Below are positions 1-64,000 of a stretch of DNA of 64,000 bases, in pieces. Source of the stretch: an uncultured Gammaproteobacteria bacterium. GTDB taxonomy: Bacteria > Patescibacteriota > Patescibacteriia > 2-12-FULL-60-25. Location of the stretch: NCBI GenBank assembly GCA_964437285.1, contig CAYTGF010000002.1, forward strand, positions 3,543-67,542, given 5' to 3'. The notes below the pieces were generated by a model. The model made no database searches. It was given only the letters and a program-made list of their open reading frames with translations, and had not been told where the DNA came from. How positions within the stretch are numbered: position 1 is the first letter of the stretch; each line of letters starts with the position of its first letter. Both the position numbers and the translations under genes were made by a program.

Positions 1-636
1 TCGACTATGAAAACACTCGGTCCGATTACCGGAGAAGCTGGATGGTTGCCAGAACTCGTGATTAAGGGCAATCAAACCCTTCCGGAATTCGGTGGCGGCC
101 TCTGCCAAATCGGCACGACCGCGTTCCGCGCTGCGCTCAAAGCAGGCATGCCCATCACGGAACGGCGTAACCATAGCTATCGTGTTCGATACTATGAACC
201 CGCTGGAACCGATGCTACGCTCTACGACCCAGCTCCTGACTTTAAATTCAAAAATGACAGCGCACACCACATCCTGATCACGAAAGACCTTCGTAAAGAT
301 GATGTTTCATTCTTGATCTGGGGAACAAGCGATGGCCGCATCGCGAGCACCACGACGCCACTCGTGACAAACATCATCCAACCCCCTCCAAAAAAGACGA
401 TTGAAACCACGGATCTGAAACCTGGCGAGGTAAAATGCACGGAAAGCGCGCATGCCGGCGCAACCGCCTCCTTCAACTACTCCGTCCTGTATGCCGATGG
501 CCGCCAAGCCACCAGCACCTTCCGGAGCGTCTATCGTCCATGGCAAGCGGTGTGTCTCGTGGGCGTCGAAAAACTCTCTACCCCTGAAGCTCCCGTAAAC
601 GGACCAGACGAAACAGGCCTCAACAGCCCAGGCTAA
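1..636 (+). CDS. VanW-family protein, C-terminal part (5' end outside window)
   Basis: Frame open from base 1. GGGLCQIGTTAFRAALKAG..ITERRNHSYRVRYY..GTDATLY..DFKFKND resembles the VanW domain signature. A hairpin terminator follows. Confidence 0.7.
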   Translation, partial: STMKTLGPITGEAGWLPELVIKGNQTLPEFGGGLCQIGTTAFRAALKAGMPITERRNHSYRVRYYEPAGTDATLYDPAPDFKFKNDSAHHILITKDLRKDDVSFLIWGTSDGRIASTTTPLVTNIIQPPPKKTIETTDLKPGEVKCTESAHAGATASFNYSVLYADGRQATSTFRSVYRPWQAVCLVGVEKLSTPEAPVNGPDETGLNSPG

Positions 637-639
637 ACC

Positions 640-668
640 AAAACCCGCGATTCCGCGGGTTTTGTCTT
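640..668 (+). terminator. intrinsic terminator
   Basis: AAAACCCGCG-ATTC-CGCGGGTTTT hairpin followed by a T-rich tract. Confidence 0.7.
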
Positions 669-695
669 GACAAAACAGAGGCTTTCGGCTAGAAT
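667..695 (+). promoter_or_regulatory. sigma70-type promoter
   Basis: TTGACA (667-672), 17-nt spacer, TAGAAT (690-695). GGAGG and ATG 728 lie downstream. Confidence 0.6.
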
Positions 696-727
696 CAGTC
701 ACCTCATCACACCGCTACGGAGGCATT

Positions 728-1660
728 ATGGGAGCGGAACTTCCGTCCATCATTGACTCGTGCCCAGTCATCGACTCTCTGGAGAAAGTCATCGTCTCTC
801 CTTGGCTAACGAACCCGGCTTGGCGGCTGGTCAAGATCCCAGCCATCCTTCTCTTCAAGACGAGGCTCTTCAAAAAGCATCCGTGGATCCGTAAGATCAC
901 GAAAGCCGTCGGCTCCATCTACGTCCTCGAAGGGATCAACGGCGAGCCGATCGACTGGCCTGCCGGTCACTTCGGCACGTACTTCCGCTGCACCCCGCGA
1001 CGCAAGTACGAGAATCCCTACATCGAGGATCTCTACTGGTTGCACGAGATTTACCACCTCTACACCTGGCTTCCGGGAGCCCGTCAGGTGACGCCGCGGG
1101 AACACGAGAGCTGGCACAACTGGCAGCAGCGCATGATGCGCTCGGAGATTCGCGCGGCATGCGCCTCGGAATGTATGAGCCATATCCTGCTCCCTGGACT
1201 TCGCAAGGAGACCTTCAAGCACCCCATCTGGGTGGATCGGTTCCTTAAGAACAGGGCCTGGGTCGAGGCGGTGCGCAGCGGCAAGATCTCCCACAACGAG
1301 GCGTTCAAGCAGGTGAAGCGGGCCCGCCGTCACTGCCTCGAGCAGCCCCGGTATGACGACTACGTTGAGGCACAGATCCATGGCTACTACCAGTCGAATC
1401 TGGACTGGGTGAAGCTCTGGGCCATCGAGCTGGTCACGATCGGTGGGGTCGAAACCCCGGCATTCCGCGCCGTGGAAGCCCATGTAAAGGCAATGCACTA
1501 CGGCCAAATGAGCGACGATGAGCATGCTGCATGGCTCATCGATGCTTGCGGTACCGGGTCGCGACGTGAGCGCGTACCATTCCACTCTCTCGCGGCCACC
1601 TTCGAAGCTCGATTTAAGCGGTACTATGCCGAGTTCGGGAACCAGGTATTTCTCGCCTGA
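728..1660 (+). CDS. hypothetical protein (contains HEIYH, an HExxH-like motif)
   Basis: 310-aa ORF with own promoter, GGAGG 5 nt upstream of the ATG, and GC-rich composition. The opposite-strand ORF 806..1585 looks like an antisense shadow. Confidence 0.6.
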   Translation: MGAELPSIIDSCPVIDSLEKVIVSPWLTNPAWRLVKIPAILLFKTRLFKKHPWIRKITKAVGSIYVLEGINGEPIDWPAGHFGTYFRCTPRRKYENPYIEDLYWLHEIYHLYTWLPGARQVTPREHESWHNWQQRMMRSEIRAACASECMSHILLPGLRKETFKHPIWVDRFLKNRAWVEAVRSGKISHNEAFKQVKRARRHCLEQPRYDDYVEAQIHGYYQSNLDWVKLWAIELVTIGGVETPAFRAVEAHVKAMHYGQMSDDEHAAWLIDACGTGSRRERVPFHSLAATFEARFKRYYAEFGNQVFLA

Positions 1661-1715
1661 TCCCCTTCATTTTGGGGGTCGTTTTTATTTCATGCCCTCC
1701 CCTGGCTCGGTTCAC

Positions 1716-1744
1716 TTGACAACTCTTTGCTTTTCAGGTGTAAT
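1716..1744 (+). promoter_or_regulatory. sigma70-type promoter (upstream of two in tandem)
   Basis: TTGACA (1716-1721), 17-nt spacer, TGTAAT (1739-1744). Confidence 0.45.
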
Positions 1745-1769
1745 GAGATGACCGTTCAGATCATATCCC

Positions 1770-1798
1770 TTGACAAGACCGCCGGGGTTTGATAGATT
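1770..1798 (+). promoter_or_regulatory. sigma70-type promoter
   Basis: TTGACA (1770-1775), 17-nt spacer, TAGATT (1793-1798). Confidence 0.5.
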
Positions 1799-1804
1799 CG
1801 TGCC

Positions 1805-1963
1805 ACTTTTGACAAACGTTGCAGCAATCCGCATCCACGACAAGCATGGGACCTTTTTGCAGGAAGACGCTGGTCTTCGGACTCGCCCTCTCCTCTGAAA
1901 AGGTTTCTTGGGTGCGGATTGCTCCAGCGTTGGTCTCAAAAACAGCCTTAAACGGCTGTTTTT
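1805..1963 (+). ncRNA. candidate structured small RNA (family unknown)
   Basis: About 160 nt between a consensus promoter and a terminator, with no SD-led ORF. A 23-bp closing helix pairs 1815-1837 with 1909-1931 and includes two U-G wobbles valid only on the + transcript. An inner helix pairs 1848-1858 with 1897-1908, and the apex is GUC-UUCG-GAC. Confidence 0.35.
1937..1963. terminator. bidirectional intrinsic terminator (sRNA candidate / trxB)
   Basis: ACAGCC-TTAAAC-GGCTGT hairpin flanked by an A-run and a T-run. Confidence 0.7.
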
Positions 1964-1983
1964 CTGTTTCTTCGCACCAATGG

Positions 1984-2919
1984 TTATTCGTGACCCGCGA
2001 GATACCGCTCTGCTTCAAGGGCGGCCATGCACCCGGTTCCTGCCGCGGTAATTGCTTGACGGTAGATTCGGTCTTGCACGTCGCCGCAGGCAAAGAGCCC
2101 CGGCACGGTTGTTTGCGTTGTTCCTGGTTTGGTCTTGATATAGCGCTGCTCATCAAGTTCAACGAGACCTTCGACAAGGCTGACATTCGGCTCATGGCCG
2201 ATGGCGGCAAATACCCCATCGATGGGCCTTTCTTCCGTTGCTCCCGTCTGGGTATCGCGCAAAACAACGCCCGTCACATACCCAGCTTCTTTTCCCAAGA
2301 TGTCCGTTACCTCCCGGTTCCAGAGCACCGTAATTTTTGGATTTGCCATGACACGGGCCTGCATGATTTTTGACGCCTTAAACGTATCCCGGCGATGCAC
2401 GATCACGACTTCCGTGGCGAAGCGAGTGAGAAACATCGCTTCTTCCATCGCGCTATCTCCTCCACCGACTACCATCACGCGCTTTCCACGGAAGAAGAAC
2501 CCGTCACAGGTTGCGCACGCGGACACACCTTTGCCGTAGAGCGCTTTTTCTGAGTCGAGCCCCAAACGGCGCGCGGTCGCTCCCGTTGCGAGAATAACGG
2601 TTTGCGCCGTTACCTGCTCGCCCTTTTCCGTCGTGAGCAAAAATTTCCCATCGGGCTCTCGAACAAGTGATTGGATGCGTTCGCTCTTTACTTCCGTTCC
2701 AACGCGAACAGCCTGAGCGCGCATCACTTTCATGAGCTCAGGCCCCTGAATCCCATGTTCAAACCCAGGAAAGTTCTCGACATCTGTCGTGGTCATGAGC
2801 TGACCTCCGGGTTCTGATCCCTCAAATACAAGAGGCTGCACGTTTGCACGAGCGGCATACACCGCCGCAGTCCAACCCGCTGGGCCGGATCCGATAATCA
2901 CCACTTGTCTATCGGCCAT
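1984..2919 (-). CDS. trxB: thioredoxin-disulfide reductase
   Basis: 311 aa. N-terminal GSGPAGWTAA FAD motif, CATCDG redox-active site, second GGGDSAMEEA dinucleotide motif. Confidence 0.95.
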   Translation of the reverse strand: MADRQVVIIGSGPAGWTAAVYAARANVQPLVFEGSEPGGQLMTTTDVENFPGFEHGIQGPELMKVMRAQAVRVGTEVKSERIQSLVREPDGKFLLTTEKGEQVTAQTVILATGATARRLGLDSEKALYGKGVSACATCDGFFFRGKRVMVVGGGDSAMEEAMFLTRFATEVVIVHRRDTFKASKIMQARVMANPKITVLWNREVTDILGKEAGYVTGVVLRDTQTGATEERPIDGVFAAIGHEPNVSLVEGLVELDEQRYIKTKPGTTQTTVPGLFACGDVQDRIYRQAITAAGTGCMAALEAERYLAGHE

Positions 2920-2922
2920 AGT

Positions 2923-3246
<324 letters not shown>

Positions 3247-3306
3247 AGAAACAATAACAACGAGTAACACGGTGATACTACTCGTGCGGTTTCGAGATCG
3301 CAAGCC

Positions 3307-3873
3307 TTATTCAAGATCCTCTCCGTACAACATCGCGTGTTCGTAGACAGAGAGCATTCCTGGCGCCGTTTTTCCGTGCAGAGCGGTTTTGTATCGAGCG
3401 CGCTCCGCTTCTGCTTGATCAACCAAAGCTTTCATATCGGCATGATGCTCGCGCCACAGGAGAGCGAATATCTGCGGCATGAGGAGATCGAACTCGACGT
3501 TCTCGGCCTCATGAAAGGCGAAATCCGCCTGAGGAGAACGCCTAAGATCGGAAAAACGTGAATGCCCCTCGCGTTCTGCGAGCCTACGCAACAACACCTG
3601 TGTTGTCGGAAGACAGCGCGGCACGAGCGCTTCCCACACGAGCTCGGGATGCGTCTCCGCGAATATTCGAGCGGCACGACGGGCGGGCCAGCTCGCTTCT
3701 GCATACCGCAAGAACTCGGCTTCTTGCGCTTGCGTCCATTCGTCTCGCTTTGCCTCTTCGATAAGCGCCTCAATACTCGCGCGCAAAGACCCCTCCGTGA
3801 AGGGCCACCACGCCATAAGAGCATCCACGCGCACGCGCTTTGCTTCGTCTGATAAAGAGCGAGAAGAGGACAT
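3307..3873 (-). CDS. hypothetical protein
   Basis: 188-aa ORF co-directional with trxA-trxB, with an extended -10 seven nt upstream of the ATG. Confidence 0.6.
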   Translation of the reverse strand: MSSSRSLSDEAKRVRVDALMAWWPFTEGSLRASIEALIEEAKRDEWTQAQEAEFLRYAEASWPARRAARIFAETHPELVWEALVPRCLPTTQVLLRRLAEREGHSRFSDLRRSPQADFAFHEAENVEFDLLMPQIFALLWREHHADMKALVDQAEAERARYKTALHGKTAPGMLSVYEHAMLYGEDLE

Positions 3874-3880
3874 GGAGTAC

Positions 3881-3888
3881 AGTATACA
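3881..3888 (-). promoter_or_regulatory. extended -10 element (TG-TATACT) 7 nt upstream of ATG 3873
   Basis: Minus strand reads TGTATACT-GTACTCC-ATG. No clear -35 and no SD. Confidence 0.4.
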
Positions 3889-4000
3889 GGAAAGGTAGAC
3901 AAATTTCCCCAGATACTGGTATGCTCTCGCCTAGCTCCCCCTTTCGTCCCGGATGTTTTTCCGTTCCTGTGCCATTCTTGACGTTCTGAGCGAGTTTCCT

Positions 4001-5584
4001 ATGACTTTTATCACTATTTTTCTGCCGGTGCTTGGTTTAGGTTTGGGGGCGGTTCTTGGCTATGCTTGGCGTACGCACCTCGCAACCCAAGGAAAAACGG
4101 CTGTCGAACAGCAAGCGATCGCGATACTTCGGGATGCAGAACAAAAACACAGCGAACGCCTTCAATCCATGGAGGCGCAACTTAAAGATGCCGAGGGAAA
4201 ACACCAGGATATCTTGCAACGCGCAAAAGAAAAAGCGATCAAGATTCTTGAAGAAGCTCGTCTTGAAGAAAAGCAGGCGATTGAGACCCTAAAACAGCAA
4301 CAGGCTGAGCTCGTGGCACGCGAACAAGAATTTGCCCAAAAACTCATCGATATTGATACCGAACGAAGGCAGTTCGACACTCTCAAACAGACCATCGAAA
4401 CCCAACGCGCAGAAGTGGAACGGCTTCAAATACAATGGCAAGAGGAGCTCGTGCGCGTAGCCGGACTCAGTCGAGAAGTCGCTCTGGAGCAACTCCTGAA
4501 AGATATTGAAAGCGAACAGGCCGATACACTCCTTGGACGCATTCGAAAACTCGAAAGTCACGCAAGCGAAGAGCTCGAGCTTCGAGCGAAGAACCTGCTC
4601 GCCACCATGATTCAACGACAGGCTGCCTCCCATGTCGCAGAAACGACGACGACCTACGTGGAGCTCCCAACAGATGAAATGAAGGGGAGAATTATTGGTC
4701 GCGAGGGGCGCAATATTAAAGCGATCGAACTTCTGACGGGCTGTGAACTGATTATTGACGAGAGCCCGAATCTCGTGACGGTTTCCGGATTTTCGCCCAT
4801 TCGTCGCCAAGTCGCCAAACGCGCCCTGGAAAAACTCATCGCGGATGGACGCATTCATCCTGGCCGTATTGAAGAGTTCGTGGACGAAGCGAAAAAAGAT
4901 CTTGCTATTGATATTAAAAAAGCCGGTGAAGACGCCCTTTTTCAACTCGGTATTTCTCCTGCAGAAATCGATCCAAAGTTTACGCAGATTCTTGGTCGCA
5001 TGAAATTCCGTACGAGCTACGGACAAAATGCGCTCTTACACTCCCTGGAGGTCGCGCAGCTCTCGGTCGCCCTCGCAGAAGAGCTCGGTGCGGACGTAGA
5101 AATTTGTCGTAAGGGCGGACTCTTTCATGATATCGGCAAAGCCGTCGATCATGACTTACAAGGCAGTCACCCAGAACTTGGGTATCAGATCATGAAGAAG
5201 TACGGATTCTCAGAAGACATCTGCTACCAATCCATCGGCCACCACGAAGACAAGCCACGGACGCTCGAGGCGATTATTGTAAAAGCCGCCGACGCGATCT
5301 CCGGAGCGCGTCCCGGTGCTCGAAAAGACTCTCTTGAGTTTTATATCAAGCGTCTCGAAGGACTCGAGAAAACCGCGAAGTCCTTCGAAGGGGTCGAGAA
5401 AGTCTATGCGATTCAAGCCGGTCGTGAAATTCGCGTCTTCGTCAATCCTAAGCAAGTGGATGATCTCGTCGCCGAAAAACTCGCCCGCGCGATCGCCAAG
5501 AAAATCGAAAGCGAACTCAAATACCCGGGCGAAATTCGCGTGACCCTCATCCGCGAAACACGGGTAGTAGAGGTGGCACGATAA
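4001..5584 (+). CDS. rny: ribonuclease Y
   Basis: N-terminal TM helix, long coiled coil, KH motif GRIIGREGRNIKAIE, HD motif LFHDIGKA..GHHE. An alternative upstream ATG is at 3953. Confidence 0.93.
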   Translation: MTFITIFLPVLGLGLGAVLGYAWRTHLATQGKTAVEQQAIAILRDAEQKHSERLQSMEAQLKDAEGKHQDILQRAKEKAIKILEEARLEEKQAIETLKQQQAELVAREQEFAQKLIDIDTERRQFDTLKQTIETQRAEVERLQIQWQEELVRVAGLSREVALEQLLKDIESEQADTLLGRIRKLESHASEELELRAKNLLATMIQRQAASHVAETTTTYVELPTDEMKGRIIGREGRNIKAIELLTGCELIIDESPNLVTVSGFSPIRRQVAKRALEKLIADGRIHPGRIEEFVDEAKKDLAIDIKKAGEDALFQLGISPAEIDPKFTQILGRMKFRTSYGQNALLHSLEVAQLSVALAEELGADVEICRKGGLFHDIGKAVDHDLQGSHPELGYQIMKKYGFSEDICYQSIGHHEDKPRTLEAIIVKAADAISGARPGARKDSLEFYIKRLEGLEKTAKSFEGVEKVYAIQAGREIRVFVNPKQVDDLVAEKLARAIAKKIESELKYPGEIRVTLIRETRVVEVAR

Positions 5585-5590
5585 AAAAAA

Positions 5591-5611
5591 GAAGCCTTCG
5601 CTTCTTTTTTT
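5591..5611 (+). terminator. intrinsic terminator
   Basis: GAAGC-CTTC-GCTTC hairpin plus a T7 run, preceded by an A-run. Confidence 0.75.
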
Positions 5612-5684
5612 ATACCAAGACCAGATTGACAACGACAACTATCAAATACATACTCTCAGAGGAGCGAACAAGAAAGGACGGAAC

Positions 5685-5897
5685 ATGAAGGACATACCCC
5701 TGCTCCCACTGTTTCTCATCACGATGTGTGGAGTCATGCTCGTCGATACCTTCGTATTCGAGCTACTCGAAATACCGCCCTCCACCGACACCTCCCTGCT
5801 CTACGTCGGCACGCTGCAGGGTGCCGCGTGCATGTTTGCAGTTACTTCCGTATGGCTGTTTATCGTGAATCGGAGGCGTCGACAGCCACCGAAGTAA
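5685..5897 (+). CDS. small hypothetical membrane protein
   Basis: 70 aa, two hydrophobic segments, C-terminal RRRRQPPK. TTGACA at about 5627 lies upstream. Confidence 0.4.
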   Translation: MKDIPLLPLFLITMCGVMLVDTFVFELLEIPPSTDTSLLYVGTLQGAACMFAVTSVWLFIVNRRRRQPPK

Positions 5898-5923
5898 CCT
5901 TATCCTGTGTCACACAGGTTTTT

Positions 5924-6421
5924 TTATAACCACGCAGTATACGGAATAGCACTCGGCCGGAGTGGAATCTTCCCTTCTTTTATATCTTGCTTGTCGATCC
6001 AGATAGCGCGCCAAGTTTTCCCAAATTCTTTAATCAAGATCTCTTCTTGTTCTAATAACGCGATTTTTACGAGTTTTCCTCGGAAGATAAAGATCACTTG
6101 ATGACGTGTATTCCCCTGAAATGGGAACACATGCTCGCACACCGTCAAAAACTCAATATCTTCAAGCTCACTCCCAAGCTCTTCCCGAATCTCGCGAATA
6201 ACAGCGTCGCGAGCATATTCTCCTTTTTCGATTGCTCCCCCCAAAAAACGAACGTAGCGTTCATGAGTTTCCGGATGAAAAAACTCTTGCATCAGCCAGC
6301 GTCCCTGATGCTCGATCAGACAAAACGCCTTTACTTCGATCCCGTCTGGATACCAGTACATAGGAAGATGAGTGTAGCCAAAGAGAAGTCGCTTTACCAG
6401 ATAAGACATACCCCACCCCAA
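5924..6421 (-). CDS. NUDIX hydrolase
   Basis: Nudix box GGAIEKGEYARDAVIREIREELG. Confidence 0.85.
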   Translation of the reverse strand: MGWGMSYLVKRLLFGYTHLPMYWYPDGIEVKAFCLIEHQGRWLMQEFFHPETHERYVRFLGGAIEKGEYARDAVIREIREELGSELEDIEFLTVCEHVFPFQGNTRHQVIFIFRGKLVKIALLEQEEILIKEFGKTWRAIWIDKQDIKEGKIPLRPSAIPYTAWL

Positions 6422-6490
6422 AATTGCCTAAAATAAGCGGATATGGTATTGTGCAACTGCATTTATTCTTGTTGTTCGTGTTTCACACCT

Positions 6491-6787
6491 ATGAACAAGG
6501 CGGAACTCATTGCCGCGCTCGCGGAACGCGTAGAAGGTATTTCTAAGAAGCAGGCCGAGGAGTGCATGGAAACGTTTGTCCGACTCGTGACGGACACGCT
6601 CAAGTCTGGCGGCGAAGTGAATATTGCCGGATTCGGAGCGTTCATGGCTAAAACCCGCGCTCCACGCATGGGCGTCAACCCTCAGTCGCCAACGGAAAAA
6701 ATCCAAATTCCTGCGGTCACGGTTCCAAAGTTCAAAGCGGGAAAAGGTCTCAAAGATGCGCTCAAACACAGTCATCAGACCGTGTAA
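6491..6787 (+). CDS. hup: DNA-binding protein HU
   Basis: MNKAELIAALAE..GFGAF..RAPRMGVNPQS..I.IPA...PKFKAGK, a classic HU/IHF pattern. ATG at 6491 lies within the longer ORF. Confidence 0.93.
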   Translation: MNKAELIAALAERVEGISKKQAEECMETFVRLVTDTLKSGGEVNIAGFGAFMAKTRAPRMGVNPQSPTEKIQIPAVTVPKFKAGKGLKDALKHSHQTV

Positions 6788-6793
6788 CGCAAA

Positions 6794-6816
6794 AACCGAG
6801 CCTCGCTCGGTTTTGT
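6794..6816 (+). terminator. intrinsic terminator
   Basis: AACCGAGC-CTC-GCTCGGTT hairpin plus T-run. Confidence 0.75.
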
Positions 6817-6858
6817 TGTCGCGCGATACACCAAGCTCCGCTCGAAGATGCGAGTTTT

Positions 6859-6888
6859 TTGACAAAACTCCGTGCTTTGTGGTATAAA
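6859..6888 (+). promoter_or_regulatory. sigma70-type promoter
   Basis: TTGACA (6859-6864), 18-nt spacer ending in TGG, TATAAA (6883-6888). Confidence 0.6.
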
Positions 6889-6924
6889 TAATCACCCTTC
6901 CGCCAGAAGCACACAGGAGTCACC

Positions 6925-7368
6925 GTGACCACAACCGTTCTGCAGCGCACGCACGAACCCTTGCCCGGTTACTGCGCCCACATCCCCAACGATCAGGCGC
7001 TCGGAGACGCCATACCACTCACAACCCTTCTCCATGCCGAACGGAGCGCCGCACTCGCAGCCATCGATGATCTGCTCAAGATGGACGACGTCGCTCGCCA
7101 GGAATGCGAGGTGCTGACGAAGGCGACGCTCAAGCTCATCCGAAAGAGCACTCGATCCTTCAAGTTGGGCGCAACTCCGGAGGTGAACCGGCGAGCGTTC
7201 CTGGGGGTCCTCGAAACATGCGGCGGTCTCCGTTGGAGGCTTGAGGACCTGCGCACCGTAGAACAGGACCCCGTCTACCTCACTCGTCGCGAACTCGAAG
7301 CGTACCGGAACGCGGCCATGGCCGCACTCGGCAACGACCGACCGTTCAAGGTCACACACACCCCCTGA
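6925..7368 (+). CDS. hypothetical protein (GTG start)
   Basis: 147 aa, AGGAG upstream, own promoter and terminator, GC-rich. Confidence 0.55.
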   Translation: MTTTVLQRTHEPLPGYCAHIPNDQALGDAIPLTTLLHAERSAALAAIDDLLKMDDVARQECEVLTKATLKLIRKSTRSFKLGATPEVNRRAFLGVLETCGGLRWRLEDLRTVEQDPVYLTRRELEAYRNAAMAALGNDRPFKVTHTP

Positions 7369-7380
7369 GCCCTCGGGCTG

Positions 7381-7403
7381 ACACGCAAACCGCGTGTTTT
7401 TTC
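7381..7403 (+). terminator. intrinsic terminator
   Basis: ACACGC-AAACC-GCGTGT hairpin plus T-run. Confidence 0.7.
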
Positions 7404-7448
7404 TTTTGTGCCGGGCACACCCAGGCCCACTAGGCACCTGAGCGTTTC

Positions 7449-7477
7449 TTGACAAAATACGCACTTTTTGTCATCAT
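7449..7477 (+). promoter_or_regulatory. sigma70-type promoter
   Basis: TTGACA (7449-7454), 17-nt spacer, CATCAT (7472-7477). The track ORF start at 7449 is the -35 hexamer itself. Confidence 0.5.
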
Positions 7478-7508
7478 GGGCCATCGTCCTTTTCATGCGG
7501 AGGCCTTC

Positions 7509-8261
7509 ATGCGTCCACTTTCAGAGCTGCTGCAGGATGGAATCAAGGCGGTTCGACTCATCCGATCGATTCCGCCTACGCACCGACCCACCGTCTACAC
7601 CGTCGAGGGAACCACCACAACTGTTCGGCCTCACGCGGATTTCACGATCTACGCGTTCACCAGGACCTACTGGGAGACCATCTCGGAAGAAGCGCTCTTC
7701 CTCGTGACCAACGACGGGCTCTTCTTCCCTCTCGACGTGCGGGACGTGCCCCTCATCAACAACCGCGTTCCGCTCATTGGCGAGTACGTGGATCGGTTGT
7801 GTGGGAGACAACCGAAGCACGCCCAACTCGAGGATGAGCGACTGAACGATGGCTCGTACGCGGCGGTAAGCTTCAAGCGATCCCTGATGCGCATTCCCGA
7901 GAAGCTCCTTCCCACCGACAAGCGCGATCACTTGATCACCGCTCTGAACACGACCCAGAGCCAGGTACGCGCGCAAACGAGTCCCGTTGGTGTGGGCGAT
8001 GCGTTCAAGCGTCTCCTTGCCGCTCGTATCGAGCAGTGGAGCGCGCTTCACCCAGCGGACAGTCAGCGTCGTACGGTCACGGCATGGTTCAACGCCAAGG
8101 ATCATCTCATCGCATTTGGACTCTCATGGCGGTCGTCCCAGCGGTTCGAGGCTCCGATGCATCATCTCGTACTCGTCGGCGGTCAGCGCTATCGCGGCGT
8201 GAAGGCAGAATCCCTCCTCAACACCACCACGCTCACCAACATGAGGTACGTTCATGCGTAA
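7509..8261 (+). CDS. hypothetical protein
   Basis: GGAGG 6 nt upstream of ATG 7509. 250 aa, GC-rich. Confidence 0.6.
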   Translation: MRPLSELLQDGIKAVRLIRSIPPTHRPTVYTVEGTTTTVRPHADFTIYAFTRTYWETISEEALFLVTNDGLFFPLDVRDVPLINNRVPLIGEYVDRLCGRQPKHAQLEDERLNDGSYAAVSFKRSLMRIPEKLLPTDKRDHLITALNTTQSQVRAQTSPVGVGDAFKRLLAARIEQWSALHPADSQRRTVTAWFNAKDHLIAFGLSWRSSQRFEAPMHHLVLVGGQRYRGVKAESLLNTTTLTNMRYVHA

Positions 8262-9156
8262 CCCATCCACCTACAGGCGTTTCAGGGAGCAGACCCTGGA
8301 CGCAGCCAGCCGCCTCTACATCAGTTTCCTCGAGAAGACGGGAGGGTACGGAATCCTCCTCGTCGCTCAGGTCGGTGCCCCGGCACTTGTCCTGCAGAAG
8401 TGTTACGGGGAACGGTACGCCCCCACAGAGGTCAAGGTCCTGGAAGGCGCAACCTTTGACGAGCGCTCTCCCACTTGGCACACTCTTGTGTTCACCGCGC
8501 GCATCGGTGACAAGGAGACGCGGCAGGAGATCGTGCTCGATCGCGTCCGGCGAACAATGGAGTCTTCGCAAGGAGATCCTCCCTTGTTCACCCTTCCGTA
8601 CGTGCACGAGGGGTCCGGGGTGATTGGCCTGATCGCAATGGGGATCATCCCCGCGGCGGTGCTCGGTGCGGTTGCAGGACTACCGATCTACGGGGTACGT
8701 CAGCTCTACTTCAAAGCGCTCGAAGCCGCCGCTCGCAGGCACGGCCTCGATGCGGCCAAGTACGCCCTCGCCAAGGCACTCGCTCCCCACCTCGCCACCG
8801 ACGTACACGAGCTCCTCCTCGAAGCTCTCTGCGCTCGTCAGAAGGACGAGGATGGTGAGCCGAGTCCCATCATCGGAGGGGTCATGGTGTTCGCAGATTT
8901 TCTTCGCACCGCACACCGCGTCCAGGTCTCTGGGTTCTATCCGTCAGATCCTCCCGACTACCAATGGTGGCGCGATGACCGCCTCATCGCCACCGCGACC
9001 TGGAATCCGGACAGGAAGGAGAACGCCTCCCCCACGGACTACCTCTTCGAGCCAACGAGAGACCTCTTCGAGTGGAGCGAGCCCGAACCCACCCTGACCC
9101 CCAGGGAGGTGGAGATCCTCCTCACATGCTTCTCCTCCACGAAGCCCCTCCCTTGA
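8254..9156 (+). CDS. hypothetical protein with a central TM segment
   Basis: 300 aa. The ATG overlaps the upstream stop (ATGCGTAA, 8-nt overlap). Hydrophobic GVIGLIAMGIIPAAVLGAVAGLPIYG. Confidence 0.6.
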   Translation: MRNPSTYRRFREQTLDAASRLYISFLEKTGGYGILLVAQVGAPALVLQKCYGERYAPTEVKVLEGATFDERSPTWHTLVFTARIGDKETRQEIVLDRVRRTMESSQGDPPLFTLPYVHEGSGVIGLIAMGIIPAAVLGAVAGLPIYGVRQLYFKALEAAARRHGLDAAKYALAKALAPHLATDVHELLLEALCARQKDEDGEPSPIIGGVMVFADFLRTAHRVQVSGFYPSDPPDYQWWRDDRLIATATWNPDRKENASPTDYLFEPTRDLFEWSEPEPTLTPREVEILLTCFSSTKPLP

Positions 9157-9163
9157 ACACCAA

Positions 9164-9190
9164 GCCCCGATGCAAGATCGGGGCGTTTTT
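9164..9190. terminator. intrinsic terminator between convergent genes
   Basis: CCCCGAT-GCAAG-ATCGGGG hairpin plus T5. Confidence 0.7.
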
Positions 9191-10448
9191 ATTTGGTGAA
9201 TTGGTCGAGGAGGTTTTCTGTTTTTATCAGCGTCGCTTCTGCTTCGTTGCGACGTTTTACTTCTGCGGCGCCTTCGGCGAGGGTTTTTTCCGAGAAGAGG
9301 ACGCGGATTGGGAGACCAAGAAGGTCTGCGTCGGCGAGTTTTTCGCCTGGCGAGGCGTCGCGATCATCCCACAAGACTTCCGTTTTTTGGGCGAGAAGTT
9401 CGTCGTAGAGTTCTTGCGCGGCCGCATCGATGCGCGCTTGCGATTCTTCTGTTTTGCCCTTGAGCGTGACCAAGTGCACACGAAATGGCGCGACGGATTC
9501 AGGCCACACAATCCCACGCGCATCGTGACATGCTTCCACAATGGTTCCGACCAAACGACTCACACCAATGCCGTAGCATCCCATGATCACCGGCTGCTTG
9601 GTGCCGTCTTCGGCGGTGTAGGTCATGCCAAACGCTTCGGTGAACCGCGTTCCAAGCTGGAAAATATTTCCGACTTCGACGCCCTTTTGCCATTCGAGTC
9701 TCTCCGTTGGATGATCTGGACAGGCATCACCCTCTTTTAACGTCGCGACTTCTTGGTTTTGTCCGTATTTCCAGGAAGGCGAGGTGAGAATCAGATCTTC
9801 TCCCGCATTCGTGAGCACCTGAAATTCATGCGAAAACTTGTCAGAAAAGATCCCTCCGGACGCTTCGACGATTTTTACACGAGTTCCACAACGTTCGAAG
9901 ACACGAACATACGCCTCGATCACCCGTTTGTAGTACGCGTCGAGGTCTTCTTGCGTACGATGAAACGAGTACATGTCCTTCATCACGAATTCACGACCAC
10001 GAAGCACACCGCTCTTTGCACGGAGCTCATCACGAAACTTCGTCTGAATTTGATACACACAGGTAGGCAAATCTTTGTACGATTGCACATACGACTGCAC
10101 GAGCGGCGTCACGATTTCTTCATGAGAACACCCAAGCGCGTACTCTTTTCCGGTCTGAGAAGGCACTTTAAACAAAATATCCACGGTATCCCAACGCCCG
10201 GTGGTGATCCAGTGCTCTTTTGGCTGAAGGGCGGACATGAGAATCTCCTGTGCGCCCACGACGTTCATTTCTTCACGCACAATCGCCTCTACCTTGCGCA
10301 ATACACGAAGCCCCAGCGGCAACCAAGAATATACTCCCGCCATTTCCTGACGCACAAATCCTCCTCGCAGGAGGAGCTGTGCATTGATAGATTCCGCGTC
10401 CTGAGGCGCGGAACGAAGGGTCTTCACCCCAAGACTTCGATATCGCAT
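9189..10448 (-). CDS. proS: proline--tRNA ligase (short form)
   Basis: 419 aa. N-terminus RYRSLGVKTLRSAPQDAESINAQLLLRGGFVRQEMAGVYSWLPLG, class II motifs, anticodon-binding C-terminus. Confidence 0.93.
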   Translation of the reverse strand: MRYRSLGVKTLRSAPQDAESINAQLLLRGGFVRQEMAGVYSWLPLGLRVLRKVEAIVREEMNVVGAQEILMSALQPKEHWITTGRWDTVDILFKVPSQTGKEYALGCSHEEIVTPLVQSYVQSYKDLPTCVYQIQTKFRDELRAKSGVLRGREFVMKDMYSFHRTQEDLDAYYKRVIEAYVRVFERCGTRVKIVEASGGIFSDKFSHEFQVLTNAGEDLILTSPSWKYGQNQEVATLKEGDACPDHPTERLEWQKGVEVGNIFQLGTRFTEAFGMTYTAEDGTKQPVIMGCYGIGVSRLVGTIVEACHDARGIVWPESVAPFRVHLVTLKGKTEESQARIDAAAQELYDELLAQKTEVLWDDRDASPGEKLADADLLGLPIRVLFSEKTLAEGAAEVKRRNEAEATLIKTENLLDQFTK

Positions 10449-10491
10449 ACCCCCGGAGTGTAGGGAATACGAGCGAAAAGCTCAAGCCGAC

Positions 10492-11394
10492 CTATTTTTC
10501 CTGAAACCGCTCGATCGTCCAACGGAGGAGGGCGTCATTAGGTATCAGACCGTGTGCTGTAAAGAGATAGTTCTGTTCCCGACCAAATACCTCGTACGAA
10601 ATACTCCCGCCTTCACAGCCACGATCCTCAAGCCGCAGCGCTCTAAACGTCCCGATACGAACGATGTCGGTTGGTATTGCTCGACGACCGCGCGATCCAC
10701 ACCACTCTTCGCCAACAAAACTGTCCTCATCCGCAAGGGCCTCCGCCTCTGTTCGCTTGTCTGCTGACCTGAAGTCGATCGGTCGCTGAACTCCTACCAT
10801 CTCATTCTCTAAGTGTGTGATGGGACCAAACACGGTAAACACGCCCTCCTCTCCCCCGGAGAGCTCGTACGGGCGAACGCCAAAGCGTGCATTTCCCCAA
10901 TGAACATCATAAGGCACCGTCAGAACGTACCCTTCTTGATCAACGCGGATAGGTCTAAGATTACTCAGGTCTATGCCTTCATACCAGCCCCGAGAGATCG
11001 CCAACTCTTCCGGCAAACTCCAGCCCTCCCTCACCAAAAACTCTGCGAGACCTATTGTTAAGAGCGGTCGGTGCTTCTCGTCTCTCGGAGCCAAGAGAAG
11101 CTCGGTGATATTTGCCGTGACCCGCTCTCCACTCTCGAGCTTACGACGCGCTTCTTCGAGCGTAAACAGATACCCCTGATTCACTACGGGCTCGGGCGTC
11201 GATGCAGAAGGAAGCGTGTCTCTCGTAGAAGTGGGTTGGGGATATTCCTGGTTTTGCTGTACCCATACCCTCTCCGCGTGTCGTTGAGCTCTCCATCCTA
11301 AAAACTCACCCAAGCCTACCAATGCAATGATAGGCCAGAGCATGACAACAAAAATAGCTAACGTGATTTTCAAAGAACGCGATAAAATAATCAT
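10492..11394 (-). CDS. hypothetical membrane-anchored protein
   Basis: N-terminal hydrophobic anchor from ATG 11394; the ORF extends to 11415. Confidence 0.6.
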   Translation of the reverse strand: MIILSRSLKITLAIFVVMLWPIIALVGLGEFLGWRAQRHAERVWVQQNQEYPQPTSTRDTLPSASTPEPVVNQGYLFTLEEARRKLESGERVTANITELLLAPRDEKHRPLLTIGLAEFLVREGWSLPEELAISRGWYEGIDLSNLRPIRVDQEGYVLTVPYDVHWGNARFGVRPYELSGGEEGVFTVFGPITHLENEMVGVQRPIDFRSADKRTEAEALADEDSFVGEEWCGSRGRRAIPTDIVRIGTFRALRLEDRGCEGGSISYEVFGREQNYLFTAHGLIPNDALLRWTIERFQEK

Positions 11395-11483
11395 ATAAAC
11401 ACAATGATAACACACGCGATTGACTTCCCCGTGTTTTTTGTGATAGAGGTGTGGCGTCTCTTTGTCACCGGAGGAGGTGTCGA

Positions 11484-12074
11484 ATGTTGACTCACGAGAC
11501 CTTGGAACGGATTCCGGCCATCACCCCTCACCGGGATGCGCCCGCGCTGAAACTGACCGTCACCCGGCAAACGAAGAACATGCTGGTACAACGGCACTTT
11601 CGCGGGCGATCTGTGGCTCGTGCGGGGAACTTCAAGCGCTGGGATACGATGCGCGCCTGTCTCCGAACGGTTCGGGATGATGTGGTGCGCGCGGCCATCG
11701 CCACGCTTCGAGAAATGCTTCTGAAGGAGGAGGTGGAGGGGGTCGACAGCGTCGAGCTCACCCTCCCCTACCCTGTGGGATGGGATACCGTGGCCGATCT
11801 AGGTCCAAAGAACGAGGATCTATTCGAGTATCGCTCGATTCGAGGACATCAAGCGGTGGCGTGGTTCTTTCATCCGAGAAGCCCAACCCTCGCTCCTCTC
11901 ACGAGAACCATGACGGTCGTGTACCGCATCCACCATCCTCGACGATCAAACGGGTGGACCTGCACGATTCTCACCATTCGACCAGGACCCGACCTCGGCG
12001 TCCTAAAAGGCCATGTCACTGAAAAGCTCGGTATCGCCCTCTTCGACTGGGATCATCCCGGCGTCACCCGCTAG
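11484..12074 (+). CDS. hypothetical protein, tandem paralog 1
   Basis: GGAGGAGG 6 nt upstream of ATG 11484. Shares RHF..ARAG.F..W, DSVELT, P.GW, LAPLT..TV.YR, GW.C..L..RPG.DL and HPG blocks with 12190..12777. Confidence 0.6.
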   Translation: MLTHETLERIPAITPHRDAPALKLTVTRQTKNMLVQRHFRGRSVARAGNFKRWDTMRACLRTVRDDVVRAAIATLREMLLKEEVEGVDSVELTLPYPVGWDTVADLGPKNEDLFEYRSIRGHQAVAWFFHPRSPTLAPLTRTMTVVYRIHHPRRSNGWTCTILTIRPGPDLGVLKGHVTEKLGIALFDWDHPGVTR

Positions 12075-12132
12075 CTCTTCCCGACGTCACGTCGGGATGT
12101 TTTTTAAGGAGCACGGCGGAATAAGCTTTGAC

Positions 12133-12161
12133 TTGACAAAGCCTCGTAAAACAGGTACAAT
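12133..12161 (+). promoter_or_regulatory. sigma70-type promoter
   Basis: TTGACA (12133-12138), 17-nt spacer, TACAAT (12156-12161). Confidence 0.6.
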
Positions 12162-12189
12162 TTCTCGTTCCTTCCACCAGGGAGAACCC

Positions 12190-12777
12190 ATGCTGTTGCA
12201 CCGGAGCGACCGGATTCAGACGCTCGAGAACACCACCATCACCTACCTGATTGGCGATCGGGAACGGAATCTTCTGCTCAAGCGTCACTTTTCTGATCCC
12301 GGCGCCGCCCGCGCCGGGAGCTTTCGTGACTGGGGGTCCATTCACCGCGCCTTCTACGCGCTGCACACGGAGCTCGAGCCGCACGTCATCGAGACGGCGC
12401 AGGAGGTCGCCCTGGGCAGCACCGGAGCGGAAGGCGACGAGCCCGACAGCGTGGAGCTGACCTTCGGACGTCCGATCGGTTGGTCCTGTACGCGGCTTCT
12501 GAACGCGTTCAGCGGAGAGCGGTTTGACATCGTCAAGTTGTCCGCGCGTCGCACCGGTTGGATGATTCCGGAGCATCGCACGGACCTCCTCGCCCCGCTC
12601 ACCAACCAGGTCACCGTGATCTACCGCGTGTGCCGCGATCGTCACGGACCTGGGTGGTGCTGTTTTCTTCTGAATCTCCGCCCCGGCGAAGATCTCGACG
12701 CCGATGACGGTGACATGACCGAGCAGACCGGCGTCGTCTTCTACCCCTTCGGCCACCCGGGCGAACCGCTCGCGTAA
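12190..12777 (+). CDS. hypothetical protein, tandem paralog 2
   Basis: GGAGAA upstream of ATG 12190; paralogous to 11484..12074. Confidence 0.6.
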   Translation: MLLHRSDRIQTLENTTITYLIGDRERNLLLKRHFSDPGAARAGSFRDWGSIHRAFYALHTELEPHVIETAQEVALGSTGAEGDEPDSVELTFGRPIGWSCTRLLNAFSGERFDIVKLSARRTGWMIPEHRTDLLAPLTNQVTVIYRVCRDRHGPGWCCFLLNLRPGEDLDADDGDMTEQTGVVFYPFGHPGEPLA

Positions 12778-12795
12778 CACGACAAGGAGATCAAT

Positions 12796-13116
12796 ATGGC
12801 AACAACACTGTTTCTGTTTTTCCCTCCTGATCAACGCGAAGCCGCCCTGCTGGCCATTCGCGACCTCTGGCGATCACCCCTGTTTCGCTCTACGAGTCTC
12901 TCGAAAAAGGAGGGCTCTCTCGAGTACTGGTCTCGAGAGCTTACGGGGTGGGAGCATCGAACACGGACAGGACCGCAGCTGGACGGATCCCTCAAGGTCA
13001 CCATCGAGGTTCGTCCCGACGTTCGCGAGTTCAGCGAGGCGGAACTGACAGCGATTCGTTCCATCACCGCCTTCAACGTCTGCCTGGAAACACCCGAGCG
13101 TAACCAAGCGCTGTAG
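12796..13116 (+). CDS. small hypothetical protein (family A, copy 1)
   Basis: 106 aa, AAGGAG upstream; paralogous to 13420..13743. Confidence 0.5.
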   Translation: MATTLFLFFPPDQREAALLAIRDLWRSPLFRSTSLSKKEGSLEYWSRELTGWEHRTRTGPQLDGSLKVTIEVRPDVREFSEAELTAIRSITAFNVCLETPERNQAL

Positions 13117-13161
13117 ACGCCACGACCGCTAAGGAGAAACCCCCTCCCCGCTGAGGTCGCC

Positions 13162-13398
13162 ATGCTCGACGATCGTCAGCACCCGGGCTGGCTCGACGGC
13201 CTGCGTCGAAGCGGCGTCTACCTCACCCCGGCCGCGCTCCACACCTGGCACGAGCGTCGAGCGTTGGGCGAGAACGGCTGCATTATCAACATCGGCGCGG
13301 TCGACAACAGCGAGCTCGACCCCGAGATCGTCGAGTATCTGAGGGAGAACGCGCCCTACCAGACCGCGTACACCGAGCAGACCGTCACCCTGTCCTGA
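13162..13398 (+). CDS. small hypothetical protein
   Basis: 78-aa ORF, co-directional in the array, weak SD. Confidence 0.4.
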   Translation: MLDDRQHPGWLDGLRRSGVYLTPAALHTWHERRALGENGCIINIGAVDNSELDPEIVEYLRENAPYQTAYTEQTVTLS

Positions 13399-13419
13399 AC
13401 AGGACTTAGGAGCAGCATC

Positions 13420-13743
13420 ATGCCCAGCACATTCTGGTTCTTCTTCGACACAAGCGAGCGCATCGAGGCGCTCAAGGCGATCCGGGAGTTCTGGTACCTC
13501 GCTGATCCTTCCGGTCCGCCATTCGGAAGCCCGTCGGAGCTCGACTAGCCCGAGTTCTGGGCTCAGAATCTGACGCACGGCGCCTTCCGAACCCGCCTGG
13601 TGCCGGAGCGGCATCAGCTCACCGTCTTCCTGACCATCTACAGCCGATACAGGAAGTTCACCTCAGCAGAGGTGGAGCTGCTGCGCCAGATCCCTTCCCT
13701 GCTCATTCGGTTGGAGAACCCCGACAGGCACTCCAAAGAATAG
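13420..13743 (+). pseudogene. family A copy 2 interrupted by an in-frame TAG at 13546-13548
   Basis: AGGAG 7 nt upstream of ATG 13420. The 107-codon frame aligns end to end with 12796..13116 (FWFFFDTSERIEALKAIREFW vs LFLFFPPDQREAALLAIRDLW). Codon 43 is TAG. A terminator follows. Confidence 0.5.
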
Positions 13744-13746
13744 CCT

Positions 13747-13774
13747 CCCCGATGATGATTCATCGGGGATTTTC
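13747..13774 (+). terminator. intrinsic terminator
   Basis: CCCCGATGA-TGAT-TCATCGGGG hairpin plus ATTTTC. Confidence 0.65.
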
Positions 13775-13786
13775 TATGCGAGAATA

Positions 13787-13815
13787 TTGACAAAATGAGT
13801 GATTGTAGGTACAAA
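13787..13815 (+). promoter_or_regulatory. sigma70-type promoter
   Basis: TTGACA (13787-13792), 17-nt spacer, TACAAA (13810-13815). Confidence 0.55.
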
Positions 13816-13844
13816 CATTCAGTTCTTTTCCCCAGGAGACACCC

Positions 13845-14765
13845 ATGAAGAACGCCCTCAAGAACCTGTTCCAGTCGGCAACACGGAACGCCATTCGAGC
13901 GCTTCCCGACACGGTACTCCTCCATCTGATCGCCATCCGCGATGCCTGGCAGCCGCGCTCCAAGGTCACCGTGTCCGAGGTGGTGGGCGGAGATGTCCTT
14001 CGACCTGACCAGAACGGCCGGCACACGATCGAGTTCTGGACCCAACAAAGCGACCAGGGCGACCCCGTCAAGAAGAACCGCGTCGTTCTCAACCTGACGC
14101 ACAAGGTGATCGATTTCAGCCAGACGAGATACCCCTACCTCCATGACCGCCACCCAGAGGAAGGCCTCGCGGGCTGGGCGCTGGAAGGATCTCTGGTACT
14201 GCGTGCCCTTCAACCCGTGTTCGACCTTCGCCAGAAGCACCTCAACCAACTCGAGACGCGTGCACAGGCGGAGACCGGAACCGATGCACGGACGGCCGCC
14301 TTTCAGCGAGCGCTTTGCGCGCAACTGAGCGACGAGGTACGAGAAGCGTTCCTGCTCTGCCAAGGGAATACCGATCGGTTCATGGATCGTGTCAAGCGGT
14401 GCACCGATGGCGATGAGGCGCGTGCCCTGCTGCAAGAGTGCGACCGCGCCCCTGCGCCGAGCTACCGGTCCGCCGAGTTCAAGCCGCACATCGAAGAGCT
14501 GCGCTGGATCCATCCCTGCGGCCTCGAAATTGCGCGAGCGGTGCTGACGTACCCTCGACATCCAGCGGGCTGCCGCACCAATCCCGAGGTGCTCATTCAG
14601 CTCAGGATCGGCGAGTCCGGCGAAGTCTTCTTCGAGGACTTCGAGCGTCACAACAGCGTCGAAGAGGCGAACGCACAGGGGCTGATCGGAGTCTATCGGG
14701 ACACGCTTCCGCATCATCCGCAAGACGACAAGCTCAACCCCTTCGCCGACGACATCCCGGCCTGA
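13845..14765 (+). CDS. hypothetical protein
   Basis: 306 aa. AGGAG upstream, promoter and terminator on the + strand. The longer opposite-strand ORF 13638..14768 has antisense-type L/R/V/G-rich composition. Confidence 0.6.
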   Translation: MKNALKNLFQSATRNAIRALPDTVLLHLIAIRDAWQPRSKVTVSEVVGGDVLRPDQNGRHTIEFWTQQSDQGDPVKKNRVVLNLTHKVIDFSQTRYPYLHDRHPEEGLAGWALEGSLVLRALQPVFDLRQKHLNQLETRAQAETGTDARTAAFQRALCAQLSDEVREAFLLCQGNTDRFMDRVKRCTDGDEARALLQECDRAPAPSYRSAEFKPHIEELRWIHPCGLEIARAVLTYPRHPAGCRTNPEVLIQLRIGESGEVFFEDFERHNSVEEANAQGLIGVYRDTLPHHPQDDKLNPFADDIPA

Positions 14766-14769
14766 CACA

Positions 14770-14793
14770 CCCCGCTCATTGAACGGGGTTTTT
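14770..14793 (+). terminator. intrinsic terminator
   Basis: CCCCG-loop-CGGGG hairpin plus T5. Confidence 0.6.
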
Positions 14794-14801
14794 CTTTTGG
14801 G

Positions 14802-14836
14802 TAAGAATCCTTTTTATGGAGTTTTGTGAAGACTCC
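14802..14836. repeat. degenerate half-copy of the TAAGGAATC-type element end
   Basis: TAAGAATCC + TTTTTAT + hairpin GGAGT-TTTGTGAAG-ACTCC, the same layout as the left ends of elements A-D. Confidence 0.35.
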
Positions 14837-14841
14837 CAGCT

Positions 14842-14899
14842 GCGTAACACAAAACCGGCTTTAGGGCCGGTTTTGGGGTGGTGCAGCGGCTGGGAATCG
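14842..14899. repeat. 58-bp direct repeat copy 1 (tRNA-Lys 3' 21 nt plus its terminator)
   Basis: Identical to 14980..15037 except one G/C difference. Confidence 0.85.
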
Positions 14900-14979
14900 C
14901 CTCGCTGACCGCTCGGACCTGGGCGCACATAGATTTACTCACACGGTGAGTTCGATATGCGCCCGTTCGATTGCTAGTC

Positions 14980-15037
14980 GCGTAACACAAAACCGGCTTT
15001 AGGGCCGGTTTTGGCGTGGTGCAGCGGCTGGGAATCG
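14980..15037. repeat. 58-bp direct repeat copy 2 (overlaps the genuine tRNA-Lys 3' end)
   Basis: 57/58 match to 14842..14899. Confidence 0.85.
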
Positions 15038-15092
15038 TACCCAGAACCTTGGGCTTAAGAGGCCCCTGCTCTACCGATTGAGCTACCGCTGC
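15017..15092 (-). tRNA. tRNA-Lys (anticodon CTT)
   Basis: Hand-folded cloverleaf GCAGCGG..GCTC-AATCGGTA-GAGC..CTCTTAA..CTGGG-TACGATT-CCCAG-CCGCTGC-ACCA. Encoded CCA. T-loop reads TAC instead of TTC, with one G-A mismatch at the base of the anticodon stem. Confidence 0.8.
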
Positions 15093-15187
15093 ATTTACAA
15101 GCTTTTGTGCCGGTAGGATACAGGGACGAAGCTTGCTTGTCAATGGAAAAACCGGTACGCTCGCCAAGCAAGAAAAACCCCATTCAC

Positions 15188-15264
15188 GCACCCGTAGCTC
15201 AGCTGGATAGAGTACTTCCCTCCGAAGGAAGGGGTCAGACGTTCGAATCGTCTCGGGTGCACCA
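15188..15264 (+). tRNA. tRNA-Arg (anticodon CCG), copy 1
   Basis: GCACCCG-TA-GCTC..GAGT-A-CTTCC-CTCCGAA-GGAAG..AGACG-TTCGAAT-CGTCT-CGGGTGC-ACCA. Confidence 0.9.
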
Positions 15265-15270
15265 TAAAAA

Positions 15271-15296
15271 ATACGACTTATGGAGTCGTGTTTTTA
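15271..15296 (+). terminator. intrinsic terminator after tRNA-Arg copy 1
   Basis: ACGACT-TATGG-AGTCGT hairpin plus T5. Confidence 0.65.
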
Positions 15297-15337
15297 TTTC
15301 TATGAACAGAAAATGTAAAGGCTCTACCTGGTTTCAT

Positions 15338-16507
15338 TTATCGAGTCAAAAAAGATAAAGCTCTTCTTAGCCTTGAAACACCATCCGAAGAAGCAGGAAC
15401 CTGCGATGAAGCGATCTGCCGCAACTCCTCTTGAATAGAGGACAGCGTCTTATTTTGACTCAAAATACCATGTAGTTCTTTTTTAAGACGTTTTCGTATA
15501 GCATCCTTTGTAGACTCATCAAGCGTTAAATCCTGATCAAGCTCTGCTAGACGTTGAGACATTTCATGAGCGATACGCCATGTTGCCCGCGAGTGAAGTG
15601 GGCGGTGAAAGTTCGAGTTCCAGTCCGTGACCTGTGTATGAAGCTTTTGCCATGGCGGGCCGCAGTCCCCTCTGTGTCGTGGGTTAAAGATAGGATGTTT
15701 AAACGAGGAAAATGCCAAACTTTCAACCTCCCCAAACCCATCTTCATTCGGAAAGGCGTGGCGCAGAAGAAGCTCCACAAACCATTTACTAAAAATACGT
15801 GTACGTCCCGTATGCTCATAATCATCAATAATGCAGGTCTTTGCATGATGCATGCGAAGCAAAGATACATGATAGACACGAGCTACTTCGTCTAGCTTTG
15901 TAAAATACATCTCTGCCTTCGCTTCTTTATCGGAGAGACTCCTAAGAAGCGCCTCGAATAACAATGGATTCTGCGTACTTCCTAGGCTATTTCTCACTTG
16001 CTCTTTTAGCTCAGGATCACTTGATGTGGCAGCCATTCGCATTCGTTCAACGGCTCGTTCCGCAGAACGAACCTGCTCCATCAGGTCCTCTCTATGCGCA
16101 AGTTTATCGAGTTCCTGCTTAAAGGATGAAGACCAATGAGCGCAATTCTCTGGAGAGGCGAAGAGCTTTTCAATCGCGCGATTCAATAAACCAATTCCAT
16201 CCGATCGCGTGACCTCCTGGCCTATATTCATGTACGTGATGTGAGGACCTTGCTTCGTAGGATAAAGCCTGGCCCATGTTTGCCGGAAAAGTACCGTCAA
16301 CGGACGTGCGGACTTATCCAGTAAGATGAGGTTGCGAATATTTTTGTCATGAAAATACTTGACTAAGGCTTCTGCGCGTTCTCGGATACGTTTTCGCTCT
16401 TGAGGGTCGGTAAAAATTGTTCCATCTTCTACTTCCTTCTTCGCGGATAATTTTTCTGACATAAATATATGATAGAACTTTTTTAGAGTTTGATCCATTA
16501 AAAGCAT
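15338..16507 (-). CDS. phosphoribosyltransferase-like protein with a long helical insertion
   Basis: 389 aa, AT-rich. NLILLDKSARPLTVLF and a PRPP-loop-like CIIDDYEHTGRT are separated by about 150 helical residues. Confidence 0.5.
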   Translation of the reverse strand: MLLMDQTLKKFYHIFMSEKLSAKKEVEDGTIFTDPQERKRIRERAEALVKYFHDKNIRNLILLDKSARPLTVLFRQTWARLYPTKQGPHITYMNIGQEVTRSDGIGLLNRAIEKLFASPENCAHWSSSFKQELDKLAHREDLMEQVRSAERAVERMRMAATSSDPELKEQVRNSLGSTQNPLLFEALLRSLSDKEAKAEMYFTKLDEVARVYHVSLLRMHHAKTCIIDDYEHTGRTRIFSKWFVELLLRHAFPNEDGFGEVESLAFSSFKHPIFNPRHRGDCGPPWQKLHTQVTDWNSNFHRPLHSRATWRIAHEMSQRLAELDQDLTLDESTKDAIRKRLKKELHGILSQNKTLSSIQEELRQIASSQVPASSDGVSRLRRALSFLTR

Positions 16508-16552
16508 TGGGGTTATTAACGACTATGCGCTATGTTTTTGTATATTCCCCAA

Positions 16553-16577
16553 CAAAAAACCTCGCCATACAGGCGAG
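16553..16577 (-). terminator. intrinsic terminator
   Basis: Minus strand reads CTCGCC-TGTAT-GGCGAG plus a T-run. Confidence 0.6.
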
Positions 16578-16583
16578 ACAGCT

Positions 16584-17540
16584 TCAGCGCTTGATGCGTG
16601 CCTTCACGATGTCGCGGAGCTGATCGTTCGTGAGACCCGTCCCCAGGCTTCGCGACGAGCCGCCGACGATGTCCGAGCCGTTCCAGCCGGTCTGCCGCGT
16701 CAGCCCGTCGGCCGCGTTCAGATCATCGTAGATGAGCGGGAGCGGAAAGTGCGTGACCCACTTCGAGTACCGACCGATGGAACACACCCGTCGACCATCC
16801 GTACGCTCCGCGATGATGGCGATGAATGCCTTCATCCCCTTCGAAAATAGCTTGTAGCGCTCGGGGCTTCCCCAGGTTTCGCGGTAGATCGTGAAGTCGT
16901 CGTCGCGATAGAGGATATTATGCCCAAGCTCCTTGGGCTGATTGACCCTGCCACCTCGATTCATCATGAAGTCCTGAAGACGACTCGCGACCGCCACATA
17001 GTTATCACGCAGCTGATAGCCGCTTGCTCGCGCCAGTTCGCCCGACGTCCGCAGATCCATGTACGGCTCGAAGATCCAGTTGTGCTGGGCGAGTAGATCG
17101 TCGTCGAGATTCATGGGGAACGCGCCGCCCGTGATATCGAGACGATCCGTGAGAGCGAGTAGCCGGTTGAGATGGGGGATGCTGTTCGTCCCTTCGAAAC
17201 GCTCGTGATTCAGCAGAAGCCAGAGCGCGAGCGATGTGTCCTGATCCGTGTCGTTGACCCAGACTTGGATATCGCCCTTAAGCGCGTCGACCATCCCGCC
17301 CTTGATGGCGAAGTAGATCTGATTCGCCGTCGACATGGTTGCTTCACGAATCACTCCGTCGTGGTGGTCAAAATTGAAGTGCAGCGTTTCGAAGTTATCG
17401 TACGGGCCTCCACGCACCGAACCGTCGAGGGCGATCGAGTTCGGCGGCGTCAACGCCTCGAACTCTTCACGCGTCCAGCCGACCCGCGGCACGAAGTGAA
17501 TGACCCATCGATCCTTACGATACGTGACTGATTCTTCCAT
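16584..17540 (-). CDS. hypothetical protein with His/Asp-rich motifs (FNFDHHDG, VNDTDQDT)
   Basis: 318 aa, GC-rich, own promoter and terminator. The motifs suggest a metal-dependent phosphoesterase, but the motif order does not match canonical DHH. Confidence 0.55.
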   Translation of the reverse strand: MEESVTYRKDRWVIHFVPRVGWTREEFEALTPPNSIALDGSVRGGPYDNFETLHFNFDHHDGVIREATMSTANQIYFAIKGGMVDALKGDIQVWVNDTDQDTSLALWLLLNHERFEGTNSIPHLNRLLALTDRLDITGGAFPMNLDDDLLAQHNWIFEPYMDLRTSGELARASGYQLRDNYVAVASRLQDFMMNRGGRVNQPKELGHNILYRDDDFTIYRETWGSPERYKLFSKGMKAFIAIIAERTDGRRVCSIGRYSKWVTHFPLPLIYDDLNAADGLTRQTGWNGSDIVGGSSRSLGTGLTNDQLRDIVKARIKR

Positions 17541-17574
17541 GGTTCACCGCTCCGCTCATTGGATATGAGCTTTG

Positions 17575-17604
17575 TCAGTATGATCCTCTTTAGGGAATTG
17601 TCAA
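17575..17604 (-). promoter_or_regulatory. sigma70-type promoter
   Basis: Minus strand reads TTGACA, 18-nt spacer, TACTGA. Confidence 0.5.
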
Positions 17605-17616
17605 TGCAGCTGGATG

Positions 17617-17638
17617 GGTCCGGAGTTGACTCCGGACC
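17617..17638. repeat. GGTCCGGAG-N4-CTCCGGACC hairpin (family member 1)
   Basis: Near-identical 27-nt block GGTCCGGAGTnnACTCCGGACCATTTT also occurs at 33165..33191. Confidence 0.7.
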
Positions 17639-17649
17639 ATTTTGTTTAC

Positions 17650-17726
17650 GCACCCGTAGCTCAGCTGGATAGAGCACTTCCCTCCGAAGGAAGGGGTCAG
17701 ACGTTCAAATCGTCTCGGGTGCACCA
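17650..17726 (+). tRNA. tRNA-Arg (anticodon CCG), copy 2
   Basis: Differs from copy 1 at two positions (D-stem T/C, T-loop G/A). The similar terminator hairpin is also duplicated. Confidence 0.9.
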
Positions 17727-17731
17727 TGGAA

Positions 17732-17758
17732 ACACGACCTATGCCGGTCGTGTTTTTA
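17732..17758 (+). terminator. intrinsic terminator after tRNA-Arg copy 2
   Basis: ACACGACC-loop-GGTCGTGT hairpin plus T5. Confidence 0.65.
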
Positions 17759-17766
17759 TGGGGAAG

Positions 17767-18174
17767 CTAATATCGAAATGGCTGTTCTACAGCTGCGTTC
17801 TGGGCCCGCTGATCGACAAATTTATAGCCGCATGAAAATATGATGATAAGGGTATAAATGACAAAGATCAAAAAGAAAGGCCAAGATCGAGCACGATTTT
17901 CCTTTGCCACAAAACCAAGGAAGAAAGAGAGGATCGCAAAAGGAACTGCGAAAAATACACTAAAGTAGTAGGTGAAGCGATAAAAGAAAGTTCCTGCATC
18001 GTCTGATACTGAATGCTTAATCCCAAACAGGCTAAGTAAGATAAGCAACCAGATAACGCCATAAGGAATAAGACCCACGAGGCTAACCCAAGGTCTCTTG
18101 TAAAAGAATTTTTGTATCATAATTGAAAGCTTACCAATCCTGTCTCTCTCGAGCAATATCACCACCGCACCCAA
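17767..18174 (-). CDS. hypothetical multi-pass membrane protein
   Basis: 135-aa AT-rich ORF with four hydrophobic segments. An alternative ATG is at 18120. Confidence 0.5.
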   Translation of the reverse strand: MGAVVILLERDRIGKLSIMIQKFFYKRPWVSLVGLIPYGVIWLLILLSLFGIKHSVSDDAGTFFYRFTYYFSVFFAVPFAILSFFLGFVAKENRARSWPFFLIFVIYTLIIIFSCGYKFVDQRAQNAAVEQPFRY

Positions 18175-18200
18175 GCTGTTCCCATATAGCCGTTAGAACT

Positions 18201-18220
18201 TCGTCTCTTAGGGTGCACCA
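18201..18220 (+). repeat. tRNA-Arg 3'-end fragment
   Basis: TCGTCTC-tta-GGGTGCACCA matches the last 17 nt of tRNA-Arg (TCGTCTCGGGTGCACCA) apart from a 3-nt insertion. Confidence 0.65.
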
Positions 18221-18222
18221 TG

Positions 18223-18254
18223 AAAAGGTTCCGGAGACGTCTCCGGAACCTTTT
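18223..18254. repeat. 32-nt perfect palindrome (GGTTCCGGAG variant of the hairpin family)
   Basis: AAAAGGTTCCGGAGAC|GTCTCCGGAACCTTTT. Confidence 0.8.
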
Positions 18255-18276
18255 GTCTATTCTGTTTCAAGCACGA

Positions 18277-18305
18277 TTGACAAAGTGCGTATTTTCTGGT
18301 AGATT
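18277..18305 (+). promoter_or_regulatory. sigma70-type promoter; ATG lies 9 nt after the -10
   Basis: TTGACA (18277-18282), 17-nt spacer, TAGATT (18300-18305). Confidence 0.6.
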
Positions 18306-18314
18306 CGAATCACT

Positions 18315-19085
18315 ATGTCGATTCGTGAACGATTGCAGGATCTTGGTCTCACCCCTACTGAAGCCACGATTTACCTCGCTGGATATAAACGAGTTGGGAT
18401 TGATATTCAGACGCTCGTCAAAGAAACCGATCTCAAGCGTCCAACTATTTACCACGCGCTTGAAACCCTTGTTCAAAAAGGACTTGTCGCGAAAAGCGGA
18501 TCGGAGAAGAAGCGGTTGTTTGTAATGGCTTCACCGGAGCGATTGGGCGGCTATCTGGATACACAAATCCAACAGCTCACTTCAAAAAAGGCGCTTCTCG
18601 GCGAACTCGGTTCCCTGCTCACGACAAGCGACGGCCGATCCAGCGCCATCCGCTCAGAACAATATGACGGCTTGCAAGGTGTGAAAACCGTGATGGAAGA
18701 AGCGCTGTACTGCAAGTCCCGTACTTGGAGCATCATCGCCCCGGCGCGCAACATCCTCAGTGATATGGACCCCGAGTATCAGCGCTACTACCTTCGCCAA
18801 CGCTCGACGCGCGGCATTAAGACTCGCACGTTATGGGAACGAAAATCCACCCCTGGAAAGCGCGGCCTCTCCCCCGCCGATCTCGCGCTCCGCAACCCTC
18901 GCTACCTTCCAAAAGCCCTTCAAGGACGTTTTCCCTCAATGATTATCCTGTTCGATGAGAAGATCGCCTTCTTCGGCACGAAAGAGACGCCGAGCGCAGT
19001 TTTGATCACCTCTGCCGAGTTGCACGCACTCGTCCTCGCGATGTTTGATGGAATTTGGGAGGTGTCGGAACCGTATAAGCAATAA
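18315..19085 (+). CDS. TrmB-family transcriptional regulator
   Basis: N-terminal wHTH LGLTPTEATIYLAGYK..IQTLVKETDLKRPTIYHALETLVQKGLV, typical of TrmB. Confidence 0.8.
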   Translation: MSIRERLQDLGLTPTEATIYLAGYKRVGIDIQTLVKETDLKRPTIYHALETLVQKGLVAKSGSEKKRLFVMASPERLGGYLDTQIQQLTSKKALLGELGSLLTTSDGRSSAIRSEQYDGLQGVKTVMEEALYCKSRTWSIIAPARNILSDMDPEYQRYYLRQRSTRGIKTRTLWERKSTPGKRGLSPADLALRNPRYLPKALQGRFPSMIILFDEKIAFFGTKETPSAVLITSAELHALVLAMFDGIWEVSEPYKQ

Positions 19086-19087
19086 AA

Positions 19088-19111
19088 CACCCCGACTTCG
19101 TGTCGGGGTTT
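19088..19111. terminator. bidirectional terminator
   Basis: CCCCGAC-TTCGT-GTCGGGG hairpin between convergent genes. Confidence 0.65.
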
Positions 19112-19114
19112 CAG

Positions 19115-20416
19115 TTACGCCGTCAGTCCATCTGTGCGACCGGCGAGGTCGACGTTCGCCTCGATGAAGGCGATGACCTTAGCGGGGTCCATCGTCTTCG
19201 GAAAGACGATGTTCGGGCCGTGCTTGTCGAGCATGACGGCGTGGATGCCATCGAAGTTCGCGAGCCCATCGTTCGTGTTGCGTCCGCATTCGTGCGAGCC
19301 GCATTCGTACGGCCGCTGCTCGCGTACCGGCACCATCGATCCAGGACGGAGCGGGCTGTGCATGTGCACGATGCAGTCGAGCTCAGGATGCGCCTCGAAG
19401 ATGATGCGCTGGCTCTGGCCACCCACGGACGGCTTGAAGCCGCGCGCGATCACCTCGTCCTCCCCACGCGGCTCGATGAGCACGAGTCCCGTCTCGTCCA
19501 GACGGTTGAAGTCCGTCTTGCGACGCGAAGTGAGGATGTTGCCGTTCGGCCCGCGCGAAGCGAAGTGGCCGACCGTCACACCGTTGAACGGCTTGTAGGC
19601 GCCGCGCGCGATGCAGTGGTTCACGACTTCGCGCAGCGACGGTGCCACCAACTCCGATCCCCACGACACCGCCTCGCCCGGCACGATCGTGGCCCGCGTG
19701 AACGTGAGCTGGGAACGCAGCGCGATCATCTCCGCGAGGCCAGCGAGCGCCTCGGCACGATTCGTCGTCTCGTGGTAGCGTGCCTGCTCAGGCGTGATCA
19801 CCATGTTCAGGCGCGTCTTGAGGTCATTCGCAAGTACCAGATTGCAACTCGCACCCTTCACGAGCGCCAGACCACGCAGATACTGCACGTCCGCCTCGAC
19901 TCCCGATGTCGTCTTGAAACCGACGAGGAACAGATCCTTGCGCTCACGACGAATGCTCGCAAGTACCTTCGGCGTCGACTTCGCCTCGATGACGAGCGAC
20001 TTCGACGATTCGAGCCGCGAACGCTCGCGACCCACCTGGCTCGAGGGATGACCGTCGACAATCAGCCGCGAAGGCTGAAAATCGGTGAGCGCCGCGGCGA
20101 GGACGATACCCTTCGTCGTCGGATCGGCGACGAGATGGTCGACGAGACGCTGAACGTCTTCGTTCGTGCGCAGATCCTTGATGCCGACACGAGCGAAGAA
20201 CGCCCGTTCCTCCGTCGAACGCTCCGCCCCACCGAGTGCCATCCGCGTCAGCACGAGCTGAACGCGGGCGTCCGGCTGCCCAAGGCGCACAAGCGCCTCC
20301 GCGAGCAGCGGAGCGAGCTCGCGCCCCACCGTCCCAAACGCCGGCGCCGAGAAGCTGAAGTGCGGCGCAACCTCCACAAACGTTCCACCCGCGATGACGT
20401 AGAAGATCCTGTCCAT
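19115..20416 (-). CDS. fusion protein: CoaB-like (phosphopantothenate-cysteine-ligase fold) N-domain plus class II aldolase/adducin-like C-domain
   Basis: 433 aa. N-domain: VIAGGTFVEVAP, AAALTDFQP, LVGFKTT, LVLANDL (CoaB-like blocks). C-domain: GHFASR..ILTSRRKTDF..KPSVGG..IIFEAHPELDCIVHMHSP (aldolase II-like with HxH). GGAGG upstream. Confidence 0.65.
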   Translation of the reverse strand: MDRIFYVIAGGTFVEVAPHFSFSAPAFGTVGRELAPLLAEALVRLGQPDARVQLVLTRMALGGAERSTEERAFFARVGIKDLRTNEDVQRLVDHLVADPTTKGIVLAAALTDFQPSRLIVDGHPSSQVGRERSRLESSKSLVIEAKSTPKVLASIRRERKDLFLVGFKTTSGVEADVQYLRGLALVKGASCNLVLANDLKTRLNMVITPEQARYHETTNRAEALAGLAEMIALRSQLTFTRATIVPGEAVSWGSELVAPSLREVVNHCIARGAYKPFNGVTVGHFASRGPNGNILTSRRKTDFNRLDETGLVLIEPRGEDEVIARGFKPSVGGQSQRIIFEAHPELDCIVHMHSPLRPGSMVPVREQRPYECGSHECGRNTNDGLANFDGIHAVMLDKHGPNIVFPKTMDPAKVIAFIEANVDLAGRTDGLTA

Positions 20417-20523
20417 GACAGCCTCCGTTGGAATGAGCCTGTAAGGCGGTTAATCACCTTACAACTCCTACGGTAACCAAAACCCCGCAGAAGCAGAACG
20501 CATGTTCATCACGAATGATGAAC

Positions 20524-20547
20524 AAAAGAAAAAGGAGCAGTTGCTCC
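20524..20547 (-). terminator. intrinsic terminator
   Basis: Minus strand reads GGAGC-AACT-GCTCC plus TTTTTCTTTT. Confidence 0.6.
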
Positions 20548-20552
20548 AGATA

Positions 20553-21011
20553 TCAGATGTCCCCGTCTCGGCCCTTACCCGAGTTCTTCCCCTCAAGATA
20601 GCAACTAGCATAGTGCTCGGAGAAGAAGACGTGGATACGATAGACGAATCTATGCGGTGCTTTGCCCTTATCCAGCCAATCGATGAACGTTAGAGCGTGT
20701 TCGTTGGGGGTCAGGTGAAAACGCGTGACGTTTTCTCCATCCCCAACAGCGATCCATACACCAGGCGATGCTTTCGTCGTACTTCGCCAGATCTTCAGGT
20801 CCAAGCATCTGCCCCACGCCGCGTCTTCTCGAATGCCGATCACTCCACGTTCAGCATCCTTTCTTTTTCGCCTGAACAAAGCGTTTGGCGCCACGTCCGT
20901 CGGCTTCTTGAGCGCGATCCGCTCAACTACTACCCAAAGCGGCTTCCGCGCCCCAGGCGTACACACCGCAGACCGAACCGTTCCAATCTCCTCCGTTTCT
21001 GCCATCTCCAT
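20553..21011 (-). CDS. hypothetical protein
   Basis: 152 aa with own promoter and terminator on the minus strand. Confidence 0.5.
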   Translation of the reverse strand: MEMAETEEIGTVRSAVCTPGARKPLWVVVERIALKKPTDVAPNALFRRKRKDAERGVIGIREDAAWGRCLDLKIWRSTTKASPGVWIAVGDGENVTRFHLTPNEHALTFIDWLDKGKAPHRFVYRIHVFFSEHYASCYLEGKNSGKGRDGDI

Positions 21012-21043
21012 ACCAGCACCCCTTTGTTGAGTAGCGCTAAGGA

Positions 21044-21072
21044 ATCCTAACCAAACACTCGCAAACCGTCAA
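21044..21072 (-). promoter_or_regulatory. sigma70-type promoter
   Basis: Minus strand reads TTGACG, 17-nt spacer, TAGGAT. The -10 lies inside TAGGATTCCTTAG, which matches the element-end motif. Confidence 0.5.
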
Positions 21073-21085
21073 TGGAGTGGATAGT

Positions 21086-21113
21086 AAAACACCCCTCAAA
21101 CAGGGGTGTTTTT
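21086..21113. terminator. intrinsic terminator downstream of ileS
   Basis: ACACCCC-TCAAACA-GGGGTGT hairpin with A/T runs on both sides. Confidence 0.7.
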
Positions 21114-21114
21114 C

Positions 21115-24090
21115 TTACCTCACCACCTTCAATGCCACCTTCCCCTTCGCCTCTCCAACTTCAACGTCACTCGTATGCTCGTATTCGCTCACCCAATTCT
21201 CAACGAGATTCACGCTCTCCGCGCGGAGATCCTTCGCGAGCGATCCGTTTCCTTCGAGAATCGCCTCACGCGTTTCACCGGCCGGGAAGAAGAAAAGCAC
21301 ATGCGCTCGATCCTTCGGCTCAAGTCTCGCCTGCTTACGAAGCGCCATGACGTGTCGCGAGAATTCGCGGCGGTAGCCTTTCTTGCGCAGATCTGGTGTG
21401 AGGACCGTGTCGAGTTCGAGTTCCCAGGCGTTGAGCAATCCGCTCTTGCCTTCGAGCATAATCGTATCGACGTTCAATTCTTCACGCAGCACTTCGAGAA
21501 GCGATTTTTTGGTCTGCCAGTATTCAAGCTTTTCTGGTTCGGCAAAAGAAATCTTGAGTGAAGCGAGCGCCTGACGAATCGGCATCGCGTGCTTCACGCG
21601 GAGTTCGAGCGCCGTGGAAGCGATATCGCGAATCCACTGCATATCCGTCTCTAACGTTTCGTCTTGGACACGAGCGGCGGGCTTTGGCCATGCTTCGAGG
21701 TGAACCGAGGTCTTCATGCCACCAATTTCCTGATACACCTTCTCCGCCAAGAACGGGATGAACGGCGCGCAGAGTTTTGTGAACTCTTCAAGAACTTCGC
21801 GAAGCGTCTTGAGCGCATCGTTTCGCTCGAAAGCGTTGTCCGACTTCAAGCGATCACGAGATCGACGGAGCCACCAGGTGGAAAGCTCGTCGATAAAGTC
21901 TCGGAGCGGTCGCGTGGCTTTGAGGACCTCGTATCCGTCCATGGATTCTGTGATTTGCGCGGTGAGATGAGACAAGCGGGACAATATCCATCGGTCCATC
22001 ACATGACCGCTCCGTGGTTTTTCGAGTTTTACTCCTTCTCCGGCGTAGGTTTTGTAGAACGCGACGATATTCCAATACAAATTCAGGAACGTACGCGTCA
22101 CCGTCTGCACGTCTTTTTCGGAAAAATTCAAGGCTTCTGCTTCAACGATCGGCGACGTGAGGAGGTAATACCGCAAGGCATCCGCGCCATGGTTCGCGAA
22201 TAAATCCCAGGGGTCTGTATAGTTCTTCAAGCTCTTCGACATTTTTCGACCATCTTCCGCGAGCATCATTCCTGTGACGATCACGTTTTTGAACGCCGGC
22301 TTATTAAACAGCGCCGTCGAAAGCACATGGAGCGCGTAGAACCAACCACGGGTTTGATCTTGCCCTTCCGCAATGAAGTCCGCAGGTGAATGCGCATCAA
22401 AGAAGCGCTTCTGCTCAAACGGATAGTGGAGTTGTGCGACCGGCATCGATCCCGACTCAAACCAGCAGTCAAACACTTCGGTTGTACGCTTCATGGTTCC
22501 ACCGCAGGCGCAAGGAATCGTGACATTGTCAATGTGGGGTCGATGGAGATTTTGCGTATCGGTACACGTTCCGGGCGTCGCGAGCTTTTTGAGTTCTTTG
22601 AGCGAGCTCACGATCTTGGTTTCGGCGCAAGAATCACAGTGCCAGACAGGAATTGGGGATCCCCAAAACCGTGAACGGGAGATATTCCAATCTGGGGCTG
22701 TTTCAAGCCCCTTTCCAAAACGACCTTCACGAAAATGTTCGGGATGCCAATGAATTTTCTGTGCAGTCTTGAGCATTTTCTCTTTTATCGACGTCACATT
22801 CACAAACCAAGCTGGTTGTGCCTTGTACATGAGCAGCGTCGAACAACGCCAACAAATCGCGACACTGTGCGTGATGGTTTCTGCACGATAAAGCAACCCT
22901 CGCTCACGAAGATGATTCACGATGAGCGGATCTGCTTCTTTGATAGGTACACCCGCAAACTCGCTGCAGATAGGCATCATGCGACCTTCCTCGTCGACCA
23001 TTTCTATGATCGGGAGATTATGCTCGCGAGCCATCTGCAAGTCTTCTTCGCCATACGCAGGAGCGGTGTGTACAATCCCCGTTCCATCATCTGCCGTCAC
23101 ATGCGTACCAGAAACCACGCGATACGCCTGATCATCCGCTTCCACGAACGAGAATAACGGCTCGTAGCGTTTGCCCACGAGATCAAAGCCCTTCATACGC
23201 TCGATGACGAGCACCTTCGCGACCCCCGCTTCAAGCCCTCCCCACTCTTTCAGCACCTCTTCCGCACGCGACGTGGCAAAAATCAGCGTGTCACCCGTTT
23301 CTTGAATACGCACCTTCATGTATTCTAATTCTGGATGGACGGAAAGCCCCGTATTCGCGGGTAAGGTCCAAGGCGTGGTCGTCCAAGCGAGGAAATAGGT
23401 TTTCTCTTCGTCTTTTACTGGGAACTTCACGTACACCGCCGGGTCTTCACGATCGACATACGAATTCCCCATCGCGATCTCAAAGTTGGAGAGCGGCGTT
23501 GAACAACGCGGACAAAACAACGACACGCGCGTACCGCGATAGACCAGCTCTTTTTTATAGAGCTCTGAAAATACCCACCACACCGATTCGATGTAGTCGG
23601 TCTTCATGGTCATGTACGGATCTTTAAAATCCACCCATCGACCAATGCGATCAATATACTTTCCCCAGTCAGACTCATGTCGCAACACAGACGCTTCACA
23701 TGCGTCGTTGAACTTCTCGATGCCATGCGCCTCAATGTCACGTTTTGACTTGAGCTTCAATTCTTTTTCGATCAGATTCTCGACCGGCAACCCATGACAA
23801 TCCCATCCCCAACGACGCGGCACGCGATATCCTTTCATCGTCCAATACCGTGGCACCGCATCTTTCAAGACTGATTGAAGCAAGTGCCCCGCATGCGGTA
23901 ATCCGGTCGCAAATGGCGGACCATCATAAAATACAAATGTCTTACGAGGGGAACGCTCTGAAATTGTGCGTTCAAACACGTTCTGTTCTTTCCAGTACGC
24001 CAATACCTCTTCTTCCATCTTTGGGAACGGAGAACGGCGTTTTTCCTCATTTTGGGACGCTGAAGCGCCCGACGAAGCGTGGTCGGCCAT
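21115..24090 (-). CDS. ileS: isoleucine--tRNA ligase
   Basis: HIGH-type motif PFATGLPHAGH, KMSKS motif, editing domain. Start taken at ATG 24090; the ORF extends to 24192, so the start is uncertain. Confidence 0.93.
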   Translation of the reverse strand: MADHASSGASASQNEEKRRSPFPKMEEEVLAYWKEQNVFERTISERSPRKTFVFYDGPPFATGLPHAGHLLQSVLKDAVPRYWTMKGYRVPRRWGWDCHGLPVENLIEKELKLKSKRDIEAHGIEKFNDACEASVLRHESDWGKYIDRIGRWVDFKDPYMTMKTDYIESVWWVFSELYKKELVYRGTRVSLFCPRCSTPLSNFEIAMGNSYVDREDPAVYVKFPVKDEEKTYFLAWTTTPWTLPANTGLSVHPELEYMKVRIQETGDTLIFATSRAEEVLKEWGGLEAGVAKVLVIERMKGFDLVGKRYEPLFSFVEADDQAYRVVSGTHVTADDGTGIVHTAPAYGEEDLQMAREHNLPIIEMVDEEGRMMPICSEFAGVPIKEADPLIVNHLRERGLLYRAETITHSVAICWRCSTLLMYKAQPAWFVNVTSIKEKMLKTAQKIHWHPEHFREGRFGKGLETAPDWNISRSRFWGSPIPVWHCDSCAETKIVSSLKELKKLATPGTCTDTQNLHRPHIDNVTIPCACGGTMKRTTEVFDCWFESGSMPVAQLHYPFEQKRFFDAHSPADFIAEGQDQTRGWFYALHVLSTALFNKPAFKNVIVTGMMLAEDGRKMSKSLKNYTDPWDLFANHGADALRYYLLTSPIVEAEALNFSEKDVQTVTRTFLNLYWNIVAFYKTYAGEGVKLEKPRSGHVMDRWILSRLSHLTAQITESMDGYEVLKATRPLRDFIDELSTWWLRRSRDRLKSDNAFERNDALKTLREVLEEFTKLCAPFIPFLAEKVYQEIGGMKTSVHLEAWPKPAARVQDETLETDMQWIRDIASTALELRVKHAMPIRQALASLKISFAEPEKLEYWQTKKSLLEVLREELNVDTIMLEGKSGLLNAWELELDTVLTPDLRKKGYRREFSRHVMALRKQARLEPKDRAHVLFFFPAGETREAILEGNGSLAKDLRAESVNLVENWVSEYEHTSDVEVGEAKGKVALKVVR

Positions 24091-24134
24091 ATGGTTACCA
24101 TCTTGGCCTGAACGAGCTGGGCGGTCAAGAACTC

Positions 24135-24164
24135 TTGACAACTGAGCCAATTTTTGGCAGTATT
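24135..24164 (+). promoter_or_regulatory. sigma70-type promoter
   Basis: TTGACA (24135-24140), 18-nt spacer, AGTATT. Confidence 0.45.
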
Positions 24165-24211
24165 CCATCTTGCCCTTTCCGTTCCTTTCCAACCACGCTC
24201 ACGGAGGCGTC

Positions 24212-25549
24212 ATGTATCAGGGAACCCCGCTCACACTCAGGCCCGAAGCCCTCGAAGCCGCCGAGACCGGCAAGCGCGTCATCACCAAGTTCGAAAGGTT
24301 CGGGGAACGATACGTCTGGGTATTCTATCCGAATGGGTTGCAGGTGATGTTCGAGCTTCGCAAGCTGCCGTTCGTCCACATCAACATCGGGATTCGTACT
24401 GGGGCCTTCGATGACGAAATCCCTGGCACGGCCCACGCCCTCGAGCACATGCTGGTGAAAGACCCGCTGATTGAGGGTGATCACCCGGTCCTTCAGCCGC
24501 TTGCACCCTACGGGCTGGAAGTGAATGCATCGACCGATTACGAAACCGTCGAGCTTTACGGAAAAACTGCTTATCGCAAATGGCGAGAACTACTGAAAAG
24601 CTTGCTTACAATGATGTTTCAGGCAAACACGATCGATGAGAAACGCTGGCAAAAGGAACGACCGGCGATCGAGCAGGAGATCCACTCTTTGAAAGAAGAG
24701 AAGCTCCTCGACGGAGCACTCCGCGAGCTTCTTCATCCCCACGTTCCTCAGCTCCATCCTCGGTCCTTCGGTACGCTCGCATCCGTCCTCAGCCTTAGTG
24801 CTGAACGGCTTCGTGAGCGATACGAACGTGACTTTCATCCTGACAATGCGGTCATCGTGTTTCACGGGATAACGGATTATGAACGAGCGCTCACACGCCT
24901 TGAAGAAGACGTTTCTCTCGTCACACGGTCATCGACAGAGCGTAGACCGCCGCGCGCCGTGCTACCTTATCTCGCGCAGCACGTGAATGCCGAACTGAAG
25001 TTCAAAGGCAGCTCCTCCGTCGAACGAGTGATCGGCTACGCTCAGCTCCGCAATGACGGGACCAGCATTCCCTTGGAAACAGTGCACGTCCTTCGGGTGT
25101 GTCTAAACGATGGCGGCATTCTGCGGGATGAATTGCGCCGCAAGCGCGGCTGGACGTACAGCCAAGGCTGCAGCGTCCAGACCCAGCGAGACGACCTCAT
25201 TGTCCTCAATATCAGCGCACAAATGCGTGCAGAGTTTCATTCAGCTGCCAAGACGGCCGTGCGGAACCTCTGGCGCGAAACGTGTGAACAATTGGGCAAC
25301 CAAGATCCTGCATGTACGTACGCCCTGAAACGCGCTCGAGGAGCTCATGCTCTGCGGTACATGCAACGAAACCTCGATCGAGGCGAGCTGAGCGTCAACT
25401 TCCTTGTAAGCACCTGGCTCGAGCAACGTCTCCCCAAACACCGTCCCTTCATCGAAATCCCACCCGACGAGTTCCCCGCCATCGCCCGCCACGCTCCCAA
25501 GCTCGCGGATCTCGACTGGCACATGATCTCTGTCGTGCAGGACACCTGA
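24212..25549 (+). CDS. M16-family (pitrilysin-like) zinc peptidase
   Basis: HxxEH motif GTAHALEHML. GGAGG upstream of ATG 24212. Confidence 0.8.
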   Translation: MYQGTPLTLRPEALEAAETGKRVITKFERFGERYVWVFYPNGLQVMFELRKLPFVHINIGIRTGAFDDEIPGTAHALEHMLVKDPLIEGDHPVLQPLAPYGLEVNASTDYETVELYGKTAYRKWRELLKSLLTMMFQANTIDEKRWQKERPAIEQEIHSLKEEKLLDGALRELLHPHVPQLHPRSFGTLASVLSLSAERLRERYERDFHPDNAVIVFHGITDYERALTRLEEDVSLVTRSSTERRPPRAVLPYLAQHVNAELKFKGSSSVERVIGYAQLRNDGTSIPLETVHVLRVCLNDGGILRDELRRKRGWTYSQGCSVQTQRDDLIVLNISAQMRAEFHSAAKTAVRNLWRETCEQLGNQDPACTYALKRARGAHALRYMQRNLDRGELSVNFLVSTWLEQRLPKHRPFIEIPPDEFPAIARHAPKLADLDWHMISVVQDT

Positions 25550-25590
25550 CGCTTTTTCTCATTCGAGAGGAAGCGTCTTTTTTGTTTTCG

Positions 25591-25599
25591 TGGTATCCT
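25591..25599 (+). promoter_or_regulatory. extended -10 (TGgTATCCT) 8 nt upstream of the rpiB ATG
   Basis: TGGTATCCT-TAGGCTAT-ATG, no SD. Confidence 0.35.
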
Positions 25600-25607
25600 T
25601 AGGCTAT

Positions 25608-26045
25608 ATGTCGACGTTCATTCTTGGGGCGGATCATGGGGGTTTTGCCCTCAAAGAACACCTCAAGCGCACCTTAGAGCACAAGGGAATCGCCTATCAG
25701 GATGTGACGGAAGATCTGCAAGACGGCGATGACTATCCTCCGATCGCGCAACATGTCGCGCAACTCGTCAAGGATCGAAGCGACACGTTTGGACTGCTCA
25801 TTTGTCGATCCGGTATCGGTATGGATATTGCGGCGAATCGTTTTCGAGGGATTCGCGCAACCACCATTCGTAACGCCGAAGAAGCTCGGATGGCACGTGA
25901 GCATAACCATGCGAATGTTCTTGTATTGGGAGCGGACTTTACCTCTCCAAAACAGGCAGAGCACATCCTCATAACCTGGCTTGACGCTCGTCCATCGTAT
26001 GCGCAGCGTCACGTTCGACGCGTTCATCAACTCGACACGCTATGA
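25608..26045 (+). CDS. rpiB: ribose-5-phosphate isomerase B
   Basis: ILGADHGGFALKEHL, CRSGIGMDIAANR, VLVLGA motifs. TGA stop overlaps the rpe ATG. Confidence 0.9.
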   Translation: MSTFILGADHGGFALKEHLKRTLEHKGIAYQDVTEDLQDGDDYPPIAQHVAQLVKDRSDTFGLLICRSGIGMDIAANRFRGIRATTIRNAEEARMAREHNHANVLVLGADFTSPKQAEHILITWLDARPSYAQRHVRRVHQLDTL

Positions 26046-26701
26046 GTCACCTCGCCCCGGAAATTATCCCAGCTATTCTCGTTCACTCAGTGCAAGAAGC
26101 GCACAACGCCTGGACGAATGTTGCGGAAGCTGAATGGATTCAGCTGGATTGCTTGGACGGAACCCTCGTACCAAATACAAGCTTTTTTGATGCACGAGAC
26201 TGGCCCACAGAAGGCCCAATGATCGAACTCCACATCATGACCGAGCGACCACGGCAGGTCATCGAGTCGTGGGTCGAACATCCGCTCTGTAAACGCGCTG
26301 TGTGGCATATCGAATCTCACATCGATCACGAAGAACTTATTCGCTGGTGTCACGAGCAGAATCTCGAAGCAGGCATCGCCCTCAATCCAGACACGCCGCT
26401 CGCGCAAGCGTTTTCCCTGTTCCCACAGGTCGATCTTCTTCTGCTCCTTGGCGTGCAACCGGGCTGGAGTGGGCAGCCATTTGTTCCAACCGTGATGGAT
26501 AAACTTCGCGCAGCCCATGCGAGCGAACCAAGTCTCGCGCTCGGTATTGATGGCGGCGTGACGGAAGACCGTATTCCAGAACTGCTTCAAGCGGGCGTGA
26601 GTCATTTTTACGTAGGTTCTCAGATTTTTCGTCACGAACACCGCACTCCGGCTGCTGCCTTGCAACAATTCACCCGTTTAGCGCATGATGCTTCTATATG
26701 A
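26042..26701 (+). CDS. rpe: ribulose-phosphate 3-epimerase-like
   Basis: IQLDCLDGTLVPNTSF (cf. H.D.MDG.FVPN), GIALNPDTP, GVQPGWSGQ, IDGGV blocks. Confidence 0.8.
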   Translation: MSHLAPEIIPAILVHSVQEAHNAWTNVAEAEWIQLDCLDGTLVPNTSFFDARDWPTEGPMIELHIMTERPRQVIESWVEHPLCKRAVWHIESHIDHEELIRWCHEQNLEAGIALNPDTPLAQAFSLFPQVDLLLLLGVQPGWSGQPFVPTVMDKLRAAHASEPSLALGIDGGVTEDRIPELLQAGVSHFYVGSQIFRHEHRTPAAALQQFTRLAHDASI

Positions 26702-28122
26702 TCCGAACCTTCCTCGCTGCTGCCGTGAGTTTTGCGGCGCTTACCCCATTGTTTGCGTCAGCACTGAGTCCAGCACAACCAAAGCTCATTCGCGCACCAA
26801 TCTCAAGCGCTGTTTATTACGCCATGCCTGATGGTCGTCGTTTCACGTTTCCAAATGAGCGCATCTACCGCAGCTGGTTCAATGATTTTTCAATCGTAGA
26901 ATATGTAACCGATACACAACTCGCCTCGTACCGACTCGCGGGAGCCGTTGTCTACCATCCTGGCCAGCTAGTAAAAATTACGACCGATCCAAAAGTCTAC
27001 GTTGTCACAGAAAACGGGGTTTTACGGTGGATTGAAACAGAATCCACCGCTCGTCGCGTCGCTGGCAGCGATTGGGCTTCGCTCATTCATGATCTTCCAG
27101 ACGAGCTTTTTTCGAGCTATTCTGTTGGCTCGCCTGTTCGCGAAAGCGACACGCAGTTTAGCCTCGCACCCCTCCTCGCCGCGAGTCAGTCCATCGCTCT
27201 CAACCAGCGACTTCTCACAGAGATGAACACGCAACCAGAAGCACTAAGCGTCACCCCAACCTCTACCCCGGTCACGGTTGCGCCAGACATTCTTTTACGA
27301 ACCAGTGACCGTCGTGGAATTCTTCCGGCGGATACACTGAATATAACCGTGTTTGGCAGTGGAGAGATTCCTGAAAATACCCGGATTTATATCAACTCAT
27401 TGCTTGTCCAGTCGTGTACGCAACGTCCATCGTGTACCTATACCCTTTCTCATCCAACGCAATCTTCCGTTCAGAGCTATACCCTCCGCGCAGAAGGGGT
27501 GTTTTCCAATGGGAGGATTGCGACACAAACCCTTGTCGTGCCTGTTCGCGACCCGGAGGCGGGAGCCCTTCGACTGCTTCTTTCAAACACGCAAGGGCGT
27601 ATCAACACCCCGATTGATGTCCGCGCCGAATGGAAAGACTTTCTCGTAGGAGCGCAGCGTACGCAGCTCATCATTGATGGATTAGAACAAAAAGTCTGCT
27701 TTGACACGACGACTTGCACGCTCTCGTTTCCGCTTGCAAAAGCCGCCGGACAAACCTATACGGTTGTTGCGCTTGTCGATGACCGATCCGGAAAGCGTTG
27801 GACGAGTCCAACGACTACGATTGAAGTCGTCACGAATGCTTCGCCGTCCGTCACCGCAGGCATCAACGCTTCGACCATCTACGTGGGTGAAGTCATCGAG
27901 GTGAATGCGCAAGCGAGCGACGATGACGTGATCACCAACATGACTATTTGGCGAAATGACGTCCAGGTCGCCACGTGTGCTCGCGCGCATTGTACCTACC
28001 GAAGTGAATTGACGACCCAAGCTCGAGAAGAGACATTTTCCGTGACGGCAACGGATCTTCACGGAAATACCACCCGTTATGCCCTCGATCCAATCGTCGT
28101 CTTGCCACAAATTCCAAGCTAG
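26698..28122 (+). CDS. secreted hypothetical protein with three Cys-pair beta-sandwich-like repeats
   Basis: Signal peptide. N-domain paralogous to the next gene. Repeated ..C-x5-7-C.Y.. modules. Confidence 0.7.
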   Translation: MIRTFLAAAVSFAALTPLFASALSPAQPKLIRAPISSAVYYAMPDGRRFTFPNERIYRSWFNDFSIVEYVTDTQLASYRLAGAVVYHPGQLVKITTDPKVYVVTENGVLRWIETESTARRVAGSDWASLIHDLPDELFSSYSVGSPVRESDTQFSLAPLLAASQSIALNQRLLTEMNTQPEALSVTPTSTPVTVAPDILLRTSDRRGILPADTLNITVFGSGEIPENTRIYINSLLVQSCTQRPSCTYTLSHPTQSSVQSYTLRAEGVFSNGRIATQTLVVPVRDPEAGALRLLLSNTQGRINTPIDVRAEWKDFLVGAQRTQLIIDGLEQKVCFDTTTCTLSFPLAKAAGQTYTVVALVDDRSGKRWTSPTTTIEVVTNASPSVTAGINASTIYVGEVIEVNAQASDDDVITNMTIWRNDVQVATCARAHCTYRSELTTQAREETFSVTATDLHGNTTRYALDPIVVLPQIPS

Positions 28123-28138
28123 CGTACGGTGAAGGTAT

Positions 28139-28927
28139 ATGAAAACACTCCTATCAATGCTCTTGGCGGGTGTGCTCCTTGTACCATCACTCCCTGTTCT
28201 TGCCGCTGAACAGAGCGCATTTAACCCGGGTGATCTCATTAAGTCTACGTCAAATTCGGCGGTATACTACTTCGCTCAGGATGGAAAGCGCTATGTTTTT
28301 CCCAATGAAAAAACGTATTTCACGTGGTACGCAAACTTTTCTGGGATCAAGATCGTCTCTCCTCGCGTTCTTGCGGCCGTGCCTATCGGTGGAAACGTGA
28401 CCTACAGACCAGGCCGAAAGATGCTCAAAATCACAACAGATCCAAGAGTCTACGTGGTTGATCAAGGCGGCATCTTACGTCATGTCACAACCGCATCGAT
28501 TGCGGAAAGCCTCTACTCGATCAGCTGGAAAAACCAGATCGATGACCTTCCGGATCAGCTCTTCACGAACTATCGCCTTGGTACCGCGGTCAATGACACT
28601 CGCGACTTCACCCCGGCGAACGTCATGACACAAACCCCAACCGTCGCGCATGACAAGCAGATGCCCACAGAAATGGCGAACGTGACGATCAGCGAAATGA
28701 ATACGGGATTCGTTCCCGCCACGATGACCATCAAGCGCGGAACAACGGTAACCTGGACCAACCGTGATATCACCAATCACACGGTGACAGGGCCAAGTGC
28801 TACCCTCGCCTCAGGGAACCTCTTACCAACGGGCACCTACACCAAAACCTTCAACACCGTTGGATCCTTCGACTACAACTGCTCGATCCACCCAGGCATG
28901 CAGGGCACCATCAACGTGATTCCGTAA
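28139..28927 (+). CDS. secreted protein with a C-terminal cupredoxin (blue-copper) domain
   Basis: Signal peptide. Shared N-domain (SAVYY..DG.R..FPNE..Y..W...F..I). C-terminus TVTWTNRD.TNHTV...CSIHPGMQG, a His/Cys/His/Met ligand pattern. Confidence 0.75.
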   Translation: MKTLLSMLLAGVLLVPSLPVLAAEQSAFNPGDLIKSTSNSAVYYFAQDGKRYVFPNEKTYFTWYANFSGIKIVSPRVLAAVPIGGNVTYRPGRKMLKITTDPRVYVVDQGGILRHVTTASIAESLYSISWKNQIDDLPDQLFTNYRLGTAVNDTRDFTPANVMTQTPTVAHDKQMPTEMANVTISEMNTGFVPATMTIKRGTTVTWTNRDITNHTVTGPSATLASGNLLPTGTYTKTFNTVGSFDYNCSIHPGMQGTINVIP

Positions 28928-28945
28928 ACAAAAAGGTACAAAAAA

Positions 28946-28970
28946 CATCCAACAAACGTTGGATGTTTTT
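28946..28970 (+). terminator. intrinsic terminator
   Basis: CATCCAAC-AAAC-GTTGGATG hairpin plus T5. Confidence 0.75.
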
Positions 28971-28983
28971 ATTTTTGCTTAGA

Positions 28984-29155
28984 ATAAGGAATCTTTTCTT
29001 ATTTTTTATAGCTCGCTTCGCTCGCTATAGGTTTATACACGCATGAGATACAAGCGACCATTATTAAAAGATGCCTGGCACGTGCCAGGCACCTTGAAAC
29101 CACAACATGAAGCCGAGCGAAGTGAGGCTTCAGAAAAAAGAAAAAAGATTCCTTA
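28984..29155. mobile_element. MITE-like non-coding element, copy A
   Basis: TIRs ATAAGGAATCTTTTCTT / AAGAAAAAAGATTCCTTA. Hairpins at 29007-29029 and 29109-29131. Central palindrome TGCCTGGCAC|GTGCCAGGCA at 29072-29091. Confidence 0.6.
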
Positions 29156-29181
29156 ACGAGCTTATTCGAAGTTTCACCGCG

Positions 29182-29190
29182 TGCTATACT
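29182..29190 (+). promoter_or_regulatory. extended -10 (TGcTATACT) 6 nt upstream of the tkt ATG (leaderless geometry)
   Basis: TGCTATACT-TCGTTC-ATG. Confidence 0.45.
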
Positions 29191-29196
29191 TCGTTC

Positions 29197-30051
29197 ATGC
29201 GCTCTTTATCGATTCAAGAACTCGAACTCATGGCGAATACGATTCGTCAGGATATTATTAAAGCGCTTGTTCGCGCCACGAGTGGGCATTCTGCGGGACC
29301 GCTTGGCATGGCGGACATTTTCACTGCCCTCTACTTCCATATTTTACATATTGATCCAAAGAACCCAACGCTTCCGGATCGCGATCGTCTCGTACTCTCA
29401 AACGCACACATCTGCCCGGTATTGTATGCAACCCTGGCTCGGCGTGGGTTTTGCTCCGTGGATGCATTTCATCAAACCCTTCGCGCCTTCGGATCGCCAT
29501 TCCAAGGACATTCAAACAACCACTTTGGCATTGGCATAGAAACATGCGGCGGCCCACTCGGACAAGGAATCTCGCAGGCCGTAGGGATGGCGTACGCTGC
29601 AAAAATGGATCGCGCTCGCTGGCGAACCTACTGCCTGATGGGTGATGGCGAACTCAATGAGGGCCAATGCTGGGAAGCGTTTTTGTTCGCAGGAAAAGCG
29701 AAGCTCCATCAACTTACCGTTATTATTGATCGAAACAATATTCAAATCGATGGCTTTACCGAAAGCGTTATGCCCCTCGAACCACTCGAAGAAAAACTCG
29801 AAGCGTTCGGGTTTCACGTGATCGAGGTCGATGGTCATAACATGCGCAGAGTGATTGATGCACTAGAAGAAGCTCAGGCGGTGTATGAACGTCCTACCGC
29901 TATTATCGCGCACACCATCCCAGGGAAGGGCGTGAGTTTTATGGAGGCCGATTTTACCTGGCACGGAAAACCTCCCGATGACGCCCAAGCACGACGTGCC
30001 CTCCACGAACTGCGAACCCTTGCCGGCGCCATAGAATCCGAACACGAATAA
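29197..30051 (+). CDS. transketolase, N-terminal (TPP-binding) subunit
   Basis: GHSAGPLGMADIF, GDGELNEGQCWEA motifs. The track start at 29107 lies inside element A. Confidence 0.9.
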   Translation: MRSLSIQELELMANTIRQDIIKALVRATSGHSAGPLGMADIFTALYFHILHIDPKNPTLPDRDRLVLSNAHICPVLYATLARRGFCSVDAFHQTLRAFGSPFQGHSNNHFGIGIETCGGPLGQGISQAVGMAYAAKMDRARWRTYCLMGDGELNEGQCWEAFLFAGKAKLHQLTVIIDRNNIQIDGFTESVMPLEPLEEKLEAFGFHVIEVDGHNMRRVIDALEEAQAVYERPTAIIAHTIPGKGVSFMEADFTWHGKPPDDAQARRALHELRTLAGAIESEHE

Positions 30052-30052
30052 T

Positions 30053-31021
30053 ATGCTGCATCCCGACCTTTTTACCGAACGCCAACAGTCCATTCCAACG
30101 CGAAATGGCTATGGTGACGCCCTTCTCCAACTTGGTGATGACGAACGAGTTGTTGTGTTAACGGCTGACCTTGCAGAATCTACACGCGTTCACGAGTTTC
30201 GTGAAAAGTACCCTGAGCAGTTCATTGAATGCGGCGTATCAGAACAGAACATGGTGGGCATGGCCGCCGGTCTCGCGCTCAGTGGAAAGATTCCGTTCGT
30301 AAGTTCGTATGCAACCTTTATGCCCGGCCGCACCTGGGACCAGGTGCGCGTTTCCGTTTGCTACACCAATGCAAACGTGAAGCTGGTTGGAGCGCATGCT
30401 GGGCTATCCGTCGGACCAGATGGCGCTACACATCAAGCTCTTGAGGATATCGCCATTACCCGCGTTCTACCAAATATTGTCGTGATCGTTCCCTGTGATT
30501 ATCACGAAACCAAGCAAGCAACCCTCGCGATGGCGGGCATGGAAGGCCCTGCATATATTCGGTTTTCGCGTGAAAAAAGCCCCCTTATTCTCGCAGAAGA
30601 AGCGCCGTTTATTATTGGCAAGCACGTAGTGTTGCGTCCTGGAACAGACGTGACGATTGTCGCGTGCGGGCCGCTTGCATACGAAGCGCTCGAAGCCGCA
30701 CGTCAGCTCGAAAAACGAGGTGTAGACGCGGAAGTGATCAACGCTTCAACTCTCAAACCCTTTGATGAAAAAACCCTCCTAAAAAGCGCCAAGAAAACCG
30801 GCTGTATCGTGACCGTGGAAGAACATCAAATCCACGGGGGACTCTTTGGAGCCGTGAGCGAGATTCTTGCTCGAGCGCTCCCAACCCCTGTCGAGGCTAT
30901 CGCGATGCCTGATAGCTTTGGCGAATCCGGCGAGCCCGCCGAACTTCTTCATGCCTACGGCCTCACGAGTGCAGAAATCGTAAAAGCCGCAAAAAAAGCC
31001 ATTTCCAGACGGGATACTTGA
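30053..31021 (+). CDS. transketolase, C-terminal (pyrimidine-binding) subunit
   Basis: FIECGVSEQNMVGMAAGLA, GPDGATHQALEDIA motifs. Starts 2 nt after the N-subunit stop. Confidence 0.9.
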   Translation: MLHPDLFTERQQSIPTRNGYGDALLQLGDDERVVVLTADLAESTRVHEFREKYPEQFIECGVSEQNMVGMAAGLALSGKIPFVSSYATFMPGRTWDQVRVSVCYTNANVKLVGAHAGLSVGPDGATHQALEDIAITRVLPNIVVIVPCDYHETKQATLAMAGMEGPAYIRFSREKSPLILAEEAPFIIGKHVVLRPGTDVTIVACGPLAYEALEAARQLEKRGVDAEVINASTLKPFDEKTLLKSAKKTGCIVTVEEHQIHGGLFGAVSEILARALPTPVEAIAMPDSFGESGEPAELLHAYGLTSAEIVKAAKKAISRRDT

Positions 31022-31088
31022 TTAAACCAGCAAGGTACTCTACACTCGTCTTCTCCTCGAACCCCTTTCAGGAGAAGAAGGATTTTGC

Positions 31089-31505
31089 ATGGAAGAACCA
31101 TCGGAACGGCTCAGGCGTATTCTCGAAGAGCTGACCGTCACCCGTGTTGAGGACGGGCAGCCGAACATCATCCACCTCAATCGCGCATACAACGAACTGT
31201 CCCGACTCTGGGCAGTCACGCGACGCGCCGAACGTGGAGAGCTCGCCGCGCCTGAACTCGCCCATCAACCGGTCGTTCGTCTCACGATCTGGAACCGTCA
31301 CAAGCGACTCCGATCGCTGTGCGATGAGTTCTTTCGGAACGGATCGCCGGACACCTTTGCGCGAACCCACGTGACCTCCCTCGGTCGGCACCACTTCGGC
31401 GGTACCCGAGACGACCAGACGGGTGCCCCCACTCACACGGTTTACACCTTCGCTCTCACCTCCCCCGAGACGAACAAAGACCTCCCCCGTTGCCGACGGC
31501 CCTAA
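31089..31505 (+). CDS. hypothetical protein
   Basis: 138 aa, GC-rich, AGGAGAAGAAGG upstream, terminator downstream. Confidence 0.5.
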   Translation: MEEPSERLRRILEELTVTRVEDGQPNIIHLNRAYNELSRLWAVTRRAERGELAAPELAHQPVVRLTIWNRHKRLRSLCDEFFRNGSPDTFARTHVTSLGRHHFGGTRDDQTGAPTHTVYTFALTSPETNKDLPRCRRP

Positions 31506-31527
31506 CCCCGTCAGAACACCCCCTCTC

Positions 31528-31549
31528 ATGAGCGAAAGCTCATTTTTTT
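31528..31549 (+). terminator. intrinsic terminator
   Basis: ATGAGC-GAAA-GCTCAT hairpin plus T-run. Confidence 0.7.
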
Positions 31550-31568
31550 CTTCAAAAAAATCTCATCA

Positions 31569-31787
31569 TAAGGAATCTTTTCTTATTTTTCACCGCCTCG
31601 CTTCGCTCGGCTGTGATTATTTACTCTAACGCAACCACCCTCTCAAACCAGCCAAGCAAAGCGAGGCTAAAAAAGCATTTCACCTCCCAATTAAACCAGC
31701 CGAGCGAAGGCGTTATGGCATGCGCCATTCTTTCTTCAACCCAGCCGAGCGTAGCGAGGCTGTAAAGAAAGAAAAGATTATTCCTTA
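31569..31787. mobile_element. MITE-like non-coding element, copy B
   Basis: TIRs TAAGGAATCTTTTCTT / AAGAAAAGATTATTCCTTA. One forward and three reverse GAGCGAAG-type units. The right end overlaps the last codons and stop of 31778..32365. Confidence 0.55.
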
Positions 31788-32365
31788 TTCGGTTGGTGCT
31801 CGAAAACGTGGAGAGCAACGTCAGCGAGCATACGAACCATTAAAAACAAGAACATCGCATTTCGTACAACCGGAAATAGCACCAGCGTTCCATGCATCGG
31901 TAAGATTCGCGTATACGGATTGGAAAGTTGATTTGTTTTTTGTTCTCGATGATAAAAAAACGCATGAAGATGATGCAGAAAAAACATGACCGCCCCCACC
32001 CCCATCCAAAGATACTCCGCCGATGGCGGCATCCCAAAGAACTCACGTATGAACAAGAAATACACAAGGTGGAACCCTCCGTAATGCAGAATAAACACCC
32101 CCACGGATACCATATTTCCCAAGAATCGAGTCATAGAGTCCAGTACTCCATATCCATACTCCGTCTTGGTTTCCCCTATCAGAATCCGCACTATCCCTAC
32201 CACACCGATAGCCACGCTCTGCCCCCAATACACCCATAATGCCGTAGCGAAATCCCATTTTTGCGTCAGAGCAAACAAAATCACTATGATATTCACCCCG
32301 ATCAACGTCCAAAGGGAGGGATCCTGGAACCAAGCCCTTTTCTGCACAAGAGATAACATATCCAA
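31778..32365 (-). CDS. hypothetical multi-pass membrane protein
   Basis: 195 aa, AT-rich, 5-6 hydrophobic segments. Confidence 0.6.
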   Translation of the reverse strand: MDMLSLVQKRAWFQDPSLWTLIGVNIIVILFALTQKWDFATALWVYWGQSVAIGVVGIVRILIGETKTEYGYGVLDSMTRFLGNMVSVGVFILHYGGFHLVYFLFIREFFGMPPSAEYLWMGVGAVMFFLHHLHAFFYHREQKTNQLSNPYTRILPMHGTLVLFPVVRNAMFLFLMVRMLADVALHVFEHQPNKE

Positions 32366-32422
32366 AGTATACCATCTCTTGCCAAACCCTTGCGTACTCA
32401 GTAGGCTGTGGCCACCACTCCT

Positions 32423-32509
32423 GGGTGGATACCGAAGCGGTCAAACGGGACAGACTGTAAATCTGTTGGCCCTGCGCCTTCGAAGGTTCGAATCCTTCTC
32501 CACCCACCA
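32423..32509 (+). tRNA. tRNA-Tyr (anticodon GTA)
   Basis: GGGTGGA..CCGAAGCGGTCAAACGGG..ACTGTAAATC..long variable arm..GAAGGTTCGAATCCTTC-TCCACCC-ACCA. Confidence 0.9.
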
Positions 32510-32515
32510 TAAAAA

Positions 32516-32540
32516 ACACCCTCAAAGGAGGGTGTTTTTT
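32516..32540 (+). terminator. intrinsic terminator
   Basis: ACACCCTC-AAAG-GAGGGTGT hairpin plus T-run. Confidence 0.75.
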
Positions 32541-32553
32541 GATTCCCCCAATC

Positions 32554-32582
32554 TTGACAAGTCCTCCGCTCCATGATAGCGT
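32554..32582 (+). promoter_or_regulatory. sigma70-type promoter
   Basis: TTGACA (32554-32559), 17-nt spacer, TAGCGT. Confidence 0.45.
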
Positions 32583-32613
32583 TTGCGAGCTCAAAGACGA
32601 GCAAGGAGGCCTC

Positions 32614-33054
32614 ATGCAAACTGATCACGCGTCCAACACGCCTACCCAAGCGCTCCGCTCCTTCTTTCGGCTCGAGGACGCGACCAAGAACGCCCTCATC
32701 CAGATGGCGATGGCTCACGAGCTCGTCTACACGGGACCGAATGGAGAGCCCCTCCTGACGGCGGGTGCGCGCAGCCGGCTCCTCAACATCGGCTTCACGC
32801 GCAGCCTCCGCTCGATCGCACAACGACGCGACGGGAACCCGTTCTCCTCAACGGAGAGACTCTCTCCGGAGTCGACCATGCACACGATCTACAAGCGGCT
32901 CGTGTCTGATCAGCCGAATGCGATCCAGGAGCTGTTCACGACGCACCTCGAAGATCTCCGCGCCTATCTCGAAGCCTCTGCGCTCCCTCGCACTACATTC
33001 CTCTTCGTCTGCAGCCTCTTCGTCATCGACGCGCAGAGCTCGCAACCTTCCTGA
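32614..33054 (+). CDS. hypothetical protein
   Basis: AAGGAGG 5 nt upstream of ATG 32614. 146 aa, GC-rich, terminator follows. Confidence 0.5.
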   Translation: MQTDHASNTPTQALRSFFRLEDATKNALIQMAMAHELVYTGPNGEPLLTAGARSRLLNIGFTRSLRSIAQRRDGNPFSSTERLSPESTMHTIYKRLVSDQPNAIQELFTTHLEDLRAYLEASALPRTTFLFVCSLFVIDAQSSQPS

Positions 33055-33061
33055 CCCCCTC

Positions 33062-33086
33062 CCCCGGTGATCCACCGGGGTTTTTT
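33062..33086 (+). terminator. intrinsic terminator
   Basis: CCCCGGTG-ATC-CACCGGGG hairpin plus T6. Confidence 0.75.
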
Positions 33087-33087
33087 A

Positions 33088-33315
33088 TAAGGAATCTATG
33101 TTTTTTTCATGGCTCGCTTCGCTCGCCATGGGTTTATAGAGAAAACAGCTCGTATAGAGAAGGTGGTCCGGAGTGAACTCCGGACCATTTTAAAGATAGC
33201 TAAACAAGAGACGAACGAAGTGAGTCTCTTATAAAAAAGCACGATTCCTTAGATGTGTGGATACCCGAGAGACAAGCGAAGCGAGTCTCTCAAGAAAAAG
33301 AAAAGAGATTCCTTA
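33088..33315. mobile_element. MITE-like non-coding element, copy C
   Basis: TIRs TAAGGAATCTATGTTTTT / AAGAAAAGAGATTCCTTA. Forward hairpin at 33108-33130, central GGTCCGGAG hairpin at 33164-33187, reverse hairpins at 33207-33229 and 33267-33291. Confidence 0.6.
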
Positions 33316-33365
33316 TTCTGAACGAAAAAACAAAAACACCCCGAAGTCCTTCGAGATGTTTTTTG

Positions 33366-33441
33366 TGGAGCCGTTGACCGGGATTGAACCGGTGACCTCA
33401 TCCTTACCATGGATGTGCTCTACCAGCTGAGCTACAACGGC
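33366..33441 (-). tRNA. tRNA-Thr (anticodon GGT)
   Basis: GCCGTTG-TA-GCTCAGCTGGTAGAGC-A-CATCC-ATGGTAA-GGATG..ACCGG-TTCAATC-CCGGT-CAACGGC-TCCA. Confidence 0.9.
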
Positions 33442-33501
33442 GTAAAAAGATGTGAGCAGACGAGCCGCAAAAGCCTATCAATTCCCCTCTTGATCGTCAA
33501 A

Positions 33502-33743
33502 TAAGGAGTTTTTCTATTTTTTTATGGCTCGCTTCGCTCGCCATGGGTTTATGTGGAAAAGGTGCCAGGCACGTGCCTGGCACGTGCCTGGCACCTTTTC
33601 CACATGAGAAACGAGGCAAGCGATACAGATATACGAGAGACGAACGAAGTGAGTCTCTCAAAAAAGAAACGAGAGTCCTTAGCTGTATGGATACACAAAA
33701 GACGAGCGAAGCGAGGCTCTCAAAATAGAAAGAGAATTCCTTA
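33502..33743. mobile_element. MITE-like non-coding element, copy D
   Basis: TIRs TAAGGAGTTTTTCTATTTT / AAAATAGAAAGAGAATTCCTTA. Forward hairpin at 33524-33544, 55-nt palindrome, reverse hairpin at 33635-33659 plus a further unit near 33700. Confidence 0.6.
33551..33605. repeat. 55-nt perfect palindrome
   Basis: ATGTGGAAAAGGTGCCAGGCACGTGCC-T-GGCACGTGCCTGGCACCTTTTCCACAT. 27-nt arms checked base by base. Confidence 0.9.
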
Positions 33744-33772
33744 TAAAAAAACCCGGTGAGAGATCACCGGGG
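33744..33772 (-). terminator. intrinsic terminator of the kinase-like/vWA cassette
   Basis: Minus strand reads CCCGGTGA-TCTC-TCACCGGG plus a T-run. Confidence 0.75.
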
Positions 33773-33778
33773 AAAGAG

Positions 33779-34771
33779 TCAGCGCGAGGCTTCGCGGCGC
33801 TTGCGGCGCTCGTGCGGAGTGCCGCTTGAGGGGGTCACGGGCTGTGCGGGGCGCTCGGGGGCGCCGCGGAGGATCGAGTGGGCGTAGGCCTCGATCGGCA
33901 GGATGATGCGCGTAGCGACGTCGCCTGAACGACCGAGCCTGAGCAGTCCCTGCTGGAGCTCTCCGAGGCTTGTGACCGCTCCGGTCTGAATGGCCGTCAG
34001 CGCACCAGCGATATCGCAGATGTCATCATATCTCTGCGCGACGATGACACGCTCACCGAGCACCTCCCGCCAGGAATGCTCGCACTCACGGGCACGCGAC
34101 GCATCGGGAATGATGCAAAAGATGTCCCACGTCTGCGAGGCACGCTCGAAGATCGTCTTCACGGTCTCGGTCGTATCAGAGATGTCTCCAAACACGACCG
34201 ACATGTCCCTGGGGCGGCATGACGGGAAGAGGTTGTCGTCACCCGTGATGAAGGCGACCCCCTTCTGTCCACGCCTCTCGAAGCAGTCGATCGACGTTCT
34301 GGAGGCGAGCATCTCCGCGAAGAGGTGGTAGGACTCTCCGCCGTTCCCTCCGCCATTGCAGAAATCGACGACCGCCATGCCCGTCAACGTACGGTTCATG
34401 AGCTCCGCCGTTGATTCGAACTGCCCGACCTGAAAGGCGTTGCGACCATCCGTTGCGACGTCCCCAATGCCGGCGAAGAGCGGCTGGGGGTCCTGAACCC
34501 CGAGCGTCACGAGCACCTGCATGAAGTTCGGGAGCGACTTCTGCGCCATATTGATGGGAATGTGTTCCATCGATCCGGTAAGGTCGAGACCGAAGGCGAT
34601 CGCGATTGAGCGCGGATGCTCGGCGCTGTCACGACTCTCACGCACCTTCATGCGGTACGCGAGCATGGTCTTCGAGACCTCGGTCTCCTTGAACACCTCA
34701 CGTGCCGGCGCTCGAGCCTGGCTCGTGGTGATCTTCTGATGCGCTTCGTGACTGTAGGACCCGTATCCCAT
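33779..34771 (-). CDS. von Willebrand factor A (vWA) domain protein
   Basis: 330 aa. MIDAS-type motif IAIAFGLDLTGSM (DxTxS), later GDVATDG and ITGDD acidic motifs. GAGAGG upstream. Confidence 0.75.
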   Translation of the reverse strand: MGYGSYSHEAHQKITTSQARAPAREVFKETEVSKTMLAYRMKVRESRDSAEHPRSIAIAFGLDLTGSMEHIPINMAQKSLPNFMQVLVTLGVQDPQPLFAGIGDVATDGRNAFQVGQFESTAELMNRTLTGMAVVDFCNGGGNGGESYHLFAEMLASRTSIDCFERRGQKGVAFITGDDNLFPSCRPRDMSVVFGDISDTTETVKTIFERASQTWDIFCIIPDASRARECEHSWREVLGERVIVAQRYDDICDIAGALTAIQTGAVTSLGELQQGLLRLGRSGDVATRIILPIEAYAHSILRGAPERPAQPVTPSSGTPHERRKRREASR

Positions 34772-34810
34772 GGTGGACCTCTCTTCTCTGCGTGGTGGAT
34801 GATCCAGTGG

Positions 34811-36472
34811 TCAGGAGTGACGCGCTGGCAAGTGGAAGGGAATGTAGCGAGGCTTCCCGTGAGCGGCTTGTACCGCTTGTCGGTAGGGCAAGAATACGTC
34901 GTTGTAGGTATTGGACACGCTCGGGAGCGTATCGTACCCAGCGAGAGAGCGTAGATAGTCAGAGAACGGATCTCGCTCAAGGCGCTCAAGCACACCCGAC
35001 CGAGTTTCTTCCCCCGTCAGCGCCCAGAGCAAGCACCGCGCGGCCATAGTGACGTCGTGGGCACGGGTGGCTTCCTCCCCATCAAGAATCTCTTTTGGGT
35101 AGAAGGCCTTCCTGTGCGTCACGTGCAGATCGATCGGCTGTCCAGCGCTTGCAGCGTAGCTATGGTCGATGATCGTGGCGTAGTGCATGAAGGGGTGCAG
35201 GAGCACGTGCTCGGGAACGATCGCTCCGTGAACGACACCGAGTTGGTGCATCCAGGCGATCTCCTCAAACATGCGCCGACCAATCCAAGCGACGGCGTGT
35301 GAGGGCAGACCCTCAGGATACTCCGTCAGAGCCTCCGCAAGGTTCCAGTCATACCCAGGCTTTGCCACAAACACGAGCGCCTGTACGGACTCCCCGGTGT
35401 CACCGCGTAGGAGCTCTCCCCGATCTGCCACTCGGCGGATCCGGCGACGATAGACGCTCGTGGCTTCCGAGGTCGTGTCTGCCCCCAGTCGCTCGAGCAT
35501 CCGCGCTTCTCGTGCAAATCGCTCCGGAGCCAACGGGTCATCCGCGAGCTTGATGATCACGCTCAGCGGCGGATTGTAGAGACGATGGGCACGAAAGACC
35601 TGCGACTTCTCGCCTCTACCAACCCTCCCCTCCACGAGGTACTCGACCCCGTTCAGGGTCCAGGTCGGCGCGTTGGGCTGCTCGCGGCGCAGGAGAGCGG
35701 CGCGCAAAGTGTGTTCGCGGCCGTTCCATTGCTCACGCTGTACACCAAAGGCAACTGACTGCAGTACCAGCGCTCGAATTGCCGCAAGATCCGCAAAACC
35801 GTAGTCCTGCGGCTTGCACAAGAACTCAGGAACCTCGTCAAATGAACGCAGGCACCGAACGTGCCCAGGTCCATGAAAGAGATACGCAAGCAGCACGTAG
35901 AGCGACGCGGAGAGCTCTGTGAGCTGTCGCTCGAGCTCTGGGTGCACACGCGCATCTGCCCAGCGTCGAATCCCCTCGTCCGTGAGTGGAATCGTGGCGC
36001 CAGGAACCGTGCTCACATCCTTTCCAGCTTGTGGATCGGTCAGCTCACCCGTAGTCCACGCAATCTTGCGGAGACATATCGGAGGAAGTACGACCACACC
36101 AACGTGACAGACGGGGCACTGGTTTCCCTCTTCGAATTCCCAGGTGCGACCACCGACATTCGCGAGCATCAGCTCCTGACAGGACGAACACTGGCGCGTT
36201 TCCGGCGAGACCTTGGCGAGCAGCTGCGCTACTTCGCGCAGTCGCACGAGCGACTCCGCCTCGAGATGTTCGAGCTTGAGCGCATCGCGCAGCTCGTCCT
36301 CCCCAACCAGTGCCAGTCGACCAAAGGTCAGCTCTTCGCCGAAGAGCCGACGATAGAGACGGTTCGCTTGGCGAGCATCCGCTGACGTCAACAGGCGAGC
36401 GAGCAGTCGCTCGATCCCCTGCGTAAACGTCGACGGGATGAGAACAGAACGGATATCCAACGCGTGCGCCAT
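34811..36472 (-). CDS. zinc-ribbon plus protein-kinase-like protein with non-canonical catalytic loop
   Basis: CSSCQ-x18-CPVCH. G-loop GRGEKSQVF, VIIK, EARMLE, HGAIVPEH in place of HRDLKPxN, DHS in place of DFG, DVTMAARCLLWALTG. Start at ATG 36472; the ORF extends to 36538. Confidence 0.65.
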   Translation of the reverse strand: MAHALDIRSVLIPSTFTQGIERLLARLLTSADARQANRLYRRLFGEELTFGRLALVGEDELRDALKLEHLEAESLVRLREVAQLLAKVSPETRQCSSCQELMLANVGGRTWEFEEGNQCPVCHVGVVVLPPICLRKIAWTTGELTDPQAGKDVSTVPGATIPLTDEGIRRWADARVHPELERQLTELSASLYVLLAYLFHGPGHVRCLRSFDEVPEFLCKPQDYGFADLAAIRALVLQSVAFGVQREQWNGREHTLRAALLRREQPNAPTWTLNGVEYLVEGRVGRGEKSQVFRAHRLYNPPLSVIIKLADDPLAPERFAREARMLERLGADTTSEATSVYRRRIRRVADRGELLRGDTGESVQALVFVAKPGYDWNLAEALTEYPEGLPSHAVAWIGRRMFEEIAWMHQLGVVHGAIVPEHVLLHPFMHYATIIDHSYAASAGQPIDLHVTHRKAFYPKEILDGEEATRAHDVTMAARCLLWALTGEETRSGVLERLERDPFSDYLRSLAGYDTLPSVSNTYNDVFLPYRQAVQAAHGKPRYIPFHLPARHS

Positions 36473-36553
36473 GGAAGACCTCGCAGTTCTTTCTGTATAG
36501 GGGTGAAAGGAACGATCGTTTGTGTGAAAAATACACACCTAGACGATACTCGT

Positions 36554-36582
36554 TTTATACCAAAAATCTTCCCTCCTGTCAA
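36554..36582 (-). promoter_or_regulatory. sigma70-type promoter of the kinase-like/vWA cassette
   Basis: Minus strand reads TTGACA, 17-nt spacer ending in TGG, TATAAA. The -35 overlaps the stop region of the upstream TPR gene. Confidence 0.6.
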
Positions 36583-37565
36583 GCATTTTTTCCCTTTTTG
36601 GCACGACGTTTTTTAAGCGCTGGTTCTTCCGCCGGCGTAGCCGTCACACTCGAACTCGTCACGGGTTCACGAAGAGCATTTTCAAGACTCTCGACTTTCT
36701 CACGCCAGAACTGAAATCGTGATCGGTCATCTGAAAGCAAACGAAAACGCTGGTACCGGTTGCGGGCCTCCGTGGCGTCACCTAGCCGAAGAGCGATATC
36801 AAGCGCTTGTTCCGCATACTTTGCGCTGTTTGGCTCGAGTTCTGTGGCGCGTTTTACAGGGGTCCAAGCCTTCAGCAAATCATTCGTGTTCACATAAAAC
36901 TCTGCGAGCTCTGCATGTCGACAGGCTTGCTTTCCGCCCAGTTCCACGGCTTGCAATCGATACAGCTCCGCTTCATGTTGATTCCCCGCCACGGCCTCTA
37001 TTTCTGCGAGCGCCGCGTACACCGCATCATCCGCCTTCTTCATTTTTACGATAAACATGAACGTGTCTCGCGCTTGTTGGTGGATTTTTTGTTTCAAATA
37101 TATCGTCCCGAGACCCTTGTATGCTTCAACATTATGAGGATCGACCGTAAGCACTTCCAGAAACCGTTTTTCTGCTTCTGACCACTTGTTATCACGCGCA
37201 AACGACTTCGCCTCAAGTAAAAGAGCCTTTATTCGTTCTTGCGCGGTTGGTGCAATCGCGGAAAAAGGACTTTTTCCTGCTCCGTAGACTTCCTCCATGG
37301 TCTGCAAGCGTTGCGCTAAACTTTCGTAGAGCGCATCAAATGAACGAGCGATGGAACGACTAAAACGACGCAGCGGCTGAGAACGCTCAGAACGCATCCG
37401 TTCAAATCGCTTACGAATCATCTCTTCGCGCTTCAAGCGGTGACGCTCTTCCTTGATGGTGAGTGGATCGAGGAGCCGAACATCTGTCCAGCGACGCGCG
37501 ATCAAGAACACCGCCCAGGCAAGACAGCCGAGCCCAAGGACAAGAAAGATGAGAGGAGCGATCAT
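36579..37565 (-). CDS. TPR-repeat protein with N-terminal membrane anchor
   Basis: 328 aa. N-terminal hydrophobic helix, then several 34-aa A/Y/L-patterned repeats. Confidence 0.7.
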   Translation of the reverse strand: MIAPLIFLVLGLGCLAWAVFLIARRWTDVRLLDPLTIKEERHRLKREEMIRKRFERMRSERSQPLRRFSRSIARSFDALYESLAQRLQTMEEVYGAGKSPFSAIAPTAQERIKALLLEAKSFARDNKWSEAEKRFLEVLTVDPHNVEAYKGLGTIYLKQKIHQQARDTFMFIVKMKKADDAVYAALAEIEAVAGNQHEAELYRLQAVELGGKQACRHAELAEFYVNTNDLLKAWTPVKRATELEPNSAKYAEQALDIALRLGDATEARNRYQRFRLLSDDRSRFQFWREKVESLENALREPVTSSSVTATPAEEPALKKRRAKKGKNA

Positions 37566-37574
37566 GAGAAAAGC

Positions 37575-38342
37575 CTACGCCGTGGACGATGCGCGACACA
37601 ACATGCCAAAGACACGAGGGTCAAGCGAAGCACTCCCAACCAATACCCCGTCGATAGATGTCGTCGAGAGGTAGTCGGCAACATTGCGTGGGTCTACCGA
37701 TCCACCATACACGATTTGCACGCGTTCCGCGAGTGGCGCCCCAAGCTTTTTTGCGATCGTTTCTCGAATAAGCTCATGCATATCTTTCGCCTCTTGCGGA
37801 GGACAGGCCTTCCCGGACCCAATCGCCCAAACGGGTTCATACGCAAACATTGGGATGAGATCTTTTTCTCCCCAAGCGGCGGCGGCGATAATCGCCTGTA
37901 CCTGTGTTCGTACCACTTTTGATGCTTCCGCCTTCCCCTTTTTACGCTGCGATTCTGTTTCGCCAACGCAGACAATCGGTTGAATATTTGCTTTTTGCAA
38001 TGTCACCACTTTTTTTGCGATCATGTCATCCGTTTCTCCAAGATGCATACGGCGTTCGCTGTGCCCAACAAGACACAAAGACGCGCCAACTTCCGTAAGC
38101 ATGGACGTCGAGATTTCTCCCGTCATGGCCCCATCATCCATCCAAGACACGTTTTGCGCGCCCAATACAGGCACAGAAGCACGGCCAAGCGAGGCTTTTG
38201 CCGCAGGCAAAGACACGTGTGGAACCACCACGGCGATATCAACATCTTTTGGCAAACGTTCGCGGCGAAAGGCGCGAATCCAAGACCCGGCTTTCACCGG
38301 ACCGTACATCATTTTCCAGTTCGCAATAATCAGTTTTCGCAT
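37575..38342 (-). CDS. tpiA: triose-phosphate isomerase
   Basis: IANWKM, VGHSERR, YEPVWAIGSG motifs. AGGGGGGAA SD upstream of ATG 38342. Confidence 0.93.
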   Translation of the reverse strand: MRKLIIANWKMMYGPVKAGSWIRAFRRERLPKDVDIAVVVPHVSLPAAKASLGRASVPVLGAQNVSWMDDGAMTGEISTSMLTEVGASLCLVGHSERRMHLGETDDMIAKKVVTLQKANIQPIVCVGETESQRKKGKAEASKVVRTQVQAIIAAAAWGEKDLIPMFAYEPVWAIGSGKACPPQEAKDMHELIRETIAKKLGAPLAERVQIVYGGSVDPRNVADYLSTTSIDGVLVGSASLDPRVFGMLCRASSTA

Positions 38343-38469
38343 AGAAATTCCCCCCTTTCCTACCTTATTTTTCGCCACTTGGCAATGGCCAAGTAAAAAA
38401 CCCCCATTTCTGAAGGTTTTTGACCGAGCAGGAACTTCCCAGGCGCCACAAGACGGGCGTACCCGTAGC

Positions 38470-38478
38470 TGCTACACT
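38470..38478 (+). promoter_or_regulatory. extended -10 (TGcTACACT) 10 nt upstream of ATG 38489
   Basis: Same TGnTACACT-N10/11-ATG geometry as at 46181 and 63192. Confidence 0.35.
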
Positions 38479-38488
38479 ACAGACGATT

Positions 38489-39091
38489 ATGACCCTGGAA
38501 GGATACAACCAATTGCTACTAGCGATTCAAGAAATCTCGAAAGATGACCTACAAGCGAATCAACGAGGTCTCCTATCAGAGCATCAAGGTCACCAGCTGG
38601 GCTATCATCTTCGAAAACGAGCGATACTTGCAGTACTTACCGTCCTCATGTCCTCCTATGCTCTCTGGCCACTTATTCAAAAACTTACTTCAATCCCGCT
38701 CGCTCCGCTTCCAGATGCGCGTCTCATCGGTCCACTAGGATTCCTATTCTATTGGAATGTTCTTCTACCAGGCATAAACGCACAACTTCGGACACATGTC
38801 GAAATACTTGAAGGAACGGCGCTGGATGCTCAGCGTAAAAGACTTACGTTTCAAACAACATCCATCATTCCGCTTCTCACCAAGGGGACGCGATACCGAT
38901 TTTTTCTACTCGCTAGCACCGTGATCGCCGTTGAAGCTCTTTCTGCACCGACAAGTGAGATAGATCGCGAGCTCTGTACAAAGGGTAGAACCGCAACTTT
39001 CAAACCCGCTTATCTGTTTATTGGTATCCTCGTGACAGTAGCCATTATCGTACCCACCGCTATCGCCGTAATACTGTTTGCGTCAAAGTAA
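38489..39091 (+). CDS. hypothetical membrane protein
   Basis: 200 aa from ATG 38489, with three hydrophobic segments. Confidence 0.5.
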   Translation: MTLEGYNQLLLAIQEISKDDLQANQRGLLSEHQGHQLGYHLRKRAILAVLTVLMSSYALWPLIQKLTSIPLAPLPDARLIGPLGFLFYWNVLLPGINAQLRTHVEILEGTALDAQRKRLTFQTTSIIPLLTKGTRYRFFLLASTVIAVEALSAPTSEIDRELCTKGRTATFKPAYLFIGILVTVAIIVPTAIAVILFASK

Positions 39092-39126
39092 TCCCAAGAG
39101 CTGCTTTAGCCGCAAAATCAACCCCT

Positions 39127-39150
39127 AAAAACACCCAAAGGGTGTTTTTT
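39127..39150. terminator. bidirectional terminator
   Basis: ACACCC-AAA-GGGTGT hairpin with A5/T6 flanks. Confidence 0.75.
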
Positions 39151-40435
39151 AAAACCAATCTTCGATTTCCTTCGCTGAAGCGAATGGGCCGACGACGGAG
39201 ACGGCGTAGTTTTTGCGGGTGAAGAGTTCTTTTGCGACGGCTTGAATCTGTTTTGGAGTGACGGCTTGAACACGTTTCATGCGCTCTTCTGGACTGACCC
39301 AGTCTTTGCGGTACCGAAGTTGATCCCCGTACCAGTCTGCCTGCACAAACGGATCTTCAAATTCGAGGTAGAATTTCCCGCGATGAAAATCTTTCGCTCG
39401 CGTGAGTTCTTGCGCGGTTACGCCTTTTTTTATGATGCTATCAAGTTCTTTCCAGATGACTTCGATCGCTTCTTTTAAGCGCGTTTTCTCCAGGCCGGCA
39501 ACAATACGGAACGTGCCAATATCTTCAAAGCTCGAACGGCTTGCCGAAATGTGGTAACAGAGACCTCGCTTTTCACGGACCTCCGTAAACAGCCGCGATG
39601 ACATCGTGCCACCAAGAATCACCGCGAGCAAACGCGCCGCGTCATGCCGTGGATCAAGCATTGGATACGTCAAAAACGACATACCGAGCTGCACCTGTTC
39701 GATCTTTTTTTGTTGAAATGACAAGCGCACGCCGCTTACCGCCGTCGATGAGAAAAGCTCCGTTGGTGGCACTTCAAGCGCTTTTGGCGTTTTTTTCCAC
39801 GTTCCAAAAGTCGATTCGAGTAGTGGCCATACTCCTTTTGGAATGCGTCCTGCGACAGCGATAATCATGTGCTCTGGATTGTAGAATCGCGCGCGATAGT
39901 CGAGGACCGTTTCTCGTGGGACACTCCGAATGATCTCGCGCGTTCCCGCAATATTCCAGCCGAGCGGATGCGTCGAACCAAACGTCATTTCATCCAACAA
40001 ATCCATCATCTGACTTTGTGGGTTATCTTCATACATGTTGATTTCTTCCACAATCACCCCACGCTCACGGTCGATGTCTTCTTTCTTAAACGTGGAATTC
40101 GCGAGCATGTCATGCAGTACTTCAATCGCAAAAAGCGATTGATCTGCTTCGATTTTGATGTAGTACGAGGTGTGATCCTTACTTGTTGAAGCGTTATAAT
40201 CCGCCCCAAAGCGATCCAAATCCCGACTCACGTCTTGCGCAGTCTTACGCTTCTTTGTCCCTTTAAACATCAAATGCTCGATGAAATGCGATACGCCCAT
40301 GATGTCAGGCGTTTCGTGACGCGAACCGACCCGGAAAAAGACATTGATCGCACACGCGGTGCTCGCTGGATTCTCGATCCAGGCCACACGGACGCCATTT
40401 TTCAGCTTCCGCAAACGAGGTTTGATGGTACGCAT
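39149..40435 (-). CDS. M16-family zinc peptidase
   Basis: HxxEH motif VSHFIEHLMFKGT. 428 aa. Confidence 0.88.
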   Translation of the reverse strand: MRTIKPRLRKLKNGVRVAWIENPASTACAINVFFRVGSRHETPDIMGVSHFIEHLMFKGTKKRKTAQDVSRDLDRFGADYNASTSKDHTSYYIKIEADQSLFAIEVLHDMLANSTFKKEDIDRERGVIVEEINMYEDNPQSQMMDLLDEMTFGSTHPLGWNIAGTREIIRSVPRETVLDYRARFYNPEHMIIAVAGRIPKGVWPLLESTFGTWKKTPKALEVPPTELFSSTAVSGVRLSFQQKKIEQVQLGMSFLTYPMLDPRHDAARLLAVILGGTMSSRLFTEVREKRGLCYHISASRSSFEDIGTFRIVAGLEKTRLKEAIEVIWKELDSIIKKGVTAQELTRAKDFHRGKFYLEFEDPFVQADWYGDQLRYRKDWVSPEERMKRVQAVTPKQIQAVAKELFTRKNYAVSVVGPFASAKEIEDWF

Positions 40436-40441
40436 AGAAGA

Positions 40442-41788
40442 TTAGACGAGACGTTCAGCGATCCAACCCGGCACTTCGTCGATAGACACACGAACCTGCT
40501 CCATAGAATCACGATCGCGGATAGTGACGGTGCGTTGCGCGACAGAATCGAAGTCGACCGTGATACACCATGGCGTACCGATTTCATCCTGACGGCGATA
40601 GCGTTTCCCAATTGATCCAGACTCATCGTATTCAATCATCCAACCTCGCTTGCGCAACATGGCAGCGAGTTCTTTCGCGAGTTCTGGCTGACCATCTTTT
40701 TTCTGAAGCGGGAACACCGCCGCCTTCACCGGCGCGAGACGTGGCGGCAAGCGCAACACCATGCGTGGCTCCGTTTCTCCACTCACGGCTTCCGCTTCGT
40801 CCACATCGAAATGCGCGGCGAGCACCGCCAATACTGTACGCGTCAATCCCCAGGATGGCTCAATAACGTGCGGAATAAAGCGCTCCCCCGTTTCCGGATC
40901 AAGCCAACGCAAGTCCTCCTTGGAGTGTTCTTGATGGCGAGAGAGGTCGTAGTCTGTGCGATTTGCGAGACCGTAGAGCTCTTTCGTGCCGAATGGGTAC
41001 GCAAACTCCACATCGATCGTGCGCTTCGAGTAAAAGGCGCGATCAGCATCAGGGATCTCGTGATAGACAACCTTGTCCGCAGGCAACTTCAACACGTCGT
41101 GGACCCAGACCTTCATCTGTGCGAGCCAGTGTTCGAACATCTCGTCAGCAAGCGCCGGTGGAACGAAGTACTCGATTTCCATTTGCTCGAATTCGCGGGT
41201 GCGGAAAATGAAGTTCCCTGGCGTGATTTCGTTGCGGAACGCCTTGCCGACCTGCGCGATGCCGAATGGAAGCTTTTTACGCATCGTGTCACGAACATTC
41301 TTGAAGGCCGTGAACATACCCGCAGCCGTTTCAGGACGAAGGTAGGCCGTCGCGGTCGCGTCTTCGTTTACACCAATAAACGTCTTCAGCATCAGGTTGA
41401 AGTTGCGAACATCGGTAAATTCGCCCCCACATTCTGGACAGCTCATCTCCTGTATATCTTTGCCCGAGGCTTCCATGAGGTGATCGGCGCGGAAGCGCTT
41501 TTTACACTTCTTACAGTCGACGAGTGGATCGGTAAACGTCGCGAGGTGTCCCGACGCCTCCCAGACCTTCGGGTTCTGAACAACAGGCGTATCAATTCCC
41601 ATCATATCATCGCGTTCGCGTACAAACATCTGCCACCAGGCGTCGCGGATGTTATTTTTGAGTTCGGTGCCGTATGGACCGTAATCCCAGGCGTTCGCAA
41701 ATCCCCCGTAAATATCGGAGTCCGGATACACAAATCCGCGTCGCTTGCAGAGCGAAACGAGCAACTCCATTGTTTTGGCCGATTCCAT
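40442..41788 (-). CDS. glyQS: glycine--tRNA ligase (homodimeric type)
   Basis: RRGFVYPDSDIYGGFANAWDYGPYG N-terminus, class II motifs, anticodon-binding C-terminus. Confidence 0.95.
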   Translation of the reverse strand: MESAKTMELLVSLCKRRGFVYPDSDIYGGFANAWDYGPYGTELKNNIRDAWWQMFVRERDDMMGIDTPVVQNPKVWEASGHLATFTDPLVDCKKCKKRFRADHLMEASGKDIQEMSCPECGGEFTDVRNFNLMLKTFIGVNEDATATAYLRPETAAGMFTAFKNVRDTMRKKLPFGIAQVGKAFRNEITPGNFIFRTREFEQMEIEYFVPPALADEMFEHWLAQMKVWVHDVLKLPADKVVYHEIPDADRAFYSKRTIDVEFAYPFGTKELYGLANRTDYDLSRHQEHSKEDLRWLDPETGERFIPHVIEPSWGLTRTVLAVLAAHFDVDEAEAVSGETEPRMVLRLPPRLAPVKAAVFPLQKKDGQPELAKELAAMLRKRGWMIEYDESGSIGKRYRRQDEIGTPWCITVDFDSVAQRTVTIRDRDSMEQVRVSIDEVPGWIAERLV

Positions 41789-41843
41789 AGTTCTCGCACT
41801 ATTTCATATCAGGGAAAAAATGAAAAGAGGATCCAGCCCCAGG

Positions 41844-41872
41844 TTGACAAAAACAAAAAAATACGGTATACG
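41844..41872 (+). promoter_or_regulatory. sigma70-type promoter
   Basis: TTGACA (41844-41849), 17-nt spacer, TATACG. Confidence 0.5.
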
Positions 41873-41906
41873 AGGGAAGCGCTTCGACCCCCCCACAGGA
41901 GTCCTC

Positions 41907-43583
41907 ATGAGCACGGAACCAAGTCTCTCGAACAAGCTTGAAGTGCCGAGCTGGTACAAGCAGCTTCTGCTCCCCAGCGTACGCGACGGCAAGCATCACA
42001 TATTTCTCCTCACGGGAGAGGTAGGCGTCCCGAACAGCGACGGCGCCATTGCCCAAGGCGATGCTACCCTGCCACTCGAGAAATTTCTCGAGCACGCCCT
42101 GCAGTCACGACCGGTCCTGGTCATCATCGATAGTCAAGGCAAGGTGCGCGTGACCATGACAAAGGAAGGTCAGCAGGACCACCAGGCACGGGAAGCTCTT
42201 AAGCGGCTCGGCCCCGAGCCAAACCTGGGCCGCCACGCCTGGGATCTCAAGAATCTGCTCGAAAAAGGCAACCGCGTCGCCCTCGTTCTGATAGAGGTCG
42301 ACGAAGCCCTCGCCATGCCCCGCTGCTCACACGGTGAAGCGCAACTGTTCTGGGAATACCTCGGTCAGATCGCGTCCAGCCAAGCCATTCGTCGCAATGG
42401 CGGACTCGTCCTCCTGCAGAGCTCACAGCGCAATCTCCCTCTCACCCAGCACACCACCCTCGCTCAGATGCGTGGCGACCTCAGGAACCACATCGAGTGC
42501 ATCCCGGTCGAGCGACCGACGTTCGAAGAACGGCTTCGGTGCTTCCGACTCTGCCTCCCTCGTGAAGACGAGTCGTTCTGTCGGCAGTTCGCCCTGGATT
42601 CCCATGGGTGGCCGCTCGATAAGCTCGACCAGATGCTGCAAACCGCTCAGCACTCAACGAAGGCAGCGAGCGCACGAGAAGCTATCATCCACCGCCTCTA
42701 CTCCTACGAAGAAGGCCTCGCCCACACGAACTTCTTCGCCGAGCGTCCCTCGACGCCGACTCACGCACCGACTCTGATTCACGGACATCCACACGTGGCT
42801 CGCTACGCGCAGACTGTTCGTGAACACATGAAAGCTACCACACGATACCAACCGCACCTACTGCGGATCGTGGGGACTCCAGGCAACGGCAAGGCGCTTG
42901 CCGCCGAGGCGATCGCCTGCGAACTCGGCGCTCAATTCGTGCGACTGAAGCCCTCCGCGCTTCGCGATGCCCTCGATACCATCGACCGTCGTGTGCAGCT
43001 GCGAGACACGCTCATCGCTCTCGCTCCGATCGTGGTCTTCACTGGTGAGAACGTGAAGCCTCTTCAGGAGCTCTTCACCGGGTACAAGCTGAGTCAGCCC
43101 ATCGTCATCGTCAGCGGCGTATCAAGTCTCGCTACGGTGCAATCGCCGCACTTCATGGACGGGATCGACGAATGTCTCGTACTCCCTGCTTTCAGCCTGG
43201 AAGAACGCGCTGACGTGATCGAGGCTTACTGCAAGCAGCAACAGCTCCCGATCCCCGCTGAGCCGACGCTGCGCGAGATCGCTGGCCTGACGGAGGGGTA
43301 CACCTACAAGGAGATCCTGTTGGCACTCCAAGACCGTCCCTGGCTCCTTCAACCGAGGGACGCATGGGACAGTGTTACGGCCGCCAAGCGTCAGCTGGCA
43401 CCGGCAAGAACTCTCCAGACGGACGCGGACATGCTCACGCTCTACAGCCTCTTTCACACGAAGGAGCCTGAACACTTTCCGCAGCTCGCCCACGTGCTCG
43501 TACGAGCGATTCGTGAGCGACACGAGTTCACTCCCAAAATCACTGCCGCCCTCAAGACGCTCGACGATCGTCTCCCCCGCTAG
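41907..43583 (+). CDS. tandem AAA+-like protein with degenerate nucleotide-binding motifs
   Basis: AGGAG upstream of ATG 41907. Module 1: HHIFLLTGEVGVPNSDG, VALVLIEVDEA, IPVERPTFEERL. Module 2: LLRIVGTPGNGKALAAEAIA, PIVVFTGEN, LVLPAFSLEERADVI. Confidence 0.55.
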   Translation: MSTEPSLSNKLEVPSWYKQLLLPSVRDGKHHIFLLTGEVGVPNSDGAIAQGDATLPLEKFLEHALQSRPVLVIIDSQGKVRVTMTKEGQQDHQAREALKRLGPEPNLGRHAWDLKNLLEKGNRVALVLIEVDEALAMPRCSHGEAQLFWEYLGQIASSQAIRRNGGLVLLQSSQRNLPLTQHTTLAQMRGDLRNHIECIPVERPTFEERLRCFRLCLPREDESFCRQFALDSHGWPLDKLDQMLQTAQHSTKAASAREAIIHRLYSYEEGLAHTNFFAERPSTPTHAPTLIHGHPHVARYAQTVREHMKATTRYQPHLLRIVGTPGNGKALAAEAIACELGAQFVRLKPSALRDALDTIDRRVQLRDTLIALAPIVVFTGENVKPLQELFTGYKLSQPIVIVSGVSSLATVQSPHFMDGIDECLVLPAFSLEERADVIEAYCKQQQLPIPAEPTLREIAGLTEGYTYKEILLALQDRPWLLQPRDAWDSVTAAKRQLAPARTLQTDADMLTLYSLFHTKEPEHFPQLAHVLVRAIRERHEFTPKITAALKTLDDRLPR

Positions 43584-43606
43584 CCTCCTGCTACGGGGGA
43601 TTTTTT
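43574..43606 (+). terminator. intrinsic terminator
   Basis: CCCCCG..CGGGGG hairpin plus T6. Confidence 0.65.
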
Positions 43607-43609
43607 ATC

Positions 43610-44164
43610 TTACACCTTCATGATTTCTTCTTCTTTTTCTTTTGCGATGGCTTCGATTTTTTCGTTTTGTTCAGCGACAGCTTTATCGAGCTGTTCGAGG
43701 AAGCGTCGACGATCATCTTCAGAGATAGCCTTGGCTTTTTCATCATCCGTGATGAGTGACTTCACTTTTTCACGTACATTCCGTACGCAGATGCGTGCGT
43801 CTTCCGTCTTTGATCGGAGGGTTTTCACGAGGTTTTTTCGGCCCTCTTCCGTTGTTGGAGGCATGACGAGACGAATGACGGTGCCAGCTGTGTTTGGCTG
43901 CATCCCCAAAGAAGCATCGATCAACGCCTTTTCAATATCTTTCACGATGGATTTGTCCCAAGGCTCGATTTGCAGGGTTTTCGCATCAGGTGTCGTGATG
44001 GAGGCAACGCCTTTCAAGTCCATCATCTGACCGTACGACTCGACACGGATATTTTCCACGAGTTGAGCGCTCGCACGACCAGTGCGGAGCGATGTCAGAT
44101 CGCGCTGAAAATGCTCAATAACCCGGGCAAACTCCGAACGATGTGCATCAAGATGAGTAGACAT
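43610..44164 (-). CDS. frr: ribosome recycling factor
   Basis: LRTGRASAQLVENIRVESYGQ..TLQIEPWDKS, a classic RRF pattern. ATG at 44164. Confidence 0.93.
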   Translation of the reverse strand: MSTHLDAHRSEFARVIEHFQRDLTSLRTGRASAQLVENIRVESYGQMMDLKGVASITTPDAKTLQIEPWDKSIVKDIEKALIDASLGMQPNTAGTVIRLVMPPTTEEGRKNLVKTLRSKTEDARICVRNVREKVKSLITDDEKAKAISEDDRRRFLEQLDKAVAEQNEKIEAIAKEKEEEIMKV

Positions 44165-44200
44165 AGATAGCGGCAAGGTGCCACACAAGGACCGGGCTCG

Positions 44201-45241
44201 TCAACGCGGCACGGTGCCTAGGTACAGGTTGCTCTGCGCCGATTCGTCGAACATGAGGAAGGACGCGGCGCGGGAGGTGGGGAGTTTTTTTGGGGTCCAG
44301 GTTTGGCCGAGGTCGTCCGTGAAGACGACGGACGTGTCTGTGGCGTAGACGAGAAGACTTGGGTTTCTTGGATGGAGCGCGAAGGCACGAATATTGGTTT
44401 GTGCCGATGGCGTTGGGAGGCTTAAGGCTTGCCAGGTCGCGCCCGTATCGGTTGAGCGCAAAATACCGTTGCGTGATATGTGGAAAAGCGTGTTTGAATT
44501 CGAGGGATCGATCACCACCATCATGGGCCGACGAGCTCCGTCGACATTGTCGAGCTGAGCACGAATTTCCTCCCACGTTTCACCGCGATTGGTAGATTTC
44601 AAAATTCCTGCTCCATTGGTCGCGATGTAGAGCGTATTTGAAGCGCGGCGATCAATCGTGATGGCGTTAATGCGCGCATCCGCACGATAGAGCACGCGCC
44701 AACTCGCGCCGCCGTCTTCAGAACGAAGAATATCTCCATCGATATTTCCCGCGTAGATTGTCATCGAGTTCGCGGGATCGACGGCGACGCTCGTGTATTG
44801 TTGCGCCGTGCGAGGATCGTAGTAGATCTGGTTCCAATCACGTCCACAGGTATCGGTTTTGAGGAGCTGGTTCAATCGGGCGACAAAGACGGTGCATTTA
44901 TCTCTTGGATCAACCGCGACAGAAGCGACTTGTCCACTCGTGAGTCCTCGCGCTTGCTGCCACGACTGACCGCCATCAAGTGTCATGAGCAATCCGTTTT
45001 GCGTGGTTCCAACGTAGACCGTCGACGCTTCTTGTGGGTCAAATGTGGCAGATACGGTCGCCACGTTTCCGATACTCCCTAGTTTTGCGCCTTGATTCAG
45101 CACGGTGAGCTGCGTCCACACCCCTCCAAGGTTAGACGTTTTATAGAGTCCTCCATCTGGTACGGAACTCGTGGTTGATGAACAGCCGGCCCCCATGAGA
45201 ACAAGGGCTCCGGCAACGAACGAAAGAGCGAGGCGCTTCAT
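44201..45241 (-). CDS. lipoprotein with BNR/Asp-box beta-propeller repeats
   Basis: Lipobox LMGAGC. Repeated S/TxDxGxxW boxes (TLDGGQSW, SEDGGASW, STNRGETW, STDTGATW, TDDLGQTW). Confidence 0.75.
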   Translation of the reverse strand: MKRLALSFVAGALVLMGAGCSSTTSSVPDGGLYKTSNLGGVWTQLTVLNQGAKLGSIGNVATVSATFDPQEASTVYVGTTQNGLLMTLDGGQSWQQARGLTSGQVASVAVDPRDKCTVFVARLNQLLKTDTCGRDWNQIYYDPRTAQQYTSVAVDPANSMTIYAGNIDGDILRSEDGGASWRVLYRADARINAITIDRRASNTLYIATNGAGILKSTNRGETWEEIRAQLDNVDGARRPMMVVIDPSNSNTLFHISRNGILRSTDTGATWQALSLPTPSAQTNIRAFALHPRNPSLLVYATDTSVVFTDDLGQTWTPKKLPTSRAASFLMFDESAQSNLYLGTVPR

Positions 45242-46113
45242 ATGGAAGACAGTATAGCACGTTTGTCGAACGTCCGCCCCTCGGCAAATGCGAGCTCCAT
45301 TCCAATACGTGCCGGCACGGAAGATTCGAATAAGCGCCACGTCTCCACAAGAGCGATTCCAACTCTTGGTTCAGGCGCGGATCGCCACCGTTCCATGAGT
45401 ACTAAAAGTAAGATCCGCCATTCTTGTTCTGCGCTCGGCAGTTTTTCGATCGCTCTTTGCCATTCATCAAGCGCTGCAATCACCAAGCCGAGCTCTTCGC
45501 CCCGGAGAGCTGCATCCAGTTTTTTTGCGTGTGTCATGATGCGTTCCCACATAGCAGGATCTTCTTCGCGCCGAACAAGTAAGCCCGGCCGACCCATCGC
45601 CTCATGCGCCCAGGCAAGCGGCGCATGAAGATGCTCCGCGACGGCTGCAAGCTCTGCCGATGAAAGCAAAGAGAACGAAAGAGGCACCAGCCGAGACCGA
45701 AGCGTCGCAGGAAGCATTCCCGCGCGTCCAGCGATTAAGAGAAATACCGCTCCCTGACGAGGCTCTTCCACGTCTTTTAAGAGCGCATTCATCCCAGAGG
45801 CATTCAGCGCATCCACATGATCGATTAAGAATACGCGACGGCCTCCGTACGCAGAGGTTTGATGCGCTTGGGCAAGAAACGCTTTTATTTCATCTACACT
45901 CCCCTCAGCACGAGCATCAAGAATAAGCACGTCTGGATGAGCGGTAAGCGGCATAGACGCGGGCATCCCAACGAGTTGACGAGCGAATCCTTCCGCAACC
46001 CCTCGTTTTCCGACATGTTCCGGACCAAAAAAGCCATACGCGGAGGCCGGGGTTACAGCCGCGCGTTCAAGGAGGGCTTGAATCGCTCCATGTCCAATAA
46101 TAGGCGATGCCAT
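45238..46113 (-). CDS. holB: DNA polymerase III subunit delta'
   Basis: GHGAIQALLE..AYGFFGPEHVGKRGVA..VFLIDHVDALN..LLKDVEEP..FLLIA..LPATLRSR pattern. Confidence 0.8.
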   Translation of the reverse strand: MASPIIGHGAIQALLERAAVTPASAYGFFGPEHVGKRGVAEGFARQLVGMPASMPLTAHPDVLILDARAEGSVDEIKAFLAQAHQTSAYGGRRVFLIDHVDALNASGMNALLKDVEEPRQGAVFLLIAGRAGMLPATLRSRLVPLSFSLLSSAELAAVAEHLHAPLAWAHEAMGRPGLLVRREEDPAMWERIMTHAKKLDAALRGEELGLVIAALDEWQRAIEKLPSAEQEWRILLLVLMERWRSAPEPRVGIALVETWRLFESSVPARIGMELAFAEGRTFDKRAILSSI

Positions 46114-46180
46114 GTCGCCACAATACCGGGGAGACCCCCACTTGCCAACCAACACGCCGCTGGAACCCTACGTTCGACCC

Positions 46181-46189
46181 TGATACACT
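46181..46189 (+). promoter_or_regulatory. extended -10 (TGaTACACT) 10 nt upstream of ATG 46200
   Basis: TGATACACT-TCGCATATCT-ATG, no SD. Confidence 0.4.
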
Positions 46190-46199
46190 TCGCATATCT

Positions 46200-47621
46200 A
46201 TGCGTCGTCTCGATCTCGCTTTTACCGCCCTCCAAGTCCCCGTCGACGTGTTTGCGCTCATCGCCGCCGCCGTTACCGCGTATATTCTCCGCTTTTCCCA
46301 ACCCTTCCTCGAAGCCCGTCCTATTATTCAAGAGATCACCTTTGCGCAATACGCGGGATCTGCAAGTATTTTTATTGCGGCTTGGATGGTGTGCTTTTGG
46401 CTTGCGGGACTCTATCCCACACGTCAGCGTCCCGCGTGGCAGGAACTTTCTCGTATTCTCCTTGGAAGTACTGCCGGAATGATGGTGGTGATAGCCACCG
46501 TGTTTTTTCGACGAGAAGTGACCGCTTCACGTTTTCTCGTGCTTGCCGTTTGGGTACTCGCGATTGTGTATGTGTGGGCAGGACGTCTCTTGCTTCGCTT
46601 TGTTCGGTACCATCTTCTCACAAAGGGCATCGGGCATCAGCGCCTTGTGGTGATTGGAGGGAGCAATGCCGCCGCAACTCTCAAGACCCTCTACCTCCAA
46701 AAACCTTCGTTTGGCTACACGGTGGTAAAAAGCTTTAAAACATGGAATGCGGACGTGGAACAAGAAGTTATCAAGCTCCGCGCCGCACAAAAAATCGATA
46801 GCATTCTCCTTGCGGAACCGCGTGTCAGCAAAGAACAGGCGCTCGGCCTCATCAATTTCACCGAAGAGCACCATCTGACCTTTCGGTATCTCGCGGATCT
46901 TTTTGCGGCGAAATTCACAAACATTGAAGTAACAACGGAAGCCGGTATTCCCCTCATTGAGCCAAAGCGCACTCCTCTTGATGGGTGGGGACGTATCGCA
47001 AAGCGTCTGTTTGATATTGTGGTTGGTGGGGTGCTGCTTATTTTCGCCTCTCCCCTCATGGTGATGACCGCTATCGCGATTAAACTTGATAGTCGTGGCA
47101 CGGTCCTGTTTTCAACGCTCCCGGATGGATCGCCTGTGCAGCGTATGGGAGAGCGCGCAAAGCCCTTTCATTATTTCAAGTTTCGTTCGATGGTTATGGA
47201 TCGCCATTTTGATCGATACGACAAACTCGCCCACAAAGATCTCCGCAAAGATGGTCCGCTCGTAAAGATTCAAGATGATCCTCGCATCACCCGTGTTGGT
47301 CGTCTCATTCGCGAATGGTCGATTGATGAACTCCCAGAACTTATTCTTGTGATCCTAGGACGCATGAGCCTCGTTGGACCACGTCCACACTACCCAGAAG
47401 AAGTCGAGCGCTATAAACCAGAACAGCGTCGTGTGCTCGCCATTAAGCCCGGCATCACCGGGATGGCTCAGGTTTCAGGGCGCAGCGATCTCACATTTGA
47501 TGAGGAAGTACGTCTTGATAGCTGGTACATCGAAAATTGGTCGATTTGGCTCGATCTCATCATCCTTCTCAAAACTCCTTTTGCGGTTCTTAGTCATCGA
47601 GGAGTAGAACGCGGGACGTAA
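46200..47621 (+). CDS. polyprenyl-phosphate sugar phosphotransferase (bacterial sugar transferase family)
   Basis: Multi-TM N-terminus. C-terminus FKFRSM, DELPQL-like DELPELILV, MSLVGPRP, KPGITGMAQV motifs. Confidence 0.88.
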   Translation: MRRLDLAFTALQVPVDVFALIAAAVTAYILRFSQPFLEARPIIQEITFAQYAGSASIFIAAWMVCFWLAGLYPTRQRPAWQELSRILLGSTAGMMVVIATVFFRREVTASRFLVLAVWVLAIVYVWAGRLLLRFVRYHLLTKGIGHQRLVVIGGSNAAATLKTLYLQKPSFGYTVVKSFKTWNADVEQEVIKLRAAQKIDSILLAEPRVSKEQALGLINFTEEHHLTFRYLADLFAAKFTNIEVTTEAGIPLIEPKRTPLDGWGRIAKRLFDIVVGGVLLIFASPLMVMTAIAIKLDSRGTVLFSTLPDGSPVQRMGERAKPFHYFKFRSMVMDRHFDRYDKLAHKDLRKDGPLVKIQDDPRITRVGRLIREWSIDELPELILVILGRMSLVGPRPHYPEEVERYKPEQRRVLAIKPGITGMAQVSGRSDLTFDEEVRLDSWYIENWSIWLDLIILLKTPFAVLSHRGVERGT

Positions 47622-47640
47622 GCCTGCTAGGCTGACACCG

Positions 47641-48723
47641 ATGCGGATAGCCCTTGTTCACGATTATTTTCTCCAAGATGGAGGCGCGGAACGAGTCGTG
47701 CTTGCGTGGCAACGATTGTTTCCTCGTGCGCCAGTCTACACGCTCCTCAGTGATCCAAAGACGTTTCCGGAGGGCTTTGCTCGTGATCGACTCGTCACCT
47801 CTCCTCTCCAGCAAGCGCTTCTTCACCCGTCGATCTACCCGATCCTCACCCCCTTCATGCCGATGGCGATCGAGCATTTTGATCTCTCGAGGTTTGATTG
47901 CGTGCTTATTTCTTCGTCCAGCTTCGCAAAAGGGATTATTGCGCCCCCTCACGTAAAAACCCTGTGCTACCTGCACACTCCCACAAGGTTTTTTTGGGAA
48001 GAACGACACCATTACGCAAAAGAACGTGGCTGGTCAAAGCTCGCCAGGCTCCCGCTGCATGCCGCATTTCATGGATTGCGCACGTGGGATTACGCGGCGG
48101 CGCAACGCCCAAGTCAGCTCCTCACCAACAGTAAAACCTCACAAGCACGCATCGCTCGCTACTATTCCCGAAGCGCGGAAGTCCTTCACCCGCCCATTGA
48201 TCTTGCGAATACCCCTTTTTCTCCCCATCGAACACCTTCGTTTTGGGTGACCGGTGGTCGACTTGTTCCATATAAGCGATTTGATCTCTGTATTCAGGCG
48301 GCAAACGCGCTGCGCACACCATTAAAAATCTTTGGACGAGGACCCGAAGAAGCTCGTTTGCGGGCGATCGCGGGACCCACGGTGGAATTTCTCGGCACGA
48401 TATCCGACGCGAAAAAATTTGAACTCTTGCATCATGCCTACGCCTTTTTGCATCCGCACACGGAAGATTTTGGGATGACCATTCTTGAAGCGCTCGGCAG
48501 CGGCACTCCCGTCATCGCGTACAACGCGGGCGGTGCCCAAGAAACCATACAGCCAGGGATAAACGGGCAGCTCCTGCCCACCTCAACCGCCTCCGCCCTC
48601 GTGGAAGCGCTCCGCGCCTTTGATCCACACGTGTTTGACCCTGAAGCCGTACGTGCCAGCGCTGCACCGTTTGATCTTCCTCGGTTTCATGAGCAGATTT
48701 TGCGGTATGTCCACGCTGATTGA
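47641..48723 (+). CDS. glycosyltransferase (GT-B, family 4-like)
   Basis: MRIALVHDYFLQDGGAERV N-terminus; EDFGMTILEALGSGTPVIA E-x7-E region. Confidence 0.85.
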   Translation: MRIALVHDYFLQDGGAERVVLAWQRLFPRAPVYTLLSDPKTFPEGFARDRLVTSPLQQALLHPSIYPILTPFMPMAIEHFDLSRFDCVLISSSSFAKGIIAPPHVKTLCYLHTPTRFFWEERHHYAKERGWSKLARLPLHAAFHGLRTWDYAAAQRPSQLLTNSKTSQARIARYYSRSAEVLHPPIDLANTPFSPHRTPSFWVTGGRLVPYKRFDLCIQAANALRTPLKIFGRGPEEARLRAIAGPTVEFLGTISDAKKFELLHHAYAFLHPHTEDFGMTILEALGSGTPVIAYNAGGAQETIQPGINGQLLPTSTASALVEALRAFDPHVFDPEAVRASAAPFDLPRFHEQILRYVHAD

Positions 48724-49681
48724 TGGGTCATCGCTTCTCGCGGTACACCCAACCGGCGTCTCTTTTGCGGTCCGCGAACTCCTGAGCCAACATCTTCTCC
48801 CCATCGAGACCGACGCGACTATCGGAACCGTTCGCACACGATTTGCATCTCATCCATTGCCCGACGCAGGCTACGCTCACCTCCATCGATCTCTCCCCAG
48901 CCGAGCCGTCCATGCCTATTGCCGAGCAGGAGGCTCTCTCGCGTCGCTTTTTCCTGGAATATGGACACGCCTGTTTCTTCCCAATATCAATATCGTGGGG
49001 GTTCCTCGCCTTCCGTATGATCTTCTCGTACACGATCTCTCGTTTTTGATTCACCCTGGATGGTTTCCGGGCAAAACCCGTCTCTGGCACCACCTCGCAC
49101 AGCCAAAAAAGCTCATCACAGAAGCAGAGCGCCTCTTTGCCGTTTCCCCACAAACCAAGCGCGCGCTCGTCGAGCTTCTGGCGATTCCAGAACACCGCAT
49201 CACCCTCGTCCCGCTTCATACCCAAAAAACCGTCCCAACCACGCTCCCAAGACCCATTCCAGACCCCTATTTCTTGCTCCTCACCGCAAACGATCCAAGA
49301 AAAAACAGCTCCTGCGCTGAACGAGCCTTTCTCGCTTTTGCAAAAGATCATCCTGATTGGAAGCTTGTACTGGTGGGTACTCAGAAAGCCCCCGCCCATC
49401 CAAACATCCTCACTCTGCCCTATCTCGCAAATGAGGCAAGAATCCAGTGGATGCAGCACGCGGCCGCACTCCTCTACCCTAGCTGGTACGAAGGCTACGG
49501 CCTCCCCATGCAAGAAGCCTATGATCTCGGCGTTCCCGTCCTCGCCTCAAGCGCCGCAACCGTGGCAGAAACCGCTCCCACAGGAACGGTCCTCATCCCC
49601 CCATTTTCTCCAACCTTATGGACGGGGGGGTTGCGTGGGGTGGTGCAAGAGCCGACCAAAAAACTGTTCAACCTTGGTTGA
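48707..49681 (+). CDS. glycosyltransferase (GT-B)
   Basis: YPSWYEGYGLPMQEAYDLGVPVLAS motif. ATG 48707 overlaps the upstream gene by 17 nt. Confidence 0.75.
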   Translation: MSTLIDGSSLLAVHPTGVSFAVRELLSQHLLPIETDATIGTVRTRFASHPLPDAGYAHLHRSLPSRAVHAYCRAGGSLASLFPGIWTRLFLPNINIVGVPRLPYDLLVHDLSFLIHPGWFPGKTRLWHHLAQPKKLITEAERLFAVSPQTKRALVELLAIPEHRITLVPLHTQKTVPTTLPRPIPDPYFLLLTANDPRKNSSCAERAFLAFAKDHPDWKLVLVGTQKAPAHPNILTLPYLANEARIQWMQHAAALLYPSWYEGYGLPMQEAYDLGVPVLASSAATVAETAPTGTVLIPPFSPTLWTGGLRGVVQEPTKKLFNLG

Positions 49682-49706
49682 CAGACTCGTGTCTTTTCTG
49701 TATACT
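49678..49706 (+). promoter_or_regulatory. sigma70-type promoter
   Basis: TTGACA (49678-49683), 17-nt spacer, TATACT (49701-49706). Confidence 0.6.
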
Positions 49707-49749
49707 CCTCGAGCGTCAAATAGGTGACGCCATCGCTGTTCGGAGACTC

Positions 49750-50631
49750 ATGACCACACAGATCACTGGCAAGTTGCTGCGGGACCGGGTACGAGCGTAT
49801 CGGGAGAAGCGGCCGGAACGGCCGTTCACGACGGTCGAGAAGATTCTGATCGCGGCAGAAGTCGTGAAGCGCGAGAGTCGGCCCAAGAGGGGCCAGAACT
49901 CCGCGATGAACGACGCAGACCTCATCCACGCCTGCTTCGGACTCTTCTCCGACTATGACGGCTGCGACAAGGACCTGTACCTTCGCGGGAAGGCCCCTAC
50001 GACGATTCCCATGGTTCGACCAACGCTCGTCCGCGACCTGATCTTCGGCCGCAACGCCCCGCTCAAGCGCTGGATGAGGCACGATCCCAAGACTGGTACC
50101 TACCTTCTCACCGCCGCGGGATCGGTCCACGTCCATACCCTCCTCCTGAGCGAAGGCCGACGCCGGAAGCCTCCCCTCAAGCGAGTCGATCCGCTCCCCG
50201 GTACGGCCGCCCCGTTCACGATGTCGAAGCCGACGCTCGAACAGCTCGAGGCTCTTCAGCAAACGTGCTGGCGAGACCGTAGCTTCATCAAGGATCTCCG
50301 CCGACTCGACTTCGTAAAGAAGCCGACGCTCCGCATGATCAACGACATCGAGCGCCTCCTTCAAGTGATCAACCGCCACCGCGGACCGGAGGCGCCCCCA
50401 GCCCGGGAGTACCTTCGTCAGTCGATTGAGCGGATGAAGACCCTGGTGATGGCCGAAGCCCTGTTCGACGGAACTCCTGAGAGTCTCGAGGCGGGTGAAC
50501 GCAAGACGCGATCGCTCGACATCCTCTTCAGCCTCACGGACACCGTTCTGCGAAAGGACGTTCTCCCCCCTCCGCTGCACCAGCGCTACCAGAAGCCCCG
50601 TTCCGGACACGCTCTGCGCGTCAACGCGTAA
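49750..50631 (+). CDS. hypothetical protein
   Basis: 293 aa from ATG 49750 (GGAGA upstream). GC-rich, with promoter and terminator on the + strand. The opposite ORF 49519..50610 is judged a shadow. Confidence 0.55.
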   Translation: MTTQITGKLLRDRVRAYREKRPERPFTTVEKILIAAEVVKRESRPKRGQNSAMNDADLIHACFGLFSDYDGCDKDLYLRGKAPTTIPMVRPTLVRDLIFGRNAPLKRWMRHDPKTGTYLLTAAGSVHVHTLLLSEGRRRKPPLKRVDPLPGTAAPFTMSKPTLEQLEALQQTCWRDRSFIKDLRRLDFVKKPTLRMINDIERLLQVINRHRGPEAPPAREYLRQSIERMKTLVMAEALFDGTPESLEAGERKTRSLDILFSLTDTVLRKDVLPPPLHQRYQKPRSGHALRVNA

Positions 50632-50639
50632 CCCCCTTC

Positions 50640-50663
50640 CCCGAGTATCCCTCGGGTTTTTTT
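50640..50663 (+). terminator. intrinsic terminator
   Basis: CCCGAG-TATCC-CTCGGG hairpin plus T7. Confidence 0.75.
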
Positions 50664-50672
50664 ATCCCCCTG

Positions 50673-50702
50673 TTGACGAAACCCCTCTCTCTTTTGTATC
50701 AT
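50673..50702 (+). promoter_or_regulatory. sigma70-type promoter of tRNA-Gln
   Basis: TTGACG, 18-nt spacer, TATCAT. The tRNA 5' end lies 10 nt downstream. Confidence 0.55.
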
Positions 50703-50712
50703 CTCCCTGCAT

Positions 50713-50786
50713 TCCGGGGTCGTCTAACGGTAGGACGCTTGGTTCTGGCCCAAGTAATTGAGGTTCAAATCCTTGCCCCGGAGCCA
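50713..50786 (+). tRNA. tRNA-Gln (anticodon CTG)
   Basis: TCCGGGG..GTCTAACGGTAGGAC..CTTGG-TTCTGGC-CCAAG..GGTTCAAATCC..CCCCGGA-GCCA. Confidence 0.88.
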
Positions 50787-50790
50787 ATAC

Positions 50791-50816
50791 AAAACATCCC
50801 ATAAAAGGGATGTTTT
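50791..50816 (+). terminator. intrinsic terminator
   Basis: CATCCC-ATAAAA-GGGATG hairpin plus T4. Confidence 0.65.
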
Positions 50817-50839
50817 GTATTGAAATCAGGTTCTTTTTC

Positions 50840-51400
50840 CTATTTTTTTTCCGAGACGGGCACGTAACCAGGAGTTCGATCGCGCATCGTAGTCGTTGGA
50901 ACCTGATCACGCGTGGTGGTTGGGCGGTTGTTGCGGAGGAGTTCGCGCTCGGCTTCGGTGATTGGAGCGGCGGCGGGAGCGGCTTCGCCTCGGCAGGCGC
51001 GACGGGTGTCGAGCATGAGGCCCTCAAGACGGTTAAGACGCTCTATGAGTTGCGCATTTTCTGAGCGAAGACCGTTTGCGGTGCTTGTTGCGGCTCGTTC
51101 TGTGCGCGCTTGAGCGGTCTGAAAGACCATGGCTCCCGTGAGCACGATCGCGAATCCGGTGATGATTGATGCAGACCAAATATGACTCACCCCTTGTGCA
51201 GCATGTAATGCGTGGTGATCGCGGATATGAGAGACAGGGCCAACGTAGCGGACGTTGCAGCTCCGTTCACACCCACTGTGACCACAGGCCGATGAACCCA
51301 TCGGTTCGACGGGAGGCGCTCCGCCTTCGGCAGACGACGATGAAGCAGCGCTCATTGAGCGGCGCCTCGACACGGAACGCTTGCGGATTTCCTCCGACAT
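50840..51400 (-). CDS. hypothetical single-pass membrane protein
   Basis: One TM segment (IWSASIITGFAIVLTGAMVF) plus a coiled-coil tail. TGgTATACT lies upstream of ATG 51400. Confidence 0.4.
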   Translation of the reverse strand: MSEEIRKRSVSRRRSMSAASSSSAEGGAPPVEPMGSSACGHSGCERSCNVRYVGPVSHIRDHHALHAAQGVSHIWSASIITGFAIVLTGAMVFQTAQARTERAATSTANGLRSENAQLIERLNRLEGLMLDTRRACRGEAAPAAAPITEAERELLRNNRPTTTRDQVPTTTMRDRTPGYVPVSEKK

Positions 51401-51525
51401 AGAAAAGAAAGAACTTAAGAGTAGACAGAACAAAGTATACCACACATCTCGTGTGTCTGCCTACAACGAATTATGCACACAACTCGCTAGACAACGCTCT
51501 GCGCCCGTTTTACCAAGAAGAGCGT

Positions 51526-53367
51526 ATGCTTTCCCCTCGTTTTTTCCGCCCACGTCTGCTGGGCCTCAGTGCCTTTCTCTTGGCTGTTGGTTGTTTATTC
51601 GCTCTTCAAGGTCAAGCGGCGCAACCGTGGCAACTCCAAGATCTTCGTCCAGCGCTCACTTCTCGCGCAGGAGCGCTCACCGCGATGGCCGGACGAGGTT
51701 CTGACTGGCTTGCAAGCGATGGTCAGAATCTCTGGTCGCTCTCCACTAATAGCGATGTCACCGACTATACGGATAAAGCCCGCGAATCCGGGACCATTGC
51801 GGCGATCGGCACAGATGGCACGCAGTATCTTATCGGCTGGAATCAGGGCAACCAACTCCGTTTTAGCGTCACAAATCTCACAACTTGGTCCTTGGTTGAT
51901 GGTCCTCGCTTCAACGATCGTACGATCCAGGCCATCCACGGCCTCAATGGTCGTTGGGCGGTTCTCTCGGAAGACCGGGCGTCTACAGGATCCCTCCCAC
52001 GAAGCTGGAACATCACCACGTGGCAAAACGGCATGATTCCAGAAACGCTGCTTTTGCCCACCGGAGCCTCAAGTTTTGTTTCTGGATGTTTTAAAGAGCT
52101 TTCCGGAGCGAGCATTTGTACCGGTCGTGCAGCATTCGTCCCTCTTCAGAACGAGTGGTATCTCATCGCGGGTGGATCAGAAACGCGCGCCGCTGACGGT
52201 CGTACTCAGCAAGAAGCATCCGTGAAAATTTGGAAATGGAAGGGCGAATCAACGTTTGAGGCTCTTTCTTCTGCCCCAACCGCACGTTTTGTGAGCGGTG
52301 TCTGGTCAGGCGAAAACCAGCTCTTGCTCGCGACCACAAACGCCGTCACCAATCCCTTCGCCGCTGACACCTACTGGACCTTTGATGGCCGCTCCTTCCG
52401 ACCATATAGAGAAGGGCCGCTTGCCGCAGGACTCCTGTCCGTTGATACCCGAGCCGTCCGCGCCGCTTGGAATGGCCAAGGCTGGACCATGACCGCTGGT
52501 GCGTCGCTCATTCGATTTGAACGCGGATCTTTCCAAGTTGAAGGCACCTTGCGCGACCTCCCTACGCAGATGAGCGGCTCAATAAACGGTGCAAGCCTTA
52601 TCGCGAGCGACACGAGCTTGCTCTTGGTGAAAAAGACGGTTACTCATGACCAATCCACGAGCTTCATTCGACCACTCATTACCCCAGAACCAAACAGCAT
52701 TACCACGTTTACGCTGAATGCCACCCCTGGAAATGCGACGATTGAAAATGGCTCCACCTTCACCTTTCGCGCGAGCGCGCATGATGAAGACGGTGTCGAA
52801 AAGGTGGAGATCTACGTACACAACACAAAAATCAAGACCTGTGAAAGTGATGCTTGCTCCTACACGCAAACATTTTGGACAACACAGCCCACCTCTACAG
52901 AAACCCTGTTCTTTGCTCGAGCCTATGATCGACGCGGAAATGCGGCTGATAGTCAGCTCATCCGGTTAACCGTAAAAAGTGGACCTGTGAACGAAGCCAC
53001 GTTTATAGCAAAGAGCGACCCCGGACGTATGCCCGCTGGTCTCCGCTGGGAAAAAGACACGAACTCAGGCGTGAGCTACACACTCTGGTCAACCCCTTCA
53101 AGCACACCAAATACCCTGTACGCCGAAGATCTTCGAACGCTCTCCGTTGCCGCCATGCACCCACAAGGCATCGAACAGATGGAGTTCTGGGTGAATGGTC
53201 GCGTCGAGCGCATCTGTCACGACGAAGAATCCGGTATCTCTTTCTGTCAGGTTCCCCTCCTCGGACGGAATTTTCCCATCGGCACAGAAGTCTTCATCAA
53301 CGCCAAAATCACCACAAAAGATGGTCGTGAAGCCTGGACCAAGGCCACACGTCTCCAACGCCAGTAA
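51526..53367 (+). CDS. secreted hypothetical protein (beta-propeller-like N-region plus two Cys-pair beta-sandwich modules)
   Basis: Signal peptide from ATG 51526. C-terminal modules resemble those of 26698..28122. Confidence 0.65.
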   Translation: MLSPRFFRPRLLGLSAFLLAVGCLFALQGQAAQPWQLQDLRPALTSRAGALTAMAGRGSDWLASDGQNLWSLSTNSDVTDYTDKARESGTIAAIGTDGTQYLIGWNQGNQLRFSVTNLTTWSLVDGPRFNDRTIQAIHGLNGRWAVLSEDRASTGSLPRSWNITTWQNGMIPETLLLPTGASSFVSGCFKELSGASICTGRAAFVPLQNEWYLIAGGSETRAADGRTQQEASVKIWKWKGESTFEALSSAPTARFVSGVWSGENQLLLATTNAVTNPFAADTYWTFDGRSFRPYREGPLAAGLLSVDTRAVRAAWNGQGWTMTAGASLIRFERGSFQVEGTLRDLPTQMSGSINGASLIASDTSLLLVKKTVTHDQSTSFIRPLITPEPNSITTFTLNATPGNATIENGSTFTFRASAHDEDGVEKVEIYVHNTKIKTCESDACSYTQTFWTTQPTSTETLFFARAYDRRGNAADSQLIRLTVKSGPVNEATFIAKSDPGRMPAGLRWEKDTNSGVSYTLWSTPSSTPNTLYAEDLRTLSVAAMHPQGIEQMEFWVNGRVERICHDEESGISFCQVPLLGRNFPIGTEVFINAKITTKDGREAWTKATRLQRQ

Positions 53368-53395
53368 AAAAAGAGGCTCTCGAGCCTCTTTTTTC
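53366..53395. terminator. bidirectional terminator
   Basis: AGAGGCTC/GAGCCTCT hairpin with A7/T6 flanks. Confidence 0.75.
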
Positions 53396-55219
53396 TTATT
53401 TTTTGTTCTGTACTCGTTCGCGGATAAGGGTGAGGAGCTGGTCACGATCAAGGACGTGCTGTTCTTGTTCACCGCGTACACGGACGGTAAATGGTTGACC
53501 TGAAGCTTCTTTTTCTCCAATGACGAGGGTCACCGGAATTTTCATTTGCTCTGCTTTTCGAATCTTTTTTCCGACGGATTCAGATGAGTCGTCGGTTTCG
53601 ACACGAATCCCTGATGCTCGGAGCCATCCGGCGATTTCGTGGACATTCTCTGTGAAGCGATCGGCGACGGACGCGACCATAACCTGCGTTGGAGCGAGCC
53701 AGAGCGGGAATGAACCGGCGTAGTGCTCGATCGCGATTGCGAGGAACCGCTCAATTGAGCCCATGATCGCGGCGTGGATCATGACGATACGTTCACGCTC
53801 TCCTTGCTCGTTCACACAGACCAGATCAAACCGTTCTGGCATGTTCATATCGAGCTGAATCGTCGCGACTTGCCACTCACGGCCTAACGAGTCCTTTGCC
53901 ATAAAGTCGAGTTTTGGCCCGTAGAAAGCGGCTTCGCCAATGCCATCAAAGGCATCCGCTCCTTGTTCTTTTGCGATATCGCGGAGCAATCCTTCCGCGA
54001 GCGCCCAACGCTCAGGATCGCCGAGGTACTTTTCTGAATGTTCAGGATCGTGGAGAGAGAGTCGGACGCGCAGATGGAATCCGAATGAACCGTAGAACTC
54101 GTACACAATCTTCCAAATACGGAGAAACTCTTCCTTTGCTTGGCTCATGCGGCAAAAGACGTGGGCGTCGTCTTGGGCGAAGGCGCGCACGCGTGACAAG
54201 CCGGAAAGCTCGCCGGACTGTTCATCGCGATAGCACGTCGTGGTATTTGCGTACCGTTGCGGTAATTCACGATAACTCCAAAGTTTGCGCGCGTAAATCT
54301 GAGTGTGGTGAGGGCAGTTCATCGGCTTCATCGCAAACTCATGCCCTTCACGCGTCACAACGCGAAACAAATCATCTTTATATTTTTCCCAGTGTCCACT
54401 GGTGATATAGAGCTCCTTCTTCGTGATGTGCGGAATTTCGACACGAACATACCCCTGACGTTCACGCAACTCCCAAACATAGGCGTCGAGTAAGTTGCGC
54501 AAGAGTGTTCCACGAGGCGTCCAAAGCGGCAAACCCGGACCCACAAGATCCGAAAACGTGAACAGATCGAGCTCTGGACCAAGTTTTTTGTGGTCTCGTT
54601 TTTCTGCTTCTTCGACCATCTTCGCGTGGGCATCAAGCTCTTCCTGCGTGGAAAAACACCAGCCGTACACGCGCTGAAGCTGAGGATTCGTGTCTTTCCC
54701 TCGCCAATAGGCCCCGGCGATCTTTGTGAGTTGTACGGCACCAATTTGATTTGCTGTTTCCACGTGTGGACCACGGCATAGGTCCACGAATGAACCTGTT
54801 CGATACACGCTCACCGAATCAACATTCGCCGCGTCAAACTCCTCGCCCACGTCTTTGACCGCAGTGGTGCCCTTCGTTTTTAAATCGTTCAATAATTCAA
54901 CTTTATAGACCTGCTCGAGACCTTCAAATAGGGCAATTGCCTCATCGATTGTCAGTTCTTCGCGAATAAACGCAGGGTTTTCTTTCACGATAGTGGTCAT
55001 TGTCTCTTGAATGCGCGACAAATCCTCCGTCGTGAACGGACGAGAGAGGTCAACATCGTAATAAAATCCATGCTCGATCGTTGGACCAACGCCAAATTTT
55101 GCATCGGGAAAAAGACGCTGAATCGCCGCGGCCATGACATGGGCGGCGCTGTGACGACGCATTTCAAGAGAGATAGACATACGCCCTGGCATCTTGCCAG
55201 GGCGTTCGTGGATGGTCAA
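53396..55219 (-). CDS. thrS: threonine--tRNA ligase (no TGS domain)
   Basis: Begins at the RHSAAHVMAAAI editing/SAD region, then class II core and anticodon-binding domain. TTG start abuts the upstream stop, so the start is uncertain. Confidence 0.93.
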   Translation of the reverse strand: MTIHERPGKMPGRMSISLEMRRHSAAHVMAAAIQRLFPDAKFGVGPTIEHGFYYDVDLSRPFTTEDLSRIQETMTTIVKENPAFIREELTIDEAIALFEGLEQVYKVELLNDLKTKGTTAVKDVGEEFDAANVDSVSVYRTGSFVDLCRGPHVETANQIGAVQLTKIAGAYWRGKDTNPQLQRVYGWCFSTQEELDAHAKMVEEAEKRDHKKLGPELDLFTFSDLVGPGLPLWTPRGTLLRNLLDAYVWELRERQGYVRVEIPHITKKELYITSGHWEKYKDDLFRVVTREGHEFAMKPMNCPHHTQIYARKLWSYRELPQRYANTTTCYRDEQSGELSGLSRVRAFAQDDAHVFCRMSQAKEEFLRIWKIVYEFYGSFGFHLRVRLSLHDPEHSEKYLGDPERWALAEGLLRDIAKEQGADAFDGIGEAAFYGPKLDFMAKDSLGREWQVATIQLDMNMPERFDLVCVNEQGERERIVMIHAAIMGSIERFLAIAIEHYAGSFPLWLAPTQVMVASVADRFTENVHEIAGWLRASGIRVETDDSSESVGKKIRKAEQMKIPVTLVIGEKEASGQPFTVRVRGEQEQHVLDRDQLLTLIRERVQNKK

Positions 55220-56566
55220 TTATCGTACTTCCATCTTGATTCGATCGGTGAGGCGAGGGATTTTGCCGATCCAGCCCGGCTTGAGGGTGATATCTACCGC
55301 CTCTACTCCCTCGATACCCCTCAGATACTGCTCTGCTGTGCTCTTGGACTTTCCCGCGATCTCTGTTGAAGCGAGAGCTGGGGTGGTTGGAACTAACCGG
55401 TATTCTGCATTGGTGATGACACGTAAACGAGCTCGCTCCCCTTCTTTGTCCACGGATTCAGGGACGTACACAAAGTCTTGCTCTTCAAATGGGAGAAACT
55501 CTTGCCCTTCTGGAAGTTTTTCGCGCAACCGTGAGCGGATGAGCTGCTGCATATCGTCTGCGGAGTAGAACACCCCGATCACTTCTACATCTACTTGCGC
55601 GGTAAACGCACTTGCCGTCTGCCCCGCACGAGCGGTGGCAGATTTTGCCGTCGTATTCACAAAATAGGCTGCACCTGTAAATCGCGCATCGTTCATATTG
55701 GCAAGGAGCAGCTTTTTCGCCTGCTCTACCACTTGTTGCGTAAGCGCTTCATAGGCTTCATCCAAATTCTGCTGGGTGACGATTGCTCGATCACTGCGAG
55801 GAATAGTGGATGTCGCAACAGGGCTGGGCGTAGGAGCTGACGCAGGCGCCACCGGAGCCGATCCTGCTTTCATGGTAAATGCCTCTGATGATTCCGCGTA
55901 GATCAAGGGCTGCAAATCAATCCAAAGCCCTGGGATCGTGAACTTCGTGGGAGCGATCGCATACGCTTCCCCTGGCTGGTCTGCGGTGACCGCGACACTC
56001 GCTCGACCTCCTGCAGGCACCACTACACGACGATCAATACGATACAGTTGGTTATCTTTCGTGAGTAACCGCGTCTTTTCTACGAGCGTTTGTGGTTTTG
56101 AGTAGGTATTCACAATCGTCACCTGGCCACGAGCATAGGTGCTTGCGGTACCTGTAGACGGGGTAGAGGTGGCGAGCTTTGGAGATTCGGTTGTGGTGGA
56201 AACGGGAACAGAAACGACTGGTGCACTTGATGAGGCCGCGACCTGAAATTCTTGCGTTTTACGCATCGGCACAGAAAGCACCCGGCCCGCAATCTGCGCA
56301 GCCCCTGATGGCTGCGGCGTAATTTCGACGACGCTCTCCCCACGAACTGGCGTGCGACGCACACGAACGGCCACTTCCGCCTCAACGGAGGAAAGCCATA
56401 AAATCCCAACCAGAATCAACGCCGTGAGTCCAAAAAACGTATACGCGATGCGACGATAAAACGCCGCGTGCGAAGGAGGAGCAAACGTTGGAGCGGTAAT
56501 GGGAACGATCGGGGTTCGGCGCGGGCCACGGACAGTCATAGGAAGGAACTTGTAAGAGTATACCAC
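55220..56566 (-). CDS. hypothetical membrane-anchored protein
   Basis: 448 aa with an N-terminal TM helix. In operon upstream of thrS. An alternative ATG is at 56539. Confidence 0.6.
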   Translation of the reverse strand: MVYSYKFLPMTVRGPRRTPIVPITAPTFAPPSHAAFYRRIAYTFFGLTALILVGILWLSSVEAEVAVRVRRTPVRGESVVEITPQPSGAAQIAGRVLSVPMRKTQEFQVAASSSAPVVSVPVSTTTESPKLATSTPSTGTASTYARGQVTIVNTYSKPQTLVEKTRLLTKDNQLYRIDRRVVVPAGGRASVAVTADQPGEAYAIAPTKFTIPGLWIDLQPLIYAESSEAFTMKAGSAPVAPASAPTPSPVATSTIPRSDRAIVTQQNLDEAYEALTQQVVEQAKKLLLANMNDARFTGAAYFVNTTAKSATARAGQTASAFTAQVDVEVIGVFYSADDMQQLIRSRLREKLPEGQEFLPFEEQDFVYVPESVDKEGERARLRVITNAEYRLVPTTPALASTEIAGKSKSTAEQYLRGIEGVEAVDITLKPGWIGKIPRLTDRIKMEVR

Positions 56567-56569
56567 GTT

Positions 56570-56854
56570 CTATTCTCCAAGGCGAAATACGATGAACTCT
56601 GGACGATTCCAGAGCCTCGTCACAAGCGGGACACCAAAGACGAGTACCGCCTGTACGCACAAAATCGCAGGCGCAACAAGCGCTACGTGCACAAGCCATC
56701 GTGCCTTTGAGGGGCGCGTGATAGCTGTTCGTGAAGCCCGTGTATCAAGAGCGTAAAGTCCTTCAAGCTCCTGTTGCAAAGCACGCTCATGAGGCGAAGA
56801 ACGGCGTACTTTACGAGTACGAGCACGAGCTGGTTTACGGGTTCGAGGAGGCAT
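56570..56854 (-). CDS. small hypothetical membrane protein
   Basis: 94 aa from ATG 56854. Basic N-terminus and one TM helix. Overlaps the upstream gene end by 20 nt. Confidence 0.4.
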   Translation of the reverse strand: MPPRTRKPARARTRKVRRSSPHERALQQELEGLYALDTRASRTAITRPSKARWLVHVALVAPAILCVQAVLVFGVPLVTRLWNRPEFIVFRLGE

Positions 56855-59615
56855 ATCGAGAGAAAAGAGCGAAGAGCGTTTGATCGCGGGTGAGCGATGG
56901 TTGTTCCCATTCAATAACCCCTGGTTTTGTACGCGTCATCCCTGGCCCAAGTCGCACAATCTGCCACGTCGCTGGATAGGTGATTTGCAGATGGTGCCGA
57001 CGAGGGGCTCCTGACTGTGAATAGAGCTCCAGAACGTACGCATCCGTAACCGATTGATCTCCTGTTCCGTCAAGGAGCGCATGCGCCATATCTTCCGTTG
57101 ATCGTGCGAGCTTATACGAAAAGGCGGTTTCACGGCTCATCCCTGGACGCAGCTGTATCCAACCTCCTGCAACCGATCGCCCACGTTCTTGGCTGAGATC
57201 CATCTGTTCTCCGCTCGAAGTGAGTGCGCGCGTAGTGGTAGGACTCCCAGGAAATACGGTTTCTTTTTCGGTTGGCACCTCAAAGAGCGTAGAGCTCGGC
57301 ACCTCAAACCCTTCGGCATCCGTAAATACGGTTCCTGGAGAGGTGTACAGTCTGAGATACTGCACGTTATTCGCCCCTTGAAATATCTGTCCCGCGACCC
57401 CCCTATGCTCGCGTGCAAGCAAAACCCGCTCCTCAACAGCTCCCTGCTCGTTAATAGAGACGAGTTGATGAACCTCTTCTTGAATAACGGTATCGGATTT
57501 TTGCCCCGCAATATTCGCTCCCACGACCCCGAGAGACGCAAACACTTCCGTCGCGCGCCACTCACCGGTCCACCCAAATGATCTCGCTGCCTCCTGCTCT
57601 GCCGCTCGAGAAAACCAGAGCTGAATCTCTTTTGCTTCAAGCGATGCGGCAAGCAAACTTGCGACCTCGGGCCATCGCTCAGGGCCGAGACTCTGTAAAC
57701 GAGCCATCACCTCTTTATTCAAATCTCCCACAAAGGCTTTTGGTGTATTCACTGTTCGATCATATTCGAGCTCAACGGCTTTTTGTGTTTCAAAAATCAC
57801 ATTCTCCGCTGTTACCCGCTTGTTGTACGCCGGCATCTCGATCGGACCCGTAAGCTTGAGAAGCTTTGGCAAAATCGTGGAATTCACGGCGATAATCCCA
57901 TCCACTGTTGGCTGACCTGCGGCACTCCAAAAACGTCCGACGGTCATCGCGGTTTCTTGAAAATCTGGTGACCAGTTCGCGTCTTGAAACTCCCAACGCT
58001 GCCCCACAAGACGTAACGGCTCCGGTGGACGCCAGCGTGCACGCAGCTGACTGCGTAAATCATAAGGTCCGCCCCCAGGAACATGCAGTTTACGAATCAC
58101 TCCTCGATCAAGCGTGACTTCCGCATATGACCCCATGAACCCTCCGCTTGGACGGAGCTCACCGGTATTTTGAAACAGTACAAGATACGTACGAGACTGC
58201 TCATGCCCCACCATCGCGAGAAGAAGCGACGCGAGCTTCTCTGCGGATGCGAGCATGGGCTCGAGAGTAAAAAGCATGGTTTGCACCTCCGTCACCTGGC
58301 CGCGGAGCGCTTCAGGGAGAGTTTCGGGGCGAATCTGATGCGCGGCGAGAAAAAGCCGATCGATATACGGCTGTGCCTCGCGCAGATACTTCTGAAATCG
58401 AACGAGACGCTCATCCGGGGTTGCAACGTCTCCGTCAGAGAGTCGCGCTACTCCAAGGCTCACGAGCCTCGCTGCTTCCGCGCCCTCTTGTGCGGCCGTG
58501 AGAAGGGCTTGGGCGGTTTTCGCGGCGGCTCGCGTCGATGGAACGAGTTGCGCAAGCGAAAACGCCATCCCATGCGTCTGCTCAAGATTCTTGGTGATGC
58601 TTTCAAGGTCCGCCATGCGATCTGACCACGAAGCGAAATCCGCTATTGAGCTCAAAGATCTAGGCCTGAGCTCGGATGCAACAGAACGCGTTTCTTCGAG
58701 AGAGCGGGTAAAAGACCTCGACCAGGACACCGCGCCCGCAGGCATCGCGACAAGACACAACAGTCCAAAAAACGCGATCACCACTCGTCCAGGACGAATA
58801 CTCGCTTGCACATAGGGAGCTTTCCATGCTTCTTCCACGTCTTCCACCAATTCTTGCTCCCGTTCTCGCGCCCCCGCCCAGCGCTCACCAAGTGATTGTC
58901 GCCATCTAGCAAAAAGAGAAGCTGTTTTTTTGTTTTCTGGCTGCGCCAGTTGCTCGGATTCCAGAAGCGCAATATCTACGCTATCCGGTTGTTCTAATGG
59001 TTCACACTGATTGCATTCATCGGATCCAAGAAAAGAGATATGTGCTTCGTTGAACGGTTTCGTGTCGGGGGTGACGATCTCGATGTTTTCAAAAACTTTT
59101 TTTGAAACCGGTGGAGGAGCGGGTGTCCAACGGATAAACGGCTTTCGTAGCCGAGTCCAAAGGCCTCGTCGACTTTCACGAAGTGCCTCGTCAGGATCAC
59201 CCGGAGTGAACTGGCAGGAAAAATAGTCTGGATCTACCGCATCAATCCACAAATCACTCGTACGCACGAGGACCGCATTCACATCAACCCCATCAAGCAT
59301 GGGCGTTTGCCAACGGTGCATCGAGCGATGAAATGGCTCGCGCACTTCTTCTACCGGCTTTGCAACAACCCCCTCCAGTCGAATCAGATGCTCGCTCGCT
59401 TCATGTGGTTCATGGTGAATAGACACGGGGACGCGGCGTGTACGCTTGGCCTCCTGTCGAATATCTTGCGCAATTTGAATATCGCGCTCGCTCTCAGGGA
59501 GAGAGTGAGTGAATATCGAGACCGTCTCACGTTCAAGCACGTCTTCAAGTTGTGCTTCGAGACGTTCTTGGCGTGATCGACGTTTTTTTGGAGCAGGAGC
59601 GTCCTGAAAGTTCAT
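56835..59615 (-). CDS. DUF4012-like large membrane-anchored protein
   Basis: 926 aa. The central block NTGELRPSGGFMGSYAEVTLDRGVI..HVPGGGPYDL resembles DUF4012 proteins as I recall them. Confidence 0.7.
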   Translation of the reverse strand: MNFQDAPAPKKRRSRQERLEAQLEDVLERETVSIFTHSLPESERDIQIAQDIRQEAKRTRRVPVSIHHEPHEASEHLIRLEGVVAKPVEEVREPFHRSMHRWQTPMLDGVDVNAVLVRTSDLWIDAVDPDYFSCQFTPGDPDEALRESRRGLWTRLRKPFIRWTPAPPPVSKKVFENIEIVTPDTKPFNEAHISFLGSDECNQCEPLEQPDSVDIALLESEQLAQPENKKTASLFARWRQSLGERWAGAREREQELVEDVEEAWKAPYVQASIRPGRVVIAFFGLLCLVAMPAGAVSWSRSFTRSLEETRSVASELRPRSLSSIADFASWSDRMADLESITKNLEQTHGMAFSLAQLVPSTRAAAKTAQALLTAAQEGAEAARLVSLGVARLSDGDVATPDERLVRFQKYLREAQPYIDRLFLAAHQIRPETLPEALRGQVTEVQTMLFTLEPMLASAEKLASLLLAMVGHEQSRTYLVLFQNTGELRPSGGFMGSYAEVTLDRGVIRKLHVPGGGPYDLRSQLRARWRPPEPLRLVGQRWEFQDANWSPDFQETAMTVGRFWSAAGQPTVDGIIAVNSTILPKLLKLTGPIEMPAYNKRVTAENVIFETQKAVELEYDRTVNTPKAFVGDLNKEVMARLQSLGPERWPEVASLLAASLEAKEIQLWFSRAAEQEAARSFGWTGEWRATEVFASLGVVGANIAGQKSDTVIQEEVHQLVSINEQGAVEERVLLAREHRGVAGQIFQGANNVQYLRLYTSPGTVFTDAEGFEVPSSTLFEVPTEKETVFPGSPTTTRALTSSGEQMDLSQERGRSVAGGWIQLRPGMSRETAFSYKLARSTEDMAHALLDGTGDQSVTDAYVLELYSQSGAPRRHHLQITYPATWQIVRLGPGMTRTKPGVIEWEQPSLTRDQTLFALFSRYASSNP

Positions 59616-60718
59616 GAAACCCGTAGAAGGTGAGCGAAATCACGAGTCGCCTGATCCCAGCGATGTCGTGCGCGAATATCCTCACAGCCGGCCGGAACTT
59701 CCGCTTGTAGAGTGCTGCGAGTCTGCAAAGCCTCCTTCCACCTCTCTATCATATCAGCTTCATCTCCGTTTCGAAAGAAGCGGACACCCTTTTTTGGCAA
59801 CACTTCCACCAAGCACGGCGTATCACTCGCGAGCACAGGACATCCCATCATGAGCGCTTCAAGCGGCGGCAAGCCAAATCCTTCTTCAGACGAGGCAAAA
59901 ACAAAGAGCTCCGCATCACGACACCAGGTCACAAGCTCTTCATCCGTCACGCGACCCACGAATTTCACACGCGGAATCCCTTCACGGATAACTCGCTCTT
60001 CGTACCGCTTCATAAACACATCTCGCTCCCCCGCGAACACAAGCGCGTGTTCTGGATACGCGAGCGCAAGCACTTTCCAAGCGCTCAGCACAAGATCTAC
60101 TCGCTTATGTGGGTACACGGAGCCCAGCAATAAACAGTACGGACTCGCATACAACCGTCCTCCAAAAGCAGGCCTTGGAAGATCCACTCCCTCGCCCACC
60201 ACCTCTACGACCGTCTTCGCCCAGGGGAAAAGCTGGTGCAAGTCCTGCTTAACGTAATGTGTTGGAACCCCAATCGCGGAGGAACGCCACACAACAAATG
60301 GAACGAGTTGTCGTTGGACAACATTCTTGAATTTTGCGATCCACGGATGACGCAAACTCAGCTTTGAAGCGACGGGTTGGTGGAATAAGAGAAAATCATG
60401 CAAAAAGCACACCATCTTTCCAGGCCAGAGCACGGGAATATTCCAGTGAAAAAACAGGGCAAGCGAGGGACGCTCCCGCGACAAAAGCCCCGCCACCAGA
60501 AACTGCTCCGCGAATCCATACCACCCAATATCACGCCGAATAATCCGCACGTTTGGGAGTTTGGGAATCATGGCAATTTGCTCCGGATACCGGACCAAAA
60601 TACACCACTCATGCTCCGGCAAAAGGTGGATAAGTCTGGGCAAAATCGACTCTACAACCCGCCCAATTCCCCTGGTCACCGTCGCCCCGATCATACGGGC
60701 ATCAACAAAAACTTTCAT
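59612..60718 (-). CDS. glycosyltransferase (GT-B, family 4-like)
   Basis: SSEEGFGLPPLEALMMGCPVLAS motif. Start at ATG 60718; the longer track ORF runs antisense through tRNA-Pro. Confidence 0.85.
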   Translation of the reverse strand: MKVFVDARMIGATVTRGIGRVVESILPRLIHLLPEHEWCILVRYPEQIAMIPKLPNVRIIRRDIGWYGFAEQFLVAGLLSRERPSLALFFHWNIPVLWPGKMVCFLHDFLLFHQPVASKLSLRHPWIAKFKNVVQRQLVPFVVWRSSAIGVPTHYVKQDLHQLFPWAKTVVEVVGEGVDLPRPAFGGRLYASPYCLLLGSVYPHKRVDLVLSAWKVLALAYPEHALVFAGERDVFMKRYEERVIREGIPRVKFVGRVTDEELVTWCRDAELFVFASSEEGFGLPPLEALMMGCPVLASDTPCLVEVLPKKGVRFFRNGDEADMIERWKEALQTRSTLQAEVPAGCEDIRARHRWDQATRDFAHLLRVS

Positions 60719-60793
60719 ACGTCCAGCATAGGAACTACGCACCCCCTTGGCAAAACACTCCCCATCATGCATACTACCCGAGCAAAACCTTGT

Positions 60794-60870
60794 CGGGGCG
60801 TAGCTCAGTTGGCTAGAGCGCCTGGTTTGGGACCAGGAGGTCGCAGGTTCAAGCCCTGTCACCCCGACCA
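60794..60870 (+). tRNA. tRNA-Pro (anticodon TGG)
   Basis: CGGGGCG-TA-GCTCAGTTGGCTAGAGC-G-CCTGG-TTTGGGA-CCAGG..GCAGG-TTCAAGC-CCTGT-CACCCCG-ACCA, with one C-A mismatch in the acceptor stem. Confidence 0.88.
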
Positions 60871-60918
60871 TCAAAAACCTTTGCTAGTATGCGAGGGTTT
60901 TTTGATAGTCGACCGTAT

Positions 60919-62088
60919 CTACGAAAGATAGCTCTCTCGTGTTGACATCTCACGAATATGGTCATCCAATAGTCCTAGATCTGTGTTTCCGTACTTGCCG
61001 TTTAGACGTTCATGATAATACTTCGCTGAGAGGCGCAGGTAAGACACCATTTTATGAAGTGGAACATCGAGCAGCGAGGCAACGAGGAGCTCACGAGCAT
61101 GCGCATGAGCCGAGGGCGATTCAAGATGGATCAAGGGGTGATCAGCGAGGACAAAAACGATCTTTTCAAGAACCTTTTCCAAATACAGCGAGTACTTATC
61201 GGGAAAGAGGTGCTTATACACAGGCAAAAGAAGAGATGCGTACATCTGGCTCGGAGAGCGGCCGTCCCGCAGATACGCAAGCACCTCGTCCTTCAATAAG
61301 CGTCGGGCAGCCGCTAGCTCCGGCGAAGAACCGTCATTCTTTTGCTCCCAGCCCAACAGGGGGCTCTTCTTCTGTCTTGAAGCAAGGCAATGATTGAGAA
61401 GATGTTGCGTTTCATGTCTCACAAGACTCGGATCGACCTGAGGCGCATGAAATGCTACCAATGGTATCCGATCACCATCAGCAAATACTTTCGCATCATT
61501 CGTATAGTACGGGGTCACAGGATCCGTCTCTTTCGAGAATGGAACTGATCGTAGGGTAAACAAACGCCATTCGCTCGCATGCTCAAAAACAAGCAGAAGA
61601 ATCGGCCCTCGTATAACCGCCCGCACCATCCCCTCAGGCGAGTGACCCATACTTGATTTGAAGAGCTTGGCACCAAGATCTTCCGGAGACCAGCGACGCC
61701 AGTCGTCTACCCCAAGCCCTTCTGCGAGTACAGCCAACTGACGATGGAGAGAACGCGTTCTAGAAGACCACTGATCCCACGCCAGCATGCAGGCTTTCTG
61801 AACCTCGGACGGAAGATCGCGAACGTGGTCAGCGAGAAATTGGCTGTAGAGCGCCTCATCGCCTGGACTCAAGTCCCCCACATCCGTCCATCGACGCGGC
61901 GTCGTTTCAACAGGAGCTTCTTCCATGGCACGAAAAAATCCCACCAAAGCCCAAGCGCGCCGCTCCCTCTGATCAAAGAATTCTCGCACACGCATTGGGA
62001 GCTCTGATTTCGACGGCTCTTGCCGGTCTTGCGAAGACTTGCTCGAGCGTCTAACGGGTTCTGATGTGAGTGATACCTGTTGCTCCAT
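60919..62088 (-). CDS. hypothetical protein with an HExxH motif (VRHETQHLLNH)
   Basis: 389 aa from ATG 62088, immediately downstream of rsmE. Confidence 0.55.
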   Translation of the reverse strand: MEQQVSLTSEPVRRSSKSSQDRQEPSKSELPMRVREFFDQRERRAWALVGFFRAMEEAPVETTPRRWTDVGDLSPGDEALYSQFLADHVRDLPSEVQKACMLAWDQWSSRTRSLHRQLAVLAEGLGVDDWRRWSPEDLGAKLFKSSMGHSPEGMVRAVIRGPILLLVFEHASEWRLFTLRSVPFSKETDPVTPYYTNDAKVFADGDRIPLVAFHAPQVDPSLVRHETQHLLNHCLASRQKKSPLLGWEQKNDGSSPELAAARRLLKDEVLAYLRDGRSPSQMYASLLLPVYKHLFPDKYSLYLEKVLEKIVFVLADHPLIHLESPSAHAHARELLVASLLDVPLHKMVSYLRLSAKYYHERLNGKYGNTDLGLLDDHIREMSTRESYLS

Positions 62089-62098
62089 AAAATAGTCC

Positions 62099-62830
62099 TT
62101 ATTTCTGCACCGACATGAGTTCATACCCCACCACTATCCCCGCAGTTTCCCCCTTGAGAATACTCGAGCCTACGGTAACGAGAGGATAGTTGTATTCATT
62201 TGTAAAAAAGGCTCGTTCTTCATCCGACCAGCCACCTTCTGGACCGACAAATACCGCGGTGGCTTGGGTGTGCTTGAGGGTATCTGAGAGCGTTTTGAGG
62301 TTTTTGCCTGTATCCGCCACAACGGCTTTTACGCCAGATCGGGTGAGCGTGCGTACCGCTCCCATGATATCCACGGGCGCGTGGATGGTCATCGCTCGGG
62401 CTTGTTCAGATTGTTCCATCGCTTCACGAGCGATGGTTTCTAGTCGATCAAGTCTTACCTCTTTTTTGATCGTTCGCGCAGTCACGAGCGGAATCAGGTC
62501 GCTCACACCAAGTTCTGCCAGTTTTTCCGTGAGCCATTCAAAATGATCTTTTTTTAAGATCGCCGCGCACACATACGTGCGTATGTGTGACGCAGGCGCT
62601 ACATGCAAGACTGGTTCTTTTTTTGTCTCTTGTACTCGCACTTCAACGCTCCGTTCTGAATACCCCACGATTTCGGCCTCGACACGCTCCCCCGCCCCAT
62701 CCACGAGCGTGATCTCTTCGCCGATGCGCAATTTTAAGACCCGCACGATCTGATGAACGAGCGCTGGCGCACGAATAGACCACGTCGTTCCTGACGGAAA
62801 CGGCGCCAGCGTAAAGACGTGGCGCTTCAT
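62099..62830 (-). CDS. rsmE: 16S rRNA (uracil1498-N3)-methyltransferase
   Basis: N-terminal PUA-like HQIVRVLKLRIGEEITLVDG; C-terminal VFVGPEGGWSDEE..LKGETAG. Confidence 0.85.
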   Translation of the reverse strand: MKRHVFTLAPFPSGTTWSIRAPALVHQIVRVLKLRIGEEITLVDGAGERVEAEIVGYSERSVEVRVQETKKEPVLHVAPASHIRTYVCAAILKKDHFEWLTEKLAELGVSDLIPLVTARTIKKEVRLDRLETIAREAMEQSEQARAMTIHAPVDIMGAVRTLTRSGVKAVVADTGKNLKTLSDTLKHTQATAVFVGPEGGWSDEERAFFTNEYNYPLVTVGSSILKGETAGIVVGYELMSVQK

Positions 62831-62833
62831 AGG

Positions 62834-63172
62834 TTAGACGCGTTTATCAATATACTTTTTCATGACGCCCCATTGCTTACGAAGCTCCCGTCGAAGTTCT
62901 GGAAGCTCTTCTTTTGCGACGGTTTTGCTTTTTGCATAGGCGACAAGAACCTCATCAACAAGGTCTTCATACTTCTCTTGCGTGAGCTCTTCGATGAGTT
63001 CTACCCGTGCAATCAACTGTTTTTGCAAGAGTCTTGCCTTTAGCTCTACGTCTTTCTGAAGTTTTTTTCCCTTGTCAGAACGGAGAAACAGCCCTGCCGC
63101 TAACCCAAGCACCACACCTGCCGCTAACCCAGCACCAGCAGACTTTACGCGTGAAGGACGTCTGTGCAGCAT
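62834..63172 (-). CDS. YtxH-like small protein
   Basis: Gly/Ala-rich hydrophobic N-segment followed by a charged helical region. ATG at 63172. Confidence 0.55.
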   Translation of the reverse strand: MLHRRPSRVKSAGAGLAAGVVLGLAAGLFLRSDKGKKLQKDVELKARLLQKQLIARVELIEELTQEKYEDLVDEVLVAYAKSKTVAKEELPELRRELRKQWGVMKKYIDKRV

Positions 63173-63191
63173 AGAAAAAAGAGAAAAAGAG

Positions 63192-63200
63192 TGATACACT
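63192..63200 (+). promoter_or_regulatory. extended -10 (TGaTACACT) 11 nt upstream of ATG 63212
   Basis: The nonamer is identical to that at 46181. Confidence 0.4.
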
Positions 63201-63211
63201 GAAAGTGTACC

Positions 63212-64000
63212 ATGACTGCTCGTTCATCAACACCTCGCCGCCCTTTAAAGAGCCCTGTTCTCGATGTATTTGCAATCGGCGATACGGTGCTCGATACATT
63301 TATCAACGTCCAAGATGACGCCGTGCACTGCAACCTTAATCGATCTGCTTGCCAAATCGCCTTTACGCTCGGCGAAAAAGTGCCCGTAGACGGCCTCACA
63401 AAAATTCCCGGCGCGGGCAATGCGTCAAACGCCGCCGTCGCATCTAAGCGACTTGGCCTCACGAGCGCGATTTATGCGACGATCGGCCGGGATGAGGTCG
63501 GACGATCGATTCTTGCGCGTTGGAATGAAGAGGGCGTCCAGACGACCTTCGTCGCAAAGTCCCACGAATTTGAAACGAACCATCATATTGTTCTCAGCTA
63601 TAAAGGAGAACGAACGATTCTTATTTGCCATAACCCGTACCACTACGAACTTCCTAAGCGCTTGCCGCGCATCAAGCGCCTGTACTACACCTCGCTCGGT
63701 AAAAACCACCAAGCGCTTGAACATGAGCTTCTGAGCTATCTCGAGGCACACCCAGAAGTGCGCGTGACGTTTCAGCCGGGCACGCACCAGCTTCAGCGAC
63801 TCGCTCGAGGCCTCACAAATGTCTTGGTGCGTACGGATATTCTCGCTATGAACCGCGAAGAAGCCGAACTCTTTCTTGAACAACCTAAAGGCGCCGATCT
63901 CCACGATCAACTCAAGCGACTGATCGACCTTGGTCCGCGTATTGCGATTATCACAGATGGTGAGCATGGCTCCTACGCAAGCGATGGAACGCAAGCCTGG
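63212..64000 (+). CDS. PfkB-family carbohydrate kinase (3' end outside window)
   Basis: Absent from the ORF track because it has no stop. My translation: MTARSS..VLDVFAIGDTVLDTFI..IPGAGNASNAAVASKRLGL..RTDILAMNREEAE..IITDGEHGSYA. Open through base 64000. Confidence 0.8.
   Translation, partial: MTARSSTPRRPLKSPVLDVFAIGDTVLDTFINVQDDAVHCNLNRSACQIAFTLGEKVPVDGLTKIPGAGNASNAAVASKRLGLTSAIYATIGRDEVGRSILARWNEEGVQTTFVAKSHEFETNHHIVLSYKGERTILICHNPYHYELPKRLPRIKRLYYTSLGKNHQALEHELLSYLEAHPEVRVTFQPGTHQLQRLARGLTNVLVRTDILAMNREEAELFLEQPKGADLHDQLKRLIDLGPRIAIITDGEHGSYASDGTQAW

What the first reader, a model, noticed from the sequence alone, without database searches (positions are those of the whole stretch)
29007..29131. 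Covarying hairpin stems around a conserved 11-nt loop TCGCTTCGCTC (tandem TCGCT)
The repeat units share a nearly invariant loop: TCGCTTCGCTC in forward units, and GAGCGAAG(C/T)GA in reverse units. The flanking stems differ in sequence but stay complementary. Forward examples: TATAGC/GCTATA (29007-29029), CATGGC/GCCATG (33108-33130), ATGGC/GCCAT (33524-33544). Reverse examples: GAAGCC/GGCTTC (29109-29131), AGAGAC/GTCTCT (33207-33229), GAGAGAC/GTCTCTC (33267-33291 and 33635-33659), CAGCC/GGCTG (31742-31762). Compensatory stem changes with a fixed loop are the signature of selection on structure. The loop would then be a recognition determinant, either of an ssDNA hairpin (as in REP/RAYT or IS200/IS605 ends) or of an RNA motif.
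Basis: seen in the sequence. Interest (0 to 1): 0.6.

Follow-up and report, generated by a model that had tools for sequence, protein, structure and literature searches.

The report
Mini-hairpin-capped repeat family in CPR genome
A roughly 55-base DNA unit occurs about 150 times in this 1.2-Mb ultra-small bacterial genome: its hairpin stem varies freely but stays paired, and the hairpin ends in a fixed, self-folding 11-base tip. It looks like a runaway non-coding offshoot of the arms of a widespread recombinase element, and it is a clean case of selection on DNA shape rather than sequence.

Summary
The genome holds about 150 units of the form TAAGGAAT box, ~14-nt T-rich spacer, 5-8-bp variable stem, TCGCTTCGCTC, complementary stem.

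- **Covariation.** In 148 units chosen without regard to the stem, stem pairs 1-5 are Watson-Crick in 93-97% of copies, against 30-40% expected at the variable positions. All four pair types occur.
- **The "loop" is not a loop.** Positions 3/9 covary (GC in 95 distinct units, AT in 24). Positions 1/11 and 2/10 become Watson-Crick in variants. On the purine strand the core reads GA-GC-GNA-GC-GA, which contains the extraordinarily stable DNA mini-hairpin d(GCGAAGC).
- **Arrangement.** Units sit mostly as inward-facing inverted pairs (MITE/REPIN-like mosaics). They lie in intergenic DNA, often just after terminators.
- **Origin.** The same box, spacing and hairpin form the inverted arms of a widespread, apparently undescribed tRNA-targeting large serine recombinase element of Patescibacteria. 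This genome has 101 copies of the 13-mer; 460 related genomes have 0-15.
- **REP/RAYT.** The genome's single RAYT-like gene is flanked by a different palindrome, so that reading is not supported.

The hairpin's function is inferred, not shown. I favour a DNA hairpin or cruciform module of recombination arms.

The parts
28985..29155 (.). Element A: two-armed mosaic element. Left box, hairpin, central palindrome, reverse hairpin, right box. It lies between a terminator (28941-28970) and the promoter of the transketolase-like gene.
   Evidence: Absent from the orthologous intergenic region of three genomes of the same genus: 54-77 bp there against 253 bp here.
28985..28992 (+). Box TAAGGAAT of the left arm of element A.
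   Evidence: The box lies 28-31 nt before the core in 103 of 155 units.
29007..29029 (+). Hairpin TATAGC / TCGCTTCGCTC / GCTATA (pyrimidine core on the + strand).
29070..29093 (.). Central palindrome GATGCCTGGCACGTGCCAGGCACC, a second palindrome family that serves as cargo of the elements.
   Evidence: about 15-18 copies in the genome, mostly within 100 nt of a hairpin unit.
29109..29131 (-). Reverse hairpin GAAGCC / GAGCGAAGTGA / GGCTTC. On the + (purine) strand, core positions 3/9 form G.T.
29148..29155 (-). Box of the right arm of element A (ATTCCTTA on the + strand).
31569..31787 (.). Element B.
- Left box: 31569-31576.
- Forward hairpin: 31591-31615, core 31598-31608, one stem mismatch.
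- Degenerate reverse unit: 31649-31668.
- Reverse hairpin: 31742-31762, core GAGCGTAGCGA.
- Right box: 31780-31787.
33088..33315 (.). Element C.
- Left box: 33088-33095.
- Forward hairpin: 33108-33130.
- REP1-type palindrome: 33164-33187.
- Reverse hairpin: 33207-33229, core GAACGAAGTGA, with its own box at 33244-33251.
- Reverse hairpin: 33267-33291, core AAGCGAAGCGA.
- Right box: 33308-33315.
33502..33743 (.). Element D.
- Left box: TAAGGAGT, 33502-33509.
- Forward hairpin: 33524-33544.
- Long palindrome: 33561-33595.
- Reverse hairpin: 33635-33659, core GAACGAAGTGA, with its box at 33674-33681.
- Reverse unit: core 33704-33714, imperfect stem.
- Right box: 33736-33743.

Best explanation
**What it is (shown).** The hairpins are the structural core of a ~55-nt repeat unit: TAAGGAAT box, ~14-nt T-rich spacer, 5-8-bp stem of free sequence, TCGCTTCGCTC, complementary stem.
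- About 150 units lie in 84 intergenic clusters of a 1.18-Mb Patescibacteria genome.
- Most clusters are inward-facing inverted pairs of 110-440 bp with other palindromes in between. They are MITE/REPIN-like mosaic elements.
- They are enriched between convergent genes and just downstream of terminators.

**The centre is a helix, not a loop (shown by covariation).** On the purine strand the 11 nt read GA-GC-GNA-GC-GA. That is two tandem G.A mismatches stacked on the d(GCGNAGC) mini-hairpin. The whole unit is therefore a rod of about 11 stacked pairs with a triloop.

**Origin (inferred from shared anatomy).** The unit is a non-autonomous derivative of the inverted arm of the tRNA-3'-end-targeting large serine recombinase (LSR) elements that are widespread in Patescibacteria. 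Those arms carry the same box next to the tRNA CCA end, the same 30-nt box-to-core distance and the same hairpin. The family expanded massively only in this lineage.

**How it works (inferred, not shown).** The hairpin acts at the DNA level, as an extruded hairpin or cruciform, or as a fold of transiently single-stranded DNA. The mini-hairpin cap would nucleate folding. The arm needs this shape during recombination or mobilisation, for architecture or for marking the arm for the recombinase or a host factor. Only pairing and the cap are constrained, so stems drift through compensated changes.
For: **Structure and covariation.**
- Stem covariation.
- Inner pair 3/9: GC 95, AU 24.
- Mismatch positions 1/11 and 2/10 become Watson-Crick in the GAGCTTCGCTC variant (6 copies) and in arm L111.
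- Triloop changes concentrate on the middle base: 15 changes there, against 5 and 0 at the outer positions, as expected for GNA.
- Review PMC13037366: d(GCGNAGC) melts at 70-76 C, is far more stable than the RNA form, and occurs at the phage G4 origin, ssiA and phage N4 promoters.

**Arrangement.**
- 84 clusters, dominated by the +- layout and never a lone -+.
- The two arms of a pair almost always carry different stems. Local hairpins are therefore conserved, not just arm-to-arm pairing.

**Link to LSR arms.**
- The pattern scan finds box plus hairpin in many CPR lineages.
- In L030 two copies form perfect 88-bp inverted repeats around a 440-aa Resolvase+Recombinase+Zn-ribbon protein, ending at a tRNA CCA.
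- More than 563 related loci exist.
- The box-to-core distance is 30 nt in arms and 28-31 nt here.
- Divergent arms keep the architecture outer stem-GA-inner stem-triloop-GA-outer stem, with in-frame length changes.

**Lineage-specific expansion.**
- 101 copies of the 13-mer here, against 0-7 in 60 relatives and 0-15 in 400 genomes of the phylum.
- Empty orthologous site in three genomes of the genus.

**Constraint within copies.** Inside subfamilies, deviation from the consensus is 0-10% in box, stem and core, against 40-70% in flanks.

**No transcription polarity.**
Against: - No close autonomous element is found in this assembly. It is 96.7% complete in 71 contigs. It holds only a 32%-identical LSR at tRNA-Pro, whose arm has a similar box but a different hairpin.
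- Similarity to LSR arms is limited to the box, the spacing and the 22-24-nt hairpin.
- Units here never abut a tRNA CCA end, and no target duplication was seen. The insertion chemistry is therefore unproven.
- The hairpin centre lies about 45 nt from the presumed crossover. That is outside the ~25-bp half-site that known LSRs contact (established knowledge of phage LSR att sites).
- The same 11-nt cap occurs in unrelated repeat families of many phyla. The cap alone is not evidence of descent from LSR arms.
- Wobble statistics do not single out one strand: G.T 12 against A.C 6 at pairs 1-5.
- No copy pair is more than 94% identical. Recent mobility is not shown.
Confidence: 0.55

Rival explanations
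1. REP/REPIN substrate of the genome's RAYT-like Y1 (HUH) transposase. The hairpin would be bound as single-stranded DNA and cut next to the stem, as for REP/RAYT or IS200/IS605 ends.
For: - One Y1_Tnp gene passes the Pfam cut-off, at 56 bits.
- Units form inverted doublets like REPINs.
- A DNA mini-hairpin cap suits a single-strand mechanism.
- 16 of the 25 REP1 palindromes lie inside the arm-bounded elements, so the two systems are physically mixed.
Against: - The RAYT gene is flanked on both sides by GGTCCGGAGTCGACTCCGGACC, not by core hairpins.
- The nearest core unit on that contig is about 49 kb away.
- In five other genomes with hairpins of this core, only 1 of 12 Y1 loci has such a hairpin within 1.5 kb.
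- IS200/IS605 ends are not inverted repeats.
Confidence: 0.1
2. Host-level RNA or transcription element. It would be an extra terminator or insulator, an mRNA 3'-end stabiliser as described for E. coli REP, or a small RNA, kept by selection for the cell.
For: - Clusters are enriched between convergent genes: 33 of 83, against 20% background.
- 33 of 108 outer ends lie within 60 nt of a terminator-like hairpin with a T tail, against 8.4% in controls.
- Box, stem and core are conserved in place while flanks decay, and no autonomous partner is present.
- A whole element folds strongly as RNA: -69.7 kcal/mol, z = -8.6.
Against: - The hairpins are not followed by a T run. The T run precedes them, so the terminator scan does not call them.
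- There is no orientation bias in one-sided clusters: 22 against 17 on the box side, 25 against 15 on the hairpin side.
- No Rfam match.
- The family is absent from eight genomes of the same genus, which is odd for a needed host function.
- The cap is a DNA-specific stable fold.
Confidence: 0.2
3. No selection on the stem. Complementarity would be kept mechanically, by hairpin-templated correction of quasi-palindromes (intra-strand template switching during replication). Covariation would then be a mutational by-product in selfish or decaying repeats.
For: - Single-mismatch intermediates exist at every pair, 3-8 per 148 copies.
- A stable cap would favour hairpin extrusion.
- The REP1 palindromes of the same genome also show variable but complementary outer extensions such as AAAAC/GTTTT and AAAAG/CTTTT.
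- Another family, in relative G009, also shows variable outer stems around a fixed centre.
Against: - It does not explain why the non-palindromic cap and the box stay nearly invariant (0-10% deviation) while neighbouring bases change in 40-70% of copies.
- It does not explain why divergent LSR arms keep the hairpin through in-frame insertions.
- It still requires that the hairpin forms in vivo.
Confidence: 0.15

Closest known systems
REP / REPIN elements mobilised by RAYT (Y1 HUH transposases)
   Same: Short intergenic palindromes at more than 100 copies. They form inverted doublets, often lie at gene 3' ends, and expand in single lineages.
   Different: The genome's RAYT is flanked by another palindrome. 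REP stems are conserved within a family, whereas here stems vary and the cap is fixed. There is an extra box and T-run module.
MITEs such as Neisseria Correia elements or Rickettsia RPEs
   Same: Non-coding, 110-440 bp, bounded by inverted arms, multi-copy, and related to the arms of a gene-carrying element.
   Different: No target-site duplication was seen. No autonomous partner is in the same genome. The related autonomous element uses a serine recombinase, not a DDE transposase. Single arms also occur alone and in tandem.
BIMEs of E. coli and NIMEs of Neisseria (mosaic intergenic repeat clusters)
   Same: A mosaic of several palindrome families is packed into intergenic regions after terminators.
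   Different: The motif families differ. Here the outer modules resemble recombinase attachment arms.
Attachment sites of large serine recombinases, and the tRNA-targeting LSR element of Patescibacteria noted by earlier agents of this scan
   Same: Same terminal AGGAA-type box next to the crossover, same spacing, same hairpin with the GAGCGAAGCGA core. The arms occur as inverted copies.
   Different: Units here are not at tRNA ends and carry no recombinase. Their spacer is T-rich. Known LSR att sites (phiC31, Bxb1, A118) have no such hairpin.
Integron attC sites
   Same: Structure is conserved while the stem sequence varies, and the site is recognised as folded DNA.
   Different: No R/L core sites, no extrahelical bases, no IntI, and no cassette array.
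d(GCGAAGC)/d(GCGNAGC) mini-hairpins at the phage G4 origin, plasmid ssiA and phage N4 promoters
   Same: Exact GCGAAGC heptamer, with GNA variants (GTA, GCA, GGA), capping a longer stem.
   Different: Here the cap is embedded between tandem G.A mismatches in a dispersed chromosomal repeat. No primase or RNA polymerase link has been shown.

Membership tests
REP/REPIN-RAYT | A single-copy RAYT (Y1_Tnp) gene is flanked by the REP sequences it mobilises. | tested here: not met
   The RAYT-like gene at G000:C1:3828-4160 is flanked by GGTCCGGAGTCGACTCCGGACC palindromes. No core hairpin lies within about 49 kb.
REP/REPIN-RAYT | Short imperfect palindromes, highly repeated, often as inverted doublets in intergenic DNA. 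| tested here: met
   155 hairpins in 84 clusters. The +- layout dominates, and clusters lie in intergenic DNA.
IS200/IS605 ends | Subterminal hairpins on the same strand at both ends, no inverted terminal repeats, and tnpA/tnpB between them. | tested here: not met
   The arms are inverted copies and no gene lies between them.
MITE | Short non-coding element bounded by terminal inverted repeats, in many copies. | tested here: met
   34 two-armed elements of 110-594 bp with box-to-box inverted ends. The inverted repeat often extends 8-9 nt beyond the box.
MITE | Target-site duplication at the ends. | tested here: not met
   No direct repeat is seen at the 34 elements. Empty sites in relatives are too diverged to place the exact joints.
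MITE | An autonomous element with the same ends is in the same genome. | tested here: not met
   The genome holds only a 32%-identical LSR without these arms. Autonomous elements with matching box, spacing and hairpin exist in other Patescibacteria.
Arm of the tRNA-targeting LSR element | AGGAA-type box at the joint, with a hairpin of GAGCGAAGCGA core about 30 nt from the box start. | tested here: met
   Distance of 30 nt in L066, L077, L084, L104 and L134, against 28-31 nt in 103 units here. The 22-24-nt hairpin is identical for the GTCGCC subfamily.
Arm of the tRNA-targeting LSR element | The arm abuts the CCA end of a tRNA gene, with a recombinase gene between the arms. | tested here: not met
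   None of the 46 tRNAs is abutted. Five have a unit 30-50 nt downstream, after the tRNA's terminator. No gene lies between the arms.
Intrinsic terminator | GC-rich stem, loop of 3-8 nt, followed by a T run. | tested here: not met
   The T run precedes the hairpin, and the scan does not call the units.
Known RNA families (Rfam 15) | Match to a covariance model. | tested here: not met
   Only the two tRNAs pass the gathering scores. Nothing matches at the hairpins.
Integron attC | R''-L''/L'-R' core sites, an adjacent integron integrase and a cassette array. | not tested
   No search for IntI was run. The motif has no GTTRRRY core, as read from the sequences.
d(GCGNAGC) mini-hairpin | GC/GC closing pairs with a G-N-A triloop, where the middle base is free. 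| tested here: met
   Purine-strand triloops:
- GAA in about 125 units.
- GTA in 9.
- GCA in about 5.
- GGA in 1.
- AAA in about 5.
The 3' A never changes. Physical folding is not testable here.

The most novel reading that the evidence does not exclude
The cap GA-GC-GNA-GC-GA would be a pan-bacterial DNA folding module. It would be the natural, in-vivo use of the d(GCGNAGC) mini-hairpin to nucleate hairpin or cruciform extrusion, recruited again and again by unrelated repeats.

The repeats that carry it include:
- arms of serine-recombinase elements in Patescibacteria;
- a second palindrome family in relative G009;
- REPIN-like GTCATYYC...GRRATGAC doublets in at least a dozen phyla.

In this genome the ~150 units would be held in place by selection, not only as relics of transposition. 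They would therefore serve the cell or an ongoing DNA transaction.
Probability: 0.3. Interest if true: 0.8.

Novelty: new variant of a known kind. Interest (0 to 1): 0.62.

Why it matters
- **Selection on shape.** The family gives an unusually clean natural data set: about 150 paralogous copies and more than 50 stem variants, showing selection on nucleic-acid shape with a fixed cap.
- **A reduced genome with a repeat burst.** A strongly reduced CPR genome tolerates, or uses, a burst of structured repeats. That bears on how these genomes evolve and on why their assemblies break.
- **A link to an undescribed mobile element.** The family ties a dispersed repeat to the arms of an abundant, apparently undescribed serine-recombinase element. 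It predicts that a hairpin is a working part of those arms. No characterised serine recombinase site has such a part, to my knowledge.
- **A natural context for a test-tube curiosity.** The d(GCGAAGC) mini-hairpin gets a genome-scale natural context that can be tested directly with oligonucleotides, plasmids and recombination assays.

Tried and rejected
- **Consensus fold of LSR arms.** I replaced it by per-sequence folds.
- **Wider homology to LSR arms.** blastn of whole LSR arms against the genome found only the 20-24-nt hairpin.
- **Target-site duplications.** None seen at 34 two-armed elements.
- **REP/RAYT.** Rejected after reading the RAYT flanks and after checking Y1 loci in five other genomes.
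- **Terminator reading.** Rejected on anatomy.
- **Shine-Dalgarno or small-ORF reading of the box plus the ATG in CATGGC stems.** Rejected. The spacing is about 18 nt and most stem families have no ATG.
- **Strand choice from wobble pairs.** G.T against A.C was inconclusive, 12 against 6.
- **The genome's own LSR as the autonomous partner.** It sits at tRNA-Pro with a similar box (AAGGAAATCTCCTTGCAAG) but has no inverted arms of this type and a different hairpin. It stays a candidate for trans action only.
- **Literature.** Searches for the motif, for MITEs in Patescibacteria and for CPR serine recombinases found no description.

Full report
**1. The observation**

In the window, TCGCTTCGCTC with up to one mismatch occurs 13 times. 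Dinucleotide shuffles give 3.2 +/- 1.8, and none of 100 shuffles reaches 13.

The window lies in a 1.18-Mb assembly of 71 contigs. I did not verify the name.

Genome-wide counts:
- There are 110 exact cores, 78 of them flanked by at least four contiguous Watson-Crick pairs.
- With up to two core mismatches there are 155 such hairpins, carrying 57 different stem strings.

**2. A test that does not select on the stem**

Upstream of most cores lies a box, TAAGGAAT, followed by a T-rich spacer. The box starts 28-31 nt before the core in 103 of 155 units.

I selected units by box and core only, which gives 148 units.
- Stem pairs 1-5 are Watson-Crick in 144, 140, 137, 138 and 138 copies.
- Column composition predicts 142, 45, 114, 60 and 46.
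- Pair 2 uses all four types: CG 47, AT 45, GC 41, TA 7.

On the 121 distinct sequences (alignment A3), the count of structure pairs gives the following.
- 91.5% of cells are paired, against 64.5% in shuffles.
- 303 cells have changes on both sides, against 108 in shuffles.
- 0 of 500 shuffles reach either value.
- Sliding the 3' partner by 1-3 columns gives at most 45% paired.

Copies are related, so cells are not independent events. Even so, more than 50 stem variants, and compensated changes inside every subfamily, leave no doubt that pairing is maintained.

**3. The "loop" is a helix with a triloop**

- **Pair 3/9.** The second commonest core is TCACTTCGTTC, with 39 copies against 78 of the main form. 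It differs at positions 3 and 9, turning a G-C pair into A-T. Over the distinct sequences this pair is GC 95, AU 24, other 2.
- **Pairs 1/11 and 2/10.** Six copies carry GAGCTTCGCTC. There positions 1/11 and 2/10, normally T.C and C.T (G.A and A.G on the other strand), become G-C and A-T.
- **Triloop.** Changes fall mainly on the middle base: 15 there, against 5 and 0 at the outer positions.

On the purine strand the core therefore reads GA-GC-GNA-GC-GA. That is the heptamer d(GCGAAGC) and its GNA variants, on top of two tandem G.A mismatches.

A 2026 review states that d(GCGNAGC) forms an extraordinarily stable mini-hairpin, with Tm of 70-76 C. It adds that the DNA form is much more stable than the RNA form. 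It also notes that such caps occur at the phage G4 origin, at ssiA and in phage N4 hairpin promoters (PMC13037366).

ViennaRNA with DNA parameters predicts the inner two pairs on both strands. It does not model the special stability.

**4. Arrangement and context**

The 155 hairpins fall into 84 clusters.
- Inward-facing pairs (+-) are the commonest layout: 28 clusters, plus 15 with extra units.
- 34 clusters are one-sided.
- No cluster is a lone outward-facing pair.
- The two arms of a pair nearly always carry different stems, for example CATGGC with GAGAGAC.

As one RNA strand, a whole element is predicted to fold arm against arm (-69.7 kcal/mol, z = -8.6). What evolution keeps, however, is each local hairpin.

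Between the arms lie other palindromes.
- GGTCCGGAGTNNACTCCGGACC has 25 copies, 16 of them within 75 nt of a unit.
- GGTGCCAGGCACGTGCCTGGCACC has about 15-18 copies.

Location relative to genes (my gene calls are crude ORF picks):
- Clusters lie between convergent genes in 33 of 83 cases, against 20% of all intergenic regions.
- 33 of 108 outer ends lie within 60 nt of a terminator-like hairpin with a T tail, against 8.4% of random intergenic windows.
- 36% of boxes have a perfect hairpin of at least 6 bp ending 0-25 nt upstream, against 19% in controls.
- In the window, five of the eight element ends abut a terminator.
- Tandem units follow each other at a fixed 7-10 nt after the previous hairpin.
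- One-sided clusters show no polarity relative to neighbouring genes.

**5. Where the unit comes from**

A scan of one genome per species for box, 16-28 nt, then C-core-G returned 39 stretches, most from Patescibacteria of many lineages.

In L030 two copies form perfect 88-bp inverted repeats around a 440-aa protein with Resolvase, Recombinase and zinc-ribbon domains. The element ends one base after the CCA of tRNA-Glu.

More than 563 loci encode relatives at 68-90% identity. In these loci:
- the hairpin sits about 100 nt before the start codon, and again about 42 nt from the tRNA end;
- the two arms are identical within a locus but differ between loci;
- the right arm lies inside the open reading frame (..LVAERSEA..FPxW), which runs into the tRNA.

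Divergent arms replace the mini-stem by 5-8-bp stems with other triloops. They keep GA...GA and the outer stem, and all length changes are multiples of three (L091, L115, L117, L124). In L111 the mismatches are Watson-Crick. This is independent support for the structure proposed in section 3.

Earlier agents of this scan had described this recombinase element from other genomes and found no publication. My literature searches also found none.

The link to the units here rests on three shared features:
- the box;
- the 30-nt box-to-core distance;
- an identical 22-24-nt hairpin for the GTCGCC subfamily.

Nothing else is alignable between the arms and this genome.

**6. Lineage-specific burst, no visible driver**

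Copy numbers:
- The strict pattern occurs 56 times here and never in 40 relatives.
- The 13-mer CTCGCTTCGCTCG occurs 101 times here.
- It occurs 0-7 times in 60 relatives.
- It occurs 0-15 times in 400 evenly drawn genomes of the phylum, and 96 of those have at least one copy.

The site of element A is empty in three genomes of the same genus, with an intergenic region of 54-77 bp against 253 bp here.

The assembly holds no close relative of the recombinase. Its only LSR is 545 aa and 32% identical. It sits at the CCA end of tRNA-Pro(GGG). Its arm has a similar box (AAGGAAATCTCCTTGCAAG) but another hairpin and no inverted copy.

Other features that leave the mechanism open:
- Units never abut a tRNA end.
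- No target duplication is visible.
- The nearest-neighbour identity of arms has a median of 0.80 and a maximum of 0.94.
- Within subfamilies the box, stem and core deviate from the consensus in 0-10% of copies, but the spacer and flanks in 40-70%.

So the copies are not young, yet their functional-looking parts have not decayed. I cannot tell whether this reflects selection on each copy, gene conversion or turnover.

**7. The REP/RAYT idea**

The genome has one Y1 transposase gene (PF01797, 56 bits) with the HUH and Y motifs of RAYT-like proteins, as read from the translation.
- It is flanked on both sides by the GGTCCGGAG palindrome, not by core hairpins.
- The nearest core hairpin on that contig is about 49 kb away.

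That palindrome is the likely REP of this RAYT.

In five other genomes that carry hairpins with the same core, only one of 12 Y1 loci has such a hairpin within 1.5 kb.

**8. The cap is not private to this family**

- Relative G009 uses the same 13-mer in the centre of a different long palindrome, whose outer stems again vary and stay paired.
- Two other Patescibacteria genomes have hairpins (T)GTCAT-YYC GAGCGAAGCGA GRR-ATC with all four compensated stem versions.
- More than 120 stretches from other phyla carry the same hairpin type. The phyla include Acidobacteriota, Chloroflexota, Bacteroidota, Planctomycetota, Gemmatimonadota, Nitrospirota, Firmicutes and others, plus one archaeon.
- These hairpins often occur as inverted doublets 45-57 nt apart.
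- A 1.5-Mb termite-symbiont genome has 90 copies of the 11-mer.
- No Rfam family matches.

Hence the cap's conservation may owe more to what it does physically than to one recognising protein. By itself it is not proof of common descent.

**9. Verdict**

The finding is real. It marks a large, lineage-specific family of structured intergenic repeats whose closest relatives are the arms of an undescribed serine-recombinase element.

- **Shown:** the anatomy, the covariation, the structured cap, the distribution, and the failure of the RAYT test.
- **Inferred:** descent from LSR arms, action as folded DNA, and insertion next to hairpins.
- **Not known:** what moves the units now, and whether they serve the cell.

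Noticed in passing
G000:C1:3500-4320 (outside the window); window 33164-33187 and about 17617-17638: A RAYT-like Y1 transposase gene is flanked on both sides by GGTCCGGAGTCGACTCCGGACC palindromes. There are 25 copies genome-wide, 16 of them inside the arm-bounded elements. Their outer extensions also vary yet stay complementary (AAAAC/GTTTT, AAAAG/CTTTT, AAATC/GATTT).
   Followed up: partly
window 29070-29093 and 33561-33595: A third palindrome family, GGTGCC(A/T)GGCACGTGCC(T/A)GGCACC, has about 15-18 copies and lies mostly between the arms of the elements.
   Followed up: partly
L180-L299, L038, L041, L044, L163-L179: Hairpins (T)GTCAT-YYC GAGCGAAGCGA GRR-ATC carry the same 11-nt core in at least a dozen phyla, plus one archaeal bin. 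Their stems are compensated and they often form REPIN-like inverted doublets. There is no Rfam match, and I saw no Y1 gene next to them.
   Followed up: partly
L145-L151 (relative G009): Another palindromic family has a fixed ~35-nt centre (..GCTGCGGAACTCGCTTCGCTCGAGCAGTCCTCGC..). Its 12-15-bp outer stems differ completely between copies but stay paired.
   Followed up: no
G000:C7 about 13430-15070 (L064:1179-2871): A 545-aa large serine recombinase gene reads into the 3' end of tRNA-Pro(GGG). The arm after the CCA reads TCAAGGAAATCTCCTTGCAAG and then has a 10-bp hairpin (AAGTCGCTGA/TCAGCGACTT). This is the same architecture as the widespread element, but there is no inverted second arm.
   Followed up: partly
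L066-L141, about 2020-2160 in each: The recombinase reading frame continues through the right arm and the hairpin into the tRNA gene, with no stop of its own. Hairpin length variants are all in frame, so the hairpin is under both coding and structural constraint.
   Followed up: partly
window 29184-29201: The motif TGCTATACT lies 6 nt before the ATG of the transketolase-like gene and is conserved in four genomes of the genus. This suggests a leaderless or near-leaderless mRNA. The ORF start listed at 29107 lies inside the repeat and is probably not the real start.
   Followed up: no
L049 / G068 (termite symbiont, 1.5 Mb): About 90 copies of the 11-mer occur, partly in tandem arrays with a period of about 50 nt. 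This is an independent expansion of a hairpin with this cap.
   Followed up: no

Follow-up and report, generated by a model that had tools for sequence, protein, structure and literature searches.

In the TerY-P triad, a TerY-like vWA protein is encoded together with a PP2C phosphatase and a Ser/Thr kinase that carries a C-terminal zinc ribbon (Anantharaman et al., 2012; Gao et al., 2020; summarised in PMC10542128). The window analysed here, a stretch of 64,000 nucleotides, contains two minus-strand genes that the initial annotation placed close to this system, as a possible TerY-P-type pair consisting of a dead zinc-ribbon kinase and a vWA protein. As the triad is described in that summary, the pair shares with it a vWA/MIDAS protein, a zinc-ribbon protein with a kinase fold, organisation as a small self-contained operon and a patchy distribution. 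The differences are equally apparent. The zinc ribbon (residues 95-122) precedes the kinase domain (266-553), whereas in TerY-P it is C-terminal (PMC10542128); the kinase, unlike that of TerY-P, is devoid of its catalytic residues; and the vWA protein is not recognised by Pfam or by the PADLOC vWA or TerY models. Moreover, where the summarised triad has a PP2C, the conserved third gene of the family described below is PurA-like. The first reading was thus only partly right, because the pair is not a TerY-P module minus its PP2C. It is a trimmed copy of a widespread module that comprises a pseudokinase, a vWA protein and a divergent PurA-like enzyme.

A two-gene cassette with its own transcription signals

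The cassette and its immediate surroundings contain the following features.

Gene 1: 34811..36472, minus strand; open reading frame of 553 aa from ATG, stop codon within the range; long-form zinc-ribbon/kinase-fold pseudokinase
Gene 2: 33779..34771, minus strand; open reading frame of 330 aa, stop codon within the range; cytoplasmic vWA-fold protein
Promoter-like site: 36554..36582, minus strand; TTGACA-N17-TATAAA, read directly in the sequence
Palindrome GTGT-N7-ACAC (GTGTATTTTTCACAC): 36522..36536, minus strand; about 20 nt 3' of the -10 element
Intrinsic terminator: 33745..33771, minus strand; CCCGGTGA-TCTC-TCACCGGG, then T7
tRNA-Thr(GGT): 33366-33441, minus strand; repeated elements around the tRNA

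Both reading frames lie where the initial annotation had put them, with gene 1 upstream of gene 2 on the same strand and a 39-nt intergenic gap; an alternative GTG start would extend gene 1 to 575 aa. The promoter assigned to the cassette is likewise present. Its -35 hexamer (TTGACA, 36582-36577) shares nucleotides with the stop codon of the TPR gene that lies upstream, and the 17-nt spacer ends in TGG, an extended -10, before TATAAA (36559-36554). This pattern has one exact match in the whole window, and two matches are found when up to one mismatch is allowed, compared with 0.07 expected; the stricter rule of the promoter scanner, which demands T at position 6 of the -10, omits the site. In an alignment of the window with four related loci (L092, L003, L127, and L130), the elements CTTGAC and TGnTAnnnA are invariant. 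The half-sites of the palindrome are also invariant in these five loci, even though the coding regions are merely 39-51% identical in protein, and in L003 and L127 the palindrome is a perfect 7+1+7. It is a candidate operator or 5'-UTR hairpin.

At the other end of the cassette, the strong terminator that had been proposed consists of a GC-rich 8-bp stem (33771-33752) followed by T7, with an RNA fold energy of -21.7 kcal/mol (z = -2.0), and comparable hairpins with T-runs are found 3' of the vWA gene in L092, L094, L003, and L127. The cassette forms one transcription unit for two cytoplasmic partner proteins. The genes are, as had been noted, GC-rich (61.0% for gene 1 and 62.7% for gene 2, vs 54.3% in the window as a whole and 46-54% in adjacent genes) and close to a tRNA-Thr gene and repeats.

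Zinc ribbon and kinase fold of gene 1

The AF2 model of gene 1 (pLDDT 92.0, pTM 0.84) can be divided as follows, all on the minus strand.

Residues 1-90: 36203..36472; helical N-region, five predicted helices (AF2)
Residues 91-140: 36053..36202; four-Cys zinc ribbon (C95, C98, C119, and C122), beta hairpins in the AF2 model
Residues 141-265: 35678..36052; helical linker domain from ribbon to kinase lobe, long form only, helices at 165-264 (AF2)
Residues 266-553: 34814..35677; protein-kinase fold; G-loop, K308 and E322 intact, catalytic loop disabled
Residues 415-422: 35207..35230; catalytic loop HGAIVPEH, aligned with HRDLKPEN of active kinases

Gene 1 belongs to a large family, with 610 representatives at E<=1e-30. 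The first 90 residues, for which no sequence match was found in Pfam or the PDB, are specific to the long form and are missing from the short forms of about 320-345 aa that make up most of the family. The two CxxC pairs of the ribbon were correctly recognised in the initial annotation, but the spacing given there (x18) was wrong, the actual arrangement being C95xxC98-x20-C119xxC122. All four cysteines are invariant in 30 long-form sequences, an N-terminal CxxC...CxxC is likewise found in short forms, and database matches to this segment are limited to weak rubredoxin/zinc-ribbon matches. The linker domain, which has no match in Pfam or PDB sequence searches, contributes to the invariant residues of the long form (W139, D152, P162, W171, R246, and E247).

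The kinase fold itself, which had been aligned by eye, is well borne out by structure. A Foldseek search of the model against the PDB returned at least 1994 kinase matches at E<=0.001, with top E-values of about 1e-9 and target TM-scores of 0.5-0.69. By sequence, the Pfam Pkinase model (PF00069) reaches 18.6 bits (E = 1.3e-3), which is under its cut-off of 31.7, and phrog_3043, labelled 'kinase', matches at E = 3.9e-13. Each of the motifs quoted earlier is present: GRGEKSQVF (285-293), VIIK (305-308), EARMLE (322-327), DVTMAARCLLWALTG (473-487), HGAIVPEH, and DHS (436-438), the last of which retains the DFG Asp as D436. The catalytic loop is indeed disabled. In HMMER alignments to CK2alpha and CDKL1, HGA falls on HRD and a shifted Asp is absent; the HRD Asp is replaced by Ala, Lys168 by Val, and Asn171 by His.

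A residue census of 233 family members reveals the same division between what is kept and what is lost. The nucleotide-pocket residues are retained in nearly all members (K308 in 219, E322 in 214, and the G-loop Gly287 in 217), although in the L003 protein the alphaC Glu is replaced by Ala. At position 417, where active kinases have the HRD Asp, Ala predominates (167), followed by Asp (27), Gly (11), Ser (11), and Asn (8), while the DFG-Asp position is occupied by Gly in 160 members and by Asp in 69. Four histidines (H409, H415, H422, and H430) are each conserved in at least 219 of the 233, H415 in 231 and H422 in 224. Gene 1 therefore encodes a kinase fold that has kept the elements of the nucleotide pocket and lost the residues of phosphotransfer. 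The near-invariant His cluster together with K308 and E322 speaks against the pseudokinase reading, since an unconventional catalytic activity is conceivable, and so do the 27 members with an HRD Asp.

Fold and metal site of gene 2

Gene 2 has over 1650 homologous clusters and an AF2 model with a pLDDT of 91.6. Two segments, both on the minus strand, are central to its description.

Residues 1-11: 34739..34771; N-terminal peptide MGYGSYSHEAH, near-invariant in the family
Residues 63-68: 34568..34585; MIDAS loop DLTGSM, with D63-L-T65-G-S67 after strand 56-63

No model of Pfam, NCBIfam or PADLOC, those for vWA and TerY included, matches the protein at E<=1, and phrog_2971 matches at E = 7e-26. 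Its assignment as a vWA protein with a DxTxS MIDAS motif nonetheless holds, since Foldseek assigns a probability of 1.0 to matches with integrin beta-I, vWF A3, the CD11b I-domain and SpaC, and DxTGSM is invariant. Viral VWFA proteins are matched structurally as well. Among 219 unique family members, D63 is present in 218, T65 in 206 (Ser in 12), G66 in 216, S67 in 218, and M68 in 218, and D178 (218/219), which follows strand beta4 (171-176), occupies the position of the downstream acidic ligand. The predicted metal site (MIDAS) is intact in fold and conserved residues.

The N-terminal peptide is almost as constant (G2 in 217 of the 219, G4 in 214, Y6 in 208, S7 in 194, and H11 in 209), and the pattern MGxGx[YWF] is retained in the phage homologues. 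Gene 2 bears all four signatures of the module: MGxGxYS, RESRD, DxTGSM, and TGDE. The many invariant polar residues of this protein are more reminiscent of an enzyme or a small-molecule site than of a passive adaptor.

A three-gene module in bacteria and phages

The two genes have neighbouring homologues in hundreds of bacterial species, spread over many phyla, and in large phages. The expected linkage of the two families in other genomes was assessed in 80 species-representative loci, with assessable loci as denominators. The kinase-like gene lies directly upstream of the vWA gene, on the same strand, in 74/76 loci, a PurA-like gene lies downstream of it in 67/71, and 63 of the 67 loci that could be assessed for all three are full triads. 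A second, independent scan seeded with the kinase-like protein gave the same neighbourhood picture, and the PurA-like third gene is conserved in more than 100 related loci. Beyond these three, the 80 loci have no recurrent neighbour, whether as a fourth gene or in the flanks. The hosts include cultured Akkermansia, Myxococcus, Variovorax, and Leptospira. In the literature searched, no description of the module was found, nor was a curated model.

The module is also carried by phages, and tblastn places homologues (phrog_3043 and phrog_2971) in about 200 of them. Bixzunavirus mycobacteriophages (cluster C1) have the full triad, e.g., Mangeria gp261, gp262, and gp264, which are annotated as 'serine/threonine kinase', 'hypothetical protein', and 'PurA-like adenylosuccinate synthetase'. 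The first two are homologous to the window pair and in the same order, and the phage kinase-like protein has HGA in its catalytic loop, as in the window. Unlike the window protein, it is of the short form (376 aa), in which the long N-terminal region is missing, and retains Asn at the N171 position, where the window has His; the phage locus also has the PurA-like gene downstream, whereas the window does not. Experimental characterisation of the Bixzunavirus triad genes was not found in the literature searched. Rhizobium and Vibrio phages carry only the vWA and PurA-like genes, without the kinase-like gene.

The third gene encodes a divergent enzyme of the adenylosuccinate-synthetase family in which GTP-binding and catalytic residues are kept. 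Its scores are 212 bits for purA, where the cut-off is 402, and 63 for PurZ, where it is 300, and it has no PADLOC model match. Like PurA, it retains the P-loop and K16, Asp13 and His41 as catalytic residues, Gln224, and Asp333, the determinant of guanine specificity. Unlike PurA, it has family-specific W, Q, and C residues in place of the aspartate loop (T300/T301 to W/Q, R303/R305 lost) and of the IMP-phosphate ligands (T129C, R143 lost), in addition to N38Q. Since both sets of ligands have been replaced, different substrates would be expected for this enzyme.

The two-gene form in Patescibacteria

A PurA-like gene is absent from the surroundings of the pair in the window's own lineage. An HMM built from six PurA-like proteins found no such ORF in the 64-kb window (no match at E<=10), and in L003 and L127 none follows the vWA gene. 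The initial annotation had proposed a distinct dyad. Because the PurA-like gene is present in 63/67 related loci, the dyad is instead a derived, PurA-less form of the module. Its closest triad relatives are L130, L128, and L129. A PurA-like gene may sit elsewhere in the window's genome, in which case the dyad would not be functionally distinct.

The window, L092, L003, and L127 share the gene order TIM-TPR-kin-vWA. In the window, L003, and L127 the locus reads GlyRS-M16-TIM-TPR before the pair; GlyRS and M16 were not seen in the short L092. L094, a 2.9-kb contig, carries the pair alone. The GlyRS sequence places the window's genome in the Patescibacteria (CPR), with Uhrbacteria as the likely group. 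In the window the neighbours are TPR, TIM, M16, GlyRS, tRNAs, DUF6498, and transketolase. The pair has diverged faster than its surroundings (39-49% identity vs 68-77% for neighbouring genes), and dN/dS is well below 1 for both genes (0.19/2.1 for gene 1 and 0.265/1.17 for gene 2, or about 0.1-0.2). The pair is kept by purifying selection, and the housekeeping locus at which it lies is fixed.

Competing explanations and proposed mechanism

The explanation that we consider somewhat more probable than its negation is that gene 1 encodes a pseudokinase that senses nucleotides and controls a vWA hub protein, in a PurA-less variant of the three-gene module. STRADalpha and JAK JH2 are nucleotide-binding pseudokinases that act as allosteric scaffolds. 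In gene 1, too, the G-loop, the Lys of beta3, and the Glu of alphaC are in place and the catalytic base is gone; the presumed partner here, however, is a vWA protein and not another kinase. The pseudokinase would not phosphorylate but would bind the vWA protein and control it, as a switch that takes up a nucleotide or ligand, and the zinc ribbon and the long-form N-terminal domains may add further input. The vWA protein would be the hub, because in phages its only partner is the PurA-like enzyme and in the window its only partner is the kinase-like protein. In the full module, the switch would gate a PurA-like ligase that no longer uses IMP and aspartate, and in the Patescibacteria variant the pair would need no further protein or would use one whose gene lies at another genomic site. 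The elevated GC content and faster divergence of the pair are not accounted for by plain regulation and would fit a conflict function too.

An anti-phage or other conflict function in immunity, with a kinase-fold sensor, a vWA effector or adaptor, and phage copies as counter-measures, is unlikely in our estimate. The best curated matches of gene 1 are to defence kinases (PADLOC PD-T4-6 at 2.6e-8, MkoA at 1.6e-6, and PglW at 2.1e-5; NCBIfam MADS6 at 1.3e-7), both genes have diverged about twice as much as their neighbours with a different GC content, the pair adjoins a tRNA and repeat region, and homologues are found in three phage groups. The occurrence of the module among phyla is patchy and its flanks are unrelated, a pattern suggestive of horizontal movement. 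However, the defence matches are limited to the generic kinase core and are far under cut-offs (31.9 bits for PD-T4-6, 30.6 vs 460 for MADS6, and 17.1 vs 990 for PglW), and PADLOC has no match for gene 2 or the PurA-like protein. The locus is moreover a housekeeping one, syntenic in at least three species, and no known defence gene is prominent where Pfam context was read, nor does any flank recur. In full versions of the module, a conflict role would have the PurA-like enzyme make or destroy a nucleotide. Some classed pseudokinases have other transferase activities, e.g., SelO, and it is conceivable, if improbable, that gene 1 is an active atypical enzyme that uses the His cluster and K308/E322 to modify the Tyr6/Ser7 peptide of the vWA protein. 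The near-invariance of those histidines, of K308, E322, and Gly287, and of the Tyr and Ser at the vWA N-terminus would be accounted for in this way, but substitutions affect all three catalytic-loop residues (Asp, Lys, and Asn), the DFG Asp is replaced in the majority of the family, and no SelO-like or atypical family was matched in Pfam, NCBIfam, or PDB sequence searches. Variants of this idea include a kinase with a non-canonical base and an AMPylase-type transferase.

That the pair is a TerY-P-type phospho-signalling module after loss of its PP2C is already contradicted, and we give this idea almost no credence. At the level of folds the composition fits what is summarised of TerY-P (PMC10542128), in that a vWA protein accompanies a zinc-ribbon protein with a Ser/Thr-kinase fold. 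Against this, gene 2 lacks any vWA or TerY model match, TerY-P models are not among the PADLOC matches listed for gene 1, the ribbon is N-terminal, the kinase is catalytically disabled, and the third gene is PurA-like; neither the surroundings of the window pair nor the related loci whose Pfam context was read have an annotated PP2C. Decay of the pair into a non-functional remnant after loss of the PurA-like gene is likewise already unlikely, to the point of being barely credible. It would account for the missing PurA-like gene and for the alphaC substitution in L003, but the frames are intact in five related contigs, the window proteins keep every family-invariant residue, the substitution rates indicate constraint, and the promoter and terminator are conserved. 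A more ambitious proposal, which we regard as very doubtful, is that the full module is an unrecognised nucleotide-protein conjugation or signalling system of bacteria and large phages. The PurA-like enzyme would keep the GTP-driven chemistry of activating an oxo group and then adding an amine, and the amine or acceptor would come from the vWA protein, either as its invariant N-terminal glycine, exposed by Met processing, or as a ligand held at its MIDAS site. The dead kinase would be a nucleotide-sensing gate, and the Patescibacteria dyad a stripped-down sensor-hub pair re-wired to another output.

Significance

The pairing of a kinase fold with a vWA protein is already known from TerY-P, and the present pair represents a separate set of families that is unnamed in curated libraries. 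The module occurs in at least several hundred bacterial species and in well-studied mycobacteriophages, and its function is directly testable because cultured hosts and phages carry it. It holds a conserved pseudokinase, a kind of protein that is seldom found in bacteria and has received little study there, as well as a PurA paralogue with systematically replaced substrate-binding residues. Ultimately, the retention of the pair in the very small genomes of Patescibacteria argues for a function of its own.

Organization of the Gene Pair

Gene 1, which encodes a zinc-ribbon/kinase-fold protein, and gene 2, which encodes a vWA protein, lie on the minus strand where the initial annotation had placed them, and the 39-nt gap between them carries a GAGAGG-type ribosome-binding site. 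The promoter and terminator that had been assigned to the pair are both present, and the two genes form a single transcription unit with the following features:

34811..36472, minus strand: gene 1, ORF of 553 aa from ATG
33779..34771, minus strand: gene 2, ORF of 330 aa
36582-36554, minus strand: promoter, TTGACA-N17-TATAAA
36522-36536: palindrome GTGT-N7-ACAC, shortly after the promoter (~6232-6246 in L003; ~5230-5244 in L127)
33771-33745, minus strand: terminator, 8-bp GC-rich hairpin followed by T7

The promoter is the sole exact match within the window, and a search allowing at most one mismatch gave 2 matches against 0.07 expected. The region upstream of gene 1 can be aligned across the window, the close-strain contig L092, the loci L003 and L127 of relatives that keep the pair, and the triad locus L130; in this alignment CTTGAC, an extended -10 (TGnTAnnnA) and the palindrome are invariant. 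The palindrome is kept even though the proteins of these relatives reach no more than 39-51% identity; in L003 and L127 it is perfect (7+1+7), and it looks more like a candidate repressor operator than an RNA hairpin. In L003 and L127 the terminator of the upstream TPR gene stands before the pair's own conserved promoter, which supports the earlier description of an autonomous cassette.

The pair is GC-rich, as had been claimed (gene 1, 61.0%, GC3 0.68; gene 2, 62.7%, GC3 0.79), compared with a window average of 54.3% and 46-54% in its neighbours, and the excess recurs in L003 (71% vs. 64%). Two further ORFs are similarly high: orf171 (32539-33054, plus strand; 60.5% GC, GC3 0.76), which has no family match, and a 612-aa ORF (41745-43583, plus strand; 59.4% GC, GC3 0.70) with a weak AAA ATPase match. 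The annotated tRNA-Thr(GGT) and cluster of short repeats lie directly downstream of the pair. This tRNA-Thr is contained in a 640-nt stretch (33096-33745) between two convergent terminators. The same stretch has an element of ~62 nt, with a hairpin inside it (GAGAGAC...GTCTCTC), in four copies, as well as a partial duplication of ~415-430 nt and, at 33551-33605, a perfect palindrome of 27 nt; short repeats of related sequence are found again at 31568-31790. The terminators that face each other here, those of orf171 (33062-33095, plus strand) and gene 2 (33736-33771, minus strand), are near-identical including their flanks (CCCGGTGA..CACCGGG TTTTTTATAAGGAAT; 96% over 23 nt).

Elsewhere in the window, two tRNA-Arg(CCG) copies (15188-15264 and 17650-17726; 75/77 identical, with similar 3' flanks) lie 2.4 kb apart and enclose two genes on the minus strand (389 and 318 aa) without significant family match; this arrangement could reflect a duplication or mark the two ends of an inserted element. 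At 29107-31021 (plus strand), transketolase is encoded by two genes, one for the N-terminal part (314 aa) and one for the C-terminal part (322 aa), just downstream of genes for a cupredoxin-domain and a Big_7-domain protein.

A Conserved Pseudokinase-Type Protein

Curated sequence libraries barely recognise gene 1: Pfam Pkinase gives 18.6 bits (cut-off 31.7), phrog_3043 "kinase" gives 3.9e-13, and defence kinases give partial, weak matches. Membership in the known defence kinase families was rejected, the similarity being limited to the generic kinase core. At least 1994 protein kinases in the PDB match the AF2 model (pLDDT 92.0; alignment of 30 homologues), with a top E of ~1e-9 and a target TM of up to 0.69, and the kinase fold proposed earlier is thereby upheld. 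The protein is organized as follows:

Residues 1-90: helical N-terminal region (AF2 model)
Residues 95-122: four-Cys ribbon, all four Cys invariant
Residues 141-265: helical linker (AF2 model)
Residues 266-553: kinase fold (AF2 model)

Residues 1-262 have no significant fold or family match among PDB sequence profiles and Pfam. Every peptide motif quoted for the two products was found; the only slip concerns the Cys spacing of the ribbon, which is CxxC-x20-CxxC and not x18.

In HMMER alignments against CK2alpha and CDKL1, HGAIVPEH falls on HRDxKPxN; the catalytic Asp is therefore replaced by Ala, the loop Lys by Val and the Asn by His. The same positions were examined in 233 non-identical relatives:

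Residues of the kinase fold in the gene 1 family (n = 233)
K308, the beta3 Lys: retained by 219
E322, the alphaC Glu: retained by 214
H415, the His of HRD: retained by 231
Position 417, where HRD has Asp: Ala in 167, Asp in 27, Gly in 11, Ser in 11, Asn in 8
Position 422, where active kinases have Asn: His in 224
Position 436, where DFG has Asp: Gly in 160, Asp in 69; the window's protein has Asp

A shifted catalytic Asp was sought within the loop and none was found; the residue in the place of E170, E421, is not conserved. Both refutations put forward earlier, a fold other than that of a kinase and a shifted Asp, fail. The product of gene 1 is a conserved protein of the pseudokinase type, whose predicted kinase fold lacks the phosphotransfer residues and keeps the nucleotide-pocket signature intact. 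A caveat to this reading is the nearly invariant His cluster of the family (H409, H415, H422, H430), and an atypical but active enzyme is accordingly conceivable, if decidedly unlikely.

The vWA Protein

Gene 2 matched no model in Pfam, NCBIfam or PADLOC, and its sole profile match is phrog_2971 (7e-26), a family of unknown function. For its AF2 model (pLDDT 91.6), structural matches of probability 1.0 are integrin beta-I domains, vWF A3, the CD11b I-domain and the vWA of the SpaC adhesin; viral VWFA proteins match as well. Residues that do not vary among 219 relatives are those of the MIDAS loop (D63-x-T65-G-S67-M) and D178, and likewise the N-terminal peptide MGxGxYS..H, the motif RESRD..HP and some fifteen other polar residues. 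The identification of a vWA protein with a MIDAS motif thus holds, and at the residue level the site is intact.

A Module in Bacteria and Phages

The gene 2 family comprises more than 1650 clusters, and the gene 1 family 610 representatives at E<=1e-30, most of them short forms (~320-345 aa) with only an N-terminal zinc ribbon and the kinase fold. The distant loci inspected first (Leptospira, Anaerolineales and two metagenomic contigs) all have a kinase-like gene, a vWA gene and then an Adenylsucc_synt gene (PF00709). A scan with one genome per species gave at least 497 loci. Among the best 80 of these, the kinase-like gene lies upstream in 74 of the 76 loci with enough upstream sequence, the PurA-like gene follows downstream in 67/71, and the triad is complete in 63/67. 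The adjacency proposed earlier is thereby established in other genomes, and the genomic linkage of the kinase-like and vWA families is obligate. The taxa with the module include Myxococcota, Chloroflexota, Burkholderiales, Verrucomicrobiota (including Akkermansia muciniphila), Acidobacteriota, Planctomycetota and Patescibacteria. An independent scan seeded by the kinase-like protein (an 8-sequence alignment was used for metagenomes) recovered the same triad, at times permuted to vWA-PurA-kinase. No fourth conserved gene was found across related loci beyond genus-level synteny; the TPR gene was rejected as a member, as its synteny is of this kind and its protein evolves at the rate of housekeeping genes.

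The vWA gene is duplicated in Myxococcus/Corallococcus (L022, L023, L063, L069), with the order kinase-vWA-PurA-vWA in Myxococcus, and in L001 (kinase-vWA-vWA-PurA); L041/L096 have kinase-vWA-vWA without a PurA-like gene. L001 is flanked, possibly by coincidence, by genes for a NUDIX/NrtR-type regulator and an isochorismatase-family protein (313-981 and 7961-8722).

The module is also found in phages: some 200 Bixzunavirus mycobacteriophages have genes for a "serine/threonine kinase", for the vWA protein (as a hypothetical protein) and for a "PurA-like adenylosuccinate synthetase". The kinase-like gene is missing from Rhizobium and Vibrio phages of ~150-210 kb, which have the vWA-PurA-like pair. 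In Rhizobium phage RHph_Y65 (L009), a HIRAN-domain protein (5679-5996) occupies the usual place of the kinase-like gene, and NAD-salvage-type genes (phosphoribosyltransferase, NMNAT/NUDIX) lie upstream, again possibly by coincidence.

The third gene was rejected as a housekeeping PurA, with 212 bits against the 402-bit purA equivalog cut-off and with active-site substitutions. When 78 unique members were aligned to E. coli PurA, the P-loop Asp13 and Lys16, His41, Gln224, Thr239 and Asp333 were retained; Asn38 is Gln in 78/78, Thr129 is Cys in 74/78, Thr300/Thr301 are Trp/Gln (77/78 and 78/78), Arg143 is lost, Arg303 variable, Arg305 deleted and Lys331 His or Cys. Signature motifs of the PurA-like family are GGAQAGH, HGSCG and WQG. 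In E. coli PurA the ligands of the IMP 5'-phosphate are Thr129 and Arg143, and those of aspartate Thr301, Arg303 and Arg305. Judged from these residues, the PurA-like protein would be a GTP-dependent enzyme with the chemistry of PurA and, the ligands of the IMP phosphate and aspartate being altered, with different substrates.

The Pair in Its Own Lineage

The window's GlyRS places it in Patescibacteria (best named matches Candidatus Uhrbacteria, 71-73% identity). The order GlyRS-M16 peptidase-TIM-TPR-kinase-like-vWA is common to the window, L003 and L127; L092 shows its TIM-TPR-kinase-like-vWA portion, and the 2.9-kb contig L094 the pair only. No PurA-like ORF was found within the 64 kb window, nor a PurA-like gene downstream of the pair in L003 and L127. 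The next-closest vWA relatives (L130, L128, L129; 43-51% identity) belong to triads with the long form of the kinase-like protein, which is most simply read as loss or relocation of the PurA-like gene in the window's clade. In L003, a 171-aa methyltransferase gene follows the vWA gene; orf171 was considered as its counterpart and the two are unrelated. The contigs L012/L003 and L077, which have the long-form module and Patescibacteria-type synteny, bear the label "uncultured Gammaproteobacteria bacterium"; since the GlyRS encoded on L003's contig (P0287) falls among Uhrbacteria/Patescibacteria sequences, this label looks doubtful.

Between the window and L003, the pair is 39% and 49% identical, compared with 68-77% for GlyRS, M16, TIM and TPR. 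A decaying remnant is barely credible: the window's proteins retain every family-invariant residue, and in comparison with L094 gene 1 has a dN/dS of 0.19/2.1 and gene 2 one of 0.265/1.17. By these measures the pair is not decaying.

Proposed Function and Alternatives

On balance, we lean towards a pseudokinase that regulates a vWA hub, derived from the PurA-like triad; the identity and evolutionary parts of this picture are well supported and the mechanism weakly supported. The vWA protein may be the hub because it is common to both two-gene arrangements, with only the PurA-like partner in some phages and only the kinase-like one in the window. The pseudokinase would act on it as a ligand-binding regulator. 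In the full module, the two would control, or be acted on by, the re-tooled PurA-like enzyme, and the window's variant may act alone or with a partner encoded elsewhere.

TerY-P, which had been raised for the pair, consists of a TerY-like vWA protein, a PP2C and a kinase whose zinc ribbon is C-terminal (PMC10542128). The pair resembles it in fold composition only and has none of the defining features that were tested, and so membership is rejected and descent from TerY-P is most improbable; its closest real relatives are the phage and bacterial triads. A conflict or defence role for the module is unlikely. It seems improbable, too, that the module is a nucleotide-protein conjugation or signalling system with the PurA-like enzyme and the invariant N-terminus of the vWA protein at its centre.

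Full-text literature searches turned up no description of the kinase-like/vWA/PurA-like triad; a paper on Vi01-phage lists both terms, with the genes unlinked. Pfam, NCBIfam and PADLOC hold no model for the vWA protein and none for the module. The pairing of a kinase fold with a vWA protein is already known in kind, and the pair described here rests on an uncharacterised module.
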